Made by a program: the position numbers and the translations under genes | DNA from: an uncultured virus (IMG/VR IMGVR_UViG_3300028888_003544) | Lineage: Duplodnaviria; Heunggongvirae; Uroviricota; Caudoviricetes | DNA: 64,000 nucleotides | Reading direction: 5' to 3' (one strand) | IMG/VR virus record: IMGVR_UViG_3300028888_003544 | Part shown: positions 1 through 64,000 of the stretch, piece by piece | Position numbering within the stretch: position 1 is the first letter of the stretch | Layout: each line of letters opens with the position of its first letter | Notes under the pieces: generated by a model | Databases searched by the model: none | The model's input: the letters and a program-made list of their open reading frames with translations, nothing else | What the model was told of the DNA's origin: nothing

Positions 1-107
1 TCCGTCTTGCCAATCTGTCGGGCACCCTTCACTATCAGCGGCTTCCTTTTTGGGTTGTTTTTCCAATCCAAAAGATATCTGTCAATCTTTCTTTTAAGCA
101 ATTTCAT
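1..107 (-). CDS. AAA_14/DUF4143-type ATPase, N-terminus only (runs off window)
   Basis: Hand translation MKLLKRKIDRYLLDWKNNPKRKPLIVKGARQIGKT; Walker A GARQIGKT matches the ORF at 28101-29465. Confidence 0.8.
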   Translation of the reverse strand, partial: MKLLKRKIDRYLLDWKNNPKRKPLIVKGARQIGKT

Positions 108-114
108 ATCGCAA

Positions 115-189
115 AATCACATTTTCGGCTGCAAATATAAGAAATAAATCACATTTTTCGGCTATTTCTTAAAAGAAAAATCACATTTT
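115..189. repeat. Three direct repeats AATCACATTTT (115, 147, 179; 32-bp period) over the ATPase promoter
   Basis: Seen directly; minus-strand TATATTTG -7 box at 132-139. Confidence 0.75.
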
Positions 190-252
190 TAGTATTTGTT
201 ACGTATCAGGCATACCTTAGTTCCAACCTTCTTCGTCATTATTCTCCATATA

Positions 253-951
253 TTACAATTCCTTGAATGCCTCCAGCAGCATCTTCATACCCTCAGTGGC
301 TGTGGTTTTGAAGTGGGTGAAGCCCAAATGCGTGCATTGCTCCATCTCTCCTGGATCAATCACGAACTTGGGCACTTCATGGTGGGCATAGTTGATGAAC
401 CCTGCTGCCGGATAGACCTTCGGCGAGGTACCGATGACCACGAAGATGTCGGCCTTGCTCACGATGTCAATGGCAACATTCATGCTGTCAACATACTCAC
501 CAAACATCACGATATAGGGCCTCAGTTGCGAACCGTCCTCTGCCTTATCCCCCACCCTGATGGGCGTTGTCAGCGGATATTCCTTCACACATGTCGTGCG
601 GTTATCCATCGAGCAGACCTTGCTCAGTTCCCCATGCAGATGGATGACCCGTGTCGAGCCAGCCCGTTCGTGCAGGTTATCCACATTCTGCGTGATAACC
701 GTCACCTCATGCTCTTTCTCCAGTTCTGCTATCATGCGGTGAGCATCGTTCGGCTCCACCTCGGCCAGCTTTTTCCGTCTCCAATTATAGAAGTCAAGGC
801 ACTTCTGCGTCTCATTATAGAGGGCATCCGTACTGGCCAGGTGAACCCACTCCTCGTTAGTCCACATGCCATCCTTACCACGGAATGTACTCAATCCGCT
901 TTCGGCACTAACGCCCGCACCTGTCAGAAATACAATATGTTGTCGAGTCAT
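253..951 (-). CDS. cobB: Sir2/CobB-type NAD-dependent deacylase
   Basis: TGAGVSAESG, ITQNVDNLHERAG, HLHGEL, LRPYIVMFGE and IGTS motifs; start taken at MTRQ. Confidence 0.85.
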   Translation of the reverse strand: MTRQHIVFLTGAGVSAESGLSTFRGKDGMWTNEEWVHLASTDALYNETQKCLDFYNWRRKKLAEVEPNDAHRMIAELEKEHEVTVITQNVDNLHERAGSTRVIHLHGELSKVCSMDNRTTCVKEYPLTTPIRVGDKAEDGSQLRPYIVMFGEYVDSMNVAIDIVSKADIFVVIGTSPKVYPAAGFINYAHHEVPKFVIDPGEMEQCTHLGFTHFKTTATEGMKMLLEAFKEL

Positions 952-952
952 A

Positions 953-1147
953 TCACTCCATTTCGTCAGGACTGTCGTAAAACTCCATCGCTGCGAGGGC
1001 TTCATCATTATTGCTGAATTCAGAATCCTCTTCGAAGATTTCTTCCACTTCGTCAGCGACTTCTCTATTCTCCAGCTGCTCTATCTCCACCTTCTGTTTC
1101 TCGGGTGTAAACGAGCCAACCTTACCCGATTTTATTCTGTGTCTCAT
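953..1147 (-). CDS. Small acidic hypothetical protein
   Basis: MRHRIK... ORF fills the gap in the operon and ends next to the cobB start. Confidence 0.55.
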   Translation of the reverse strand: MRHRIKSGKVGSFTPEKQKVEIEQLENREVADEVEEIFEEDSEFSNNDEALAAMEFYDSPDEME

Positions 1148-1175
1148 AATTCCTATCTCCTGTTTAATACATTTG

Positions 1176-1721
1176 TTATGCTGCAAGCAGTAAAGCTGCG
1201 ATTGCTCCAAGCCCCTCTGCCGCAATTTTTCCAAGCCAACTGTCATCTGTCAGTTTATGTTCCACGATGTAGTCACGAAGTTTTAGGCGCCAGACTTTAT
1301 TCTGTAATAGTTCCCACAAATCATCATCAAAAGTCGCATAACTCACTTTCTCTTTTAGCCAGCGCTTTGATGGAGTCACACTTTCTTGTGGCTTATCCAT
1401 ATATTGTAAACGCCAGAACCCATCTGATTGAAGATGCCAAAACGGGTTTGAGATGTCTGCTGGCTTGTCAAACTGGGAGTTTCGAGTATATTGCTTCATC
1501 AGAGCAAGATACTTTTCTTCCAGCCAATCATTCAAGGTGAATTGGTTGGTCGTAAATACTCCGCCATCGACACCATCAATTAGGGCCAACAGTAACACCG
1601 GCTTGGCCACGATGACCTCACCATGTATCTTTGCCTGCCTTATGCTCATTATCCGCTTGGTATAATGTGCATAACATTGTTCGTAGTTATAGAAATGTAG
1701 TGTTCTATTCATATGCATCAT
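1176..1721 (-). CDS. Stand-alone ScoMcrA-like sulfur-binding-domain (SBD) protein, no HNH domain
   Basis: KPVLLLALID...NPFWHLQSDGFWRL resembles the N-terminal domain of phosphorothioate-dependent HNH nucleases. Confidence 0.6.
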   Translation of the reverse strand: MMHMNRTLHFYNYEQCYAHYTKRIMSIRQAKIHGEVIVAKPVLLLALIDGVDGGVFTTNQFTLNDWLEEKYLALMKQYTRNSQFDKPADISNPFWHLQSDGFWRLQYMDKPQESVTPSKRWLKEKVSYATFDDDLWELLQNKVWRLKLRDYIVEHKLTDDSWLGKIAAEGLGAIAALLLAA

Positions 1722-1951
1722 TATTTAATTTCTACCGAGCCATCTGCTTTTGTGTGTAACATACCAGATTGTTCGGCAAGGTCTAAGTCGCGAAGCGTTT
1801 CAAAGACCGACTTACCTGTACGTTGAGCCATATGACTGACAAGGAATGCCTTATTTTGGCTATTTACCCACTTACACTTCTCTTTCCAAAGATTTTCTTG
1901 AACTTCCCAGGGTTTGTATGCCATACTTCTTTCATTATAGTTTAATCCCAA
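1721..1951 (-). CDS. Hypothetical protein
   Basis: 76 aa; overlaps both neighbours. Confidence 0.6.
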   Translation of the reverse strand: MGLNYNERSMAYKPWEVQENLWKEKCKWVNSQNKAFLVSHMAQRTGKSVFETLRDLDLAEQSGMLHTKADGSVEIK

Positions 1952-2289
1952 CCTTCTTCGTCATTATTCTCCATATACCGGCTCATGCCATTGTCGTCCA
2001 TATCATCTTCTGATGCAGGATCGAAACCACGCATATTGTCATACTTCGTCGATTTGCTTGTATTTGAAGACGAAGAAGATGAATTCACTCGTGTAGACGG
2101 ATTCTCTTCTTCTTTTGATGATTCAATCTGAACGGAAATTGCTACTGTATCAGCCTGCGACTCTTCAGCTATAGGCAGACCATCAATAACCATCGGTTCC
2201 GTCTGCTTTTCTTTATTGCCACATGCCAGAAGAACTATACACGCAGATATTGCAATAAATGTCATCATCTTCTTCATCCCATCCATCAT
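1942..2289 (-). CDS. Putative lipoprotein
   Basis: KK + hydrophobic stretch + LLAC lipobox. Confidence 0.7.
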   Translation of the reverse strand: MMDGMKKMMTFIAISACIVLLACGNKEKQTEPMVIDGLPIAEESQADTVAISVQIESSKEEENPSTRVNSSSSSSNTSKSTKYDNMRGFDPASEDDMDDNGMSRYMENNDEEGWD

Positions 2290-4460
2290 ATCAAATCCTT
2301 AAAATACCCAAAGTCACCATCAACCAATATCCTTCGGTCGAGGCCAACATTTCTTTTCTCGCACGATGTCTCAGATACCATTGCACATGAGAAGCAAGCT
2401 GCATAATTCAACTGATCCTCGTTTTCCCAGCAGATTGGGTCTGAGGCACAGTTCATGGCCCTTTGCATTGCCTTACGAATAATATTCTCTATCAATTCAG
2501 GCTGACCTTGCCAAACCAATCCACCCATGCTTCCCTCTGCGCCATCCGTTGTATATATAAGTACTCCGCACATCCTGTCAGAGAAATACAGTCGTTCACT
2601 CATACTGGCAGTTGGATAACCACAAGAGAACTCCAGTTCCTTCATCAGAATATGTGAGAATGTGTGAAGTACTAAGAATCTTGCTATTCCTCCAAGCTTC
2701 ATCTCACGATAAATGCTCTCAAAGGTGTCGTCATGTTCATTCATAGCCTTATAATGCTCTTTGAACAAATCCTCGTGGCTGCTCATCCATGTCGACATGG
2801 TTTCTTCATTGAAGCTAAAGAAAAGACCCTCACCAAAGCTCTGAACCGCAGGCATCGTCAATACATCTTCTGGTGCTTCGCTGAATATCTTCATTCGATT
2901 GGGGTAATCAATTGTTCCATCGTCCTTCAATTCTGGCTGTGGCATACTGACACGCGAGAAATTAATCTGTGTATTACTTACGCCAAGCGTACTTACTTGT
3001 TGTATTTTGTGGAAGTAATGACGAAGAGGTTCTGGCAACTCAATATCATTGAATATCAGCTTGTCGTTAGATTCTAACGATTTGTTATTCTTTTGGAAGA
3101 CCTCAAATTCCTCGAATCTGTACTGTTCACGAACATCGCCAGATTCATCGCCTTTTCCCTCACCCAGAAACGCATTGATAACTTTTTGTGCTTCATCCTC
3201 GTTTAGTGTGTAGTCGCTGTCATCGGCCTTTGAAATAACATACTCAATAAGGCTGTCAAAGTCATCCTCAAAGCAATGTTCCGAATAATCCTGCTTAGTT
3301 GCCCCCGGATGCTTCTTTGTATATTTGTCAAACCACTTCTCTGTCATCAGTGTCAGCACCTTTTGCATCTTCTCATCCAGCACATTTGCTCCAGTCCTAT
3401 AATCATCAGGAATGTACAGGCTACTGAAGTTCTCTGCATAATAAACACTATTACTTGTCACCAATGCCCACTTCATGGTCGATCGTTTGTTCTTCTGCAT
3501 ACATGCTGCATAATCCTGCAGGCCAATCCCCTCCCATGGTTTGTCACCTGGGCACAATGGCTGTAGGTTCATGATACCTTCAAGGCTGACAGTCTTGCCA
3601 CAACATTTGCATTTAAGCATACCAAAGCTCTCAGTATGACTACGGTTCTCCAACCATTGCAGTTCGTGTTCACCATTATTATTCTCAGGGCAAGGGTCGC
3701 TTTCGTAGTTAAACAAATCGAAACCTTCTTCTGTCACCCGCTTCCCTTCATTGAGCTTTGCCGAGAAGTATTGTTGCCAAGGAATATCAGAGATATGCCC
3801 ATTAGGACAAATCAATACCATTGAAGACTGTTCCAACAGTTCATGGACTTTATTCTTCCCCTCTTGCAATCTTGAGTCATTTATTCTCCTATATGTTTTT
3901 GTATAAGGGTCACGTGGTGGAGCAAAATATCTGAGGTCACCGTTATTACAACCTTTTTCCTTCCATATTCTGATCCATTCCTCTACAGGCTTAAAGTCTT
4001 TTTTTGTACGTGAGAAGAACCAGCGGGGGAAAACAATGGCTGGAACAGTAAAAGTACTTTCCTCTAATTTACTGTTTGGATGTATTTCCTTGTATCTGAT
4101 GTTTGCTGGATGCTCATCCACGTTACAATTGTTGTAAGCGTCAAGGGAAATATGTGGAATAGCTACCAAACAACGCAGATGTGTCATTCCCTCTGTCGCA
4201 CGCAGGAACCCCACGAACCGATTGTCATCTATTATTTCGACTCCTGTTTCCTCAGAAACCTTAGAAGCATTCAGAAGTTCAGAACTATGCCTTTTCAAAT
4301 ACTCGGAGACAGCAGACACACTGCCCCATTTAGATGAGGTTAGTGGCATTACAAAGCCGCCCCATTTTGTAGCCACAATAGAGCCAACACCTGCATTTGA
4401 AGAAAGAACTTTGTACTTTCCAATGCCCTGATTGAATTGTCTTGTAGTCTTAATTTCCAT
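2286..4460 (-). CDS. drmB: DISARM DrmB-like DUF1998 protein
   Basis: GVGSI N-terminus, CPNGHISDIPW, LHTFSHILMKEL, GAEGSMGGL, CASDPIC...AACFSC...ETSCE. Confidence 0.85.
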   Translation of the reverse strand: MEIKTTRQFNQGIGKYKVLSSNAGVGSIVATKWGGFVMPLTSSKWGSVSAVSEYLKRHSSELLNASKVSEETGVEIIDDNRFVGFLRATEGMTHLRCLVAIPHISLDAYNNCNVDEHPANIRYKEIHPNSKLEESTFTVPAIVFPRWFFSRTKKDFKPVEEWIRIWKEKGCNNGDLRYFAPPRDPYTKTYRRINDSRLQEGKNKVHELLEQSSMVLICPNGHISDIPWQQYFSAKLNEGKRVTEEGFDLFNYESDPCPENNNGEHELQWLENRSHTESFGMLKCKCCGKTVSLEGIMNLQPLCPGDKPWEGIGLQDYAACMQKNKRSTMKWALVTSNSVYYAENFSSLYIPDDYRTGANVLDEKMQKVLTLMTEKWFDKYTKKHPGATKQDYSEHCFEDDFDSLIEYVISKADDSDYTLNEDEAQKVINAFLGEGKGDESGDVREQYRFEEFEVFQKNNKSLESNDKLIFNDIELPEPLRHYFHKIQQVSTLGVSNTQINFSRVSMPQPELKDDGTIDYPNRMKIFSEAPEDVLTMPAVQSFGEGLFFSFNEETMSTWMSSHEDLFKEHYKAMNEHDDTFESIYREMKLGGIARFLVLHTFSHILMKELEFSCGYPTASMSERLYFSDRMCGVLIYTTDGAEGSMGGLVWQGQPELIENIIRKAMQRAMNCASDPICWENEDQLNYAACFSCAMVSETSCEKRNVGLDRRILVDGDFGYFKDLI

Positions 4461-7400
4461 CGTTTCCTACTCTTATATGAAGCACAGCTTCTGGTTCAAC
4501 AATACGTAGCGACTGTGGTACTGTCCATAGGTTATCACCATTGGATTCGTCATATCCTGCAGGGATGCTAAACAATGCCGCAGCATTTTGATACTGGGTC
4601 GAATTGTACACCAACCCATCTACTTCATTGGCTTTAGCCTCCCACTGACCTATAGCTTCATCAACAAACCGAATAATATTGTCTCTCAGTTCTGGGGTGA
4701 GAAGGCCTTTTTCCAACTGGCTAATCTCCGGCTTTTGCATTCTCTCATATCGCTGGTTGAAGTAATCAGCCACCATTTGTTTAATCTGGTCGCTCAGATT
4801 GCTTTCATTGATTTTGCTGGCACTATTACGATCGGCAAGCTTATCATAGGAGTGTCTCACTATAGCTGCCAAATACAATGCAAGGTATTTCTCAACAGAT
4901 TTCTTAGAGAATGGCGTTATTGAAATTGGCTCAACATAAAAATACAGCTTTTCGTGGAACTCCCTGAACTTCTCATAGTGTGATACATCTCTCGAACGGA
5001 AAGGATTGTGAAGAGTCAGTACAAGTCCTTTCTGCTCACGAGCCACACGGGAACTAGCCTGAATGTACTCGGCAATGTTTCTTGGCATGGAGTTCATGAT
5101 AATGGTGTTAAACCTACTGACATCCAAGCCAACAGAAATCATGTTGGTAGCTAAAATGTAGTCTGGGGGAGTGCTCCCTTTAACCCATTCTCCATTCTCT
5201 TTATGAGGCAGTCGTTTCTCAATGCTCCAATCCTGACCTACCTCTGCAAATTTTTCATTTACCTCAGCACCAGTCAGGCGACCAGACAATTCTGCCTCAC
5301 TCAGCTCGTTCATTGAGTAAAAGCACTCTAACAGATTCCCAAATGGCATAACGCGCTTGAATAAGCGGCGCACATACTTTGAATACTCTGTATAGAACAG
5401 CGCATCCGTCTTACCAACCTCCTTCAGACTGTTGAAGTAGGATATAACCGAATAGTAGTTGTTAGCGGCAAATTCAAATCCTGAATCACGTGAGTGCTCT
5501 GCTTCGAAAATAGCTCTATGTACTAACAGTATCGCGGCAAGACGCATCTGTGTTGTCATTTGCGTTCTGCCTGTCGGCATAATTCCGATGTATTTACGCT
5601 TCGATATATATTTCTCCTGACCATCCTTCTTCTCTCTCTTGTAAAAGGCAAAGAAAGAATCATCATAGTCAACTCCATTATGGGGGAAAATATTTAAATC
5701 CCTGTCATACAAGGCTCGAATCTGCAAATCTGTATTGCGAGTCGTGGCAGTAGAGGAAATAATTTTGGGCCTTGTTCCGTCTTTTCGTGTACATAGTTGG
5801 TCAATAGCGCATTCAAAAAGGCTAACTGCTGAACCTAATGGACCTAGCAACAAATGTAACTCATCTTGGATAATGAGATCTGGCGGAAGACAATTAATGC
5901 CATGCCCGAAAATACGGCGAGAGTCTTTGTTCTCTTCTTTTGGTTTTGTAGATACTCTATGTGCTATAGCTGCAAATTTATCAACAGTACCGAACAATAA
6001 GGTTGGCGGTTCTTTGTAGATGTGCTCATCGCAAAGGCGTACAGGCAACTCGTCAGAGAATGTACATGTGTCATTTGCATTCGAACAGAAATATAACTTC
6101 TTCTTTTGTGAATATCTCAGTTTTGAACCGCACCAGGGACATCGGTCTAAAGGAATCTTTGTCTTATTCTCACCGTCCTCTCGACGGTCCCATTTTATGG
6201 ACTCATCATCCAGTCCATCCTTTCCGTCAACTTTGTTCGGAAGGGAATTGGAACCCACATATAAACCTATAGAGATAGGCTTTGCGCCTAAATCGAATTC
6301 TTCTTTTTTCTTACCCCATCTTCGCATCTGTTCCAAAGCCAAGATGAGTCGCAATGCTCTCTGAAATTGTTGAGTCGTCAGCAGACGAAGTGTATATCTC
6401 ATTATCGCAGCAACTCCATATCCTTGTTCACCATGCATCCTGCGTCGATAGATAATGCACAGCGCAATGATTCCAAGGTAGGCCTCAGTCTTACCACCAC
6501 CAGTTGGAAACCAAACCAGATCAACTAAGTCATTACGCTTTTTCCAACCATTATCTTGTGGATGGTTGATGATACCATCAAGATTTAACAAGATAAAAGC
6601 CAACTGGAAAGGTCGCCATGCGGCATGTGGAGAAGAAGGGAATATGTTATCTTGGGCTTGTTTATAGAAGTTTTCGTTCAAATTTGGGTCGTCATCAATG
6701 ATTATTTTCTGATTATCCTTCTTGTTATGCCATAGTTGCATAAACATGGCAGAATTCATCAATCTGAAACAGCGCATATTCTCTTTATTAATGGAGAGAA
6801 TATTGTCAACATTATCTTTCATGCGCTGCATATCACTTTTGCATTTAGATAGATTATCCAATGCAAACACCCTGTCATTTACATCTGTAATACGTGCTTC
6901 ATTTTGAGCAATCCAATCCTCATATAGACCTATGAAATTCTTTAATCCGGAAATTATCTCAGGGTCATTGGCCTCAGAAAATGTGGATAAGTACTTAAAC
7001 TGAAGACATCTGTCATCAGTTAAATATGGTTGGGGAATAATCATGTCCCCCTTTTCAATATATTCACTATACTTTTTCCTGGGAACAGGTTCTATGTCTG
7101 GAGTTTCAAAAGAGGGGATAAATTCAGACCAGATGTGATTAACTTTCCCATCCGCATCCTTTTCCCAATCAACAGAACAGAGGTGTCCCACTCCATAATC
7201 ATTAATGGAACGATATAGGAAATTCAATTTATCCTCGTCTTTCTTGACATCTTTGTAAGCATTGCCTTCGTGATACGGGCACAGGAACTTACTCTTAAGA
7301 TCAATATGGATTCCGAAGAAACATAGTTTGTTAACTTCTTCATTTACAATTGAAAAATAGTTCTTTGGAGATTCACGGAATGGTGAGGAATCGTTCACAA

Positions 7401-8559
7401 TCAAAACCTTTAGATATAGGTTTTGGTCTGTCTTGTCCTTACTATTTCTTGTCACTTGCAACCAAGCCGACAATGCGACATTTTTACCTTCCTCCAAGTC
7501 TACGGAATAGAAATGGTTTAATGTATCATTGTCTTTTGGCTTAAATATCTGTTTAGCAACATTACTACTTTCTGGCTTTATTCCTTCCAGATTTAAAGTC
7601 GTACTGAAATCATGGGATTGCCAGAAACCAAAACCTTTATGGTCATAAAGCTCTATAAGGTTATCAAAATAGGACAGGAACGTTTCATACATTTCAACTT
7701 TATTAAGTTGATTAAGGACTCGCTGTTTTTCTTCATCTGTGAGATATAATGGTATATCGTGGTCGTCACTGTCTTTTTCATAATGAATATGATTAAGATA
7801 CTTGTTGAAAAGAACCTCACGATATGAAAGTAAGAATCTGTAATTTGGGGGAATCTGAGTAAAAATTGGGTCAGTCTCACCCTCAATAACGGCTAACTTC
7901 GCTGCACAATTCATATTCATTGTACGAAGCATGTCCTTAACCTGTGATACATTCTTGTTAGGAATTGGATATATTTTAAGCTTACCGTCGTTATAGTTGA
8001 AATATTGGTGAAGAATAGGATTCTCTTTAAAGAACTGCTCAAACTGAGTAAGATGGTTGCTTACTAAGACCTGAACCCTTTGCTTATCACCGCGGACAAT
8101 TTTGGTATAATATCTTCCCGAGACAGTTATTTCCACATCTTTCGATAAACTTGCCTCTGGAACCAAGCAACATGAGATTCCTACTGTATTAGGAAATCTT
8201 CTGCTTAAAGAATAGACATCTTCATCATCTACTTCATTTCCTAAATCTCCATTCTGTTCGTTACTATCAGTGCGCAGAAGTTCATCGTCATCTTCCTGAC
8301 CATTTGTTGATACAGTTTCATCGTCAATATCTGCTTCCTCTGATGAATCTTGTGAGGCAAACATGCCCTGAGCCTTGGGTGGGAAAAGTACTGCCGTGCT
8401 ATAAATCGAACCAGGAGTAGTGTTAATCACTTCACCATCGAATGATTGGCCCTCTTCCATTTCTATGGAAAAACGTCCTCTACACCCATTGGGGCCTATC
8501 ATTTGTTCACGGATGAAAGACTCCAAAGATTCTCTTTTAATATCAATTATGTTATTCAT
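4450..8559 (-). CDS. drmA: DISARM DrmA-like SF2 helicase
   Basis: WRPFQLAF, WFPTGGGKTEAY, RYTLRLLTTQQFQR, IIQDELHLL, ATNMISVGLDV, YIQASSRVAR; overlaps drmB. Confidence 0.85.
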   Translation of the reverse strand: MNNIIDIKRESLESFIREQMIGPNGCRGRFSIEMEEGQSFDGEVINTTPGSIYSTAVLFPPKAQGMFASQDSSEEADIDDETVSTNGQEDDDELLRTDSNEQNGDLGNEVDDEDVYSLSRRFPNTVGISCCLVPEASLSKDVEITVSGRYYTKIVRGDKQRVQVLVSNHLTQFEQFFKENPILHQYFNYNDGKLKIYPIPNKNVSQVKDMLRTMNMNCAAKLAVIEGETDPIFTQIPPNYRFLLSYREVLFNKYLNHIHYEKDSDDHDIPLYLTDEEKQRVLNQLNKVEMYETFLSYFDNLIELYDHKGFGFWQSHDFSTTLNLEGIKPESSNVAKQIFKPKDNDTLNHFYSVDLEEGKNVALSAWLQVTRNSKDKTDQNLYLKVLIVNDSSPFRESPKNYFSIVNEEVNKLCFFGIHIDLKSKFLCPYHEGNAYKDVKKDEDKLNFLYRSINDYGVGHLCSVDWEKDADGKVNHIWSEFIPSFETPDIEPVPRKKYSEYIEKGDMIIPQPYLTDDRCLQFKYLSTFSEANDPEIISGLKNFIGLYEDWIAQNEARITDVNDRVFALDNLSKCKSDMQRMKDNVDNILSINKENMRCFRLMNSAMFMQLWHNKKDNQKIIIDDDPNLNENFYKQAQDNIFPSSPHAAWRPFQLAFILLNLDGIINHPQDNGWKKRNDLVDLVWFPTGGGKTEAYLGIIALCIIYRRRMHGEQGYGVAAIMRYTLRLLTTQQFQRALRLILALEQMRRWGKKKEEFDLGAKPISIGLYVGSNSLPNKVDGKDGLDDESIKWDRREDGENKTKIPLDRCPWCGSKLRYSQKKKLYFCSNANDTCTFSDELPVRLCDEHIYKEPPTLLFGTVDKFAAIAHRVSTKPKEENKDSRRIFGHGINCLPPDLIIQDELHLLLGPLGSAVSLFECAIDQLCTRKDGTRPKIISSTATTRNTDLQIRALYDRDLNIFPHNGVDYDDSFFAFYKREKKDGQEKYISKRKYIGIMPTGRTQMTTQMRLAAILLVHRAIFEAEHSRDSGFEFAANNYYSVISYFNSLKEVGKTDALFYTEYSKYVRRLFKRVMPFGNLLECFYSMNELSEAELSGRLTGAEVNEKFAEVGQDWSIEKRLPHKENGEWVKGSTPPDYILATNMISVGLDVSRFNTIIMNSMPRNIAEYIQASSRVAREQKGLVLTLHNPFRSRDVSHYEKFREFHEKLYFYVEPISITPFSKKSVEKYLALYLAAIVRHSYDKLADRNSASKINESNLSDQIKQMVADYFNQRYERMQKPEISQLEKGLLTPELRDNIIRFVDEAIGQWEAKANEVDGLVYNSTQYQNAAALFSIPAGYDESNGDNLWTVPQSLRIVEPEAVLHIRVGNDGN

Positions 8560-8560
8560 A

Positions 8561-10984
8561 TCATGTTATAGTTACGACGTTATTCATTTTTATTTCATTG
8601 CGAAGTAATGATTGCAAAGTGGCTAAGTCGCCAACATTGCGGAGGTTTAGCAGATCATTTATATCACTATCTTTATAGTCATCGAACAAATCTTCATCAA
8701 CATCTGCCAACAAAGTGTCTTGGAGGAATTGATCCATCATGCTGTTGAATCTCCTTGTGCCGTTTTTCGTAGCAGCCTTCTTACTCCTCATTATTGAAAG
8801 ATACGGGGATATAAGTCCAAACCCTAAATACTCAAAGAGCTTCTGTTGACAAACCTTTTGTAAAGGCAGAATCATATTTGAATCTAAATCGGCCCAATGG
8901 CAGAATTGGCTCTTTTGTATTCTATTTGACTCTTTCAATCCCTTCATGACAGAATCATATGCATTGTCAAGCCCCTCTTTTTCTATCTTTTTTGAGAGAA
9001 GAATTTTCCACAAAATAATCGATGAGTCACGCTCTTCCTCAGTGATTTTACCTAATTTGTATTGCGATTCCCGAATTACCTTTTCGCGGAAATCATCCTT
9101 TTCTGATTGTAAATCTATAAAAGACTTAAGCTCGTTTGCGACATCATCCAATTTCTGCAACCTTTTAATGTCTTGGAGAATCCCCTTTTTCTTTATTTCA
9201 GTTAGTCGGTCTATTTGTGTTATCCCATTATCTGTTTCGTAGATTACGAAGTCTGTCTCAGGAATATTGAATTTACTGCCATCATCAAATTCTCCCTTGA
9301 CATATACAACAGCTCGCGATGTGCTGCGTTCATCACTAAATTCGTATTCACCCTTAGTTCTTCTTATAGAAGGCTTAACAGGACGTGGCACTTTGCCAAA
9401 AAGTGTGTTTCTTAGTTCTGAATCCAACAAATCTGCTTTATATTTATCGTAGTCGTATTTATCCCATTCATACATGTCATTAAACGCTACTCCTTGTATA
9501 ATGTCATGAATGAACTGGTCTTTACGTACAGGTATAGGGTCAAAAGAATTTGGGAACTTTGCATATGACTCTCTGACATAATGCGGGCGATATTGCAGAA
9601 CAATTACACGATTTTCTTTAATAGCATTATTCCCGTTTATTGGCTTTAAAGCAGAGTAGTCATAATACTTCACCTCTAATCGTGGAGAATATTCCTGTAG
9701 GCAAGTTGTTAATGCTCTTTTCATGGACAAATCAATGCTCTTATCCAATACTATAGCTATTTTTAGTTTTTCTCCAAACTCATCTCGTGTTTTGCTCCTT
9801 ATCAGTTTTTCCTTAATGATACAATTATGAATTATCGGTTTAACTGCCTTGGTGGCTCTTTCTAGTTGCCATTCTATTGACATTTGATAGTCATCGTCGT
9901 TATAATCAGGAAAAGATTTGTGAAGATAACTTGAGTATAGAGATATAAGTTCGTCACTTAGGCATAAAGAGAAACGGTTACGCTCTTGAATCCTGTATTC
10001 CGATTCATCAAGTAACGAACCAAGCACATCAGAAAACAGTAACTGGTCATCAGGGATAAAAATGTGCTCATATGAATTGTTCCTACAAAACATATAGTTG
10101 CTCTCTTCCTCGTCGAAAGTAATGTAATGGGGGTATTGGTAGAATTCTTTTTCACTTACCATGGGGAATTTCCGACAGAAGCCAATCCCTTTACTTATAG
10201 AATGACGAAGATGGAAAGGCTTTTTTGAGAAAGCAAAGACGAAACAGTTCTTTAACCCCATCTTGTATGCCGTATTCCAGCGTTCGAGTGAGCTTTCTTC
10301 TAACGAATTGACTTTGTCGTTATTCGTATAGAACACAAAAAGGTTATCCACCATAACATACTCATCATCTCTTTTGTGCTCTCTAAGCTGGTCTCGTATA
10401 TCGTCAGCATCGAGATTATGGCACATAATCAAGTTCTTTTCAGTAAAGAGGTTGTCGGTTTCACCATAGAACTCAGAGATGAATTTATGCTTATCAGCTC
10501 TGGATACTTGCAAATCTCCTTCTCCGCAAATTATTATGTTCTTGTGTCCTTTCTCGCCAGAATAATTATCTGTTATACTACCCAATGTTTCTCGGATGTA
10601 TTTAGCACATGGGACAGCGTACTGTTTCATGTGTTTTTCGTCTTCTTTTGTTCGAAGTACGATATTACGCATAGACGCAGCTCTTCTTTTAAGAAGCTCT
10701 CTATTATCATCGTTGTAATACAAAGATAACTTTAGAATAAGGAATTTCAACCACACTTCGCGAGCCCATTCTGGGGCATGTGGCATATAGATGATTGGGA
10801 AACAGATTTCTCCATCTTCTGCCTTCCTATTCATATAATAATCCACAATGCTGTTCATCACGTTTATGAATCGACGAGCCGATTCCTTTTGTGTATGAAC
10901 CATTGCATTGATGATGGAATCGACCTCTGCAGATGATTGGTTGGCAATATTTTTAAATTCTTCTGTCATAGGAGCCGATATCAA
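8561..10984 (-). CDS. DrmE-like protein of unknown function
   Basis: 807 aa directly upstream of drmA, the position and size of class II drmE; C-terminal WK.LL...W......P pattern recalls DrmE. Confidence 0.5.
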   Translation of the reverse strand: MISAPMTEEFKNIANQSSAEVDSIINAMVHTQKESARRFINVMNSIVDYYMNRKAEDGEICFPIIYMPHAPEWAREVWLKFLILKLSLYYNDDNRELLKRRAASMRNIVLRTKEDEKHMKQYAVPCAKYIRETLGSITDNYSGEKGHKNIIICGEGDLQVSRADKHKFISEFYGETDNLFTEKNLIMCHNLDADDIRDQLREHKRDDEYVMVDNLFVFYTNNDKVNSLEESSLERWNTAYKMGLKNCFVFAFSKKPFHLRHSISKGIGFCRKFPMVSEKEFYQYPHYITFDEEESNYMFCRNNSYEHIFIPDDQLLFSDVLGSLLDESEYRIQERNRFSLCLSDELISLYSSYLHKSFPDYNDDDYQMSIEWQLERATKAVKPIIHNCIIKEKLIRSKTRDEFGEKLKIAIVLDKSIDLSMKRALTTCLQEYSPRLEVKYYDYSALKPINGNNAIKENRVIVLQYRPHYVRESYAKFPNSFDPIPVRKDQFIHDIIQGVAFNDMYEWDKYDYDKYKADLLDSELRNTLFGKVPRPVKPSIRRTKGEYEFSDERSTSRAVVYVKGEFDDGSKFNIPETDFVIYETDNGITQIDRLTEIKKKGILQDIKRLQKLDDVANELKSFIDLQSEKDDFREKVIRESQYKLGKITEEERDSSIILWKILLSKKIEKEGLDNAYDSVMKGLKESNRIQKSQFCHWADLDSNMILPLQKVCQQKLFEYLGFGLISPYLSIMRSKKAATKNGTRRFNSMMDQFLQDTLLADVDEDLFDDYKDSDINDLLNLRNVGDLATLQSLLRNEIKMNNVVTIT

Positions 10985-12723
10985 TTTGACGAGTTAACTT
11001 TGTCAAGAAGTAATATTTCAAGATCAAACATTGCACGAGTCATTCCGACATACAGTTCAAACTTGTCTATTTCTTCCCGGTTGTTTAACACTAATAGCAC
11101 ATGCTTTGTTTCAAGCCCTTTGTAGGACAAAATTGTAGTTAAACACAACCTGTCTTCTTCATATCTGACATTCTCGGGCTTTAATTCTTTTATAAGTTCA
11201 ATATCAGAAAGACGTTCAAATAGTTGCTTGTTATGGGAGTCCGTCAGAACTACATACTCTGACCATTTCTTTTCCCCACTTCTCAAATCTGTTAGGAGGG
11301 CCTTTATATGCTTTACCAATTCGTTAGTCCCTTGGTAGTGATGTATTTTTATAGCAGGGTCATTACTTCCCTCAATATCTCTTATTATTATGGAAGTCTG
11401 TGTTCCGTCTTCACTTTCCAAGATCTTGTTGGCTTCATCAACGATCTGCTTATTATTAGGAACTCTTTTGTTCTCATTCAAAACGAAATGGGTTCCATAT
11501 CGCGAAATGTCTTCCGCGTAACTATCTAATTCTCGAATGTCTTTTCTATATCCTTGCTCAGTATCAAAGAAAACAAGGTATCTACCTGTTCCAAGACCAT
11601 TACCGTTTATAGATGTAAGTGAATTTAGGACTTCCGCAGCCCCTTTGTCAAAAATGTCTTGCGCTTCATCAATGACAATAAAATCATATGGGATAAAGTC
11701 ATCTGATTCGCGAAGTGTGTCAAACAGTCGCTTCATTTTCTCAATAAGGGATGAAGAACCTTCCTGAAAATCATCGAAGGTGACAAACTTGTGAATTGGG
11801 TCCAGTTTCGATATAAATGAAATAAACTGATATACCTCGCAATTCTCCAGCCCGACCTTTAACAGCTGGTTGCGTACCGTCGCTGCCAGAAGATTATTCC
11901 AGCAAATATAAACGCCCCGTAAGGACTTGTATCTGCGGATAAATGCTTTCGCTATGGTTGTTTTACCAGTACCAGGGCCTCCCTCGATAATAATGCGATT
12001 GTTTTTTTCCAGACTCTTGAATGTATCGAGATTCTGAATGTTCAGCCAGTCAAGAATGCTTTGGTAACTGGTTTCTGTATAGCTGAAATCAGGGCGAATA
12101 TTTGCGACCAGATGATGAATCGCAATATCTACCTCATTTGGCTTCAAATCCTCAGTAAACCAATGTTTTCTCTCTTTGTCAATGCTAAGTACAGATAGAC
12201 AGAACTCAGCAAAAGACTCTGATTGATTCTCCTGTTGGTATGCAGACCATAATTTATATCCCATATCTAACTTGGGAAGATGGTTCGTGTGAGCCATCTT
12301 TGTGTGCGGGAACGCACATACCGTGTCTATAAAGATTTGGCTGCTATTAATAATCTTGTTGTTCAGCAACGCATATTTGTAGTCTTCAGCTTGCTGGAAA
12401 GGCGACCTGTCCATAGTCATCCCGTCTCCTTTGCTAAAGAAGAACTGACCATTTTGGATACCAACGTTACCACCTTTTACTTCAACAACGAGTGCCCCTT
12501 TTTCACATACTAAGAAGAAATCAATTTGAATTTCGGATTGTCTGCTATTACCAATGGGCAAACGCAAATCATGCCAAAAATGCCAGGTAAGATTGCTCTT
12601 TTCACAATCTTTCCATATCCTGCGATACATGTCTATTTCACCATATAATGGTGTTCCATCATTATGTTTGATGATGGTTTCCAAATTGTTCAGGTTTTTA
12701 TAGTCATGACTTATTATTGGCAT
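10981..12723 (-). CDS. NERD nuclease fused to SF1 (UvrD/DUF2075-like) helicase
   Basis: QIDFFLV...VVEVKGG...PFQQA; GGPGTGKT, IDEAQD, SYKGLE, YVGMTRA. Confidence 0.85.
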   Translation of the reverse strand: MPIISHDYKNLNNLETIIKHNDGTPLYGEIDMYRRIWKDCEKSNLTWHFWHDLRLPIGNSRQSEIQIDFFLVCEKGALVVEVKGGNVGIQNGQFFFSKGDGMTMDRSPFQQAEDYKYALLNNKIINSSQIFIDTVCAFPHTKMAHTNHLPKLDMGYKLWSAYQQENQSESFAEFCLSVLSIDKERKHWFTEDLKPNEVDIAIHHLVANIRPDFSYTETSYQSILDWLNIQNLDTFKSLEKNNRIIIEGGPGTGKTTIAKAFIRRYKSLRGVYICWNNLLAATVRNQLLKVGLENCEVYQFISFISKLDPIHKFVTFDDFQEGSSSLIEKMKRLFDTLRESDDFIPYDFIVIDEAQDIFDKGAAEVLNSLTSINGNGLGTGRYLVFFDTEQGYRKDIRELDSYAEDISRYGTHFVLNENKRVPNNKQIVDEANKILESEDGTQTSIIIRDIEGSNDPAIKIHHYQGTNELVKHIKALLTDLRSGEKKWSEYVVLTDSHNKQLFERLSDIELIKELKPENVRYEEDRLCLTTILSYKGLETKHVLLVLNNREEIDKFELYVGMTRAMFDLEILLLDKVNSSN

Positions 12724-12736
12724 ATCTCAATTTTCT

Positions 12737-14149
12737 TTACTCCCAAAGTTTGGGATCTTTTAAGTTAGACATCTTATAGTTAAACATCTCAAGTAGTTCC
12801 TCTCGATGTTCAGGAAACATCTCCAGTGTATCAAGTAGCGTCTGCAAGGTTTTGCAAATTTTTCGCACTTTACCTCGCGAATCTTCTCTATCGTAATATC
12901 CCGTTTCATAATCCCGTTGGAACTCTTCAAATGGCTTTATGGGCTTAAGAACTTCAAAACCTGCGCCTTGTTCCCAGAACGTTTGGTTACGATAAGAATA
13001 TTCCCAGAACGACATCTTCTTGTAGAAGGCCTGCTGATTACACCAGCGGGCGATTTGAATGTACAAGTTTGAAATCGGAGCGTTGTGGTAGTCTTCATGA
13101 CGCATTAGGTAACCTACACAACCGTAGGTCATCAGCACCTTGATGCGCTGGAAGATTTCCCATATATCACGATAGAATTTCTGATAACCTTGCTCTGTTT
13201 GTTTAAATCCGCAGAACAGGTAGAATTTTGTACCCTTCTTGGGATTGTAATGCTTCCAGATCTTTAAGGCTCTTTCTATTAGTGGACGGTCTTTCCAATT
13301 ATCAAAGGCAAAGATAAAGTCACCATGATACTTCGTTTTTGAGAGCATCTCGGCCATTTCCGCACCATGAGGACTTTGTGCCAGCATACGCTCGTCAAGC
13401 CCTTGACGGAACTGAAAAGGTCGTCCCGTGTCTATCAGCTGTTGCAGTCTGGCACGCCAAATGGCAGGGTCGGCTGCAAGGAAGTTATCATCCCACAGAT
13501 AGATATAGGGGCGCACCAATCGACCTTGCTCATCACGTTCTTCATCAAGGAACCATTCAAGGTCGGAATACGGGAAGATTTTGTCTTCTAACTTGTTGAT
13601 GCAGAATGGGCAATGACGGATACAACCACGAGTAAGGAAGCCTATACTATACTGCTGATAGTCCTTATACTTCTCACGCTTTATACCCTCAGCCACCTTG
13701 CGGTCAACAAATGAATCGTAAAGATGGTAGAAAGGCATCTGGCGAGCAAGATCTATACCATTCTTTCGAGGACCACCACGATGATTGGGATATTGGCAAA
13801 GGAACTCGTCTCGTTCTAACTGAGTCATATCGTCATCACGCTTCTGACGGTAGATGTTCACGTTCAGTTCGTTGGCATAGAAGCCCGTGCCACCTCTGCG
13901 GAATTTACGCTTCTGGGCGGGCGTAGCATTCTCATAGAACGCTGGCATCTGGGTGAACGTGAACACGCGGGATATATAGATTAGTTTGTAAGGTGTGATA
14001 TCCTCGTTCTGATCAATAATCAGTTTGAAGTCAATGCCGTTGTCATTTAGGAATCCTGCCAGTTTCATCAAGACAAGATTAGGGTGCCGCGTCCCGTTGC
14101 AAAGCAGGTCGGCATCCACAAGTCCTATCTTGAGTTTCTTTTTTGGCAT
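12737..14149 (-). CDS. Radical SAM protein with an N-terminal B12-binding-like domain
   Basis: TRGCIRHCPFC (CxxxCxxC), WDDNFL, N-terminal IGLVDAD...PNLVLMKL and GGTG. Confidence 0.8.
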   Translation of the reverse strand: MPKKKLKIGLVDADLLCNGTRHPNLVLMKLAGFLNDNGIDFKLIIDQNEDITPYKLIYISRVFTFTQMPAFYENATPAQKRKFRRGGTGFYANELNVNIYRQKRDDDMTQLERDEFLCQYPNHRGGPRKNGIDLARQMPFYHLYDSFVDRKVAEGIKREKYKDYQQYSIGFLTRGCIRHCPFCINKLEDKIFPYSDLEWFLDEERDEQGRLVRPYIYLWDDNFLAADPAIWRARLQQLIDTGRPFQFRQGLDERMLAQSPHGAEMAEMLSKTKYHGDFIFAFDNWKDRPLIERALKIWKHYNPKKGTKFYLFCGFKQTEQGYQKFYRDIWEIFQRIKVLMTYGCVGYLMRHEDYHNAPISNLYIQIARWCNQQAFYKKMSFWEYSYRNQTFWEQGAGFEVLKPIKPFEEFQRDYETGYYDREDSRGKVRKICKTLQTLLDTLEMFPEHREELLEMFNYKMSNLKDPKLWE

Positions 14150-14155
14150 ATTGGG

Positions 14156-14413
14156 TTAGTTCATTACAAGGTCGCCCTTGTGCAGACACACAAGATAATT
14201 ATCGTCAATCAGTACCAGTGCATCCGTTTCAGGGACTGACCACTCCGCAAGCTCACCAAAACCCATATCTTTTGCTTCACAAGCCTGCACTTCTCGCCAA
14301 CCCTTCGTGTTAGCCAATTGCTCCAATGTCTTAGCGGTTTCTTCCTCCACCAAATCCATCAGGCAACTCCACTCTTGATACATTCCACCTACGGGTATTG
14401 TCAGATTCTTCAT
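14156..14413 (-). CDS. Hypothetical protein
   Basis: 85 aa, tightly spaced in the operon. Confidence 0.6.
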   Translation of the reverse strand: MKNLTIPVGGMYQEWSCLMDLVEEETAKTLEQLANTKGWREVQACEAKDMGFGELAEWSVPETDALVLIDDNYLVCLHKGDLVMN

Positions 14414-14418
14414 ATAGT

Positions 14419-14643
14419 TTATTCGTTTTTATCAAGTTCTTCATACCTGACGAGGTCTTTTAGTTCCACGTCAAGTAACCTGGTTATTTTCATCAACATC
14501 TCTAATGGAGGCTGTGATGAGTTAGTACACCACTTAGATACAGTTGTTGGCGAGCATCCCAACTCTTTGGATAGCCAAAGATTGGACTTCTTCTTCTCCA
14601 CCAGTATCACTTTTAAGCGATTGAGGTCTTTGTTAGCAGCCAT
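14419..14643 (-). CDS. XRE-family HTH regulator heading the defence operon
   Basis: NRLKVILVEK...WLSKELG...TVSKWCTNSSQP, typical Bacteroidota RM-linked HTH. Confidence 0.9.
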   Translation of the reverse strand: MAANKDLNRLKVILVEKKKSNLWLSKELGCSPTTVSKWCTNSSQPPLEMLMKITRLLDVELKDLVRYEELDKNE

Positions 14644-14894
14644 AACTTCTATTATATAATCGCCACAAAGTTACGAACTTTATTCTAAAAAAACGACTTA
14701 ACGGCTAAATAATTTGAGAAATTTAATGAAAAAAGTTCATTTTATCGATGTAAACAGGCCAAAACCGTAAAGCCTCGCCATCTTCTCAGACAACGAGGCC
14801 CGTTTGAGGTTCCAAATAGTCGGCCAAAACTTAATGTTACCAACCTCGGCAGGATACGTCTAATTTTGTAACGGTTGAGAACCGTTTTTATTGC

Positions 14895-14934
14895 AAAAAA
14901 GAGGGCTGGCAGCTCTCGTTGTCTGTCAGTCCTC
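14895..14934 (-). terminator. Intrinsic terminator after the HU-like gene
   Basis: GAGGACTGACAG/CTGCCAGCCCTC stem followed by T6 on the minus strand. Confidence 0.6.
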
Positions 14935-15031
14935 AATAGAGATGAATTGCTTACCACTAGATTTGTTGGCTTCAGCCGACTGATGTCGCGACTCGACCAA
15001 ACAAGCAAGCTTGATGGTTCTCACTGCTTCA

Positions 15032-16087
15032 TCAGTTCTGGTCGACGTAGTCCCACTCGTCAGGCTCGGAGTTAATCTCCAGCACCGTGCCCTTGGTCGG
15101 CATCTGGAACGAACCGGTGTAGGTTCCGTCGTTCTCAGTCAGCGGGATGCGGTTGCCGTTGACTTTCGCAATGGGCTCCTTGCCCTCAACTGGCACGACG
15201 CTGATGTTCACGTTAGAGCCGGAATGCACGTTGTCGTTGCTGTTGATCTCCTGCTCGCTGTCATCCGTCACGGTTGACGTACCATTGCCATACTTGTAGA
15301 TGACCAGCCTGTAGTCACCCTCGGTACCGCTTTGCGAACCACTGTTGCCGCTGGAATTGCCACCCGTCGAGCCACCAGTGTTGGTGCCTGAACCGCTGTT
15401 ACTACCTGAGTTAGTAGAACCACCGTTGGTGCTACCACCATTCTGAGTGCCACTACCGCTGTTCTGAGAACCGCCAGTGTTGCTACCGCTCTGCGAAGAG
15501 CCGTTGCCACTGGTTCCACCGTTCTGAGAAGTACTACCTTCCTCGCCAGTGCCCTCGTCTTCGGCCTGTGCAATGCCCCAAGCTGAGAGTGGAGTGCGCA
15601 AGGTGTACGACTTCTCCTTGCCGCCGATAACCTTCTTGATGGTCTCAACAAGGTAGGCGAACTGCAATGAGCACTGGTCCTTGAACTTCTTCGAAGTGAT
15701 CTCCTCACCCTGGGCATTCTCAGGGATAAAGACGAAATTCACACCAGCCACCATGTTGTTGACACCCTTCTGAAGGGCTTCCTCGATAGAGGCAGCACCA
15801 CCTGTAACAGAAGTGACTGTCGGACGGAAAGTGCCAAGGCCATCGAGCTTGACGGGCTGACCCTGTGACATGTACTCTTTCAAGCACTTCACGATACCAG
15901 CCAAAACCATCTGCATCAGCTCGTAGCTCACCAGCGTACCACCGTGGTCACTGACGTGCTTGGCGAAGCCCTTGGTTGACAGCGTTTCCTTACTCTCGGC
16001 CTCTGGGTAATAGCGACCGAACATGTCTGAATCTGGAACTGTGTTCTTACGCAGATTCACCATGAAAGCAATGTTTTCTTTTGCCAT
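15032..16087 (-). CDS. HU-family DNA-binding domain + G/S/N/T linker + C-terminal beta-rich (InlB-B-repeat-like) domain
   Basis: GQPVKLDGLGTFRP HU signature; low-complexity linker; GNGTSTV...GSNVNISVVP...F.MP. Confidence 0.7.
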   Translation of the reverse strand: MAKENIAFMVNLRKNTVPDSDMFGRYYPEAESKETLSTKGFAKHVSDHGGTLVSYELMQMVLAGIVKCLKEYMSQGQPVKLDGLGTFRPTVTSVTGGAASIEEALQKGVNNMVAGVNFVFIPENAQGEEITSKKFKDQCSLQFAYLVETIKKVIGGKEKSYTLRTPLSAWGIAQAEDEGTGEEGSTSQNGGTSGNGSSQSGSNTGGSQNSGSGTQNGGSTNGGSTNSGSNSGSGTNTGGSTGGNSSGNSGSQSGTEGDYRLVIYKYGNGTSTVTDDSEQEINSNDNVHSGSNVNISVVPVEGKEPIAKVNGNRIPLTENDGTYTGSFQMPTKGTVLEINSEPDEWDYVDQN

Positions 16088-16291
16088 GATAAAAACCTTT
16101 TAATTGTTAAACCTGAAAAAATCTTTTTACCTTTACTAAGGTGTTACAAAGGTACGCTTTTTTCGGCAAAGGTGCAAGATTTTGTTCCGTCTCAATCCTC
16201 TTATATCCACTTACTGTAACTTATTGATACTAAGCGCAATTTTTCTAACAAAACATTTGGTAGTTTCAGTAATTTTTAGTAATTTTGCACT

Positions 16292-16492
16292 ATGGAAAAG
16301 GTTATTAAAACATACGGTAGAATGGAGCTGGCGCAGTTGTATTTCCCGGCCATTGCACCCCGCTCTGCCTGGAGGAGAATGAAGGATTTACTTCGTGAGA
16401 GTTCCACCACGGCAGAGCTTGCTGAACAGACTCGCCGGGTCTTCATGCCCGCCGAGGTGTCGCTCATCTTCGACACGTTTGGAGTACCATAA
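16292..16492 (+). CDS. DUF4248-family protein
   Basis: YGRMELAQLYFP...F.PAEV.LIF..FG.P. Confidence 0.8.
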   Translation: MEKVIKTYGRMELAQLYFPAIAPRSAWRRMKDLLRESSTTAELAEQTRRVFMPAEVSLIFDTFGVP

Positions 16493-16536
16493 AATCTTAA
16501 CCGTTCATTCCCTACATCCAAGAGCCTTACTAAACG

Positions 16537-16590
16537 TCCGCCCAAGGGTTTCTGGTAGTCCGCCCCGGCCTCCCTACCCTTCCGCCCAAG
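16537..16590. repeat. Iteron-like TCCGCCC x3 at 22-bp period
   Basis: Copies at 16537, 16559, 16581; copies 1 and 3 extend to TCCGCCCAAG. Confidence 0.55.
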
Positions 16591-16678
16591 CCGGACTCCC
16601 GTAGGAGGTCATCCAAAATATAGACTTAACAGCAAGTTTTCACAATAAATTCAGGAATATGATGTAAATTACCGTTTT

Positions 16679-16694
16679 TGGCACGGCGTTTGCA
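16679..16694 (+). promoter_or_regulatory. Sigma54-type -24/-12 promoter
   Basis: TGGCACG-GCGT-TTGCA matches the consensus; 26 nt before the ATG at 16721. Confidence 0.65.
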
Positions 16695-16720
16695 TATTGA
16701 GAAATAAATGATAGGAGGAT

Positions 16721-18583
16721 ATGTATACAGATAAAACACAAAAAGTCCACGTCTCACTGACAAAGCAGGTAAATGTCCTTAAAACCAAGGACAATAACCA
16801 CGTCATGTTTGATGGTTCTGAGGAAGTTCAAAGCATCTCGAAACTTGAGTTTAAAGAAGTTTCCATCCCACTGGAGCGTGTGCTCGTTGAACTGAGAAAT
16901 GGTCGGTGTATCGGGCAGTTCTATCTTATTGACCCCTATCGCCGCAAGAAAGGTTCGCATCCCTCTCACGACTGGCGAGGCACCAGTTGGATTGGTGTTG
17001 ACATTGATGATAGCATTGTTGACCCAAAGACAATGCACAATGAACTAAGATGGACACCAACTTTCACCATGACCACACAGTCGCACATGAAACCAGGCAA
17101 GAGAAATCGCTATCGACTGTTTTATTTCTTCCGGCTCGACATAGAAAACTATGAGGGTCTTAAAAAGGTTGCAGACCGCATTGCCGGTGATGTGCGTCGT
17201 GTGCTGCTAAAACATGGTGATGATCCCAAAAAGGTCTTCGATGACAAGACCAAAGACAAGTCACGCTTCTATTATGGCAATCCCTATGAATGTCAGGTGG
17301 AAACATCGTGGGCTGTCTATATCCCAAGCGAGATTTATGAGGGCTATACAGAAACGGCATCAGCAAGAACATCCAAGTCTGACAAATCAGGGAAAGGCAA
17401 AAGGAGTGAAAAGGCACTGAATCCAACGAAATGGAAGGAACTCCAGAATTTCTGCCATGACACAAAGAGCTATTGGACCATCATCAGACGCTTTAGTCCC
17501 TACTACCAACTTAGGTTTGAGACTGAGGTGGAACACAAAGATGACGGTTGTTCCTTTACTATTCCTCCTGAGAACTATATGTACCTACAATTCCGTTGGG
17601 AGAAAAATGCATCTGGGAAAGGCAGCAAGATTAAGAAGTGGCACGACGGCGAGCGCCGGAGAGCCATGTTTCCCACCCAACTCAGGCTGTTAGCCTACCT
17701 GAACGGCTGCAAACTGAAAGTCGATGAGTTTGTGTATAATGCCATCTACTTGTTCTATCTTGCATACGCCAATTCGCATACCAACGGTAAGAAATGCTTT
17801 GGTGATGATTTCATCCAACCTTGGTGGGTGATGGAGAAGGCTCGCGAGGTCTATCAGCTGAGCAAACGAGAAATAGACTCCTTTGTCAAAAACGAGATGA
17901 AGAAAGACGGGCCGCAATGCGCTTTCCTTGTTAATCGTACTGAAGCCCAAAAACGAGGGATGACATTGATTCAGCTGTTAGGCGAAGCCCGCAGCCAATA
18001 TGCCAAGTTCCAGTGGAAGAAAAGAATAGAGGTTCTTATTCCCTATATTGACAGTGGGTACACTAACCAGCAGTTGGCAGACAAACTGAAGGAGATAAGA
18101 GGCGAAGAGTTCAAACCAGAAACCATAGGGTCTCATGTGGCACAATATCGTGACTACAGGGTAAAACAGGACGTGAAAAATAGGATGGGAGGTGACAATG
18201 CGCCGAAAATGAATTCAGAAATGCCTGAAGATGAGGATTTTACACGTAAAAATTGCGGTGATTTTGCGGTTTTTTATGAAAATAAAAATATTTCGAGCGT
18301 GCCAGTAACCCCAGTTGCTGTTCCAGCGTGTAGCGCGTCTTTAACCCCCCGTCCATTTATTATGGGGGGTATATTATCTTCAACCCACCAAATTGCAGTA
18401 GCCAATGATGCCAGAATGAAGGATGCAGATCGGAGAAGAAAGCGATTCGGTAAACTGTATCTGCAACATCAGTCGTTGCCCGATAAGGAAAGAAAGGAGA
18501 TTATCAAAAAGGAGATGGGCATTAGTGACCGAACGTATTATTACAACAAGAAAGAGTGCGAGAAGGGACTTGATGTACTTTGA
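16721..18583 (+). CDS. Putative AEP-superfamily primase/replication protein with a C-terminal HTH
   Basis: GVDIDD, TTQSH...RYRL, FD motifs; terminal EMGISDRTYY. Confidence 0.55.
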   Translation: MYTDKTQKVHVSLTKQVNVLKTKDNNHVMFDGSEEVQSISKLEFKEVSIPLERVLVELRNGRCIGQFYLIDPYRRKKGSHPSHDWRGTSWIGVDIDDSIVDPKTMHNELRWTPTFTMTTQSHMKPGKRNRYRLFYFFRLDIENYEGLKKVADRIAGDVRRVLLKHGDDPKKVFDDKTKDKSRFYYGNPYECQVETSWAVYIPSEIYEGYTETASARTSKSDKSGKGKRSEKALNPTKWKELQNFCHDTKSYWTIIRRFSPYYQLRFETEVEHKDDGCSFTIPPENYMYLQFRWEKNASGKGSKIKKWHDGERRRAMFPTQLRLLAYLNGCKLKVDEFVYNAIYLFYLAYANSHTNGKKCFGDDFIQPWWVMEKAREVYQLSKREIDSFVKNEMKKDGPQCAFLVNRTEAQKRGMTLIQLLGEARSQYAKFQWKKRIEVLIPYIDSGYTNQQLADKLKEIRGEEFKPETIGSHVAQYRDYRVKQDVKNRMGGDNAPKMNSEMPEDEDFTRKNCGDFAVFYENKNISSVPVTPVAVPACSASLTPRPFIMGGILSSTHQIAVANDARMKDADRRRKRFGKLYLQHQSLPDKERKEIIKKEMGISDRTYYYNKKECEKGLDVL

Positions 18584-18688
18584 TCATGGGTATTGGAGTG
18601 AATGACGAAAGAGTAGTCTAAGAATAGTCCCACCCTTCTTTGCCAAGAGCAGACGGCAAGGGTGGAGTTTTGATATTGAGAGAGGATT

Positions 18689-18946
18689 TCAGCCGACGAT
18701 GGCCAGACGGTTGTCGGCAATATCGTACCTGACGGGATGGGCAAAGGTGATAGTCTTACCGTCATAGACAGCTGAAACATCGATACCTCTACGTTTGAAC
18801 TCGTCGATGAGGGCCTGGTCGTGATAGGCACGCATACTAGTCCAGCCAGTATTGCCGACCTGATGATTGAAAACGGTTACTAACTCGGGAATCTGCATGT
18901 CTGCAAACTGCAGGGCATACTTCGTGTAATAAATGTGCTGTTGCAT
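18689..18946 (-). CDS. Hypothetical protein
   Basis: 85 aa with its own TATCTTTG promoter at 19070-19077. Confidence 0.65.
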   Translation of the reverse strand: MQQHIYYTKYALQFADMQIPELVTVFNHQVGNTGWTSMRAYHDQALIDEFKRRGIDVSAVYDGKTITFAHPVRYDIADNRLAIVG

Positions 18947-19201
18947 AACTTTTTGTTTTTGAAGTTTATAAATGTTGCTTCCGCATCGTACTGACCACCG
19001 TGGCTAAGTTATCTTATAAGCTCGGTTGGCGAGTCACCCTTTCGGGTACTGCTCTTGATGCTTCGGGTGCAAAGATACACAAAAGTTCTGGAAAATGCTC
19101 CTATTTGATTAAAAAAGTTAAAACAGAAGCAGATTTTACAACTGGCAGTTGTTTTTCTCAATATTTTTTCGTACCTTTGCACCAGATAAAACAGATATAG
19201 T

Positions 19202-19753
19202 ATGACATTCGACAAGATTCTCGATAATAACACCCTATGGGCAGTGCGCTACGATGGCGTGGCGGACAATGCCTTGAAAACGCTCTTCGACCAGTGGAGC
19301 GATCCTGAATGGCTGGTGGATTTCTTCTTGGCCAACATGGCAGACTTAGAATCGTACTTCAAGATTACAGACATCAATCAGGCCATCTATGATACCATCG
19401 ATGACAACCAGCGCATACAGTGCCTGATTCTCGATATATCGCCAGAGGCTGACCTCGACAAGATTTTCCGTCCGTTGGAGAATAGTCGCACGAGTGAGAT
19501 GCTGTTGGGTAAGGAAAAGGCCAGAATCAAAGAACGCCCGCAACATGCTTCATGGCTTCGCATCTATGCTATCAAGTTGGAACCTGGATGCTATATCATA
19601 ACTGGCGGCGCTATCAAGCTGACACGCACCATGCAGGAGCGTGAGCATACGCTGAATGAACTGAACAAGATGGAGCAGGTTCGCAACTATCTGATTAGCA
19701 ATCAAGCTATTGATGCTGACGGATTTGTGGACTTACTGTCAGAACTATCATAA
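19202..19753 (+). CDS. Putative RelE/HigB-like toxin
   Basis: WLRIYAIKL...ITGGAIK; upstream of an HTH gene in higBA order. Confidence 0.5.
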   Translation: MTFDKILDNNTLWAVRYDGVADNALKTLFDQWSDPEWLVDFFLANMADLESYFKITDINQAIYDTIDDNQRIQCLILDISPEADLDKIFRPLENSRTSEMLLGKEKARIKERPQHASWLRIYAIKLEPGCYIITGGAIKLTRTMQEREHTLNELNKMEQVRNYLISNQAIDADGFVDLLSELS

Positions 19754-19768
19754 AGAAAAGGAGGTAAT

Positions 19769-20110
19769 ATGAAAAAGAAGACACTTGAATTCCTCGAAGC
19801 TCACAAGAGCGAAACGCCATCAAAATGGCGCGAGGAAGCGGAATGGAGGCGCGATAATTGGTCGTGGCTGCGGCACTCACAAAAGATTGCCGTGAAGGTG
19901 CTGTTGCAGATGAAGCAGGATGGACTGACACAGAAGGCTCTCGCTGAACGCATGGGCTGCACCCAGCAGTACGTGTCAAAGATTCTAAAGGGTAAAGAGA
20001 ATATGTCGCTTGATACGCTCTCAAAACTGGAGGATGCACTTGGCATCAACCTGATTTACGACGAGCAAGTGGCATATCCAAACATGGTAGCCGAAGAGGT
20101 ATTTGCGTGA
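19769..20110 (+). CDS. XRE HTH protein, putative HigA-like antitoxin
   Basis: LTQKALAERMGCTQQYVSKILKGKEN. Confidence 0.75.
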   Translation: MKKKTLEFLEAHKSETPSKWREEAEWRRDNWSWLRHSQKIAVKVLLQMKQDGLTQKALAERMGCTQQYVSKILKGKENMSLDTLSKLEDALGINLIYDEQVAYPNMVAEEVFA

Positions 20111-20127
20111 ACTTGTACATGCAGCAC

Positions 20128-20165
20128 AAAAAGAGGATGACAAGGCTTTTGCACCCCGTCATCCT
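20128..20165 (-). terminator. Intrinsic terminator of the rtcB operon
   Basis: AGGATGAC/GTCATCCT stem with a T-run on the minus strand. Confidence 0.6.
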
Positions 20166-20217
20166 TCTCATTATTGAAAGCTTGTAAAGGAATTACATTG
20201 CTTGTTGCCTGGGGACT

Positions 20218-22482
20218 TTATCCATTCAGCAACTTCGTTACTTCTGCAGGATTAAGTGCCCACTCGTATGTGTATGCTTCATCTGCTTCCTCAGCATTCT
20301 CTACTGAAGTCAGGCTTTGAGCCTTGGCCTTCATATCAAGTAGTTCACCGATAGAGAGCTTCGACTCCAGCTTGTGGAGCAGTGCCTCGATGGACTCGCT
20401 GTTAACCCCTCTCATTGTCTGCGCAGTGAATGGCATTTCGAGCCAGATGATTTCGCGCTTTGCCACATCAAGCACACCGAATACCAGACCCTTGGAGAGG
20501 TTGCCCTCGCTAATACGAACCATGTGCTGTACACAAGACGGGTCATAGGCCACACCCTTCTCCTCAGAGATTTTCATCGGATTGGCAGAATCCATCCATC
20601 CTACTACCAGATTAGGAGAAAGAGCACCTGTGGAATAGGCATTGCAGGTGAAGGTGACATATACAGCACCAGCAGCCTCCAGCTCAGGCAGCGACAGTTC
20701 AATGTACTCAGCAGTACCAACCATTTCAGGGATGGAACGGATATCGCCAGAGTGCTTGGCACCTACACAAGTCAGATTGTAGTAGGCGCACTCTGCAATT
20801 TGGCAGTTCGGCAGTGTAACACGAGCGCTCAAGTCCATATCGAGGTGCTGCGCATGCAAGCCCTTACCCCACTGGAGGAAAAGGCGGACGGCATCACCCT
20901 CCACAGGAAATCGGGTTCCCATCAGGGCACAAGATGCATCCTGAATGGTTGCCGAACGATCGCCCACGCTGACAGGTATATTGTACAGAGCGGGATCGAT
21001 GAAGATGGTCTTCGCCTCTGTCTGCTGGATAGCAAAGCGTCTTGCCATCGAGGCCTTATAGAGGTCGTTTACGGCTCCTGTCATCGCCTTGCGGGCTTCA
21101 TCATCATAGAGAGCCAACAGCTTGTTAGGCTCAATCTGATGGGTAACACCAGTGATGGGTCTGGCCAGACGCACCTCCTTGGGGTCGAAGTATGCCTCTG
21201 CAGCATTGCCGAGTGAGAGCAGCAGACGGGCTGGCATTTTGTCGGCAACCTCCTCAAAGGCAGCCAGCACCTTGTCGCTACCGAAGCGGAGCATGGATGC
21301 GAACAGGCAACGAGCGAAGAGACCTGGACGTTCCTTCAGCAATGCCAGCGTCATGTCGGCATCGTTCTCAGAACGAGCCTTGTCAACACGGCCTTGCCAA
21401 GTGGAATAATCCTGCTTGTAGAACACATCGAGAATCTCTGCCAGATGGTCAAAGCCATTCTTACGGGAGTATTCACCCAGACGGAGGGCACGGATCATGC
21501 GAACCCACATACCACGCTTGGGATTCATATTCTCAGCTGCCTGTCTTGCAGTCATAGGAATGGCGTTCAGCCACAATGCCACACGCAGACATGCCTTGCG
21601 GTCGTACTTCAGCATCAGCTTCTTCTTCATATCCTTTGCTGCATCAGCACCTCTGTCGAGTGGCCCCCACATGTGGAAGTACAGCTTACGGGCATGGGCT
21701 ACAAGAGTCTTTGGCTCAATAATCTGCACATAGCCGGTCTTCTCGTACCAGAGGTAACGGAGCACGTCGGTAGGAGTCTTCAGCAACTTTGATGCCTCGT
21801 CTGCCTTATCCTGTTCCACCAACAACTTAATGACGAGCATAGCAGTTTCCTTCATGGTGATGTTGGCATCCTCGGGAAGAGAGAACTCACGAAGCAGTTG
21901 CTCCAATGAGTCTTTCTGAGTCCCAGCAAGAGGAGTGGACGATGCCAAAAGAGAAGTGAACACATGCTTCATGTCCTCTATGGTGAACAGACGCAGTTCT
22001 TTCAACTTGCTGGCCTGTCCCTTATAGACAAAATCGGCAGTCTCAAACGGTGTGCCACAGAACGGGCAACCATTGTAGCGCTCAATGGGGAAAGTCCCTT
22101 CAGGAATAAGGTGACCGCAAGGAAGTGTCGTTCCCTTGAAACCTGCCTCCTTACCAAAGATGTTGGCAATCCAGGTAATCAGATGGTCAGCAAGGCTCTC
22201 ACCCGTTGACACATTCCATCCCTTGACGAGTGGTGCCCAATTGAGCTTCACACCCATCACGTCGTTGATACACTCTGTAATTTCTGCAAGTCTGTCTGTG
22301 GGAACTACATTCAGAGCGTGAAGAAGTTCCTCACTGACGCAGAAACCATTCTCCTTTAACCTGGCCGCGAATGCCATCACTGGCACAGAAGCCTCGGACT
22401 TCATGTTGATGTTCTCACGATTAATGTCGAGGAACACTGCACGGTAGCGCAAAGCTACTCTTGTCAAAGTCTTGTTACTCAT
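20218..22482 (-). CDS. Prok-RING_4 / ROT(TROVE)-like repeats / TerD-like protein
   Basis: LPCGHLI...RYNGCPFCG RING; TPTDVLR; C-terminal LDMDLS...HSGDIR...AEYI TerD-like region. Confidence 0.75.
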   Translation of the reverse strand: MSNKTLTRVALRYRAVFLDINRENINMKSEASVPVMAFAARLKENGFCVSEELLHALNVVPTDRLAEITECINDVMGVKLNWAPLVKGWNVSTGESLADHLITWIANIFGKEAGFKGTTLPCGHLIPEGTFPIERYNGCPFCGTPFETADFVYKGQASKLKELRLFTIEDMKHVFTSLLASSTPLAGTQKDSLEQLLREFSLPEDANITMKETAMLVIKLLVEQDKADEASKLLKTPTDVLRYLWYEKTGYVQIIEPKTLVAHARKLYFHMWGPLDRGADAAKDMKKKLMLKYDRKACLRVALWLNAIPMTARQAAENMNPKRGMWVRMIRALRLGEYSRKNGFDHLAEILDVFYKQDYSTWQGRVDKARSENDADMTLALLKERPGLFARCLFASMLRFGSDKVLAAFEEVADKMPARLLLSLGNAAEAYFDPKEVRLARPITGVTHQIEPNKLLALYDDEARKAMTGAVNDLYKASMARRFAIQQTEAKTIFIDPALYNIPVSVGDRSATIQDASCALMGTRFPVEGDAVRLFLQWGKGLHAQHLDMDLSARVTLPNCQIAECAYYNLTCVGAKHSGDIRSIPEMVGTAEYIELSLPELEAAGAVYVTFTCNAYSTGALSPNLVVGWMDSANPMKISEEKGVAYDPSCVQHMVRISEGNLSKGLVFGVLDVAKREIIWLEMPFTAQTMRGVNSESIEALLHKLESKLSIGELLDMKAKAQSLTSVENAEEADEAYTYEWALNPAEVTKLLNG

Positions 22483-22498
22483 AACGTCTTTAATTTAA

Positions 22499-22560
22499 AA
22501 GGTAATTGACTGACAGGAACAGAACCACAATCTATTTTGAAGTATGTCAGCCTTGACCTT
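22499..22560 (-). ncRNA. Y-RNA-like hairpin, copy 2
   Basis: AAGGUCAAGG-CUGACA-UACUUC...UGUCAG-UCAAUUACCUU; covaries with the copy at 22701. Confidence 0.6.
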
Positions 22561-22576
22561 GTTAATAATGTTCTTG

Positions 22577-22697
22577 AGCTGCGAGCAGGACTCGAACCTG
22601 CGACCCATAGTCTAACAGAAATGAAGTATGTGGTGATTGGTCCTTCTCAGGAAATGTCGTCACAAACCTATTGTTCTACCAACTGAACTATCGCAGC
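22577..22697 (-). ncRNA. tRNA-like RNA with an expanded anticodon arm
   Basis: Acceptor GCTGCGA/TCGCAGC, D arm GTTC-AGTTGGTA-GAAC, T arm GCAGG-TTCGAGT-CCTGC; about 55-nt insert containing CATACTTCA in place of the anticodon loop. Confidence 0.75.
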
Positions 22698-22700
22698 ATA

Positions 22701-22778
22701 AAGAGAGGTAATTGAACAGCTAATTGGAGCCTCTTTAGCATAAGATCGAAGAAGTAAGCTGTCCTTGACCTTCTCTTT
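22701..22778 (-). ncRNA. Y-RNA-like hairpin, copy 1
   Basis: AAGGUCAAGG-ACAGCU-UACUUC...AGCUGU-UCAAUUACCU. Confidence 0.6.
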
Positions 22779-22782
22779 TATT

Positions 22783-22875
22783 TGAGCGGCGGGCTGGAAT
22801 CGAACCAGCAGTAACCATTAGGTGTAAGCAAACGTTTGGGCCATCACTTAGGCAATTGCGAAGCTTACCGCCGCT
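22783..22875 (-). ncRNA. tRNA-like RNA with acceptor and T arm but no canonical D or anticodon arm
   Basis: GCGGCGG/CCGCCGC acceptor, GCTGG-TTCGATT-CCAGC T arm, same T-C-A 3' end as the 22577 element. Confidence 0.65.
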
Positions 22876-22882
22876 ACCGTTT

Positions 22883-24055
22883 TTATCCTTTGATAACAGC
22901 CACCGGCAGGAGTCGGGTCTTAACCTTTACCAGGTCTGCCTCGTTGGCTATTACCTCCTCAATGTCCTTATAGGCTCCAGATGCCTCCTGCATATCTTCC
23001 TGAGAGCGTATGGCATGAACGATGCCCTTTGCTTCAAGTTGAGCCACTTCCTGCTGTAGATTCAGCGTTTTGATGGCCATTGAACGGGATAGGACACGAC
23101 CAGCTCCATGAGAGCATGAGCAGAATGAGTCTGGATTACCAAGACCTTCTACGATATACGATGCCGTACCCTGTGAGCCAGGGATAATACCGATGACTCC
23201 TTCGCGGGCAAGTGTCGCTCCCTTGCGGTGTACGATGACATCGTGACCGAAGTGGTGCTCTACTGCTGCATAGTTGTGAGCAATGTTTATCATCGGTTCA
23301 AACTCTATGCCAGGCAGTGAGTCTGCAAGAATCTCCTCGATACGCTCCATCATGAGCTTCCTGTTGCAGAGAGCGAAGTCTATACAGTACCTCATCTCTC
23401 TCCAGTACATCTCAAACTCCTTGCTACCTCTGGCGAGGAAAGGCAGATGTATGTCAGGCGATACATTTGAATACCATCGCGCATTGAGGGTTGCTGCGAT
23501 CTTGTTGTAGTAATCACCGACCTGCTTCCCGAGGTTGCGTGAACCAGAGTGAATCATGATCCAGAGCGTTCCCTCTTCGTCCTTTTGCAACTCAATGAAG
23601 TGGTTGCCGCCTCCTAACGTTCCGACTTCGTGAAGGATAGAGACCTGACGACGCTTAACTACTTCGAACCTGTCGAGGTCATAGCCTTCAGGCAGGTACT
23701 TCTCATCCTGAGCCTCCTTGTGGTGATCCATTCCCAAAGGGATGCGCTCACGGATTCCCTTCATGATTTGCTTGCGAAGAACCTCTACGGGTATCTCGCT
23801 TACCTTCCAGTTAGTCTTCACGGCACACATTCCGCACCCGATATCTACACCTACTGCGTTGGGAATTACTGCGTCCGTACATGCAAGCACACCACCGATA
23901 GGCATTCCCATACCAGCATGCACGTCGGGCATGATGGCCAGGTGATGGAAGAGGAAGGGCAGCGTGGTCAGGTTTTCAATCTGACGCATAGCAGAGTCTT
24001 CCACATTGTCCGTCCAAATCTTGACAGGGCGGTTGTTGATCATCTTTACTTCCAT
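22883..24055 (-). CDS. rtcB: RtcB RNA ligase
   Basis: PDVHAG, GVDIGCG, GTLGGGNHFIE, HSGSR, HNYA, HRKGAT, SHGAGR. Confidence 0.95.
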   Translation of the reverse strand: MEVKMINNRPVKIWTDNVEDSAMRQIENLTTLPFLFHHLAIMPDVHAGMGMPIGGVLACTDAVIPNAVGVDIGCGMCAVKTNWKVSEIPVEVLRKQIMKGIRERIPLGMDHHKEAQDEKYLPEGYDLDRFEVVKRRQVSILHEVGTLGGGNHFIELQKDEEGTLWIMIHSGSRNLGKQVGDYYNKIAATLNARWYSNVSPDIHLPFLARGSKEFEMYWREMRYCIDFALCNRKLMMERIEEILADSLPGIEFEPMINIAHNYAAVEHHFGHDVIVHRKGATLAREGVIGIIPGSQGTASYIVEGLGNPDSFCSCSHGAGRVLSRSMAIKTLNLQQEVAQLEAKGIVHAIRSQEDMQEASGAYKDIEEVIANEADLVKVKTRLLPVAVIKG

Positions 24056-24152
24056 TGTCTTTTCTCTTTTAATTGTTACACATCTTAAATAATAATAGTG
24101 GTGCCTCGTAGCTCATCTTCAATACGTATCCAGTTTCTTCTGAATCGCACTG

Positions 24153-24190
24153 CAAAATTAAATATATACTACGCAATCTTTCTGCGTAGT
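24153..24190 (-). promoter_or_regulatory. rtcB promoter with perfect palindromic operator ACTACGCA-N7-TGCGTAGT
   Basis: Operator at 24168-24190, 7 bp upstream of TAATTTTG (24160-24153). Confidence 0.8.
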
Positions 24191-24236
24191 TGGAAAAAAG
24201 TTATGAAAATCAGCAAAAAAAGTGCAAATTTTTAGT

Positions 24237-24274
24237 TCTGCGCAAATAGGTTGCGTAGTTTTTTCGTATCTTTG
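24237..24274 (+). promoter_or_regulatory. WYL gene promoter with operator TCTGCGCA-N7-TGCGTAGT
   Basis: Operator 7 bp upstream of TATCTTTG (24267-24274). Confidence 0.75.
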
Positions 24275-24301
24275 TGCCAACATAAGCAAAAAACGTGGAT
24301 T

Positions 24302-25327
24302 ATGCCTGCAAACAAGAATGCGTTGATTCGCTACAAAACCATTGATAATTGTCTTCGCAACCGCTATCGCCGGTGGACGCTCGAAGACCTGGTTGATGCC
24401 TGTTCGGATGCCCTCTATGATATGGAGGGAATCAACAAGGGAGTCTCTGTGCGAACCGTCCAGGGTGATATACAGATGATGCGTTCTGACAAACTTGGCT
24501 ATAATGCTCCTATCGAGGTCTATGACCACAAGTATTACCGTTATGCTGACAAAAACTATTCCATCATGGATATGCCGATGTCGCAGAACGACTACGACGT
24601 GATGCAGGAGGCCGTTGACATGCTTCGTCAGTTAGAAGACTTCGACCAGTTCTCTGAAATGTCGGATGTGGTCAGCCGTTTGCAGGATAAGTTAGCCATC
24701 AGCAGGCATAACCGCAAGCCTATCATCCATTTTGACAGTGTGCCGAATCTGGAAGGTATCCGTCTGCTTAACCCACTTTATAACTATATTGCTCATCAGC
24801 AGACGCTGCGCATCATGTACCAGTCATTCAATGCGAGAAAACCAACGGAGTTTATCCTCTGCCCGTATCTGCTGAAGGAGTTCCGAAACCGTTGGTTCCT
24901 GTTCGGTTCAAAGGCCGATGACCTGAAGCTTTTCAATCTACCTCTTGACCGAATCAAGAGTGTTGAGCCTGTGGAAGTCCCTTATCGTGAGAATCCCGAT
25001 TTCGACTCAGAACACTTCTTCGACGATGTAATAGGGGTTAGCAAGAATATCAATAACAAACCGCGATGTATCAGGTTCTGGGCGAATCGGGAGCAAAGCC
25101 ACTATATCAAGACGAAGCCCATTCATCGATCTCAGCAGGTGGTTAGCGAGAATCCGGAGGATGGAAGCTGTATCTTCCAGATAGACGTCGTCATCAACTT
25201 TGAGATGTATTCGGTCTTTATGTCTTATGGCTCTGGCATTAGGATAATCTATCCCAGAAATGCTGTCATGTACATGCGGGATAAATTCAAGGAGGCACTG
25301 GACTTATATGATGCAGCTAACGAATAA
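24302..25327 (+). CDS. wHTH-WYL-WCX transcriptional regulator
   Basis: VSVRTVQGDIQMMR HTH; PYLLKEFRNRWFL, LDRI WYL motifs; divergent from rtcB. Confidence 0.9.
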   Translation: MPANKNALIRYKTIDNCLRNRYRRWTLEDLVDACSDALYDMEGINKGVSVRTVQGDIQMMRSDKLGYNAPIEVYDHKYYRYADKNYSIMDMPMSQNDYDVMQEAVDMLRQLEDFDQFSEMSDVVSRLQDKLAISRHNRKPIIHFDSVPNLEGIRLLNPLYNYIAHQQTLRIMYQSFNARKPTEFILCPYLLKEFRNRWFLFGSKADDLKLFNLPLDRIKSVEPVEVPYRENPDFDSEHFFDDVIGVSKNINNKPRCIRFWANREQSHYIKTKPIHRSQQVVSENPEDGSCIFQIDVVINFEMYSVFMSYGSGIRIIYPRNAVMYMRDKFKEALDLYDAANE

Positions 25328-25383
25328 CGAGATTTTATATGATATAATAGTGGCCAAAGTGTTAAAAACGAAACTTTTTCAGA

Positions 25384-25421
25384 ACTACGCAAAAAGATTT
25401 CGTTCTTTATTTGTACCTTTG
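25384..25421 (+). promoter_or_regulatory. Promoter with operator ACTACGCA-N7-TTCGTTCT
   Basis: 7 bp upstream of TACCTTTG (25414-25421). Confidence 0.65.
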
Positions 25422-25450
25422 CAGCCGAATTTAAAAGAATCCTACAAGGA

Positions 25451-25600
25451 ATGAGACTATTTGTACATACACAGCCGACATTCGTTCAGAGCTATCGACG
25501 CTTTGAACGGAATGCTTATGTGCAGCAATTTTGCACACCAGCAGTCGGTGTAGGATTCCCACGACATCAAGAGCATAGTTATTGCTATCGGGCATCGTAA
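25451..25600 (+). CDS. Putative 49-aa leader peptide
   Basis: MRLFVHTQPTFVQSYRRFERNAYVQQFCTPAVGVGFPRHQEHSYCYRAS* between promoter and terminator (hand translation). Confidence 0.5.
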   Translation: MRLFVHTQPTFVQSYRRFERNAYVQQFCTPAVGVGFPRHQEHSYCYRAS

Positions 25601-25630
25601 GAGAGCCATAGATAGGAGAAAGAGCAACTG

Positions 25631-25677
25631 ATAGTTGGCAATCCGAACCGCAGAGAGGATTTCCAACTATTTTTTTT
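25631..25677 (+). terminator. Attenuator-like intrinsic terminator
   Basis: ATAGTTGG-C-AATCC / GGATT-T-CCAACTAT plus T-run, 25 nt before the ATG at 25703. Confidence 0.75.
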
Positions 25678-25702
25678 CACGCATTAAAATGAACATACAA
25701 CT

Positions 25703-26116
25703 ATGCCTGCGAATAAGAATGCCTTGATAAGGTACAAAACGATAAACAACTGTTTGAGAAACAGATACAGAAGATGGACGCTTGACGACCTCGTAGATGC
25801 CTGCTGCGATGCGCTCTACGACATGGAGGGCATCACCAAGGGTGTTTGCTCCAGGACTGTACAGATGGATATACAGATTATGAGGTCTGACAAACTGGGC
25901 TACAACGCTCCAATAGAGGTGTACGACAGGATATACTACAGATACGCCGATCCTAACTACTCCATTACTGAGATGCCTTTGTCTGTTGATGACTGCAAGC
26001 TAATAAAAGAGGCTATCGCTTTGCTTGGGAAGAAAGAAGATGCAGATAAGGCAAGAACTTTGAAAGTATTAAAGAAGGTTGAGAACAGGCTCGTATCTAT
26101 TCTGAACTTCGCATAA
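25703..26116 (+). CDS. Truncated WYL-regulator paralogue (wHTH only)
   Basis: First ~95 aa nearly identical to the 24302 protein; stops before the WYL domain. Confidence 0.8.
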   Translation: MPANKNALIRYKTINNCLRNRYRRWTLDDLVDACCDALYDMEGITKGVCSRTVQMDIQIMRSDKLGYNAPIEVYDRIYYRYADPNYSITEMPLSVDDCKLIKEAIALLGKKEDADKARTLKVLKKVENRLVSILNFA

Positions 26117-26117
26117 G

Positions 26118-26160
26118 AAAGGTTTCTTTTCAAGTTGTATTCTTGGGAAGAAGCCTTTTT
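26118..26160. terminator. Probable bidirectional terminator
   Basis: AAAGGTTTCTTTTCAAG/CTTGGGAAGAAGCCTTT hairpin between convergent units. Confidence 0.65.
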
Positions 26161-26161
26161 G

Positions 26162-26234
26162 TCTGGATAGCGAGACTCGAACTCACTCCACAAACTCCCA
26201 AAGTTCGGATGCTACCATTAAACACCATATCCAG
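26162..26234 (-). tRNA. tRNA-Pro(TGG)
   Basis: Cloverleaf; CGAAC-TTTGGGA-GTTTG; C1:G72, A73. Confidence 0.85.
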
Positions 26235-26243
26235 TTTATAATG

Positions 26244-26316
26244 TAGTCGGTACGAGGATCGAACTCGTGTGGACAGATTGAAAATCTGTAATCCTGACCT
26301 ATTAGATGAACCGACC
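26244..26316 (-). tRNA. tRNA-Glu(TTC)
   Basis: ACAGA-TTTTCAA-TCTGT; T arm ACGAG-TTCGATC-CTCGT. Confidence 0.85.
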
Positions 26317-26322
26317 TCCTTG

Positions 26323-26396
26323 GGAGTTTGACAGGATTCGAACCTGCGTAAACAAGAGCCACAACCTTGCGCCTGAACCTCTCGGCCACAAACTCC
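26323..26396 (-). tRNA. tRNA-His(GTG)
   Basis: CAAGG-TTGTGGC-TCTTG; G-1:C73. Confidence 0.85.
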
Positions 26397-26402
26397 ATAT
26401 AG

Positions 26403-26473
26403 TTGCCCCAGAAGGATTCGAACCTTCACTAGCAGAGCCAAAACCTGCTGTGCTGCCGTTATACCATAGGGCT
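26403..26473 (-). tRNA. tRNA-Gln(TTG)
   Basis: GCAGG-TTTTGGC-TCTGC; unpaired 1:72. Confidence 0.85.
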
Positions 26474-26481
26474 GTCAATCG

Positions 26482-26563
26482 TTGGGGTGGTAGGACTCGA
26501 ACCTACGAAGCCAAAAGGCGGCAGATTTACAGTCTGCTCTCGTTGCCGCTGGAGAACACCCCA
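26482..26563 (-). tRNA. tRNA-Tyr(GTA)
   Basis: GCAGA-CTGTAAA-TCTGC; long variable arm. Confidence 0.85.
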
Positions 26564-26571
26564 ATATTGAG

Positions 26572-26644
26572 TGGAGCCTCGTGGAGTTGAACCACGTTCT
26601 CAGGATTTTCAGTCCTGCGCATACACCAAGTCTGCCAAAGCTCC
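26572..26644 (-). tRNA. tRNA-Phe(GAA)
   Basis: CAGGA-CTGAAAA-TCCTG. Confidence 0.85.
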
Positions 26645-26652
26645 CTGACTTG

Positions 26653-26724
26653 TTGCCCCAGATGGATTCGAACCACCACCTCCAGATCCAGAATCTGACG
26701 TGCTAACCATTACACCATAGGGCA
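26653..26724 (-). tRNA. tRNA-Gln(CTG)
   Basis: TCAGA-TTCTGGA-TCTGG. Confidence 0.85.
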
Positions 26725-26731
26725 GTAACTG

Positions 26732-26806
26732 TGACTCGTGAGAGACTCGAACTCCCGACCCTGACGTTCGTAGCGTCATGCTCTAATCCAACTGAGCTAA
26801 CGAGCC
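26732..26806 (-). tRNA. tRNA-Arg(ACG)
   Basis: TGACG-CTACGAA-CGTCA. Confidence 0.9.
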
Positions 26807-26834
26807 TATTTTGCTTCCTTAATGATTTCGTGTG

Positions 26835-26872
26835 CAAAGGTACAATAGCCAAATGAAGCCTTTTTTCGTAGC
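26835..26872 (-). promoter_or_regulatory. tRNA-array promoter with degenerate operator GCTACGAA-N7-TTCATTTG
   Basis: Site 26872-26850, 7 bp upstream of TACCTTTG (26842-26835). Confidence 0.6.
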
Positions 26873-27050
26873 AAAGAAAAAAAGCTCATTTCAATGAAAA
26901 TTTTCTTTTTTTATAACAAAAGTTCTGTCCTTTCCTTCCCCCTACCAACGACCTTGCTTGCCCCTTCCTACGACCTTGCTACAAAAATGGCAAAATAGTC
27001 CCCTTGGCAAGTAAAAATACTTGTCAAAGAATCAGGATGTCATCAGATAG

Positions 27051-28097
27051 TTAATTGAGAATACCCTTGTTACGCTTGGGCTTGTGACGGATGTCCATGT
27101 CGGCCATGCCAGTTGGCATCGAGCCATTGGCAACACCTTGTTCGCCACCAATCAGGCCCCAGTAGAACACTTCGGCAGCAGCCTTGTCGTCAGCGGCTGT
27201 TACAATGTCGTTGGCCAATTTGTCGCCCATCAGCGACTTCTTGGCGGCCTGATAGACCATTTTTGCATTATCACGCGAACTGATCATACCCTTGCGGTTC
27301 ACGTTCTTGCCAGGCATCATCATGGCAAACAATCCCGTCATAAACACACCGAAGGCCGTCTCTTCTTTCTCACGGCAGAAGCGCAGCGTATCGCCAGTGG
27401 CCAGCTTTTCCACCACATCGACAAAGTTCCTTCGCAACTCTGCCACGTGCTCCTCGCCTTTGGCGCATTCCTCGTCGCTCACATACATCCGCTTCGGCTT
27501 CTTCGTCCAAGGCATTGGCCCGTCGGCCTCACGCAGTCTGGTACGCTCTGCGCTGACATTCAGTACCGTCTCGTGACGATTCATGGCATTCACAAAACGG
27601 AGGTTCTTGCGTTCGTCCTTGCCCAGCCACTTCATCAAGTCCTTGGCCGGGGTATTAAAGAAATATAGTCCGAACAGCGTTGCGTAGGCAGTCTGCAGGA
27701 TGTCCTCTTCCCACTCTTCGTAGGGAACATTATCGGGCCACTCAAAACTTTCGTCAAGCCCCTTCTCCACGGCATTCTTCGCCGGAGTGCGGAAGCGAAT
27801 GAGCTCGAGCAGATTGATATCTGGATCTTTCTTGTAAAGCTCGATGGGGTTCTTGAACTCCTCATTGGAGGGCGTTTCAAGTTCTTCGGCGAAACGGCTC
27901 AGGCACCAAGAGATAAACCTGAAGAGATTGTTTTCACCGTCGGGTTTGGTACATTGTTCAGCCAATATGTGATACTCGCTAATCATGTGTATCAATACGA
28001 ATGTAATTCTTGCTTCGCGGTCGCTAATCTTCGCGGCTGCATTTACCTGGCGCTTCATTTCAGCCAGTACATCTTTATTTTGATAGTCCTTAATCAT
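27051..28097 (-). CDS. Hypothetical protein
   Basis: 348 aa, 3 bp downstream of the ATPase. Confidence 0.75.
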   Translation of the reverse strand: MIKDYQNKDVLAEMKRQVNAAAKISDREARITFVLIHMISEYHILAEQCTKPDGENNLFRFISWCLSRFAEELETPSNEEFKNPIELYKKDPDINLLELIRFRTPAKNAVEKGLDESFEWPDNVPYEEWEEDILQTAYATLFGLYFFNTPAKDLMKWLGKDERKNLRFVNAMNRHETVLNVSAERTRLREADGPMPWTKKPKRMYVSDEECAKGEEHVAELRRNFVDVVEKLATGDTLRFCREKEETAFGVFMTGLFAMMMPGKNVNRKGMISSRDNAKMVYQAAKKSLMGDKLANDIVTAADDKAAAEVFYWGLIGGEQGVANGSMPTGMADMDIRHKPKRNKGILN

Positions 28098-28100
28098 ACT

Positions 28101-29465
28101 TTAAAAAATATATTCTTCTTCGTCAGTCTGAGGTGTGTCAGCTTCCATAAACATCACGTAATAGACGGGCATATACGTCACTTTGCCTTCTTGATATACC
28201 TTGCGCTCGTTGGAAATTACAGTGGCTGCAAGGACATTGTACTCAGGAACTTTCAGAAGATTGTTGAGCGCACTATGCTCCGTGTAGTCCTTGCCCGACT
28301 TGACTTCAATCGGGTGGGCACTCATCGTGGTGTGGTTGTCAATTAGATAGTCCACCTCGCCCTGCTTGCGGTTGTCGTAATAGTAGAGCTTATGCCCATG
28401 TGCGCGAAGTTCCTGGGCCACCACATTCTCATAGACGGAACCGAGATTGATGCTCCGGATATCGTCAAGAACGGGACGGATGTTGTTTCGATAGAGTATG
28501 CCAGTAAGGAGGCCCACGTCGTTCAGATAAAGCTTCAGAAGGTTTTTCTGGAGTGACTCACTCAATGGGAAATGAGGGTTGGAGATGGCATTAACGGCCA
28601 AGGAAATACCTGATGATATCAGGTACTCGAACTCTTCCTTATACTGGTCGAAACGGTCGCCCTTCTTGTCACGGATGTTTTGAACCACCACACGTTTCTT
28701 CTTGTTTTCCATCTGCGAGGGAATCATCTCATAGATTCGGCGTATGAGCAACTTCTTATTGTGCTCTTTCTCGTACTTGGAAGCATCGCTGGCATAAAGG
28801 CTACGGATGCCATCCTGTACCTCACGCACCTTCACAATGTTATGCGTTTCGAGGTAGGTGTTGACGGCATCGGGCAGACCGCCTACCAGCAGATAGCGAC
28901 GGAACAGGTCGAGCACATGGTTATGGTGCTCTTCCGAAAGGCTCTGGCGGTTCTCGTAGGACTTGCGAAGCATGTCAATGGCCTCCGTGCCGAAGCCGTT
29001 GGCAATCAGGAACTCCTCGAAATCGAGCTGGAACATATCCTTGATGGTGATGCTGCCTACTGGAATGGAGGTGGTGTCTTTCAGGGTGATACCCAACAGA
29101 CTGCCACTGGCGATATAGCGGTAGCGGTTATCCTCACGCAGGAACTTCAGCATGGTGAGGTACTGCGGATAGTGCTGGATCTCGTCGAGGAACACCAGTG
29201 TATCATCGCGATTGTTGAGTTTGTCGCCTGCCACCATGCTAAGGGTCAGGTAGAAGTCCTCTTTCTTGTGGATGTTCTTGAAGAGCTGCTCACCCTCATC
29301 ATCCTCCACGAAGTTGATTTCTACGAAGTTCGGGTAGAGACGTGTACCCACCTCACGAATACTGAACGACTTGCCTATCTGGCGGGCTCCCTCCAGTATC
29401 AGAATCTTGTCATTATCGGACTTCAGATAGTCATCAATGTACGATATAATCTTCCTGTACAGCAT
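28101..29465 (-). CDS. AAA_14 ATPase with DUF4143/PD-(D/E)XK C-terminus
   Basis: GARQIGKS, FLDEIQ, ASGS, VGGLP, KLYLNDVGL, EVDY...PIEVKSG. Confidence 0.9.
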   Translation of the reverse strand: MLYRKIISYIDDYLKSDNDKILILEGARQIGKSFSIREVGTRLYPNFVEINFVEDDEGEQLFKNIHKKEDFYLTLSMVAGDKLNNRDDTLVFLDEIQHYPQYLTMLKFLREDNRYRYIASGSLLGITLKDTTSIPVGSITIKDMFQLDFEEFLIANGFGTEAIDMLRKSYENRQSLSEEHHNHVLDLFRRYLLVGGLPDAVNTYLETHNIVKVREVQDGIRSLYASDASKYEKEHNKKLLIRRIYEMIPSQMENKKKRVVVQNIRDKKGDRFDQYKEEFEYLISSGISLAVNAISNPHFPLSESLQKNLLKLYLNDVGLLTGILYRNNIRPVLDDIRSINLGSVYENVVAQELRAHGHKLYYYDNRKQGEVDYLIDNHTTMSAHPIEVKSGKDYTEHSALNNLLKVPEYNVLAATVISNERKVYQEGKVTYMPVYYVMFMEADTPQTDEEEYIF

Positions 29466-29472
29466 GGCAATT

Positions 29473-29551
29473 TACACTTTTCAATAACTTTTGGCAGTCA
29501 AAAACTACACTTTTCAATAAAATTTAGTGCTGCAAAATTACACTTTTCAAT
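29473..29551. repeat. Three direct repeats TACACTTTTCAAT (29473, 29506, 29539; 33-bp period)
   Basis: Seen directly; the third copy overlaps the minus-strand TAATTTTG box. Confidence 0.8.
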
Positions 29552-29593
29552 CGAAACGACCAAACAAATCGACGAAAAAGTACGAAAATAACA

Positions 29594-29992
29594 TCAAGAA
29601 AGCAGTGCAATGGCCTGCTTGATGCCGTCCATCAGGGCCTGATCGTAGGACTTGCGGGGATGGGTATCACGGCTTAACCCATCGGAAAGCCGGATGAGAC
29701 GGCAATAATAGTCGCCCGTGTTCTGGAAGAAGGTATCGCGGCAGACCAATAATTCGAGGTGTTTCTTCCGGCGCAGCCAGTCCTGGACGGCTGATATAGT
29801 GGGTGCTGAATAGCATCTGGCACCGCGACCGCGCGTTTCCTTGGGGGCATTGTAGTCTTTCAGTTCCAGGGTGTCGCCTTCGGCATTCTGTAAGTGGCCA
29901 TCCACATCATAGTATGATAAGGTTGGTTCCTTGAATCCCAACTTCCACAACTGTCGTGCCATGACCTTATCTACTACTATCTGCTTGAGCAT
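29594..29992 (-). CDS. Hypothetical protein (phage-like)
   Basis: A..L..LGF...SAPT...V.DWLR pattern. Confidence 0.7.
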   Translation of the reverse strand: MLKQIVVDKVMARQLWKLGFKEPTLSYYDVDGHLQNAEGDTLELKDYNAPKETRGRGARCYSAPTISAVQDWLRRKKHLELLVCRDTFFQNTGDYYCRLIRLSDGLSRDTHPRKSYDQALMDGIKQAIALLS

Positions 29993-30130
29993 ACCAACAC
30001 CTTTTGGGTTGCAAAGGTACGAATTTATTTTGAATTGGCGGTATTCTATGGCATCTTTGATGCAATTTAACGCGATTTACGTTGTGCTGCATCTTGACCG
30101 CCTGACATCTCGCAGTTTTTTCCTGTCAGG

Positions 30131-30347
30131 GTTACTCGGTTCTTAACACCTTTACGGGTGCAAAGTTAGCAGAATGCGCAATCCACCAATAACCAGTCGC
30201 TGGCTCCCTATCCAGAGGAATTTTTCGCAGCAGACTTCCCAAATGCGCGTATTTGGGTATTCTGCGAAAAATTGCACTGGATTTCTTGGATTTGATTGCT
30301 TGACCATTCCGCACTTTCAGCACCAGTAAAGGTTAAACCGCGATAAC
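30131..30347. promoter_or_regulatory. Long imperfect inverted repeat, Frpo/ssi-like ssDNA promoter candidate
   Basis: Nested arms CCTTTAC/GTAAAGG, GCAATC/GATTGC, AATTTTTCGCAG/CTGCGAAAAATT, CCCAAAT/ATTTGGG; upstream of radC. Confidence 0.6.
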
Positions 30348-30451
30348 GCAGACAATGAATTAAAAAAAACTACGTGTCAGGCAAGATGAACCTGAACAAA
30401 AAAGTAAGGTTTCCCGTTCCTCCGTAGGCAATAAAATCAAGTTCAACAGTT

Positions 30452-31153
30452 ATGCAGACAGCAACATTAAAGAGAATGCCGATTTCTTCATGGAGTGTGG
30501 AGGATAGGCCGACAGAGAAGATGCAGAAATTAGGTGTCAACGCCCTCACGGATGCTGAACTCCTGAGTGTTATCATCGGGTCAGGTACGCATAAGGCTTC
30601 GGCAGTAGATATTGCCAAGAACCTATTGGCCGACCATCAGAACAACCTCAATGAACTGGGTAAGGCTGAGTTCTATGAGATTTGCGAGACGGAAGGTATC
30701 GGCACCAGTACGGCTTGTCGTATCATGGCGGCCATCGAGTTAGGAAAGCGCAGGCAGATGGCGCAGATGGGTGACCATCCTGACCTGTCAACAGCTTTCA
30801 GAGTGCATCAGTTCATGCGCCCGTTCTGCCAGGATCTCAAAGTGGAGGAAGCCCATTTGCTCCTGATGAACCAGAACTACCGACTGATTAAGCACATCAA
30901 ATTGTCGCAGGGCAGCATTACAGAGACCTTGATGGACGTTCGCCTGATTATGAAATATGCAGTACTCAATAACGCTACCATCCTGACTGTCTGCCATAAC
31001 CACCCCTCGGAGAACACTTGCCCCAGCAGGATGGATGACGAGATAACAAGGGCCATCCAGAATGCCTGCAAGCTGATGCGCATCCATTTCGCCGACCATG
31101 TAATCGTATGTACTGAGAACTATTACAGCTATCGGGAGAACGGCAAGGTATAA
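30452..31153 (+). CDS. radC: RadC-family JAB-domain protein
   Basis: DRPTEK, LTDAELL, EGIG, HNHPS...PS.MD...T, DHVIV. Confidence 0.9.
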   Translation: MQTATLKRMPISSWSVEDRPTEKMQKLGVNALTDAELLSVIIGSGTHKASAVDIAKNLLADHQNNLNELGKAEFYEICETEGIGTSTACRIMAAIELGKRRQMAQMGDHPDLSTAFRVHQFMRPFCQDLKVEEAHLLLMNQNYRLIKHIKLSQGSITETLMDVRLIMKYAVLNNATILTVCHNHPSENTCPSRMDDEITRAIQNACKLMRIHFADHVIVCTENYYSYRENGKV

Positions 31154-31189
31154 ACAAAATCAATTCATAACATATAAATAAATACAACA

Positions 31190-31522
31190 ATGAACAAGTG
31201 CGTAAAAATCACATTCCAGCCTATTATCTGGAGAGACGAGAATCTGAACAATGCAAGTGCAGGGATAGGCAACACGACATGCCATGTGTTCGGTGAGACC
31301 AAGGAACAGTTATTCGAGAACATCAAGCAAAAGATATGGGCGATGTCCTCAGAGGCCCGTATCCTCGACGAGGAAGTGGCAGCAGAGTATAACCAGTGGA
31401 TTGCCGACAGTTGGAAGGCAAAGAGCGTACCGGCAGAAATCAAGAACATGGGAATGCGGGATATGCGCTATGCCCTTCCCTACTCCAAAGAGTTCAAACA
31501 ATGGCTCAGAAAACATAACTGA
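31190..31522 (+). CDS. Hypothetical protein
   Basis: In the radC operon. Confidence 0.6.
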   Translation: MNKCVKITFQPIIWRDENLNNASAGIGNTTCHVFGETKEQLFENIKQKIWAMSSEARILDEEVAAEYNQWIADSWKAKSVPAEIKNMGMRDMRYALPYSKEFKQWLRKHN

Positions 31523-31523
31523 T

Positions 31524-31772
31524 ATGGTGAACATCAATGGATTCGACTTCTATGAGGAACCGGGCATCTGTGGAACATGCCCCTTCCTCATTACTGGCAA
31601 TACCAGCGTGCCAGGCACTTCCTGTCATAGCGACCGAGGCCTGTGCATCCAGTGGAATGAGGCGCATCACACATGGGCCAACATACCACGCCGATGCAAG
31701 AAGCTCTTCAAAAGTGCCTTTGCGCTATACAATGACAGCGGAGAAACATTAGTAATAACCAAGAAGAAATAA
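31524..31772 (+). CDS. Small Cys-rich hypothetical protein
   Basis: MVNINGFDF...CGTCPF...C...C; start 1 bp after the previous stop. Confidence 0.55.
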   Translation: MVNINGFDFYEEPGICGTCPFLITGNTSVPGTSCHSDRGLCIQWNEAHHTWANIPRRCKKLFKSAFALYNDSGETLVITKKK

Positions 31773-31777
31773 AGTAT

Positions 31778-32098
31778 ATGAAAACGATTATTTGCAAATT
31801 CAAGTCTGATGGTACAGTCATTAGAAAGACGGCCGTCATCAATGATTCGCTGGACACCCTCAGTAAATCCAAAAGAAACGAAGCAACTGACATCATTGAG
31901 CCTGACACACTTGACTTCGAGGGATGGTGTATCTACTTTGAGATAACAGACACGCTTGCCTATGAAGTCATGTTCGTATATGACCAGGAGAACGGCATCA
32001 AGACACTGAAACCAGTCAAGGCCATCACATGGGATGGGTCTGACATAGACCATGTAGCCATTATCGATGTACAAACAGTAAGCGTCACAATTCGTTAG
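31778..32098 (+). CDS. Hypothetical protein
   Basis: In the radC operon. Confidence 0.6.
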   Translation: MKTIICKFKSDGTVIRKTAVINDSLDTLSKSKRNEATDIIEPDTLDFEGWCIYFEITDTLAYEVMFVYDQENGIKTLKPVKAITWDGSDIDHVAIIDVQTVSVTIR

Positions 32099-32162
32099 GA
32101 AATAAAAGTGTTAAAATGCCGACAGATGCGAGGATATTGTTAATTTTGCAACCATTTAAACA

Positions 32163-32774
32163 ATGATGAAAATGAAGAAACTTATGCTTTTACTGATGCT
32201 GATGGTGGCAATGCCATCGACAGCCCAGAACACAGATAACCCATTCCCCAAGAAGGGCTATAAGGTCAAGTGGATCAAGAGAACGCCACATGGCTTTGAG
32301 TCATACACTTGCACTATCAGGAAGTTCGAGGATAGCGACACCATCTACTATATGACTTATACCCCACCCGACCTGCAGCCCTATTGTGTATGTTTCAGCC
32401 TGATACACCAGAAAGGGGCAGAGATGATTGCTGATGCAATGAAGCATCGGAATAAGAGCGACCGTATCAAATGGATAAAGGGCTATTTGAGATACACCCA
32501 CGCCAGCCAGGTAGATCCTGTCAACAGGTACAACGACTATTGGACTTACTTCAAGCCCAAGATATGGGAGAGAACACTGGTCAAGAACTTCTCGTTATCC
32601 GCAGCCCTTTACGCCTACAACAGAGACCGGGCTAAAGATGCAAGGTGGGCTGACACCACGCCAGAGCAATGGCTACAACTCTATCAGGCTGCAAAGGTAA
32701 TCCTGCCGCTGATGGGAGCCGGAGAAGATACGAAAACCCTCTATGACAAGATCTGTACCGAGGTTGGCTATTGA
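32163..32774 (+). CDS. Secreted hypothetical protein
   Basis: Sec signal peptide ending STA-Q. Confidence 0.7.
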   Translation: MMKMKKLMLLLMLMVAMPSTAQNTDNPFPKKGYKVKWIKRTPHGFESYTCTIRKFEDSDTIYYMTYTPPDLQPYCVCFSLIHQKGAEMIADAMKHRNKSDRIKWIKGYLRYTHASQVDPVNRYNDYWTYFKPKIWERTLVKNFSLSAALYAYNRDRAKDARWADTTPEQWLQLYQAAKVILPLMGAGEDTKTLYDKICTEVGY

Positions 32775-32812
32775 CACACCAAAGTATTTAATCTTTAATA
32801 AAGAAGAAATAT

Positions 32813-33304
32813 ATGATAGATAAAATACTGTCCTTTACCGCCTTTATAATCCTATGGGCCATCCTCTTCATTGGATTGGTGATAGTACCCAGGGAGAAAA
32901 GAAAGGATGTCCCCCGTACCAAGCAGCCCAAGGACAAGGTGCCAAAGTTACGCAAACCGTCAGAGAAACCCCTGAAGAAGGAGACCACTCGTGCTGATAA
33001 GGAACGGAAAGAAGAGAATAAGCGCCAAGAGAAGGAGGATAAAACCCGCCGCAAGCGTGAGAAGGAATTGACCAATAAGCAAATGCAGGAAAGGGAAGCA
33101 CTGGAGCGTAAGACCCGTGAAGAGAAACGACGCAAGGAGGCTGAGAGGAAAGCCCGCGAAGAGGAAGAACGCAAACGGGATCGTGAACGTAAGAAGAAGC
33201 GTGAGCGCGAACGTCGCAGACGGGCAGAGGAAGACCGCAGGAAGCGCGAATACGAAGCGATGCTCTATGACGAGTACCGCCGTCAGCAAGGGTTCAGCTC
33301 ATAA
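32813..33304 (+). CDS. Membrane-anchored E/K/R-rich helical protein
   Basis: N-terminal TM segment followed by a charged tail. Confidence 0.65.
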   Translation: MIDKILSFTAFIILWAILFIGLVIVPREKRKDVPRTKQPKDKVPKLRKPSEKPLKKETTRADKERKEENKRQEKEDKTRRKREKELTNKQMQEREALERKTREEKRRKEAERKAREEEERKRDRERKKKRERERRRRAEEDRRKREYEAMLYDEYRRQQGFSS

Positions 33305-33307
33305 GAC

Positions 33308-34327
33308 TCACGGTTGTACGAGTCGGTCATAACGGAAGAGCTGGTATTTGCGGATAATCTGTTCGCAGAGCTGGACATAATCCCTGGCAGTGGCGTAGCC
33401 TGCGGCCTTCAGGGCCAGGAGCCAGTGGTGATAGTCGGTAGAGGGATAGCTATGACAGCGTTTGTAACGGTCGGACATCAACAGTCGAGAATGATGGTCG
33501 ATGCTCTCCTCGACGGTGGCGTAGTTGCAGAACTTCTCATCTGGCTTATCGTCATTGTGCAGACTATAGGGTCTGCCCTCGGCCAGCCACTGCGAACTAC
33601 ACTTAATACCGAAGTAGTTATTACCCTTGCGAGCCAGGTCTGAACGGCCCCAATCGCTCTCAAAGGCCATCTGTGCCAATGTCACTGAGGCAGGGATGCC
33701 ATACTGTCGCTGTTGTTCCATGGCGGCAGGGGCATAGTGCGAGAGGAACGTCTTACGATCCATCCGCTGGTGCTGGCTGATACTGTCGATGTCGGCAGTA
33801 ACACCCTCGCCCAACAATGCCGTACAGGCTTCTGCCCTCACGTCCCCTATATATAATAATAATGTATAGGGGTCGGTCAGTGTGCCCTTATAGCGGCAAG
33901 TGATATGTAGATGACTTCCAGTGGAACGCCCGGTATTCCCGCTGATGGCCACCACGTCACCGGCAATCAGTTCGTCGCCCTCACTGACCCTGACCTTCGA
34001 CAAGTGGCAGTAGCTGATGGTGTATTCCCCATGCTGCAGCACTACATAGTTGCCTGAGCGAGGGTCAGCACCAACCTTCTTCACCTTGCCATCGAACATG
34101 GCATAGACCTCTTCATAATAAGCTTTCAGGTCAAGACCGTTGTGTGAGGCCTTGGCTCCAGTAAACGGATCACGGCGAGTACCAAACGGTGAATTGACCT
34201 TTACATGCTTCAACGGATACGATACACTCAGGTATCGCTGAATCCAAAAATCTCTGTCCGCCGCCCACGCTTGGGCTGACAGACAGAGCAGGATAACGCA
34301 TAAAATGAGTGAACAAAATCTTCTCAT
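33308..34327 (-). CDS. Secreted M23 peptidase + GH73 glucosaminidase
   Basis: Signal peptide; HNGLD, HLH; IPASVTLAQ...ES, NNYFGIK, GYAT. Confidence 0.9.
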   Translation of the reverse strand: MRRFCSLILCVILLCLSAQAWAADRDFWIQRYLSVSYPLKHVKVNSPFGTRRDPFTGAKASHNGLDLKAYYEEVYAMFDGKVKKVGADPRSGNYVVLQHGEYTISYCHLSKVRVSEGDELIAGDVVAISGNTGRSTGSHLHITCRYKGTLTDPYTLLLYIGDVRAEACTALLGEGVTADIDSISQHQRMDRKTFLSHYAPAAMEQQRQYGIPASVTLAQMAFESDWGRSDLARKGNNYFGIKCSSQWLAEGRPYSLHNDDKPDEKFCNYATVEESIDHHSRLLMSDRYKRCHSYPSTDYHHWLLALKAAGYATARDYVQLCEQIIRKYQLFRYDRLVQP

Positions 34328-34421
34328 TGGATAATGTTTAATTGTACAAAAATGGATAAATTTTACGAGTGCAAAGGAACACATTTTCATCGGAACCCAA
34401 TGCCAATATAAATTTTGTTCC

Positions 34422-34469
34422 CTGAATTAACAACTCACGATGTCATTCTTTCGTGAAACGTTAATTCAC
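34422..34469. promoter_or_regulatory. Two copies of a GTGA-N3-GTTAATTCAS box serving divergent promoters
   Basis: 34422-34438 and 34453-34469; same spacing to the -7 box as the copy at 50396. Confidence 0.65.
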
Positions 34470-34548
34470 GAACTAAAATTTCATCTGACTGCCCGTCTCA
34501 CCACAAAGCCATACCTTTGCAGCACATTTACAAAAACTGAATAGACAA

Positions 34549-35313
34549 ATGGCAAACAAAGAACATTTCAAGCAAGAGGAAATTCCATACGGAATCCTTG
34601 CGAAGTTTGGTCTCACTCAGGAAATGATTGAGGACCTTCCACAGAACGTGATACACCGTCTGCTTTCATCGCGTACCACGCCCGTGTTACCTATTGTTAC
34701 TGAGAATATCGACGGCGAGACAATTCTGTCATACGCCCGTATCTCACTCATCCGTCTGGATGACGGCTCAGTAGATGTGTACTTCATTCCCAAATGGGTG
34801 GACGAAGATCTGGAGGAGTTCAGCATCGACCAGCAGGAACAGCTGAAAGCTGGTCGCGTCGTTAAGGCAGACCTGGGGAAAGAAGGACGCTGCTTTGTGC
34901 AGTTCGACGAGGTGATCAATCAGGTGATGGCCGTTCCCGTGGAGATTATCAACCAAAACATTTCCATCCTGTCACGTACACTTTTCCTTTCCGACGCTGA
35001 CAAGGCCCTGTTGGAGGATGGCGGCATCGTGGAAATGGAAATCCATCATCAGAACATCAGTGCAGGCATCGACCTGAACGAACTCACCGGCATCCGTATC
35101 TCTGATGGCGACAGTATCGCATGGCGTGAGGATGCCAAGGTAGATAGTCTGCCACGATATAACTTTGGGCTCTTCGGTTGCTGGGTATGCGGTGACGACA
35201 ACACGCTCAACTATATCTCTGAAGATGACTATACTGAAGAGATCCTGGACGAGCAGAAGCGTACACAGTCGATGAATGCCGCTAAGGCTCAGTTGAGCCA
35301 ACTAAAAGTATAA
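34549..35313 (+). CDS. DUF4099/DUF3945-like conjugative-element protein
   Basis: F..EEIPY..L.KFGLT.EMI.DLP N-terminus. Confidence 0.65.
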   Translation: MANKEHFKQEEIPYGILAKFGLTQEMIEDLPQNVIHRLLSSRTTPVLPIVTENIDGETILSYARISLIRLDDGSVDVYFIPKWVDEDLEEFSIDQQEQLKAGRVVKADLGKEGRCFVQFDEVINQVMAVPVEIINQNISILSRTLFLSDADKALLEDGGIVEMEIHHQNISAGIDLNELTGIRISDGDSIAWREDAKVDSLPRYNFGLFGCWVCGDDNTLNYISEDDYTEEILDEQKRTQSMNAAKAQLSQLKV

Positions 35314-35351
35314 GGATGTTTTTTGCATATTATTCATAGAATTAGATTTTT

Positions 35352-35390
35352 AGAGCCGTGCTGCCTGAGATAGGTCGCACGGCTCTTTTT
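35352..35390. terminator. Intrinsic terminator between convergent genes
   Basis: AGAGCCGTGC/GCACGGCTCT + TTTT. Confidence 0.7.
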
Positions 35391-35397
35391 AGATGGG

Positions 35398-36000
35398 TCA
35401 CTTCTTTTCCAGCGTCCAAGGCTTGACTTCGGTGACTCTGCAGTCGAGGGTAATGGCATCGTTATAGACACCGAACTGCACTGGTCCCTTCGCATCGATA
35501 TAGGTGCCGGGCTTCAGAAAATCCTCGTTCTGTGGGTCGAAATAGAGGAAATTGACCCAGGTGAACTCAGCCACGTCCTTGGTCTTATCGACTGAGAAGG
35601 CGCTAAAGACAAGGAAGATCTTACCGTTCTTGTCCTCCTTCAGCTCTACATCCTTCTTGCCGAGTTTGCCACGGAAAGAGAGGACACCCTCGATAGCATC
35701 AGTGCCGTCATTGGTCAGTTCAACACTTTCTGGACGCAGATAGCAGCACGTCTTACCGTTATGCTTCTGGATGCTCATCTCACCGGCGAGGTTCACACGA
35801 CGGCCAACGGTCAGTTCAGACACGTTCCCCTTGCTTGGGGCCATCATCACATTGATGGAGAGCTCTTTCGTCTCACCATTCTTGCCAGTGATAGGCAGTA
35901 CAACACCACAAGAAAGATAGCTTGCGCCCTTCTTGTCCTTCTTCACACTTGCTGCGCGATTGATGGTAGCGCAGACTTTCAATTCTTCAATCTTAATCAT
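35398..36000 (-). CDS. Tandem OB-fold, SSB-like protein
   Basis: Two SSB-like halves (KDKKG...GRRVNLAGEM; EDKNG...TWV...LKPGTYIDAKG). Confidence 0.55.
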   Translation of the reverse strand: MIKIEELKVCATINRAASVKKDKKGASYLSCGVVLPITGKNGETKELSINVMMAPSKGNVSELTVGRRVNLAGEMSIQKHNGKTCCYLRPESVELTNDGTDAIEGVLSFRGKLGKKDVELKEDKNGKIFLVFSAFSVDKTKDVAEFTWVNFLYFDPQNEDFLKPGTYIDAKGPVQFGVYNDAITLDCRVTEVKPWTLEKK

Positions 36001-36051
36001 AACTATAAATACTTTAAAACTATAAAACTTATATTTCTATTCTCAATTTGT

Positions 36052-37515
36052 CTAAGCCAGACGCTGGCCTGTATTCCTCTGCTCTTCCGGGTACTCCGCA
36101 TCGAAGTTCATCATGGCAGTCTCACGGGCCACAACGGGGTCGACGGACTCGCGCTGACGTCTGATCAGGGTGGCAGCCTTTTGCTGTTCCGTCTGTTCCT
36201 GCTGCTGAACGGCTTTCACCTGTTCACTGGAGGTTTCGTCATTGCCTGTATGGTCAAGCAAGACAGCCATGCCTATGGCAGAGGTGAACAGACCCGATAT
36301 CAGGCTGGTAAAGAGGTCACCACCTTGCTGGTAGGCATTCTCATTCGCCTGGTTCTGGCCCATCAGATAGGCCAAGAGCGTATTCGGGTCATTGCTGCCC
36401 GTCTGTTGCGTGAGCTGTGCGCCAGCCTGGGCATTCTGCTGCTGTTGGGGAGTCAGCTGTGTCTGGGCTAATAACCTGTCTGCCTGAGTAGGAGATGTAT
36501 CTACCCCACTCTTCAGACTGGCCAGCAGGTCAGTGTTGGTTCCTTTCTTCAGTACCGTCGCAGTCAGATTACCACGGACGGCAATCTCTGCGAGATAGTT
36601 CAGCGGATCAACGGTCTTCATCTCTGTGGCTCCTGCAGCCTGAAACTTCACGGTCAGATGCAGGTGGGGGCCTGTACTGTTGCCTGTATTCCCAGACACG
36701 CCAAGCTTTTGCCCGGCATTCACCACATCGCCCTGTTTCACGGCCACACTATCCAGATGACAGTAGGACACGCGCCATTTGGCACCATCAACACGGTCGT
36801 ACTCCACAACAGCGTAGTTGCCACTGGCTTTGTCGTTTCCGACCGTAACTACTCGGCCCTGGTTCTCTGTGGCCAGCACATCCTCATACTTCGCCCGTAG
36901 GTCAATGCCGTTATGTGCATGGCTCCTGTAACTGGTAGGTGAAAGACCGAAGCCATCGGACATGACCATATTTTCACCAGCGAGAGGAAAAGAATAGCCC
37001 TGAGTCGTAGCCAGCAGCATCGTCTGTTGCTCTACTATTCGTGGCAAGGTCTTCGCCTGTTGGTCGTACTTGGTCAGACCATACGCCTCGATGTCTGCTA
37101 TCAGCATGTTGGCGTAGTTGCGATTGGTGGCATAGCCAGCCGCCTGCAGGCCGTTGACCCATCCGCGATAGTCATCATCCGCACACCGGCGACAGGCTGC
37201 ATAGCGGTTGCCCATCAGGAACTGCGAGTGGTGATTGATGCTCTCCTCGACAGTGGCGTAGTTACAGAACTTTTCATTCGGCTTATCATCGTGATGCAGA
37301 CTGTACGGCTTGCCCTCGGCGAGCCACTGCTGGCTGCACTTGATGCCGAAATAGTTGTTGCCTGACTGTGCCAAGTTCGACTTACCTCCAGCCGACTCGA
37401 TATACATCTGCGCCAACGTCACTGAGGCAGGAATGCCATATTTCTGCTGCTGTGCCATGGCCAGAGGTGCATAGCGCTCAAAGAACGCCACCTTTTCTTG
37501 ATTCAACTTTCCCAT
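36052..37515 (-). CDS. GH73 glucosaminidase + M23 peptidase + Gln-rich tail
   Basis: IPASVTLAQ, NNYFGIK, GYAT, then HNGID, YCHL, GPHLH. Confidence 0.9.
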   Translation of the reverse strand: MGKLNQEKVAFFERYAPLAMAQQQKYGIPASVTLAQMYIESAGGKSNLAQSGNNYFGIKCSQQWLAEGKPYSLHHDDKPNEKFCNYATVEESINHHSQFLMGNRYAACRRCADDDYRGWVNGLQAAGYATNRNYANMLIADIEAYGLTKYDQQAKTLPRIVEQQTMLLATTQGYSFPLAGENMVMSDGFGLSPTSYRSHAHNGIDLRAKYEDVLATENQGRVVTVGNDKASGNYAVVEYDRVDGAKWRVSYCHLDSVAVKQGDVVNAGQKLGVSGNTGNSTGPHLHLTVKFQAAGATEMKTVDPLNYLAEIAVRGNLTATVLKKGTNTDLLASLKSGVDTSPTQADRLLAQTQLTPQQQQNAQAGAQLTQQTGSNDPNTLLAYLMGQNQANENAYQQGGDLFTSLISGLFTSAIGMAVLLDHTGNDETSSEQVKAVQQQEQTEQQKAATLIRRQRESVDPVVARETAMMNFDAEYPEEQRNTGQRLA

Positions 37516-37527
37516 TGCTATTCACTT

Positions 37528-40500
37528 TTAAAGATGCATCGTGCGTTTCGGCTCAGACTCCGACTCGGCGACCTTTACCACGTTCTTCGTCTCTGCTACC
37601 GGCTCGGTCTGCTGTTGCGACTGGTTTTCGCAGAGCTTGTTCTGAAAAAACTGGGCAGCAAGCGCCACCTTGAACGCCTCACGGTCTTCAGAGAGCCAGA
37701 ACCGCTGAATCTGCGACTTGCTGAGTTCGACGGGTTTCTGACGTTCGCCATCGATGGTGGCAAACATAATCGTCGCTCCCTCATGGTATCTGTCCTTGGT
37801 GATGTTCACCTTCGAGATACGCGAGAGGTCGGCTCCTTCAGGAACCTTGGGCATCAGCACGTCAGCCTTGCTCTCAGGATGGTTGACCACCATCTGGTAG
37901 TATTTCTGCGCCAGCTCACAGCGCACCGTGTCAAACTCCGGCGTGCGGAACGACTGGAAGAAACGGTCTATATCCTCGCGCTCTGGGTAGATGGTGAAGG
38001 CTTTCTCGTCAGCAGGCTTCACATAGAGCACATAACGGTCACGATCGTCACGGGTCATAGATACCTGCTCGAAGGAAACCGAACGGCTCACTTCCTCGGC
38101 AACGGCACCTTGGGCGACAGTCTGTGGCTCTTCGCCACGCATGGCCGCATAATCGATATCCTCACCTTTCATGATCTTACCCAACACCCGGATGGCATCG
38201 TTCATGTCATGCTCCAGGTGCTCCATCAACTGCGGATTCTCCTGCAACTGCTGCTGCCAGTCGGGAATCATCGACAGACTGTCACTCGACAGCTGGGCTG
38301 GCAGATTCTGACGGGCCATGATAACTCCCGCCGCCAGTTCCTGGACCAAGCGGTCATACCGATGGGCTTCTGCAGGTGTCATGTCCGGCTGGTTCTGACG
38401 GTTCAGACGCTGGGGCGCACCTGTATAGGCTATGGCGGCACGATAGATATCGTTGGCCCGCTCGATAGCTGTTTCTTTCTCTTCCCCAACAGCGGCTTTG
38501 CGCGAGTTGTTAATGAGCAGGCCATCGTCATTGCTGTCATAATCCGTCAGCAACAGCGGGTTCACCTGTATGCGGTCATCACTTTTCTTGAGAGCTGTCA
38601 CCAGTTCATCCACTTGGTCGTAGATGGGCTTCGCTTCCTTCTCATTCAGTTTCGGGTCAACGAGCGCATCACAGATGGCAATGCGTAATCCAGCCCTTAC
38701 CAGTTTCGGCAGATAGATATCCAGCGAATGGTGAGGGAAAGAGGTGTAGTCAAACTTCTTTCTTCCCGCAGACTGCTTTGACAGGGCGATTCCGAGGATA
38801 CGCGACGCCTTTTCGGCATCCTCGCCAAAGGCTTCGTAGAAGTCGCCGTTGCGCATCAGGATCATCGCATAAGGATGCTTTTCCTTCAGCTCCTGAACCT
38901 GATGATAGGCCTGGGCCTCGCGGTTTAGAGCCACTACCTTGGGACACTCACCCTTCGTATCGTTCTGGAGCACCATAGTCAGAGCCTCGTAAGGACGGGA
39001 CAGACGAGAGGCAGTTACCACATCATCACTCAGGTTGCAACATTTGTTCATCCAAACGCCTTTGTTGGTTTTCGCCATCTCCAAGGCACCGACAATCAAA
39101 CCGGCTGTCACTACGGCTGCTGCGACGTCCTTGCCCGAAGACTCTTTAGCCTCACGGTCACGTTTCTCATCCTCTTTCTTCTTGATCTCATCGAGGGCTT
39201 TCTGGTCTTCTGCCTTCTGCTCTCTCTCCTTCTTCAGGTTTTCATCAAGGGCCTTTTGCTCCTCCTTTTTCTCTTTCTTATCCTCTGTAACGATATTGGC
39301 TTTTTCTTCCCGGAGCTGTTTGATGGTAGCCAATCGGACAATATCCATTTTCACACAGTCTGTTGGCTTGCCAAAGGCAGGGTTCTGGTAAAAGCTGGGG
39401 CTTTCTTCACGAGGACTGAAGATATGACCAGGATATTTATCCATAAACGCCTGAACATCCTCTGTTTCCTCTGCATCGAGATTGCCGAAGTCGCCATTGA
39501 TGATGGCAGAAAGGGCATATTCTGGCACCTTCACAGTGTCCACCTGCACAGTTATCTGCTGATCCTCTGAGGTCAGCACTTCATCCATCAACCTGATTAC
39601 CTGTTGACGGGCTTCCTCCGGCAGGTCTTTCAGATAGAGTTGGTTACGGTGGTCGTAGGCATCCTCGCGATTCTCAAACACCTCGATGTCATCAGCAACG
39701 GCCATAGCATGACTAAGCACCGTATCCTTTGTTTCCGAACCATCAAAGAACTTAGGAACCATAACAGGTACACGCAGCGCCAGTGGGAGATAATCCAGCT
39801 TTGCATCATTGGCCAAACCACATATATGCTCCACTGCGGATCTCTCCTGAGAGCTTTTCAGTCCGTCAGACAGCTCCTTCAGTACTTGTTTCTGCACTTC
39901 TGGAGAGAAGTCCGTGAGCATCATGGCACCTTCACTTTTCGCAGCTGCATCCATGCCCTCATAGAGCATGATATACGGGGGATCGACAGTCACAGCACTG
40001 TACTTTTCCATCTCACCTGTATCTTTACGCAGGAGTTCTGCCTCCTTTAGCAAGAAGACTGGCGTATTGGTTAGCTCTGCGTCTTTATACTGCTGCACCA
40101 CTTCGTCATGCTGTCTGGTGAGCTGGCTTTTCTGACTATCCTCTTCGCGCCACTTGACATCACGAGCCAACCACTCAGCCGTATTCATGGAATAATACGG
40201 ATTGATAGGGTTGATATCCACAGGGATGCCGTTTATCTCCAGTCGGTTCTCATTGAGGACATTGAAAAGAGCATCTTCCTTCACACCCTCACCACCATAT
40301 TCAAGCAAGATATCGAGGTCACTGCCCTCCTTGACTTCACCTCTGGACCGGCTGCCGATGATGGTCACCTGCTTCACATAAATGTCTTCACCAGGGAAGT
40401 CTTCTGCCAGTTTCTCATTCACATAGTCCTCGACCATCTGCTTGACCTCATACTGCGTATAATCCTCCAGCCCCTGAACCTTCGGGCCAAGTCTTAGTGG

Positions 40501-43500
40501 ATTCACACCGTTCAAGAGGTCATAGAGCACGCGGTCGGCCACCTCTTCCTTATTGGTGTACTCAATATGCAGGAAGTCGGCAACGGCATTCCAGAACTTG
40601 CTCAGTACTGCAGAGACCTTATCGAAGATGCCAGCGGCATTCTCCTTGTCAGCCACGAACTCCTGCAGACGCTGGGTACCACGCTGACCACTATATTGAG
40701 CCAAGGCCTCCGATGCAATCTCATCATCCGTATGCAAATTGGGGTATTGGCTCTTGACATCATCCCACACCTCCGGCGTGTCCTTCATCATCAGGACGAC
40801 CTTTTCCCACTCTTTCGGATTCTGCTGACGCAGGACTTCGGCCCATAAGTGGGTATATTCGTGGATGGGCGTCTCTACCGTGGCCACATTGGGGTCAAGA
40901 TAGACCTTTCCCTCATGGACAAAGCCATAGACCTGACCTTCCTTGTCACGGAACAGGATGGGTTTCCTGCTCTCGTTGGTCTGATCCTTATACTTCTCAA
41001 GGACGCGCTCACCTTCGGCAGCATCGAGATTCACGTCGATGCCCGCACCACGCATACGCTCAATCAGGGCGTCACGCAGCTCTAAAGAGGGCATTTCCAC
41101 CTTCTGTTCCTGCTTGACCACTTGGGCAGCAATGCGAACAGGTTGTGAAACCACCGGCTTCTTCTCTATCTCCTGAGCAAGCGGCATCTTCACCTCCAGC
41201 TCAGGGTGATACTGCAGATAGTTGTCGGTATGGGCCAACACCACAGCTCGGACTTCCACGCCCTTGCCGAAGTTGGCCTGTGCGGCCTGAGAGAGGGTAT
41301 GACCTGTGTCGAGCACATTATCCACCAAGACGACAATCGTCCCCTCCGACAACTCATCATTGAAAGTGAAGTCGATCTTCGGCAGGTTGTCGTTGCCGTT
41401 CTCCTTCTTCAGATCGTAAAGCGAGGGATGGGGAGAACTGATCAGGCTGCTGTTGCTGTCTATTTCCATATAGTCACCAAGGTCGTAGGCGATATCATCC
41501 GTATAGCCCGGGATGCCTGTCTTTCCTGGCATGGGGACAAGCACCATCCTTTCACGCTCTGCCTCTGGAATCTTCCCAAAGAGATCGGATAACTGGCTGA
41601 CGGCCTCGGTGATGGCATCATTGCTGCCCCCTTCCTTGACCTGATGGGCCAAGGTACGCAGCTCCTCACCACGCTCTCCTACCCCATACTGGCCCAAAGA
41701 ATAGACCACGATAGGCTTTTCTGCTGCATGGGCAATCTCCACGGTTTCTGCCTTGGCCTCCGGCTCCACAGAAACAGCAACATCCTCGCCTGTGTGCCAG
41801 TCGATGTTATGCTCCTGCAAATACTTACGTGTGGCAAAGATGACTTCGTTGTCCTGGCATACCTTGTCACCTTCCGTATCATTGTTGGCCATATTGACCA
41901 GCCACTCCTTATCCTCCATGCGCTGCTTGTTGGTATCAACAATCTGCTGCATGAACTCCTCACACTTCTGGCGCAGGGTGAACTCTCCCTCGACCTCCGG
42001 GTCGCTGACCATCAGGTCACCGTCCCAATGGCCACAGCGCACATAGCCGCGATTGCGCCAACTGCCTGTATCGGCCATCTCACGCATCTCGCTGATGCTG
42101 ACGAACGGATAGGCCTCACGGGCGAACGTCACCTTATGATAGCGGCCTTCCTTCGAGAACTTATAGGGCAGTTCCTCGGGCTTGGGCATGTTCTTGGTGG
42201 TCTCGTCGAGCGATGCCTGGATCTGTTTCTCCAAGGCATCCAGCTCCGTCTTCAGGCCCTTCAGGTCATCTTCCTTTCCCCAAGGCTTTCCGGCGATACG
42301 CTGATACTCGGCAATATCCTGTGCCAGTTTCGCATTGCGCTCCTGATACTGGGCAATGACACCGGGAATACGCTCCAGTGCCTGCACGCCATAGCGCACA
42401 GCCCCCAAGCGGTTGTCCTTGCTCATGGCCAGATGGCCGTTGTTATGCTCATAGAGGTAATGGCCTTTCACATAGAAGGTGTTACCGGCATAGACCTCCT
42501 TCTTCATCTTCTCGTCGTACATATAAACCGTATTGACAATCAGCGGGAATCCATAGACCTCACCCATCTGACGGTCTTTGTTACCGATGGTTCGTCCGGC
42601 ATCCTGCAAGGCAGCACCCATCCCTTCCACGTTATAGGTGCCGTCAGCCGCAAACTCCTTGACCTTGGGCATCGTCAGACCTGGCAGGGAAGTGCCGTCC
42701 TCGCCATATTTGGCAGCGGCCTTGAACTTCTCATAGTCCTCTGTCATATCCTTGATAATGACATCGTTCTTCTGTACCTTCTCCTGAGCCACCTCCAAGC
42801 GCCACTCGGTTTCCCGTCGGGCCTGCATGTAGGTCTTACGCTCCGACTCCAAGGCCATAATCTTCTTCTCCAGCTTAGCCTTTTGAAGCAGGTCGTCATT
42901 GCCGGAGAGGATGGCCACATACTCGGCGAAGTTCATGCCGTTCTCTTCATCCATCGCTCCCTCGTCGATGACACGCGAGCCAAGGCTGTTGGTCTTCAGC
43001 TGGGTGATGAAGAGTTGCTTGTTTTGAAGCAGGTTGAACTTATAACTGTCGAGGGTGCGCTCCACAGCATAGATGATGATATCCACATTGTTATTGGCGT
43101 AGAGCTTGGCAACCTCATTGCCCGAACGTCTGGCACGGCCATTACGCTGCTCCAAGTCGGAGGGTCGCCAAGGTATGTCGATGTGATGGACTGCCACAGC
43201 ACGCTTCTGGGCATTGACACCCGTACCAAGGGTAGAGGTGGAACCGAAGAGCACGCGAATGGTACCTTCGTTCATCTGTTTGATGATCTCCTTGCGCTGC
43301 TTCTCGTTCTTGGCCTCCTGAATGAAGCGGATTTCCTCGGCAGGGATGTTATAGTCACGAACGAGCTTATCCTTGATCTCCTGGAAAATATTCCACTCAC
43401 CCGGCTTATAGGTCGAGAGGTCACTGAAGATGAACTGTGTTCCCTTCTGCTCGTTGTATTTCTGGTAATAGTCTGCCACCAGACGCGCACAGTGGCTGGC

Positions 43501-46500
43501 CTTGTTCTCTGGGTCATCGCCAAAGAGTTCCTGGTCAACCAGTCGCATATCGAGCGAGGCCTTTCGGCTGGCATCGGTGGCTATGAGCATCTTTCCCTTC
43601 TGCTCACGGTCGTTCAGCGGACCACGGAAGATAAGTTCGCCGTCACCTGTCTGTGCAAACTGTACCAGACGCTCATTGAAGTCCTGCTGGTCTGCCGTCG
43701 GCTTGATGTTATGCAGAATGACATTCATGGCAGGACGGTCGAGACCGACATCCTCGCCTGTGCGGTAATCGGTAATCTCGTTATAGAAGGTGGCCAACTC
43801 AGGGACTTTCACAAAGTAACGGAAACGCTCCTTCTGGACAACGGCATTGGTCACGGAGAACTCATAATCTGAGGTCTTCTTGGCATAGACTGCCGCCCAG
43901 GCATCAAAGCTATGGATGCCCTGCTGCTCCATCGCCTTCGGACGCAGGTACTTGAACAACAGGTACAGCTCCGTCAGTGAGTTGCTGATGGTCGTACCAC
44001 TCAGGAAGGTTGCTCCCAAGTCTTTTCCCGTTCGCTTCTGAATGGTGCGCAGGGCATAAAGGAGGTTGAGTGCCTTCTGGCTACCCGCAGGATTACCCAA
44101 TCCTGACACGCGCTGATGACGGGTCGTGAACATAAGGTTCTTGAACTGATGACTCTCATCGATGAAGATATGGTCGATACCCATGTTCCCGAAGTCCACA
44201 AAGTCATCCTTCCGGGATGCCATGTCACTCTGAAGTTCCATGATCTTCACCTGCAGGTTCTCCTTGCGCTTCTCCAGTCCTGTGAGCATACGCCCGGAGA
44301 TATTACCGCCCTGCTGCCGCAGGATGTCGAGGGCTTCGTCGATGTCACGCAGCTCATCCGACAGGATCTGCTGCTGAATATCCATCGACTGCGGAATCTT
44401 GCCGAACTGGTCGTGAGACATGACGACGCAGGCATAGTCGTTGTTCTTGATGCGATTGAAGAAGTCCACACGGTTTGCGGGTGAAAAGTCCTTCTCGCTG
44501 GCATAGAGAATCTTATCGTCAGGGAAAGCGGCCTGATAGGTGTTGGCTATCTCGGCGACATTGGCCTTCAGCGCGATAATCATCGGCTTATTGGCCAGTC
44601 CCAGACGGTGCATTTCGTGGGCAGCCATACACATGATGAGCGTTTTTCCTGTCCCCACCTCATGGTCGCAGATGCCACCACCGTTCTGGAGGAGCATCCA
44701 TACGCAGTCCTTCTGGGACTTGTAGATGTCCTTCACATTGAAACGGCTGCTACCAAGAGCCTTCATGTCGATACCGGGGAAGGTCTGGTGACTGCCATCG
44801 TATTTCGCCTTGACAAAGCAGTTGAACTTGCGATTGTACATCTCCTGCAGCTCATCGCGCTTATCTTTGGGCAGGTTTGTAAGGTAGTCCGTGAAACCCT
44901 CACGGATTTCCTGAATCTTCGAGCTGGCCAACTGGATTTTCTCCATGTCCGGCGCCTTGATGTCGTTGCCGTTATCATCGGCACCCACACACTTCTGAAT
45001 ATCAGGTGTCGTGTCGTGGAAGGCATGCTGTAACAGTGCCATGCCGTCATAGTCCTTATACTCGCCACGCACACAGTATTCCTCGCGGATTTTCAGGTTA
45101 TAGCGGTTCTCGGCCTTGATAGAGTATTCATCGATATGCTCGGCATAGTGAATCTCCATCTTCGTGTCGAAAAGCTTGCCGACATATTCCTCGTAATACT
45201 CCGTTGGAATCCATCGCTCACCGAACTGCAGACCGATGTCGTCAAAGGCAATCTGCTGGGGCAGCGACTGCTCCAGTGCGGCCTTGGTCTCTTGCAAGGC
45301 GGGAACGATCTTGGGGTCATCGGCATGTTCCTGAGCCAGTTCAATGGCATCATTCACATAGGCCAGCTTATCATAGACATTGCCGGAGAGGGCCTTGCTG
45401 CTGATTTCGTAGCTGCCATCGGGCATGTAATAGATACGTCCTTTCAACTCATTGACCAAATCGCCCTGCGTATGGCCAGTGATACCGGCCATATACTCCA
45501 AGTCCACCTGACCATAGCGGTTCAGCGAGGCAAAGAGGGCTTCCTCCGGGGTATCAACATGACTGATTTCGTAGGCCACAAAGGACACGGGACGCTCGAA
45601 GATGTCGGCCTTGACAAAGGTCTTGTCAACGGCATTCTCCAGCGTCAGCACGTCACGTCCCTTGCTATCGTTCATGATGGCACTGGCATTCTTGCGCTCG
45701 TTGAGATAGCCGAACTTCTCTACAAACTCGTCGTAATACTGATTCAGCTTCGCACGGAGTTCCGGCTGGGCTTCACGTGACTGAGCCTCGGTGTCATAGA
45801 GTTCTTCGTAGGCATCGCGAATCTGATAGTAGAGCTGCATACGCTGCTCATCCTTGGAAAGCTCCTTGGGCTTTTCCTCTTGCTGGACTGTTGGCTGTGC
45901 CTGCTGCACTTCCTGACTGTCCCACATGGAAAAGAGGTCGAGCTGGACGGGGGCGCTCTGCTGCACCTGTTGCACCTGCGGTTTCACCTGAACCTGCTTA
46001 ACTGGCTCCGGCTTCTGCTCCACGACTTTAGGGGCATTGGCCTTATAATAATCCACAAAGTCCTTATACAGGTCACGCTTGAAATACTCTGTAAGCAGTT
46101 GGGCTATCCCCTCCATGCCGCCGTCATGGGTGCATACCAGTGTCGGCTTGCCGTAGGGGTCGGTGCCTTTCTCCATCTTCGTGGCCACGATAGCCTCCGA
46201 GTCAGGGGCCATCATCGATTTCCACCAGTGACAGTTCATGGAGATATCCGTCCAGTCCTCACCGCTCATCGCCTTGAAGCCTGTGTTCACATCACAGAAA
46301 GCCTGTGTGTCGGGATCGAGCGACATGTCATAGCCCGTGTATTTCTGGAGGACTACTAAGTCGGAACCTACATCCGTTCCTGCCTCGTCGCGGAACATGC
46401 CATCGGGCAGACGGAAAGCTCCCACAAGACGGGCATTCTTAGCCAGTTCCTCGCGGATGGGATTGTTCGACGGAGAATCCATGAATCCCCTGGAGGTGAT

Positions 46501-47238
46501 GAACGCCACAAAACCACCCTCACGTACCTGGTCGAGGGCTTTCAGGAAGAAGTAGTTGTGGATGGTCGAGACGGCATAGCGTTTCGCATCGTTGCCACTC
46601 TTGCGGTATTCATCATCCATCACCTTGATGTCGCCGAAGGGAATATTAGATGTCGCAACGTCAAATGTCCCCTTCAGCTCAGGCCTGATGGTCTCAAAAC
46701 CGTCTATTGTAACACTGTCGTTCGGATTCAGAGCCTTCAGGATGCGACCAGTAAGCAGGTCTTTCTCAAAGGCACTGACCCTCACATCGGGATACTCGCC
46801 CTTGAAGGCATCGCCGAATTTGCCGATACCTGCCGAGGGGTCGAGCATCGATCTCACCTCCACGCCTGAGTCCTTCATCACCTTGGCTATCGCGCCGATG
46901 ACAGGCGCAGGTGTGTAGAACGAGGTTAACACAGAGTTTTTCAAGCTCTGAACATACTCTCGATACTGCCTGTCATCCTTGCTGCTCTCACGTAACAGTT
47001 CATGAAGGCGAAGGGTATCTGCTATAAACGGACGGTCGGAGGGCTTCCATACTTTCTCATTCTGAATACTGTCCTTGTCAACAGGGTTGAGCACGAACTT
47101 CAGACCACCAAAACCGCTGTATCTCTTCAGGACTTCACGCTCCACATCCGTCGCCGCCCTACCCTCTTTTTCGAGTTGGAAGACGGTACGGATAGCGGCA
47201 ATGTTATCCTGTAACTTTTGTCTCTTGTTATATGCCAT
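37528..47238 (-). CDS. Giant polyvalent N6-adenine MTase-SNF2 helicase (DarB-like) with PRTase, zincin, NTase and MutS-I domains
   Basis: LDPSAGIG, NIPF; HEVGTGKT, IDESH, EQRNGR; VLVDNVLDTGHT; HEYTH; GSR...SDLD; GDFYEAF...YLPKLV. Confidence 0.9.
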   Translation of the reverse strand: MAYNKRQKLQDNIAAIRTVFQLEKEGRAATDVEREVLKRYSGFGGLKFVLNPVDKDSIQNEKVWKPSDRPFIADTLRLHELLRESSKDDRQYREYVQSLKNSVLTSFYTPAPVIGAIAKVMKDSGVEVRSMLDPSAGIGKFGDAFKGEYPDVRVSAFEKDLLTGRILKALNPNDSVTIDGFETIRPELKGTFDVATSNIPFGDIKVMDDEYRKSGNDAKRYAVSTIHNYFFLKALDQVREGGFVAFITSRGFMDSPSNNPIREELAKNARLVGAFRLPDGMFRDEAGTDVGSDLVVLQKYTGYDMSLDPDTQAFCDVNTGFKAMSGEDWTDISMNCHWWKSMMAPDSEAIVATKMEKGTDPYGKPTLVCTHDGGMEGIAQLLTEYFKRDLYKDFVDYYKANAPKVVEQKPEPVKQVQVKPQVQQVQQSAPVQLDLFSMWDSQEVQQAQPTVQQEEKPKELSKDEQRMQLYYQIRDAYEELYDTEAQSREAQPELRAKLNQYYDEFVEKFGYLNERKNASAIMNDSKGRDVLTLENAVDKTFVKADIFERPVSFVAYEISHVDTPEEALFASLNRYGQVDLEYMAGITGHTQGDLVNELKGRIYYMPDGSYEISSKALSGNVYDKLAYVNDAIELAQEHADDPKIVPALQETKAALEQSLPQQIAFDDIGLQFGERWIPTEYYEEYVGKLFDTKMEIHYAEHIDEYSIKAENRYNLKIREEYCVRGEYKDYDGMALLQHAFHDTTPDIQKCVGADDNGNDIKAPDMEKIQLASSKIQEIREGFTDYLTNLPKDKRDELQEMYNRKFNCFVKAKYDGSHQTFPGIDMKALGSSRFNVKDIYKSQKDCVWMLLQNGGGICDHEVGTGKTLIMCMAAHEMHRLGLANKPMIIALKANVAEIANTYQAAFPDDKILYASEKDFSPANRVDFFNRIKNNDYACVVMSHDQFGKIPQSMDIQQQILSDELRDIDEALDILRQQGGNISGRMLTGLEKRKENLQVKIMELQSDMASRKDDFVDFGNMGIDHIFIDESHQFKNLMFTTRHQRVSGLGNPAGSQKALNLLYALRTIQKRTGKDLGATFLSGTTISNSLTELYLLFKYLRPKAMEQQGIHSFDAWAAVYAKKTSDYEFSVTNAVVQKERFRYFVKVPELATFYNEITDYRTGEDVGLDRPAMNVILHNIKPTADQQDFNERLVQFAQTGDGELIFRGPLNDREQKGKMLIATDASRKASLDMRLVDQELFGDDPENKASHCARLVADYYQKYNEQKGTQFIFSDLSTYKPGEWNIFQEIKDKLVRDYNIPAEEIRFIQEAKNEKQRKEIIKQMNEGTIRVLFGSTSTLGTGVNAQKRAVAVHHIDIPWRPSDLEQRNGRARRSGNEVAKLYANNNVDIIIYAVERTLDSYKFNLLQNKQLFITQLKTNSLGSRVIDEGAMDEENGMNFAEYVAILSGNDDLLQKAKLEKKIMALESERKTYMQARRETEWRLEVAQEKVQKNDVIIKDMTEDYEKFKAAAKYGEDGTSLPGLTMPKVKEFAADGTYNVEGMGAALQDAGRTIGNKDRQMGEVYGFPLIVNTVYMYDEKMKKEVYAGNTFYVKGHYLYEHNNGHLAMSKDNRLGAVRYGVQALERIPGVIAQYQERNAKLAQDIAEYQRIAGKPWGKEDDLKGLKTELDALEKQIQASLDETTKNMPKPEELPYKFSKEGRYHKVTFAREAYPFVSISEMREMADTGSWRNRGYVRCGHWDGDLMVSDPEVEGEFTLRQKCEEFMQQIVDTNKQRMEDKEWLVNMANNDTEGDKVCQDNEVIFATRKYLQEHNIDWHTGEDVAVSVEPEAKAETVEIAHAAEKPIVVYSLGQYGVGERGEELRTLAHQVKEGGSNDAITEAVSQLSDLFGKIPEAERERMVLVPMPGKTGIPGYTDDIAYDLGDYMEIDSNSSLISSPHPSLYDLKKENGNDNLPKIDFTFNDELSEGTIVVLVDNVLDTGHTLSQAAQANFGKGVEVRAVVLAHTDNYLQYHPELEVKMPLAQEIEKKPVVSQPVRIAAQVVKQEQKVEMPSLELRDALIERMRGAGIDVNLDAAEGERVLEKYKDQTNESRKPILFRDKEGQVYGFVHEGKVYLDPNVATVETPIHEYTHLWAEVLRQQNPKEWEKVVLMMKDTPEVWDDVKSQYPNLHTDDEIASEALAQYSGQRGTQRLQEFVADKENAAGIFDKVSAVLSKFWNAVADFLHIEYTNKEEVADRVLYDLLNGVNPLRLGPKVQGLEDYTQYEVKQMVEDYVNEKLAEDFPGEDIYVKQVTIIGSRSRGEVKEGSDLDILLEYGGEGVKEDALFNVLNENRLEINGIPVDINPINPYYSMNTAEWLARDVKWREEDSQKSQLTRQHDEVVQQYKDAELTNTPVFLLKEAELLRKDTGEMEKYSAVTVDPPYIMLYEGMDAAAKSEGAMMLTDFSPEVQKQVLKELSDGLKSSQERSAVEHICGLANDAKLDYLPLALRVPVMVPKFFDGSETKDTVLSHAMAVADDIEVFENREDAYDHRNQLYLKDLPEEARQQVIRLMDEVLTSEDQQITVQVDTVKVPEYALSAIINGDFGNLDAEETEDVQAFMDKYPGHIFSPREESPSFYQNPAFGKPTDCVKMDIVRLATIKQLREEKANIVTEDKKEKKEEQKALDENLKKEREQKAEDQKALDEIKKKEDEKRDREAKESSGKDVAAAVVTAGLIVGALEMAKTNKGVWMNKCCNLSDDVVTASRLSRPYEALTMVLQNDTKGECPKVVALNREAQAYHQVQELKEKHPYAMILMRNGDFYEAFGEDAEKASRILGIALSKQSAGRKKFDYTSFPHHSLDIYLPKLVRAGLRIAICDALVDPKLNEKEAKPIYDQVDELVTALKKSDDRIQVNPLLLTDYDSNDDGLLINNSRKAAVGEEKETAIERANDIYRAAIAYTGAPQRLNRQNQPDMTPAEAHRYDRLVQELAAGVIMARQNLPAQLSSDSLSMIPDWQQQLQENPQLMEHLEHDMNDAIRVLGKIMKGEDIDYAAMRGEEPQTVAQGAVAEEVSRSVSFEQVSMTRDDRDRYVLYVKPADEKAFTIYPEREDIDRFFQSFRTPEFDTVRCELAQKYYQMVVNHPESKADVLMPKVPEGADLSRISKVNITKDRYHEGATIMFATIDGERQKPVELSKSQIQRFWLSEDREAFKVALAAQFFQNKLCENQSQQQTEPVAETKNVVKVAESESEPKRTMHL

Positions 47239-47250
47239 AGTATTTTCTCT

Positions 47251-48741
47251 TTATCGGTGCAAACCCACTGACACGTCGCGCACCTCTCCTCGTGCCAGTC
47301 CGCGCAGCTCGGCCTTGACATCGGCCTTCCACGCATCGGGGATGTTTCCCATCGCCCTTTCTGAATTGCTGAACAACACTTCATAGAAGAAGTCCCTGCC
47401 CTTGGGCCGCAGATAGAAGCCGCCACAGTCGGCAGCCAGTTCAATGGCTTTCCGCTGGTTGGATGTCAACTCTCTGGCCGACGGGTCGGTAGTACGCTCC
47501 ACCAAGGCTTTCTTTGCAGCATCATAGCGATAGTCAGGGCAACGCAAACGCGAGGCCTGACCGAACTTCAGGGCGGCATCGAAGGGTGTCACGTCCTGAC
47601 GGCCCGTGTAGGTCTGGACTGCTTTCAGCTTTGCAGGGTCTTGCCGCAATTCCTCCAGCGTCGGATAATACAACGCAACACGGTCGTAGAAACCGAGGCC
47701 GTGCGGATTGGTATCGTAGGCGAAGCCGTCGTGAAACTCCATGTCTATCGCAAACTCGCCGTTGTCATCGAACTTGACGTAGGGCGGAAGCGTGTCAACG
47801 CTTGACAGTCCCTTGCCACTGAGTACGGGGAAACTATCACGGTTCAGGATGATACCCTCCACGGGACCTTTCGGACACTCCAGTTCGGAGCAGCTGATGC
47901 CCGACTGTGACAGCAACCGCCGACGGCTGTATTCCAGCGCATGGAGAAAGGTCTCGATATGGGGAGCATCTTCCAAAACACAGGGTTTGTCGGCCTTACG
48001 GGCAGCAGGGACGACTTCGGCTAATGTGAAGTTGCGGGTGCTGTCGTTATCCATCACACGAATGGCATGACTGCGTGCATGGTTGGCATCCCCGGCAAAG
48101 GCCTTCATAGTGGAAGCGAGCTTCGTGTAGAGATTCAAGCCGTATGGAGGCAGTTGCTCTGCATCGATACGGTTGCCGCGCTGCAGGATGACAAAGTCGG
48201 CAGGCACGATGCGGTTGTCGCTGAAATACACGCCAAGAGCAAGCTCTTCCTCAGCGAAACGGTTCAGCCAGCCACTGCGCTCATCCTCCGTGAAACTGAC
48301 GATGCACGGCTTGTCCATGAAATAGGCCACACCATCAGAGTCACCGCCACTGATACGTCCATTCAACTGCTTGGCCATGTCCACACACTGGGCATAAAGC
48401 TCACGGGAACGATGACGATCACGGATGAGCGAGGTCTCAAACTCATGAACCTGGTCTGTGTCCATCAGCCCACGACACCACTTCTCAGCACCTGTCTTCG
48501 TCCTGAACTCCTCCACCCAACAGTCGTTGGTGCTGTTGTCGAAGGCCACATATTTGGCTCCGTCACGGAAATAGCCCTGGGCACCAGTATGAGCAGGAAA
48601 GGTCAGGCTACGTGACCTGCGCTCGCTTTCGAGTATCTCGCCCAATACCTTCTGGGCTTCCTCGCCAGTAAGCAGCTGCTGTCCACTGTAGCCTGACCCC
48701 TGACTTGCCGCCATGTTATGTGTGTTCATCTCCGATGCCAT
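47251..48741 (-). CDS. Hypothetical protein with a shared C-terminal module
   Basis: 496 aa, ends GLHR. Confidence 0.75.
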   Translation of the reverse strand: MASEMNTHNMAASQGSGYSGQQLLTGEEAQKVLGEILESERRSRSLTFPAHTGAQGYFRDGAKYVAFDNSTNDCWVEEFRTKTGAEKWCRGLMDTDQVHEFETSLIRDRHRSRELYAQCVDMAKQLNGRISGGDSDGVAYFMDKPCIVSFTEDERSGWLNRFAEEELALGVYFSDNRIVPADFVILQRGNRIDAEQLPPYGLNLYTKLASTMKAFAGDANHARSHAIRVMDNDSTRNFTLAEVVPAARKADKPCVLEDAPHIETFLHALEYSRRRLLSQSGISCSELECPKGPVEGIILNRDSFPVLSGKGLSSVDTLPPYVKFDDNGEFAIDMEFHDGFAYDTNPHGLGFYDRVALYYPTLEELRQDPAKLKAVQTYTGRQDVTPFDAALKFGQASRLRCPDYRYDAAKKALVERTTDPSARELTSNQRKAIELAADCGGFYLRPKGRDFFYEVLFSNSERAMGNIPDAWKADVKAELRGLARGEVRDVSVGLHR

Positions 48742-48931
48742 CCACTAACACGGCCATAGCCAGCTCCTGTGCCTGATCGACGGTCAAGCCGTCGCGACGG
48801 GCATTCTCATACTTCTCCTCGGCAGCATCAGCCAGATCGTCGAGGACTTCATCACTCACGGGGAAACCAGTGCCCCACTCCTCCTTCAGTCGCTGGAGAT
48901 AGCGGCGGTAATAAGACATCTCCTTCGGCAT
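48716..48931 (-). CDS. DUF1896-family protein
   Basis: SYY...L...ADAA...YE.ARRDG.....AQELAMAVL. Confidence 0.75.
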   Translation of the reverse strand: MPKEMSYYRRYLQRLKEEWGTGFPVSDEVLDDLADAAEEKYENARRDGLTVDQAQELAMAVLVDGIGDEHT

Positions 48932-48935
48932 GACG

Positions 48936-50285
48936 CTATCGCTTTAATCCCTGAGCCTCTGAACGGACGATACCCTCGGCGAGATCCTTCAGCTCGTTGT
49001 GGGCATCCTTCTGCCAAGCATCGTTCACACCAGCAGCCTTCAACTGCGATTCGGCCTTCTCCCACAGTCCGTCAAACACCTTCGCACGCTCGTCAGGTGT
49101 CTCAGCACCGGCAGCGAAGTCGTTGAGCGTCTTCAACTGCTCAGGCGAGAAGTTGCGGGCGGTGGAGTCAGAGGCACGATCGACGATGGCCTTCACGGCA
49201 GCATCCTCCTTGGCATTGACCTCCTGCTTCTGACCAGGACCAACAATGTCGAGTGCCTTCTTGTGGAAGTCTCGGTTGGCAGCAGCCACCTGTTCGAGAG
49301 TGGCGAGACGATTCTTGACAGCCGTGGTCTCATTGACTGAAAGGAGGCTGACGCACTCGATGCCGTTCACCTTACCACTGAGCCATACACGGTCGGGGTT
49401 GTCCTTGGCAGCTGAATAGCGCAGACTGGTGACGTTGGCGGCGCTGGGCAACTTGAACTTGCTCCAGTCTACTTTCTGGGCAGCGTCGAGCTTCTCGCCG
49501 TTGGTCTGACGCTGGGCCTGTACGCGCTGCTCCATGCGTCCAGCGATGTCGGCCATCGTCATCGGCTTGCCAACAGACTTCACCTGGTCTTTCTCGTCGA
49601 GCGTCACCTCGGCACGATGACGGAGAGAGGCCAAATCCTCAGCATTCATGATGCCATAGAAACGGGATTCCTTGTTGCCCTTCTCGCCAAAGGCCAACTG
49701 CCACTTACCTACGAGGCCCTCAGAGCCTTTCACCGCCATATCCTTAGCATCGGGGGTCATCGAGGCAATCAGGTTGGCACGCTGCTCCCTGTTCATGTGG
49801 TCAACGTCCACGCCGTCCTTGCGGAGGGCATTCAGGAGGAGGGTGTCCTCGGTGATCTTCTCGATGGTGATGTAGTTCACGTCACGACCATTGATGTTGG
49901 CGTTCTTCTGATGGAAGGCAGCATCATCGACGTGCATGGGATAGGCGGTCTTTACCGCAAACTCCTTGGCCTGAACGGGGTCTTTGGCATACAAGTCCTG
50001 ATAGGTCTTGGCCTGTTCTGGAGTCAGCTGGCGTGACATCTGGGTACGCATACCCGCACGCTTCTCCTCGGGGGTCTTACCGTCAGGGTTCAGCTTACCG
50101 TAATCGACCTGTACCATCGTGGCGTCGTCCTTCTGGAACACGCGGATGCGGTCGATGGTGTTGCCCTCGGTGGTGGTAACCTTCGCTTTAGCGGTCTTTT
50201 CATTGTTCTCATTCTGGTTCTCGACCTGAGAACCCTCTGCTGCAGCAGCCTTGGGCTGTGCGTTTTCTGTTTTCACTTTTGCCAT
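48936..50285 (-). CDS. Hypothetical protein, first gene of a ~15-kb operon
   Basis: 449 aa, ends GLKR. Confidence 0.75.
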   Translation of the reverse strand: MAKVKTENAQPKAAAAEGSQVENQNENNEKTAKAKVTTTEGNTIDRIRVFQKDDATMVQVDYGKLNPDGKTPEEKRAGMRTQMSRQLTPEQAKTYQDLYAKDPVQAKEFAVKTAYPMHVDDAAFHQKNANINGRDVNYITIEKITEDTLLLNALRKDGVDVDHMNREQRANLIASMTPDAKDMAVKGSEGLVGKWQLAFGEKGNKESRFYGIMNAEDLASLRHRAEVTLDEKDQVKSVGKPMTMADIAGRMEQRVQAQRQTNGEKLDAAQKVDWSKFKLPSAANVTSLRYSAAKDNPDRVWLSGKVNGIECVSLLSVNETTAVKNRLATLEQVAAANRDFHKKALDIVGPGQKQEVNAKEDAAVKAIVDRASDSTARNFSPEQLKTLNDFAAGAETPDERAKVFDGLWEKAESQLKAAGVNDAWQKDAHNELKDLAEGIVRSEAQGLKR

Positions 50286-50395
50286 TGTGCTATAATTTAG
50301 TTTTTGTGTTGGTTATAAACTGAGGGGATTTCCCTCATCGGTCGGCAAAAGTACAGCATTGCTCTGGCATCGGCAGTCTCGGAAAATTATCTTGC

Positions 50396-50412
50396 GTGAA
50401 TTAACGATTCAC
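50396..50412 (-). promoter_or_regulatory. Third GTGA-N3-GTTAATTCAC box
   Basis: GTTAATTCACG-N16-GACTGCC-N18-TACTTTTG, the same layout as the 34549 promoter. Confidence 0.7.
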
Positions 50413-50525
50413 TATCGAATTGTTGTTGGTTTCGTGTGTTTTTGGCGGTTTTTCATGTTCATAGAGGTGCTATATCGATAACTATTCGTATCTTTCCTCT
50501 ATAAACTTGAAAACAAATTGCCCCG

Positions 50526-50733
50526 CCAAGCTAATATCGGTACAGTCTGCAGTTTCTAAGCGAGACAAGAATCTGACACGGCAACCTCTCAGTTTCCATG
50601 TTTTGAATAATACTTTCCTCTTCGAGCTGTCGGCTCAAACTGGCTTTCATTGCCGCCCATGTCACTGGTTAATTTGCAGACGGGGTATAATCCACCACAA
50701 AGATAATAGCCTTGCCGTGGGCGGTATATTGTG
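50526..50733 (-). ncRNA. Candidate bridge/seek RNA in the 3' non-coding end
   Basis: Structured ~210-nt region containing short matches to both IS junctions. Confidence 0.55.
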
Positions 50734-51897
50734 TCACCCGTTGCTTTCGCTGACGGATGTCTCACAATCGTTTTTGACAGAGAAGTCCTTGTAGTCGGTC
50801 TCGTCGTGAAGCACATGCCATATGGCTATGAGCAGTTTGCGTGCTACAGCAACGAGGACTTTCATCTTGTTCTTCTTGCGGACTTGTGTCTGATGGTAGG
50901 AGAATCGGCTGAAGAAGCAGTCCTTTGTACGGCTTGCTCCCCAGGCACACTCGATGATGGTCTTGCGCAGGAAAATATTGCCGTGAGTGATTCTGCGTGA
51001 CTTGATTTTCTTGTTGGACTCGTCATTACGTGGCTTCAGTCCGCTCCAGGATGCGAGGTGTGCGGCGGTTTGGAATTTGGTCATGTCGACTCCGATCTCT
51101 GCGATCAATGATGTGGCGGCACGTTCCCCGATGCCCGGTATGGTCATCAGCCTTCTGAGTTCCTCAGGATAGTAAGTTCTGCAGACATGCGACATCTTGT
51201 CCATGCACTCCTGCTTGTGTCTCTCGGCGAGATCCAGCTCGTCCCTGAGCTGGCGCATTGTGTCCTTCTCCGCATCAGAGACTACTCCCGTGAGTGCTGC
51301 CAGGATGGTTTCCCTGCCGTGTCGGTTGGTGATGCGACTATAGATCTCCTTGATGAGCTCCTCTGGGTCGGTGACTCCCTCACAGAGTTTTCTCACCACA
51401 TTCTTGTAGCTCTTGGTGTCTGTGTTTGACACATAGTTGCTCAGCCGGATGTTGCAGCGCTGCATCACTGCGTCGAGCTTGGCCAGCTTGCGCACAATCT
51501 CTGCGTCAAGGTCGAAGATACGGCGGTCATACTGCCGCAGTTGCTGTATACGCTCCGGTGGCACGAAGCTGCCCCGCACCAGATCCTTCAGCGTACACTC
51601 CGCTATCCACTGGGCATCTTTCACATCGCTCTTGCGGCCAGGCAATTGCTTGATGAAATAGGGATTGACGAGCTTCAGATGGAAATGCGGCTCAAGCACG
51701 CGCCAAACTGGTATCCAGTAAACAGCCGTACTCTCCATCGTCACCTCACTCACACCATGCGACTGCATCATCCGGCGCATTTCACGCAACTGATGTGTTA
51801 AAACTCCGAAAACTTTCTCAATAATCTCGCCCGTTTCGCACAGAATACAAAGAAATACACTATCTTTGTGCACGTCAAGGCCACATACTGCTCTCAT
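50734..51897 (-). CDS. IS110 transposase/recombinase
   Basis: GLDVHK, MESTAVYW, KSDVKDA (DEDD); TIPGIG, SGLKP..DES. Confidence 0.95.
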   Translation of the reverse strand: MRAVCGLDVHKDSVFLCILCETGEIIEKVFGVLTHQLREMRRMMQSHGVSEVTMESTAVYWIPVWRVLEPHFHLKLVNPYFIKQLPGRKSDVKDAQWIAECTLKDLVRGSFVPPERIQQLRQYDRRIFDLDAEIVRKLAKLDAVMQRCNIRLSNYVSNTDTKSYKNVVRKLCEGVTDPEELIKEIYSRITNRHGRETILAALTGVVSDAEKDTMRQLRDELDLAERHKQECMDKMSHVCRTYYPEELRRLMTIPGIGERAATSLIAEIGVDMTKFQTAAHLASWSGLKPRNDESNKKIKSRRITHGNIFLRKTIIECAWGASRTKDCFFSRFSYHQTQVRKKNKMKVLVAVARKLLIAIWHVLHDETDYKDFSVKNDCETSVSESNG

Positions 51898-52090
51898 AAG
51901 CCTAAAAAATTAGAGGGTTAATAAATGAGACCTCAAATATAGCAAATAATTGTGACTTAGAGCACGTAAAAGGATAGGATTGAGCGTATGGAGGCCTTGA
52001 TTTCTAACTTTTCGGGGCAATTTGTTTCAGTTTTTATCTCAACTGGCTTATAATCTCGGAAATTTTATTTAAATTTGCACGAGATTTTGG

Positions 52091-53185
52091 ATGCTGATGA
52101 AAGTCATTCATGTGGATATGGACCAGTTTTTCGCGGCTGTAGAGCAGCGAGAAAATCCTGAACTTCGTGGCAAGCCGATAGCGGTGGGACACGATGCCGA
52201 ACGGGGTGTGGTATCAACAGCCAGCTACGAAGCACGGCGGTTTGGCGTGCATTCGGCGCAGTCCATTCAGGTGGCCAAGCGGCTGTGTCCGCAACTGATA
52301 ATCGTGGAGCCGCACTTCCAAAAATATAAGGAGGTGTCGGCACAGTTGCATGAGATATTCCATGACTATACCTACCTGATAGAGCCTATATCCCTCGACG
52401 AAGCCTTTCTTGATGTGACAGAGAATAAGAAAGGGATTGAGTTGGGTGTGGATATTGCGCGGGAAATCAAGCAGCGCATCCGTGAGACCACTGGACTGAC
52501 AGCATCGGCTGGTGTGAGCTACTGCAAGTTCCTGGCGAAGATTGCCTCCGACTGGCGCAAACCCGACGGGCTGACGGTGATTCATCCTGACAGGGCATTG
52601 GACTTCATCGCACAACTGAAGATAGAGAAGATTTGGGGTGTAGGCCAAAAGACTGCCGAGAAGATGCACCGCATGGGTATCTTCACGGGTCTTGACCTGA
52701 GAAACATGTCGCTAAGCCGACTGACGCGGGAGTTCGGCAAGATGGGCCAGGTGTTCTATGACTTCTCTCGTGGCATCGACAATCGGCCTGTTATCAGCGA
52801 ATGGGAGCGGAAGAGTGTCAGCTGTGAGCAGACATTTGAGTCGGACATTAGTGAGAATGCTGCCGTCACCATCCATCTGTATCATACGGTGCTGGAGCTG
52901 GTCAGACGCATAGAAAAGAACGCCTTTGAGGGTCGTACCTTAACGCTGAAGGTAAAGTTCCTGGACTTCCAGCAAATCACCCGAAGCATCACCGTTGACC
53001 ACATCCTCCGCACCAAAGATGAGATCCTGCCGTTAGCCAAACAGCTAATGCAGCAAGTGGAGTTCCACTCCCACCCCATCCGACTGTTAGGCTTGGGCGT
53101 TTCCAATCAAAAGAGCGCCACCCCACAGGAGGAGCCGCAATGGATTGAGCTGGAATTAGAATTTGAGCCGTGGCCAGAGGTATAA
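52091..53185 (+). CDS. dinB: DNA polymerase IV
   Basis: IHVDMDQFFAAVE, SYEAR, SLDEAFLD, KFLAKIASD..KP. Confidence 0.95.
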   Translation: MLMKVIHVDMDQFFAAVEQRENPELRGKPIAVGHDAERGVVSTASYEARRFGVHSAQSIQVAKRLCPQLIIVEPHFQKYKEVSAQLHEIFHDYTYLIEPISLDEAFLDVTENKKGIELGVDIAREIKQRIRETTGLTASAGVSYCKFLAKIASDWRKPDGLTVIHPDRALDFIAQLKIEKIWGVGQKTAEKMHRMGIFTGLDLRNMSLSRLTREFGKMGQVFYDFSRGIDNRPVISEWERKSVSCEQTFESDISENAAVTIHLYHTVLELVRRIEKNAFEGRTLTLKVKFLDFQQITRSITVDHILRTKDEILPLAKQLMQQVEFHSHPIRLLGLGVSNQKSATPQEEPQWIELELEFEPWPEV

Positions 53186-53196
53186 CAAAAGAAAAG

Positions 53197-53772
53197 ATGG
53201 CAATCAAGGTAACATACAGACGGACAAGCAGGTTGTCGATGCGCATCGTAAAGAATGGCGATGTGCATGTGTCGGCACCTATCGGAATGCCCCGCGAGAA
53301 GGTGATAGCGTTCATCGAGGAGCACAAGGACTGGATTGAACAGGCGAGAAAAAAGACGTATGAGCGTCAGAAGCAGCGGGCAGAGTTCTACAACAAACTG
53401 CCACTGACCACTCGCGCCCAAGCCGACGAAGCATTGAAACGGTTGAAGGCGCTGGTGGAACCGATGATGGAAAAACATGCCAAGGAAATGGGAGTTAAAC
53501 CAAGCATCGTCTATTACAAGCCCACCATCTCGCGCTGGGGCCAGTGCAACGTGAAAGACCGTAGCATTTGTATCTCTGCCTACGTCCTACTGTTGCCGGA
53601 ATGGTGCGTCGAGCATGTAGTGGTTCACGAATTATGCCACCTCTTGGAACCAAGCCACAATGCCCGATTCCATGCCCTCATGGACAAGTATTTCCCCCGT
53701 TGGCGCGAGGCCCGTAAGGAAACACATAGGATATGCAGGTTAGAAGAGGATGAAGAAGATGAAAGTAAGTAA
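53197..53772 (+). CDS. YgjP/DUF45 M48-like metalloprotein
   Basis: RWGQC, VVHELCHL..PSHNARF. Confidence 0.85.
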   Translation: MAIKVTYRRTSRLSMRIVKNGDVHVSAPIGMPREKVIAFIEEHKDWIEQARKKTYERQKQRAEFYNKLPLTTRAQADEALKRLKALVEPMMEKHAKEMGVKPSIVYYKPTISRWGQCNVKDRSICISAYVLLLPEWCVEHVVVHELCHLLEPSHNARFHALMDKYFPRWREARKETHRICRLEEDEEDESK

Positions 53773-53940
53773 ACTCAAGTATCACGTTTTCTTAAATTCT
53801 TTGGAGTTATGAAGTTAAGGTGTTATGTCATAACACCAGCATTGTGTCACGGGACAGATGACATTTATTTTTATGTGGATCAGAAGGAAACTGCAGATTA
53901 GAATGAAATCCTATAATCTAAGCTTGATATAACCATTGAT

Positions 53941-54408
53941 CTATTTATTTAAAGAGCTTCCAACGTTTTGTCTTGATTCCAGAACTTCTTGTTGCAAATG
54001 CTTCTGCTCATATTTACAAAGGATGGCCATATTATCCCGACCCACTTTATCCAAACATTCCGCCATAGCTTTAAGAGCATAACACCTCTGATAAGTATAT
54101 TTCTTTTCGTATATTTCCAGAATCCGATACATCGGCAACACTTGTTCAAGCAGATGTAATGCTTTGGCATACTCTCCCCTTTTCATATATATTCTTGAGA
54201 GATTGTCCATTGGTGCAGCATATTGATCGAGTTCTAAGGGAACAAAACCACGCGTACCATCATCTACAAGGTCGTAAAGGTAGTTTTTTATATCATTCTC
54301 ACATATGACAACCATTTCCTTGTATATTTCAAATTCTTCATCAGAATCTACCTCACTATGCTCAAGGGCATCATACAAATCTCGATAGTTTTTTTCTACC
54401 ATCATCAT
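53941..54408 (-). CDS. TPR-like protein
   Basis: NLSRIYMKRGEYAKAL. Confidence 0.6.
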   Translation of the reverse strand: MMMVEKNYRDLYDALEHSEVDSDEEFEIYKEMVVICENDIKNYLYDLVDDGTRGFVPLELDQYAAPMDNLSRIYMKRGEYAKALHLLEQVLPMYRILEIYEKKYTYQRCYALKAMAECLDKVGRDNMAILCKYEQKHLQQEVLESRQNVGSSLNK

Positions 54409-54435
54409 TATATCTATAACAGCATTTTTGATGTA

Positions 54436-55155
54436 TCATATTAATCCATGCGTTGTTAGATGGTCCCTAATTTCTTTTGCTATATCTGCTATTATTCCAT
54501 AATCAAAAAGATTACTTAGCTGTCGGGTATGTATAACTAATTTCTTTCCATCGTCACCATGATGTGTGTAAAACCAATGCCCGGATTTATAACTATCTTT
54601 ATGTTCTCCTCTTGGTTTACCCTTTGAATCAGGCTTAATATCATACTCCACACCAAAAGACTTATTAATTAAGAAACCTCTTTCTTCATCGTTTGTAATA
54701 AAGTTTCCACATGCCAATAATATAACTGGAAAACTCTTTATGAACTCTGATTTTTTAAAAAAACGAAGTCTCTCATCTATATTCTTGATGGTTTCATTAT
54801 CTAGTTCTGCCTGTGGGCGAAACATTGTGTTGAGTTCTGTAGTAAAAGCGTATTCCTCAAAACCATACACAGTAGGGTTAAATTCCTTTTGTGGAAATAC
54901 TTGTTCAATCATTTTTTGATAATTATTCCACGTAGGATTTCTTTTACGGACACCCTTTCCAAAATTATTATTTTTGCAAAGATCATAATCTTCTTGTAAC
55001 AGGAGACGTATATCCCCTGGATCTGCGATCAAGCTCTCTTTATAAGGTTCTTTTCCAACAATTAGAATGTGAGAATTAGGATTTCCCAGTCCACACCACT
55101 CATTACGATTCTGACATTCTACTAAAAACTCTTCAAACAGTTTCTTTTTTTCCAT
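54436..55155 (-). CDS. Hypothetical protein with UDG-like N-terminus
   Basis: GLGNPNSHILIVGKEP. Confidence 0.6.
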   Translation of the reverse strand: MEKKKLFEEFLVECQNRNEWCGLGNPNSHILIVGKEPYKESLIADPGDIRLLLQEDYDLCKNNNFGKGVRKRNPTWNNYQKMIEQVFPQKEFNPTVYGFEEYAFTTELNTMFRPQAELDNETIKNIDERLRFFKKSEFIKSFPVILLACGNFITNDEERGFLINKSFGVEYDIKPDSKGKPRGEHKDSYKSGHWFYTHHGDDGKKLVIHTRQLSNLFDYGIIADIAKEIRDHLTTHGLI

Positions 55156-55220
55156 AATTTCCTGTTATAGATTACGTGTTTGCAAATATAGTGAATATTT
55201 GGGATATAACAAATTGTTTT

Positions 55221-55739
55221 TCAAAAAAGAAGCACGGTATCACGCAAAAACCAATTCAATAGCAGCTTATTGCCACAGAATATGGGTCTTGAAACTATAT
55301 CGAATGAGTAAGTGCAGAACATCACTCTTTCAATCATTGTGTCCTGTGAAAAAACTTGTGCAACAAACATTCGCTGCAAATTATCCTCAACGGTACATTC
55401 AGAAATCCATTTCATTCCAAACAACTTCGCTGGATCGTGTTCCTGCAAATGGTTGCCATCAGGGAATATGTACTGAATAACTTGGAAACGCTCAAAGAAA
55501 GGATCTTTCAGTAATTCCTCGTCATAGACAACATAATAACAATATAATTGAACATCAATATTCTTATTTTTTGAAGAACCAGGAAAGTCTCTAAATAGTC
55601 TCTTCAGATACTTAAAATCTATATCCTCGTTCCCTTCTTTTTGCGTGACAACCAGAATTTTCGCATCAGGATTGCCACAACCAACATTCTTATTGGGGAA
55701 CCTTTCCCCCAGTCTATTAAGTTCATCATTATTTGCCAT
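55221..55739 (-). CDS. Hypothetical protein related to the 54436 ORF
   Basis: GCGNPDAKILVVTQKE. Confidence 0.55.
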   Translation of the reverse strand: MANNDELNRLGERFPNKNVGCGNPDAKILVVTQKEGNEDIDFKYLKRLFRDFPGSSKNKNIDVQLYCYYVVYDEELLKDPFFERFQVIQYIFPDGNHLQEHDPAKLFGMKWISECTVEDNLQRMFVAQVFSQDTMIERVMFCTYSFDIVSRPIFCGNKLLLNWFLRDTVLLF

Positions 55740-55805
55740 AACTCTTTCATTTTTGATGGCAAAGATATGGAGGCAATATGCAACATGATTGCATATCAGA
55801 AAGAA

Positions 55806-56714
55806 TTATTCATAAAAATCGTGCATTTCTTGAATAATGGCCTTGATTTGCTGACGGAAGGAATCTGGCGAGAGTACTTCCAACTGGTTCCCATGACTCA
55901 AGATCTCCTGAATAAAATCGTAGGTTGGTGCTATCTTATATTCAAAAATGGTATACTCAGCTTTTGACTCTATTTCACGCTGGCTATGATGCAAAGGAAG
56001 TGAACGCAGATAATGCGGTTTCTCGCGATAGGTCTTCAATCGTATAGTCATAGGCTTCGCATCATGGAATACGCCATAATAATCTGTGTAATAATCTTGG
56101 GGCGAGTAATCCTTTGGGTAGTTAAACTTGGATTCCATGACCTCCACGCGTTTGATGCGATCAAGTCCAAAGCGGTAAATCTCTTTCCCTGGCAATACAA
56201 GCGCCATCACATACCAACGACGTTTGAACAACCTGATGAAGTAAGGATTAACCTTTAATCCCTGAACAGTATTGCCAAAGAAATCTTCATAATCAATCAC
56301 TATTTGGCGATTATCACGCATCGCAGTTGTAATGATTTCGAGGTAATACCTCCCAGATGGTACATCCTCCAACATGATCCTATCGCTAATAGAACGGTTA
56401 TCCATCAAGAGATTACTAACAGCAAAGGAATCGAGCAGCCATTGGTTGATGGAATCATTCTCCAGCGCATCAGGGTTATCAATATAATATAGGTTAGAAC
56501 CTCTCTGACACTCTATTACCACCCCAAACTGCATCAGGATCGCATTTCGATGATTATGGAAAGTTCGCAATTTCAGAGGCTGGTGCAGATCATTGATATA
56601 TGCATTATCCCATTTGCGGGCAATATCCTCAAACGAAATCTTGCCAGCATCATAGATTGTGGAAATCAACCACATGTATTTTGCGTATAACCTATCAGTC
56701 ATGTTTTTATCCAC
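55806..56714 (-). CDS. WYL-domain regulator
   Basis: RTFHNHR, PYFIRLFKRRWY, LDRI, YLRSLPLHHSQ. Confidence 0.9.
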   Translation of the reverse strand: MDKNMTDRLYAKYMWLISTIYDAGKISFEDIARKWDNAYINDLHQPLKLRTFHNHRNAILMQFGVVIECQRGSNLYYIDNPDALENDSINQWLLDSFAVSNLLMDNRSISDRIMLEDVPSGRYYLEIITTAMRDNRQIVIDYEDFFGNTVQGLKVNPYFIRLFKRRWYVMALVLPGKEIYRFGLDRIKRVEVMESKFNYPKDYSPQDYYTDYYGVFHDAKPMTIRLKTYREKPHYLRSLPLHHSQREIESKAEYTIFEYKIAPTYDFIQEILSHGNQLEVLSPDSFRQQIKAIIQEMHDFYE

Positions 56715-56814
56715 TTAAATATGAGCACAAAATTACAAAAATTACTGATAATTCATCAACTTTGCAAAATGTTTTGATAATTATTAAGGTATGCCAGATA
56801 AAATGCACACGTAA

Positions 56815-57609
56815 TTATTTCTCTTTGTTGTTTATAAAAATTGGAAGATCATCATATCGTGGTTCGCCTTTCAACACTTTAAGTGCAATGTCCTGCCAAG
56901 TCTTGCACTTGAAATAGGGTGCATGAGCCATTTTGATATGCAAGTTGCGGACATTGATATTATAGGGAAATGCAAGCATTGCACAACGTTCGCCTATCTT
57001 CGCGTCCATGTTATCATAGTCCAAATCATAAAAAACATTTCCAATGATAACTACTTTATTGGTATATCGCATTTGGATAGGACAATTGTCAAGTACGTAA
57101 TAATAGTCATCATTACCCTCCCCAAAGTTGTTGACCCCAGCAATAAAAGTGTATCCCTTATAATTCTTGTTTGGATGTCTTGCTCTACTCTTCTCACCAT
57201 TGGAAATGATATTCGTGTTCATTATGGCCGTTGCTTTTACTACGTCGCCAGTGTATATTTTCTTGCCTTTATCATCTCGATAACCAGTATAGAAGCCTGC
57301 GAACATGACAGGAAATATGTTGATAGGTTCGAACATATGCAAATTTCCCAATGAACCGTAAAGGTCGAAATCATCCAACGTCAAATGCTCTTTCAATGTT
57401 TTCCTTTGGGTCCAATAATACATTTGATCGTGATAAAAGAACAAATCGTAGATGCTGGTATATCCAAAACTACCATCTTCGTTGATAAACCTGACTTCCA
57501 CATCCTCGCCATAGTGCTCGATCTCATCTTCTGCTCCTAAAGAGCATAATTCTAAGAACCCGTTGCACATCTTTTTCAACTCTTCCAAACTTAAAACTCT
57601 TGCTTTCAT
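56815..57609 (-). CDS. Hypothetical protein with YopX-like region
   Basis: YTGYRDDKGKKIYTGDVV...VIIGNVF. Confidence 0.6.
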   Translation of the reverse strand: MKARVLSLEELKKMCNGFLELCSLGAEDEIEHYGEDVEVRFINEDGSFGYTSIYDLFFYHDQMYYWTQRKTLKEHLTLDDFDLYGSLGNLHMFEPINIFPVMFAGFYTGYRDDKGKKIYTGDVVKATAIMNTNIISNGEKSRARHPNKNYKGYTFIAGVNNFGEGNDDYYYVLDNCPIQMRYTNKVVIIGNVFYDLDYDNMDAKIGERCAMLAFPYNINVRNLHIKMAHAPYFKCKTWQDIALKVLKGEPRYDDLPIFINNKEK

Positions 57610-57683
57610 ACTTCACCCTTTTTTCGTTTGACAGTACAAAAGTAAGAGTAGATGTGGCAAAAACGTTGCACAGTGGGGAATAA

Positions 57684-58496
57684 TTATCTGAATATTTTTA
57701 ATATTTCCTCATATTTACCATCTTCAAAATTTGCTGGTGTGATATATTGGCTAATCATACTTGATGGCTTTTTCTCTACAATATTAAACTCATCAAAGAA
57801 TTTCTGTGACAATAGTTTTGTCCATTCCTTTTTCGCTCTCATTATAAGAAAACACACTTTATCTCTACGACTCTCAGCAATATGCCAAAGCATTTTCTTT
57901 AGATAATCCTGTGACTCTAACTTGTCGCCTTTGCGGGGAAACACTCGTCCTGAAGTTTGAGAAGTATATCCATGATACTCCACAAGTGCAATTCGTCGAT
58001 AGAATTCTTTTTCACTAAGACCTGTGTCCATTCTGAGCTGTTTCAGCATTTTTACCCAATACCAATCACCAAGCATATTTACAGCCTCATTACAGGTAAT
58101 ACAGCAATCCTCATTTTTCTCATCTTCGGGCAAGAAAGCCTCTGCCTCCAGACGAAGTGTTTGGGCTTTATATTCTATTAGTTGACGCCGTACTGTCTCG
58201 TTGGTTTGCATAAGCAACGCCAGCGTTTTGTTAACTTCTGGAACATAACCAGGATTTAGACTTAATATAATTAGACGAGCTTTGAGTGGATTTCCCCACC
58301 ATGGTTCTGCTGGGATCTTAGTGATTATCTCGTCTGTTGTACCATTCGCTTTCTTATTGTAGTTTTCAATTGCGTCCCTATCACCTTCACAGAAATAGTT
58401 GTTTTCTCCGTAAAGACAATCCATTTTATTAGGTGAATACATTTTCGCAACCTCCAACCAGGGATTTTCGGTTATTTTAAACTGCTTTTCTGCCAT
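57684..58496 (-). CDS. Hypothetical protein, possible UDG-like fold
   Basis: PEPWWGNP..ARLIILSLNPG-like motif. Confidence 0.55.
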   Translation of the reverse strand: MAEKQFKITENPWLEVAKMYSPNKMDCLYGENNYFCEGDRDAIENYNKKANGTTDEIITKIPAEPWWGNPLKARLIILSLNPGYVPEVNKTLALLMQTNETVRRQLIEYKAQTLRLEAEAFLPEDEKNEDCCITCNEAVNMLGDWYWVKMLKQLRMDTGLSEKEFYRRIALVEYHGYTSQTSGRVFPRKGDKLESQDYLKKMLWHIAESRRDKVCFLIMRAKKEWTKLLSQKFFDEFNIVEKKPSSMISQYITPANFEDGKYEEILKIFR

Positions 58497-58647
58497 ATTA
58501 CAAATATTTAATTTTGGTGCAAAGATACGAAATATTTGTCATTTTTCTATCCTTTCCCTTTTTATCTCCCCCAAAAATCCTTATTTTCATCTTAACAATT
58601 ATGTTTGTCGTTTTTTATAATCTTGAATCAACTTAAATTTCTCCAGA

Positions 58648-59175
58648 TTATCCTGTAGGGTTCCTTTTATGATAATCAATTTTTTTTCGCCTATCATCTG
58701 GCCAAAAGTTTAGAATTGCATTTAAGCACGAATGTCGTACAACTAAATAAAGAACATTTAAGTCATCATTATGAAGTTCATTTCTGCCAATATAGTTCTT
58801 GGTTAATACAGTAACCAATATATCCCATTCGTCATCATCGTCAAAATCAATGGTATCAATATACAGTTCATGTGCCAATTTCTTCATTTCTGAAACCATA
58901 GAATTAGTATCATACTTAGGCAACAGTAGAAATAGTTTTTCGAGTATCTTTATGACATCTTCTGGAGAATAGAATCGATAATCAATCAACCAATAGGCAT
59001 CTACCCAATCACAATAAACATGATGAGAATTATATTCTGATTTACCAATATAGAAAATACGATCATCTTTAATAAGACGTATGCCACTGAATCCTTTATT
59101 GATGAAGTCCATTTTAACTTCAGCAATTCCATCCATCTTTATAATCATTTCTTTTACTATCTCTATCTTGCTCAT
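58648..59175 (-). CDS. Hypothetical protein
   Basis: Start at MSKIE; divergent from the WYL gene. Confidence 0.55.
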   Translation of the reverse strand: MSKIEIVKEMIIKMDGIAEVKMDFINKGFSGIRLIKDDRIFYIGKSEYNSHHVYCDWVDAYWLIDYRFYSPEDVIKILEKLFLLLPKYDTNSMVSEMKKLAHELYIDTIDFDDDDEWDILVTVLTKNYIGRNELHNDDLNVLYLVVRHSCLNAILNFWPDDRRKKIDYHKRNPTG

Positions 59176-59267
59176 AGTTGTTTTTCTGCAAAAAAACAAA
59201 AAGAAATGGCAAAAACATTGCACAGTCTCAGATAATTTTGCTATATTTGCACAAAAATCTATGAGTT

Positions 59268-60170
59268 ATGGCAAAAAATCTATTGGCACGCTACATTTGG
59301 GAGGTATCCACCATTTACAGAGCAAGGCGAATAACGCTGAAAGAAATCAATGAGAAATGGCGCGATTCACCCTATTATGACGGCAAGGATATCCCAAGAC
59401 GTACATTCGACTATCACCGTAAGGAGGTAGAGATGATCTTCGACTTGAACATAGTTTGTGATAAGCACGATAACACTTATCATATTGAAGATGATGATGG
59501 TTATAGAAATGGGGAAGTCCGCCGTTGGCTTATTAACAGCTTTGCCATGACAAGTGTTATTCGCGAAGGCAGAGAATTAGAAGACCGCATATCACTAGAA
59601 CAGATTCCTTCTGCTGAGCCGTTTCTATCAATTGTAATCCAGGCTATGCGTGAAAACAAAATACTCGATTTGCACTATCAAAGTTATGAGCGAGACATAC
59701 CCACTATCCATCTGCTACACCCTTATGCTGTGAAACTGTTCAAGCAACGATGGTACGTTATAGGTTTGAGTGAAAAGAAAGATCGTATTTTGATATTTGC
59801 AATGGATCGCATCCAGGAATTAATAATTACTGATCAGAAGTTCCGCTATCCTAAAGAATTCAGCATTCATGACTATTATCGCGATTCATTTGGTATTATT
59901 ATAGATGATATTATAGTAGCACAGCGTATTCGTCTGAAAGTTATGAACAACCAGGCATATTATTTTCGTTCATTACCACTTCACTCCTCGCAAAAAGAAA
60001 TTGAAACTCTTTCTGAGTATTCTATTTTTGAATATTGGCTAAAACCTACTTATGATTTTGAGCAGGAGATACTTTCCCATCGCGAAGATGTAGAGGTCTT
60101 GGAGCCTGCCCAACTAAGAGAGACTATTAAAGAGAGCATCTTGAAAATGGCGAAAATATATTCTCTCTAG
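59268..60170 (+). CDS. WYL-domain regulator
   Basis: RRTFDYHR, PYAVKLFKQRWY, MDRI, YFRSLPLHSSQ. Confidence 0.9.
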   Translation: MAKNLLARYIWEVSTIYRARRITLKEINEKWRDSPYYDGKDIPRRTFDYHRKEVEMIFDLNIVCDKHDNTYHIEDDDGYRNGEVRRWLINSFAMTSVIREGRELEDRISLEQIPSAEPFLSIVIQAMRENKILDLHYQSYERDIPTIHLLHPYAVKLFKQRWYVIGLSEKKDRILIFAMDRIQELIITDQKFRYPKEFSIHDYYRDSFGIIIDDIIVAQRIRLKVMNNQAYYFRSLPLHSSQKEIETLSEYSIFEYWLKPTYDFEQEILSHREDVEVLEPAQLRETIKESILKMAKIYSL

Positions 60171-60282
60171 AAATTGTGTTATTTTTGGTTAACACCATTA
60201 TATTTGTGTTAAAGATACCTAATTTCTGTGATATAAAGTATAGTAAACTACGCATTATATATATTACATAATTAAAAATATA

Positions 60283-60807
60283 ATGATAGAAAAAGAAATA
60301 AGCGAAAACTATTACTTTATACCTGCCGATTATAATGAAAGAGGTAGGCGAAAGACTGATGATATGACATTTCGTGATGTCATAAAGGAGTTTGAGCGAG
60401 ACTTCCACAAATGCCATACAACGGAATATGCCCTGAATCTTTATGCTAACTCACAAACGATGAACTTGCTGGCAAGATCTTGTGATGCGGCTCCATTCAT
60501 GACTTATGGCATGGACCTAACACAAGGCAAAGCATTTGATGCAGAAAAAGATCCCTATGCTAATCACCAGATGGAAAAGTACAGCGGAAGTATTTTCGTC
60601 TATGGCATCGACTCGGCGTTTATGACAGAATATGACAAATGTGGTTATCCGATAATTGATGAAGATAGCGACATCTACCCTCTGACTCTGCTCATTGATG
60701 ACACAATGAGGAATGGCACCATTCGGCTGGCTGTTCCTACTCTTGATGATTCTGACGACGAAATGACCCCAATAACTGTTGACACACCAAAATACGCATA
60801 TGCCTAA
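60283..60807 (+). CDS. Hypothetical acidic protein
   Basis: 174-aa ORF heading a chain of overlapping genes. Confidence 0.65.
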   Translation: MIEKEISENYYFIPADYNERGRRKTDDMTFRDVIKEFERDFHKCHTTEYALNLYANSQTMNLLARSCDAAPFMTYGMDLTQGKAFDAEKDPYANHQMEKYSGSIFVYGIDSAFMTEYDKCGYPIIDEDSDIYPLTLLIDDTMRNGTIRLAVPTLDDSDDEMTPITVDTPKYAYA

Positions 60808-61040
60808 TGAGAAGTATTGCCGGTAACAAAGAGTGGTCACTTATTCATAACGACAATGGAGAATGGATAAGCGAGGAACATGTGGTGTTCATCTCCAAGA
60901 CAGATGAAAGAATATTCCAGAAGGAAGCCATGAAACATGGTTATAATCTTTCTGTTCAACATGGGCTAGACGATAGTCTATGGTGTTATAAACATGACTA
61001 TGTTATTATTTCAAAATTATGCAATTATGAACAAAAATGA
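60807..61040 (+). CDS. Hypothetical protein
   Basis: TAATG coupling to the previous gene. Confidence 0.55.
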   Translation: MRSIAGNKEWSLIHNDNGEWISEEHVVFISKTDERIFQKEAMKHGYNLSVQHGLDDSLWCYKHDYVIISKLCNYEQK

Positions 61041-61980
61041 ACTTTTAACATTGATTTGGCAGAAAATAGATAATAAAAACATTAGATTTCCATCTCAAAT
61101 TGAATTCTGCGTAGAAAATGGAACTCTTAACATCGGCATATCTGCTGATGCCACATGCAATAATATGCAGACAGATGGTGCAGCTTTTGAAGGATGGGCA
61201 ATATGCATAAAAAGCCAATTGCCTGAGATTGTCAGCATCGTCCAATTAAGTTGGAAGAAACCAGAAATAAGGAAGGATGGAAATAAAAAGCTTCATTATA
61301 ACCGCTTTTTATATCGTGTATTGAAGTTTTCAGAGTTATATGAATGGTTTTCCATATCAGAAATAAATATCCCTGAGATTGAAGATTTTAAACGAGAGCT
61401 CACGGACTTGCAAAACAATAGTTTTTCTGAGAATCCTAAAATAAAAGGAGTCGATAAAGAAAAATTCAGATTAAGTGAGACGGTTGTTGAATACCTTTTG
61501 GCAAACGATCTTTCTTCTTCTATTAGAAAACGTTTTGATCTTGATTTTATAGACAGGCAATTCCCTGTGGGAGTAAAAAAAGGCGACAAGCCTTTCTTTA
61601 CAGGAGGTATGTCTGCCATTGACTTGTGGGGGACAAAAGGTGACACTCTGACTATTATCGAACTCAAATATAATGGAGGTGATTCAAAAAACATCAAAGT
61701 AGGTATTATTTCCGAGATATTCATGTACTCATGTATTATGAGGGATATAATAAAAGGGCTCATATCGCGACCTTATAAGACTCCAAAGAAACATGAGGAG
61801 ATGCTTTATGACAATCATAAAAAGTATAAGCATATTGTGGCAAGAATGTTATCGGACAAGTATCATCCTTTATTAGAAAATGAAAAGGTATTATCAATAC
61901 TAAATCAGCAAATTATTGCAAAAGGAGATATTAACATTGAGTATAACAAAACAACATATAAGCTGATTGAAATGATATGA
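61027..61980 (+). CDS. Putative PD-(D/E)XK nuclease
   Basis: RQFPVG...SAIDLWG...IIELK...IISEIFMY. Confidence 0.6.
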   Translation: MNKNELLTLIWQKIDNKNIRFPSQIEFCVENGTLNIGISADATCNNMQTDGAAFEGWAICIKSQLPEIVSIVQLSWKKPEIRKDGNKKLHYNRFLYRVLKFSELYEWFSISEINIPEIEDFKRELTDLQNNSFSENPKIKGVDKEKFRLSETVVEYLLANDLSSSIRKRFDLDFIDRQFPVGVKKGDKPFFTGGMSAIDLWGTKGDTLTIIELKYNGGDSKNIKVGIISEIFMYSCIMRDIIKGLISRPYKTPKKHEEMLYDNHKKYKHIVARMLSDKYHPLLENEKVLSILNQQIIAKGDINIEYNKTTYKLIEMI

Positions 61981-63230
61981 ACATCATAATCCATCGCGGA
62001 GCCAATCAAATAGGCGGATGCATCACAGAGATTACCACAGATGGTGCAAAAATCTTCATTGATTTTGGTAGCAATCTTCCTGGTAGCAAGAAAAAAGAAC
62101 TAAACCCAGAGCAGATTGCAGACATGACCTCTGGAGCGGATGCCATATTCTATACACACTACCATGGGGATCATGTAGGACTTCATCATCTGATTCCAGA
62201 GAGTGTAAGGCAATATATGGGGGCTGGAGCCATCAATGTAATGCGATGCAAGTACAAAGCTCTCAATGCGCATCATGATATGAGTGCAGAATTATCAGCT
62301 ACAGAACGTATGATCCCATTCAAAGAGACTGATTGCATAAGCATTAATGACGAGTTATATGTTACGCCTTACTTTGTTAGTCACTCTGCGTTTGACGCTT
62401 ATATGTTTGTTATTGAAGAAAAAGCGACAAAAACAAAGATTTTGCATACTGGTGATTTCCGCAGGCATGGCTATCTTGGCAAAGGGCTTTTTCCTACCCT
62501 TAGAAAGTTCGTGGGGAATGTAGATATTCTCATCACAGAAGGAACTATGTTGGGCAGAAAGCAGGAGAAAGTTGTAAGAGAATCACAAATTTTGCAAAGA
62601 ACTATAGAGGTACTCAATAATCACAAATATGTCTTTGCCCTCTGTTCTTCAACAGACATCGATCGTTTGGCTTCATTTCATGCTGCCTGTAAAGAAACGA
62701 AACAAGTATTCATTGTGGATGAATATCAGGATAGCGTCTTGAAGGTATTTACTGACTATGCAGGGAAGAAAACAAGCCTATTCAATTTTGATTCAACTTT
62801 TAAGCTCATTAACTTCGCGACTGAGAAAGTAAAAAAGAAGCTGATGAAAGAAGGATTTCTTATGCCTGTCCGTCAAAGTAGCAAGAAACTGATTGAGGGT
62901 ATGATGAAGGTCTATGATGATGAACAACCTTGGTTAATCTATTCGATGTGGAGTGGTTATGCGGAGGAGGGCAAAGATTATACCAATCAGGAGATTCTAA
63001 AAATTCGCAAGTTATTTGACGGCCACATTATTGACGGAGTGAGGGACGGAGTCCATACCAGTGGGCATGCAGACATTAGGACTTTGCATGAACTTTGTCA
63101 AACCGTAAATCCTTCAATGGGTGTAATACCAATCCACAAAGATGCTGATGCGAGATATGTTACCAAGGGCTACCGCGTGTTCGAAGAAGGAGATACAAAA
63201 GTTGGAGACATTTCAATCCATATCGAATGA
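61977..63230 (+). CDS. MBL/beta-CASP (RNase J-like) hydrolase
   Basis: THYHGDH, SHS, HTGDFR, HTSGHA, PIH. Confidence 0.85.
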   Translation: MNIIIHRGANQIGGCITEITTDGAKIFIDFGSNLPGSKKKELNPEQIADMTSGADAIFYTHYHGDHVGLHHLIPESVRQYMGAGAINVMRCKYKALNAHHDMSAELSATERMIPFKETDCISINDELYVTPYFVSHSAFDAYMFVIEEKATKTKILHTGDFRRHGYLGKGLFPTLRKFVGNVDILITEGTMLGRKQEKVVRESQILQRTIEVLNNHKYVFALCSSTDIDRLASFHAACKETKQVFIVDEYQDSVLKVFTDYAGKKTSLFNFDSTFKLINFATEKVKKKLMKEGFLMPVRQSSKKLIEGMMKVYDDEQPWLIYSMWSGYAEEGKDYTNQEILKIRKLFDGHIIDGVRDGVHTSGHADIRTLHELCQTVNPSMGVIPIHKDADARYVTKGYRVFEEGDTKVGDISIHIE

Positions 63231-63799
63231 AAATACTTCACCTTTCCGATACTCACGGGTTGCATTACCAGATAAAAGAACTTCCTGCAGCTGATGTCAT
63301 CGTCCATAGCGGTGATATCAGCCATAATGGAACAGAGGAAGAAGTGTTGGATTTTATGAATTGGTTTATAGGGCTTCCCTATCTACACAAAATATTTGTA
63401 ACCGGTAATCATGATTTGTGCCTATGGGAAGCAGAAGGCATAGAAGAGCTGCCTGACAATGTTCATTTTCTACAAGACAAGAGCATTGTAATTAAGGGGA
63501 TAAAATTCTTTGGACTCGGCTATGACCATCAAGAAATGCTGATACCTGACGATGCAGATATCGTTGTGACACATGAGCCACCAATCATGATACTCGACAG
63601 ATCTGCTGGTATTCATTGGGGAAATACTCCTATTCGCAATCGAATCCAAACTATCAAACCTCGCTATCATCTTTTTGGACATGCTCATGAAAGTTATGGT
63701 ACAATTAAGCAAGACAACATAATGTACTCAAATGCCTCCTTATTGGATGATATGAATAGAATGGTCAGAGTCCCAAGATTATTGACTTCTATAATATAG
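63227..63799 (+). CDS. Calcineurin-like metallophosphoesterase
   Basis: SDTHG, SGD, GNHD, THEPP, FGHAHE. Confidence 0.9.
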   Translation: MKILHLSDTHGLHYQIKELPAADVIVHSGDISHNGTEEEVLDFMNWFIGLPYLHKIFVTGNHDLCLWEAEGIEELPDNVHFLQDKSIVIKGIKFFGLGYDHQEMLIPDDADIVVTHEPPIMILDRSAGIHWGNTPIRNRIQTIKPRYHLFGHAHESYGTIKQDNIMYSNASLLDDMNRMVRVPRLLTSII

Positions 63800-63857
63800 C
63801 ATTGTACTCAGCCCTTGATTCTTCATGACCTCAAACCGAACACTAACCTAGTGTCTC

Positions 63858-64000
63858 TTAGTCTTCATTGGCTTCAAAAATCTCGGGTAGGAAACGGATT
63901 TCATCCTCTGGGTCATCGAGATAATCGTCATAGTGATCTTGGAAGTACGATGCTTCGTCAAACTCACGACTAATTCCACGTTCACGTACCGCTTTCATTT
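63858..64000 (-). CDS. C-terminal part of an acidic ORF entering from the right
   Basis: ...MKAVRERGISREFDEASYFQDHYDDYLDDPEDEIRFLPEIFEANED*. Confidence 0.4.
   Translation of the reverse strand, partial: MKAVRERGISREFDEASYFQDHYDDYLDDPEDEIRFLPEIFEANED

Follow-up and report, generated by a model that had tools for sequence, protein, structure and literature searches.

A conserved leader ORF beside a tRNA array in a WYL/RtcB locus of gut Bacteroidales: a candidate ribosome-mediated attenuator

Related systems and the organisation of the locus

Leader-peptide attenuators are known from the amino-acid operons trp, his, leu, thr and ilv, and they include the Bacteroid-trp leader of Bacteroidetes. 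A T-box riboswitch is an untranslated leader in direct contact with a single uncharged tRNA. Phage-borne tRNA arrays replace host tRNAs that have been cut by anticodon nucleases.

Two further systems join tRNA genes or tRNA fragments to the RNA ligase RtcB. In Anabaena PCC 7120, the trn operon is a stress-induced array of 26 tRNA genes that is co-regulated with rtcB (PMC8421152, in excerpt), and TrcR is described as the transcriptional repressor of this trn/rtcB regulon (PMC10272220, in excerpt). In Salmonella and E. coli, the rtcBA or rsr-yrlBA-rtcBA operon is linked to RtcR, a sigma-54 activator whose CARF domain binds tRNA fragments (PMC7790460 and PMC10159003, both in excerpt).

The window analysed here, a stretch of DNA of 64,000 nt, carries a locus that can be set beside each of these systems (Table 1). 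As in the Anabaena trn regulon, going by the excerpts, the promoters of rtcB and of an accessory tRNA array have repeats in common, here an operator that is degenerate in its array copy, and the two would form one regulon that is on when translation is impaired. The differences from the same excerpts are that the neighbouring regulator is of the WYL/WCX type and not of the TrcR type, and that an array has 3-11 genes, against 26 in Anabaena. The present locus adds the leader ORF and also an HTH-only paralog of the regulator; the strings 'attenuat' and 'leader' are missing from the main text of PMC8421152.

Like the RtcR operons, as far as the excerpts describe them, the locus combines RtcB repair with an encoded tRNA-like RNA; theirs are switched on by a sensor of tRNA damage. 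The tRNA-like gene of the window, at 22577-22697, contains an insert of 52 nt. The regulator here is an HTH-WYL-WCX protein, unlike the RtcR of those excerpts, with a translated leader as the putative additional sensor. No Ro60 gene was seen beside rtcB; a RING-domain protein (SCO0854 family) stands in its place. RtcB adjoins the WYL gene in 49 of the 80 related loci.

The arrays resemble those of phages in that they supply additional, diverged versions of particular tRNAs: the array Arg-ACG of genome G005 shares 48-50 of 75-77 positions with housekeeping genes, and the array Tyr of this genome shares 59 of 83 positions with its housekeeping counterpart. They differ in being chromosomal, in lying within an RNA-repair regulon and in having a regulated promoter of their own. 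The leader would share with the T-box the choice between terminator and antiterminator as a report on the state of tRNA, but it has a conserved ORF, would read many species by way of the ribosome, and has no Rfam T-box match. Like the leaders of amino-acid operons, it is a 5′ leader with a short ORF enriched in the codons that it would sense. It differs from them in that its panel covers six or more amino acids and matches a tRNA array instead of a biosynthetic pathway, and that the regulated gene is a sensor-less WYL paralog in an RtcB locus.

Table 1. Coordinates of the features of the locus in the window
Feature	Position	Strand	Remarks
RtcB RNA ligase gene	22883-24055	-	divergent from the WYL gene; palindromic operator 24169-24189
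Full-length WYL regulator (HTH, WYL, WCX)	24302-25327	+	own operator 24238-24258
Operator-like site CTACGCAAAAAGATTTCGTTC	25385-25405	+	found by regex scan; upstream of the leader promoter
Leader promoter box TACCTTTG	25414-25421	+	in all homologs TA..TTTG, then CA
P1 5′ arm (region 1) GAATCCTACA	25437-25446	+	ends 5 nt ahead of the ATG
Leader ORF	25451-25600	+	49 codons, peptide MRLFVHTQPTFVQSYRRFERNAYVQQFCTPAVGVGFPRHQEHSYCYRAS; open frame kept across families
P2 hairpin inside the ORF	25479-25514	+	codons 10-22
Region 2 (P1 3′ arm and about 10 further nt)	25545-25568	+	putative antiterminator 5′ strand
P1 3′ arm TGTAGGATTC	25549-25558	+	partner of GAATCCTACA
P4 hairpin	25583-25617	+	leader stop codon in the loop; from folded sequences
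Region 3 (terminator 5′ arm and loop)	25629-25650	+	putative antiterminator 3′ strand
Intrinsic terminator GATAGTTGG.AATCC / GGATT.CCAACTAT, then T8	25630-25677	+	hairpin 25630-25670
HTH-only paralog of the WYL regulator, 137 aa	25703-26116	+	directly behind the leader terminator
Eight-gene tRNA array	26161-26806	-	convergent to the HTH-only gene
Array promoter: degenerate operator CTACGAAAAAAGGCTTCAT, then box TACCTTTG	26835-26871	-	profile match 26882-26824

Conservation and folding of the leader

The comparison was based on 80 loci drawn from relatives of the WYL protein. The leader set consists of the window and 19 further leader-bearing stretches, which belong to six divergent families with 65-72% DNA identity. 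A pattern scan of 401 Bacteroidales genomes that allowed one mismatch gave the seed genome as the only true match, the element not being found in the other 400, and 12 one-mismatch places in that scan were all rejected by the leader profile. Likewise, 20 of the 32 stretches from the metagenome pattern scan were chance matches with no full-length profile match, and the viral contig collection yielded a single chance match to the leader pattern, with no profile match and no tRNAs.

A previous reading of this DNA, made from the sequence only, had proposed a promoter, a leader ORF and a terminator ahead of a WYL gene. The promoter is borne out by the box TACCTTTG, which is conserved in all homologs and fits the Bacteroidetes-type consensus TAnnTTTG. 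A sigma-70 scan called nothing at the leader, as expected of a promoter of another type; the scan is not built for Bacteroidetes promoters. The core of the operator-like site, ACGCAAAAA.A.TTCGT, is unchanged in seven homologs, and the whole site CTACGCAAAAAGATTTCGTTC is related to the palindromes ahead of rtcB and the WYL gene. The operator-promoter profile also has a match 5′ of rtcB (24202-24130), it matches likewise before rtcB and before the tRNA arrays of the loci L008, L049 and L083, and its operator-promoter part matches many sites beside WYL genes among the 80 loci. Related putative operator-promoter modules lie at all four of the leader, the array, rtcB and the full-length WYL gene.

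The conservation of the ORF, a check named in the sequence-only reading, is seen in a frame that stays open in six divergent families. The leader measures 49-52 codons with a constant stop position in all six, frame 0 contains no stop across the families while every other frame contains 2-5, and the indels within the ORF in the family alignment are of 3 or 6 nt without exception. The motif AAGGA precedes the leader ATG; as Shine-Dalgarno initiation is generally absent from Bacteroidetes, it carries no weight for translation. In one RNA-library run (X12), a contig covering 25434-25775 had a depth of 37.9 and the adjoining upstream contig a depth of 11, a mere hint, the four RNA-library runs being assembled contigs with uninformative depth and ends, and with breaks elsewhere in the other runs.

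The minimum-energy fold of the leader, terminator hairpin included, had an energy of -80.9 kcal/mol (z -5.03), and equal stability was reached in none of 200 shuffles. Both helices of the sequence-only reading, the pairing of 25437-25446 with 25549-25558 (P1) and a second one (P2, with the arms CATTCGTTCAGAGC at 25479-25492 and GCTTTGAACGGAATG at 25500-25514), are present in this fold and supported by covariation. Of the nine core pairs of P1, one covaries (UA in 6, CG in 4 and UG in 1), and P2 has 12 pairs with both-sided changes in three; the Tyr-Arg-Arg codons UAU CGA CGC lie in or adjoin the P2 loop. The terminator expected after the ORF was also found, as a conserved hairpin with a T run located 22-26 nt 5′ of the ATG of the HTH-only gene, the T run being interrupted in L084 and L112. 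Its nine consensus pairs are formed in 99% of cells, with one compensatory change. For P1, P2, P3 and the terminator combined, 95.2% of cells pair and seven pairs show compensatory changes, and the covariation score of this set was matched by none of 500 shuffles. P4 was found in all eight folded sequences with differing stem sequences, its covariation being assessed by eye only. The simple terminator scan made no call at the leader because the loop is 12 nt long, and the scan is not built for loops of that size.

A strong fold (z -5.0) between its own promoter and its own terminator, in a locus that encodes further structured tRNA-like RNAs, would also be expected of an independent structured small RNA, some 250 nt long, with a target in trans or a protein partner in the repair system, the frame being incidental. 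Among the readings considered this is the least probable, as the open frame, the indels in threes and the fixed stop speak against an incidental ORF, the amino-acid bias is specific to the frame, and the element invariably lies directly upstream of one and the same gene. Moreover, Rfam 15 gave no match with E up to 1 within 25385-25702, T-box, known amino-acid leaders and Y RNA included.

The ORF, with its conserved start and stop and its recurrent peptide motifs FVQSYRRFE, GIGF and HSYFY, could instead encode a functional small basic/aromatic protein, in which case the helices and the terminator would belong to a separate control or be nothing unusual for an mRNA. We regard this as very unlikely. 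The mean pN/pS of the leader was 0.62 in the family comparison, and third codon positions are no more variable than second ones (of 48 columns, 22 vary at the first position, 31 at the second and 31 at the third). The motifs fall on helix arms, FVQSYRRFE on P2 and GIGF on the 3′ arm of P1, the peptide has no family match in Pfam, and the terminator follows 31 nt past the stop, with a gene immediately behind in every locus. What is conserved in the leader ORF is its openness and its composition, the peptide sequence itself not being kept.

The gene behind the terminator had been called a truncated WYL gene, a wording that implies decay. It is a conserved paralog and not a pseudogene: its product measures 135-138 aa in every family and has neither a WYL nor a WCX domain, and short paralogs stand behind the leader in 17 of 17 cases, whereas none of the 80 full-length WYL genes is short. 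The HTH-only protein aligns solely to the N-terminal ~131 residues of the full WYL protein, ending before the WYL domain, with identity to the WYL N-terminus at 81 of 100 residues. Searches of Pfam and NCBIfam gave no match for the 137 aa protein.

Leader composition and the tRNA arrays

The eight minus-strand tRNA genes described previously were found at the same place and are Pro-TGG, Glu-TTC, His-GTG, Gln-TTG, Tyr-GTA, Phe-GAA, Gln-CTG and Arg-ACG. The 44 nt spacer between the HTH-only gene and the array holds weak hairpins only. A convergent array is present in all 17 leader-bearing stretches with enough downstream sequence.

The recount of the window leader agreed with the figures of the sequence-only reading throughout: 28 of the 49 residues (R6 F5 Q5 Y4 H3 P3 E2) belong to the seven amino acids served by the array, and K, D, I and W are missing. 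These seven amino acids, assumed there to make up about a third of protein residues, account for 31.5% of the residues of 38 long ORFs in the window, which gives a nominal binomial p of 1.9e-4. Among 149 short ORFs of the window (40-70 aa), the level of 28/49 is attained by one, the leader ORF itself, and it is attained in 0.04% of 5000 mononucleotide shuffles. The caveat that three of the six Arg codons are not read by the ACG anticodon also stands, the codons being AGA, CGA (twice), CGC and CGG (twice).

The residues enriched in the leaders (S, F, H, Y, R and Q) correspond to the commonest tRNAs of the arrays. Across the 20 amino acids, leader enrichment and array frequency are correlated with a Spearman coefficient of 0.82 (permutation p 2.5e-5), and with one of 0.795 (p 5e-5) when the window family is left out. 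The leader's own array serves a fraction of 0.49-0.76 of the residues in frame 0 and of 0.13-0.52 in the other five frames; among 1000 dinucleotide shuffles per family, 0 to 2.1% equal the fraction observed. When leaders and arrays are paired in all 720 ways, the true pairing ranks first at the amino-acid level and at the codon level alike; 1/720 is the lowest p attainable in this test because there are only six deep families. The link between leader and array is specific to the reading frame, and it replicates in families that were absent from the sequence-only reading.

That reading had proposed to check whether leader composition tracks array content across loci, and this holds between families and loosens under identical or near-identical leaders. 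With such a leader, the array of L084 differs from that of the window in having no Tyr and in carrying Thr and Arg-TCG in addition, and that of L108 is without Pro and Glu. The leaders of L116 and L083 are identical or near-identical to one another and stand beside different arrays, the one in L083 holding His, Tyr and Phe only, under a Ser- and Arg-rich leader, and L114 has seven Phe in its leader and no Phe tRNA in its array. Since arrays vary in this way under identical or near-identical leaders, the tracking is loose over short evolutionary distances. The leader of L117 has 12 Ser, those of L114 and L113 have 9, and that of the window has 3. Contrasts for single tRNAs, between leaders with and without the tRNA in question, gave no clear difference for Pro, Glu, Gln, Lys and Cys.

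Arrays that differ under unchanged leaders would suit a leader that responds to any slowing of the ribosome, whether by antibiotics, rRNA damage or starvation, the codon match being a by-product or a coincidence. Precedents can be named: the rtcB-co-regulated array of Anabaena responds to translation inhibitors in general (PMC8421152, in excerpt), and an E. coli uORF senses several ribosome-targeting antibiotics (PMC12121999, in excerpt). We find such a generic stress leader quite improbable in view of the specificity of the enrichment for the reading frame and for the array's amino acids, of a correlation that holds without the discovery family, and of the fact that the own array is the best fit among the 720 permutations.

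A proposed attenuator and its possible place in tRNA repair

We consider it moderately probable that the segment 25385-25677 is a ribosome-mediated transcription attenuator within a WYL-controlled RNA-repair regulon, which gauges the decoding of the codons served by the array. The anatomy of an attenuator, its conservation, the frame-specific codon bias and the correlation with the arrays are all present. The leader-peptide attenuator inferred in the sequence-only reading keeps its support from the conserved anatomy, the covarying helices, a conserved alternative pairing and the link to the array, and loses two of its parts, the decayed gene and the CAACT/AGTTG pairing that was to sequester the terminator arm. 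That pairing can form in the window and is not conserved in the other families, and the mini-hairpin was rejected as antiterminator because it is absent from them.

In the proposed attenuator, a WYL-type operator would guard the promoter of a leader of about 250 nt that codes for a peptide of 49-52 codons. Region 1, just 5′ of the ATG, and region 2 at codons 33-36 would make up P1; together with the next ~10 nt, region 2 could instead join region 3 in an antiterminator, and region 3 would otherwise be the partner of region 4 in the terminator. The overlapping helices 1:2, 2:3 and 3:4, the last of them an intrinsic terminator before the regulated gene, have their like in the amino-acid leaders; the difference is the location of region 1, which precedes the start codon here and is inside the ORF there.

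The predicted antiterminator is based on conserved complementarity only. It comprises 18 pairs, and 85.4% of cells pair, as against 24-50% with a slid partner; one pair is compensatory, which is not above shuffles. With region 1 masked, the antiterminator appears in the minimum-energy fold of 10 of 11 sequences. The energies amount to -12 to -15 kcal/mol for P1, -15 to -21 for the antiterminator and -16 to -21 for the terminator. The letters ATCC..ACC of the terminator loop are invariant, although they are of no use to the terminator itself. A further pairing noticed by eye, of CUAUCA in the HSYFYQ block with UGAUAG of the terminator 5′ arm, was dropped because it is broken in L115 and L116. 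In an equilibrium scan with a ribosome mask, the terminator probability was 1.00 at every masked position, so that the switch, if any, must be kinetic. As in the amino-acid leaders, the terminator is the most stable structure at equilibrium and the choice would be made kinetically. The same scan is uninformative as to which codons matter.

In a leader without a ribosome, P1 would form and the terminator would end transcription. A translating ribosome that had arrived at the stop codon would lie between regions 2 and 3 with P4 unfolded, and termination would again follow. If a ribosome stalled before about codon 27, closure of the P1 domain would be prevented and a following ribosome might occupy region 1; region 2 would then capture region 3, and RNA polymerase would read into the gene for the 137 aa HTH-only paralog. 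We infer this queueing or steric step, because region 1 lies upstream of the ATG and is not directly covered by the stalled ribosome. Being rich in Ser, Phe, His, Tyr, Arg and Gln codons, such a leader would report on the decoding of the species carried by the array.

The sign of the switch could be the opposite, so that the leader would sense recovery: smooth translation of the codons that the array serves would give read-through and stalling would give termination, and the ligand-blind HTH-only paralog, made only after decoding had recovered, would then shut down the regulon, array included, at the shared operators. The operator sits on the leader promoter itself, so that transcription of the leader is probably confined to times when the regulon is active, and a sensor-less DNA-binding domain bound directly upstream of the promoter box would most simply repress. 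Read-through also heads into the convergent array over a spacer of 44 nt, which would mean interference and not help, and the array-served run HSYFYQ immediately ahead of the stop would serve no evident purpose if stalling gives read-through. We nevertheless hold this reversed sign to be unlikely. The full antiterminator folds only with region 1 masked, which is easier by way of a ribosome queue behind a stall, and a ribosome at the stop codon, placed by its coordinates between regions 2 and 3, should hinder their pairing. Classical attenuators, too, work in the other direction.

With the attenuator opened by stalling as the preferred reading, a wider role can be put forward tentatively, as possible without being probable, in which the leader acts as a chromosomal alarm for tRNA loss, a multi-codon test strip for the tRNAs that the anticodon nucleases of attackers remove. 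Ribosome stalling would open the attenuator and the sensor-less HTH-only copy of the WYL regulator would be made. This protein may take the shared operators and drive the replacement tRNA array and RtcB, and once decoding was restored the attenuator would close. Leader and array would co-evolve as the spectrum of threats shifts.

The results suggest that a short conserved leader ORF beside a cluster of spare tRNAs in gut Bacteroidales is a built-in gauge of tRNA supply. If this is true, the leader would be a direct functional read-out of the decoding capacity for many tRNAs at once, and an old attenuator design would be wired into the RtcB repair regulon. The families would then be predicted to respond to different tRNA shortages, Ser-rich leaders responding to limitation of seryl-tRNA and the window leader not. 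The leader, the HTH-only paralog and the array form a conserved three-part module, which may help in locating such arrays and in studies of tRNA conflict in gut and rumen Bacteroidales.

Organisation and distribution of the leader locus

The region under study belongs to a Bacteroidales genome, and the WYL protein of locus L001, the closest record found, is 99% identical to that of the window. The ORF, the helices and most other items listed by the sequence-only reading were found where it had placed them.

Features of the leader locus in the window
Feature	Position (nt)	Strand	Remarks
SAM-I/IV riboswitch aptamer	18945-19066	-	47.4 bits, gathering threshold 41.1
RING-domain protein, SCO0854 family, 754 aa	20218-22482	-	downstream of rtcB; weak prokaryotic RING finger match; MXAN_6230/SCO0854 RING family match below cutoff
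tRNA-like gene inside the rtcB operon	22577-22697	-	between RING gene and rtcB; tRNA-model score 54 bits; intact acceptor, D and T arms; anticodon loop replaced by 52 nt
tRNA-like element	22785-22875	-	between RING gene and rtcB, directly after rtcB; weak tRNA-Sec score, 24 bits
rtcB		-	between the tRNA-like elements and the WYL gene
Full-length WYL regulator (WYL and WCX domains)	24302-25327		divergent from rtcB
Leader ORF	25451-25600		49 codons
P1			helix of codons 33-36 with the arm immediately before the ATG
P2			hairpin formed by codons 10-22
P3			small hairpin
P4			fifth hairpin; leader stop codon in the loop
HTH-only gene, 137 aa	25703-26116		downstream of the leader
Spacer, 44 nt	26117-26160		between HTH-only stop and the array's last tRNA; weak AT-rich hairpins
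tRNA array, eight genes	26161-26806	-	convergent with the 137 aa gene
348 aa protein (no family match) and 454 aa AAA_14/DUF4143 ATPase	27051-29465	-	upstream of the array

The leader sequence and its profile were searched against 80 genome loci encoding relatives of the WYL protein, and the leader was found in seven of them, once interrupted by a contig end. An exact-pattern scan of metagenomes returned 32 stretches, 12 with the full leader. The 20 leader-bearing stretches, the window included, form six divergent families with 65-72% DNA identity. The element is rare: among 401 sampled Bacteroidales genomes it was found only in the seed genome, and the scan of the viral collection found no leader.

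Each leader precedes a 135-138 aa gene that begins 22-26 nt past the T run. In all 17 stretches with at least about 0.9 kb downstream (the other three are cut there and stand outside this count) a tRNA array is convergent with this gene; array size across leader stretches is 3 to 11 genes. The first 100 residues of the short protein are 81% identical to the full WYL regulator's winged-helix N-terminus; past residue 100 only 8 of 31 are identical, and the protein ends short of the WYL domain. In the loci examined, such paralogs stand behind a leader in 17 of 17 cases, and the full-length WYL genes in the same loci all reach at least 300 aa (80/80). These findings make the gene previously read as a truncated WYL gene a conserved HTH-only paralog rather than debris. 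Since the spacer is only 44 nt long and its hairpins are weak, the HTH-only and array transcription units may collide or overlap.

Several features of the neighbourhood vary. Of the 80 WYL loci, 23 encode the RING-domain protein; two of these, L074 and L079, showed no rtcB beside it. In the related loci L008 (4654-4727), L007 (2393-2466) and L009 (722-795), ARAGORN predicts a tRNA-Phe(GAA) gene flanking the WYL gene on its rtcB side; L008 and L114 represent the sole family with a Phe-less array, and its locus carries such a tRNA-Phe(GAA). Just 69 RtcB residues align in the leader-bearing locus L008 (4864-5070), where rtcB is apparently truncated or lost and the remaining module is intact. Equivalents of the tRNA-like gene in the rtcB operon occur in two genomes (G003:C3:8508-8632 and G005:C28:13409-13530). 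It resembles the tRNA-like YrlA RNAs encoded by Salmonella repair operons, here without a Ro60 gene nearby.

Composition of the leader ORF and content of the array

As the sequence-only reading had counted, 28 of the 49 residues belong to the seven amino acids for which the array has tRNAs, compared with 31.5% in long window ORFs. Among 149 short window ORFs only the leader ORF itself reaches this value, as do 0.04% of 5000 shuffles. Frame 0 is stop-free over 49-52 codons in all six families, with 2-5 stops in each of the other two frames; ATG and stop are aligned across families, and all indels inside the ORF are of 3 or 6 nt. The peptide is weakly constrained (mean pN/pS 0.62; 22, 31 and 31 of 48 variable columns at codon positions 1, 2 and 3), and its best-conserved motifs coincide with helix arms, which disagrees with a folded small protein. 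The pattern is that expected of a regulatory ORF, in which openness and composition would be what is kept.

Taking all six families, enrichment relative to the window's proteome is highest for S, F, H, Y, R and Q, and the arrays serve R in 6/6, H, S and Y in 5/6, F in 4/6 and Q and E in 3/6. Enrichment correlates with array frequency over all 20 amino acids (Spearman 0.82, permutation p 2.5e-5), also without the window family, from which the idea originated (0.795, p 5e-5). A leader's own array serves a fraction of 0.49-0.76 of the frame-0 residues versus 0.13-0.52 in the other five frames, and 0 to 2.1% of 1000 dinucleotide shuffles per family reach the observed fraction; the composition bias belongs to the reading frame. 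After completion of one cut array, the six arrays were permuted over the leaders, and the actual leader-array combination served more residues and more codons than each of the other 719 permutations.

Ser tRNA is missing from one family alone, that of the window, whose leader has 3 Ser versus 6-12 elsewhere; likewise, the single family lacking a His tRNA has 1 His versus 3-5, and the single family lacking a Tyr tRNA 3 Tyr versus 4-7. For Pro, Glu, Gln, Lys and Cys, leaders of the six families with and without the matching tRNA did not contrast. For Tyr and His, the leaders favour U-ending codons (TAT:TAC 26:2, long ORFs 65%; CAT:CAC 17:3, long ORFs 60%), in counts whose homologous positions are non-independent. 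The earlier caution about arginine was justified, half of the Arg codons in the window's leader being unread by the ACG tRNA.

The leader-array fit is seen only between deep families (n = 6), and arrays turn over faster than leaders. Stretch L084 encodes the window's leader peptide beside an array without Tyr tRNA and with extra Thr and Arg-TCG, and L108 has an array without Pro and Glu and one leader Pro codon changed to Ser. L083 and L086 combine a Ser- and Arg-rich leader with an array of His, Tyr and Phe only, and L114 has 7 Phe in the leader and no Phe tRNA in the array. The array tRNAs are extra, divergent copies: the arrays contribute 8 of 57 tRNA matches in genome G003 and 5 of 43 in G005, and in G005 the array Arg-ACG genes share 48-50 of 75-77 positions with housekeeping Arg-ACG and the array Tyr gene 59 of 83 with housekeeping Tyr.

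RNA folds and the proposed switch

The leader matches no Rfam family, and its fold has a z of -5.03 against shuffles. The consensus fold comprises P1, P2, P3 and the terminator; across 11 sequences its cells are 95.2% paired, seven pairs show compensatory changes, and none of 500 shuffles reaches its covariation score. P4 is present in 8/8 folded sequences, with a different stem sequence each time.

Region 1, the 5' arm of P1, was masked as by an initiating ribosome, and the transcript was folded until the terminator 3' arm emerges. Under this masking, the P1 3' arm and the next ~10 nt (region 2) bind region 3, made up of the terminator's 5' arm and its loop, in 10 of 11 sequences, over 18-25 pairs. 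The cells of this proposed antiterminator are 85.4% paired versus 24-50% with a slid partner, and its energy (-15 to -21 kcal/mol) about equals that of the terminator (-16 to -21). This pairing would explain the invariance of the terminator loop letters ATCC..ACC. Antiterminator covariation is limited to a single compensatory pair, not above shuffles. At equilibrium the terminator prevails at every masked position, as it likewise does in the trp attenuator.

The reading with the best support is an attenuator of the classical three-helix type, with the ribosome as its reader. The locus has the parts in their order, their conservation, balanced energies and a codon bias linked to the arrays; the CAACT/AGTTG pairing first proposed to sequester the terminator arm is not conserved. 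The earlier interpretation, a leader peptide sensing loss of the tRNAs that the array replaces, is partly supported. The ORF would be translated and the choice of helices would be kinetic. Stalling within the first ~27 codons would prevent the P1 domain from closing and admit a second ribosome onto region 1, whose occupation would let region 2 capture region 3; a ribosome at the stop codon would unfold P4, separate regions 2 and 3 and favour the terminator.

The position of region 1 ahead of the ATG is unusual for an attenuator, so the direction of the switch is uncertain. A live alternative has the opposite sign: smooth decoding would give read-through, and the HTH-only protein would be a ligand-blind shut-off once the array restores decoding. 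The adjacency of operator and promoter box favours it, as does the course of read-through towards the convergent array across weak hairpins only.

Shared putative operators and related systems

In the leader promoter, a TAnnTTTG box follows the site CTACGCA-N7-TTCGTTC. Relatives of this site that are palindromic, CTACGCA-N7-TGCGTAG, lie upstream of rtcB and of the WYL gene, and a degenerate copy, equally spaced from a TACCTTTG box, precedes the array. Matches to the operator-promoter portion of the leader profile occur at the window sites before rtcB, the WYL gene and the array, at the array promoters of L008, L049 and L083, and at numerous sites adjacent to WYL genes; RtcB adjoins the WYL gene in 49 of 80 WYL loci. 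Judged from these sites, leader, array, rtcB and WYL gene appear to form one regulon, and site position and palindromy suggest the WYL protein as the probable binder. In L061 (61-3378, minus strand; Muribaculaceae), a related WYL gene and rtcB accompany a 24-gene tRNA array, with profile matches within (1944-1890) and upstream of the array (3477-3426) and neither leader nor HTH-only paralog.

Leader-peptide attenuators exist also in Bacteroidetes, and the window's leader shares their design; relative to those known, the codon panel that would be sensed is new, and so is the gene under control. The Anabaena trn array is reported to be co-regulated with rtcB via promoter repeats and to respond to translational stress by induction (PMC8421152, PMC10272220), a circuit resembling the present one in its array, rtcB and common promoter sites, with a different regulator; "attenuat" and "leader" are absent from the main text of PMC8421152. 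In Salmonella, RtcR is reported to sense tRNA damage (PMC7790460). Full-text searches on RtcB, WYL and tRNA, on tRNA operons, translational stress and leader peptides, on tRNA arrays, attenuation and anticodon nucleases, and on RNA repair in Bacteroides found no description of the module; the RNA-repair survey of Burroughs and Aravind 2016, outside this scope, could affect how new the WYL-RtcB context is. The original observation is confirmed and extended, and the leader-array module represents a specific, conserved and readily testable candidate regulator.
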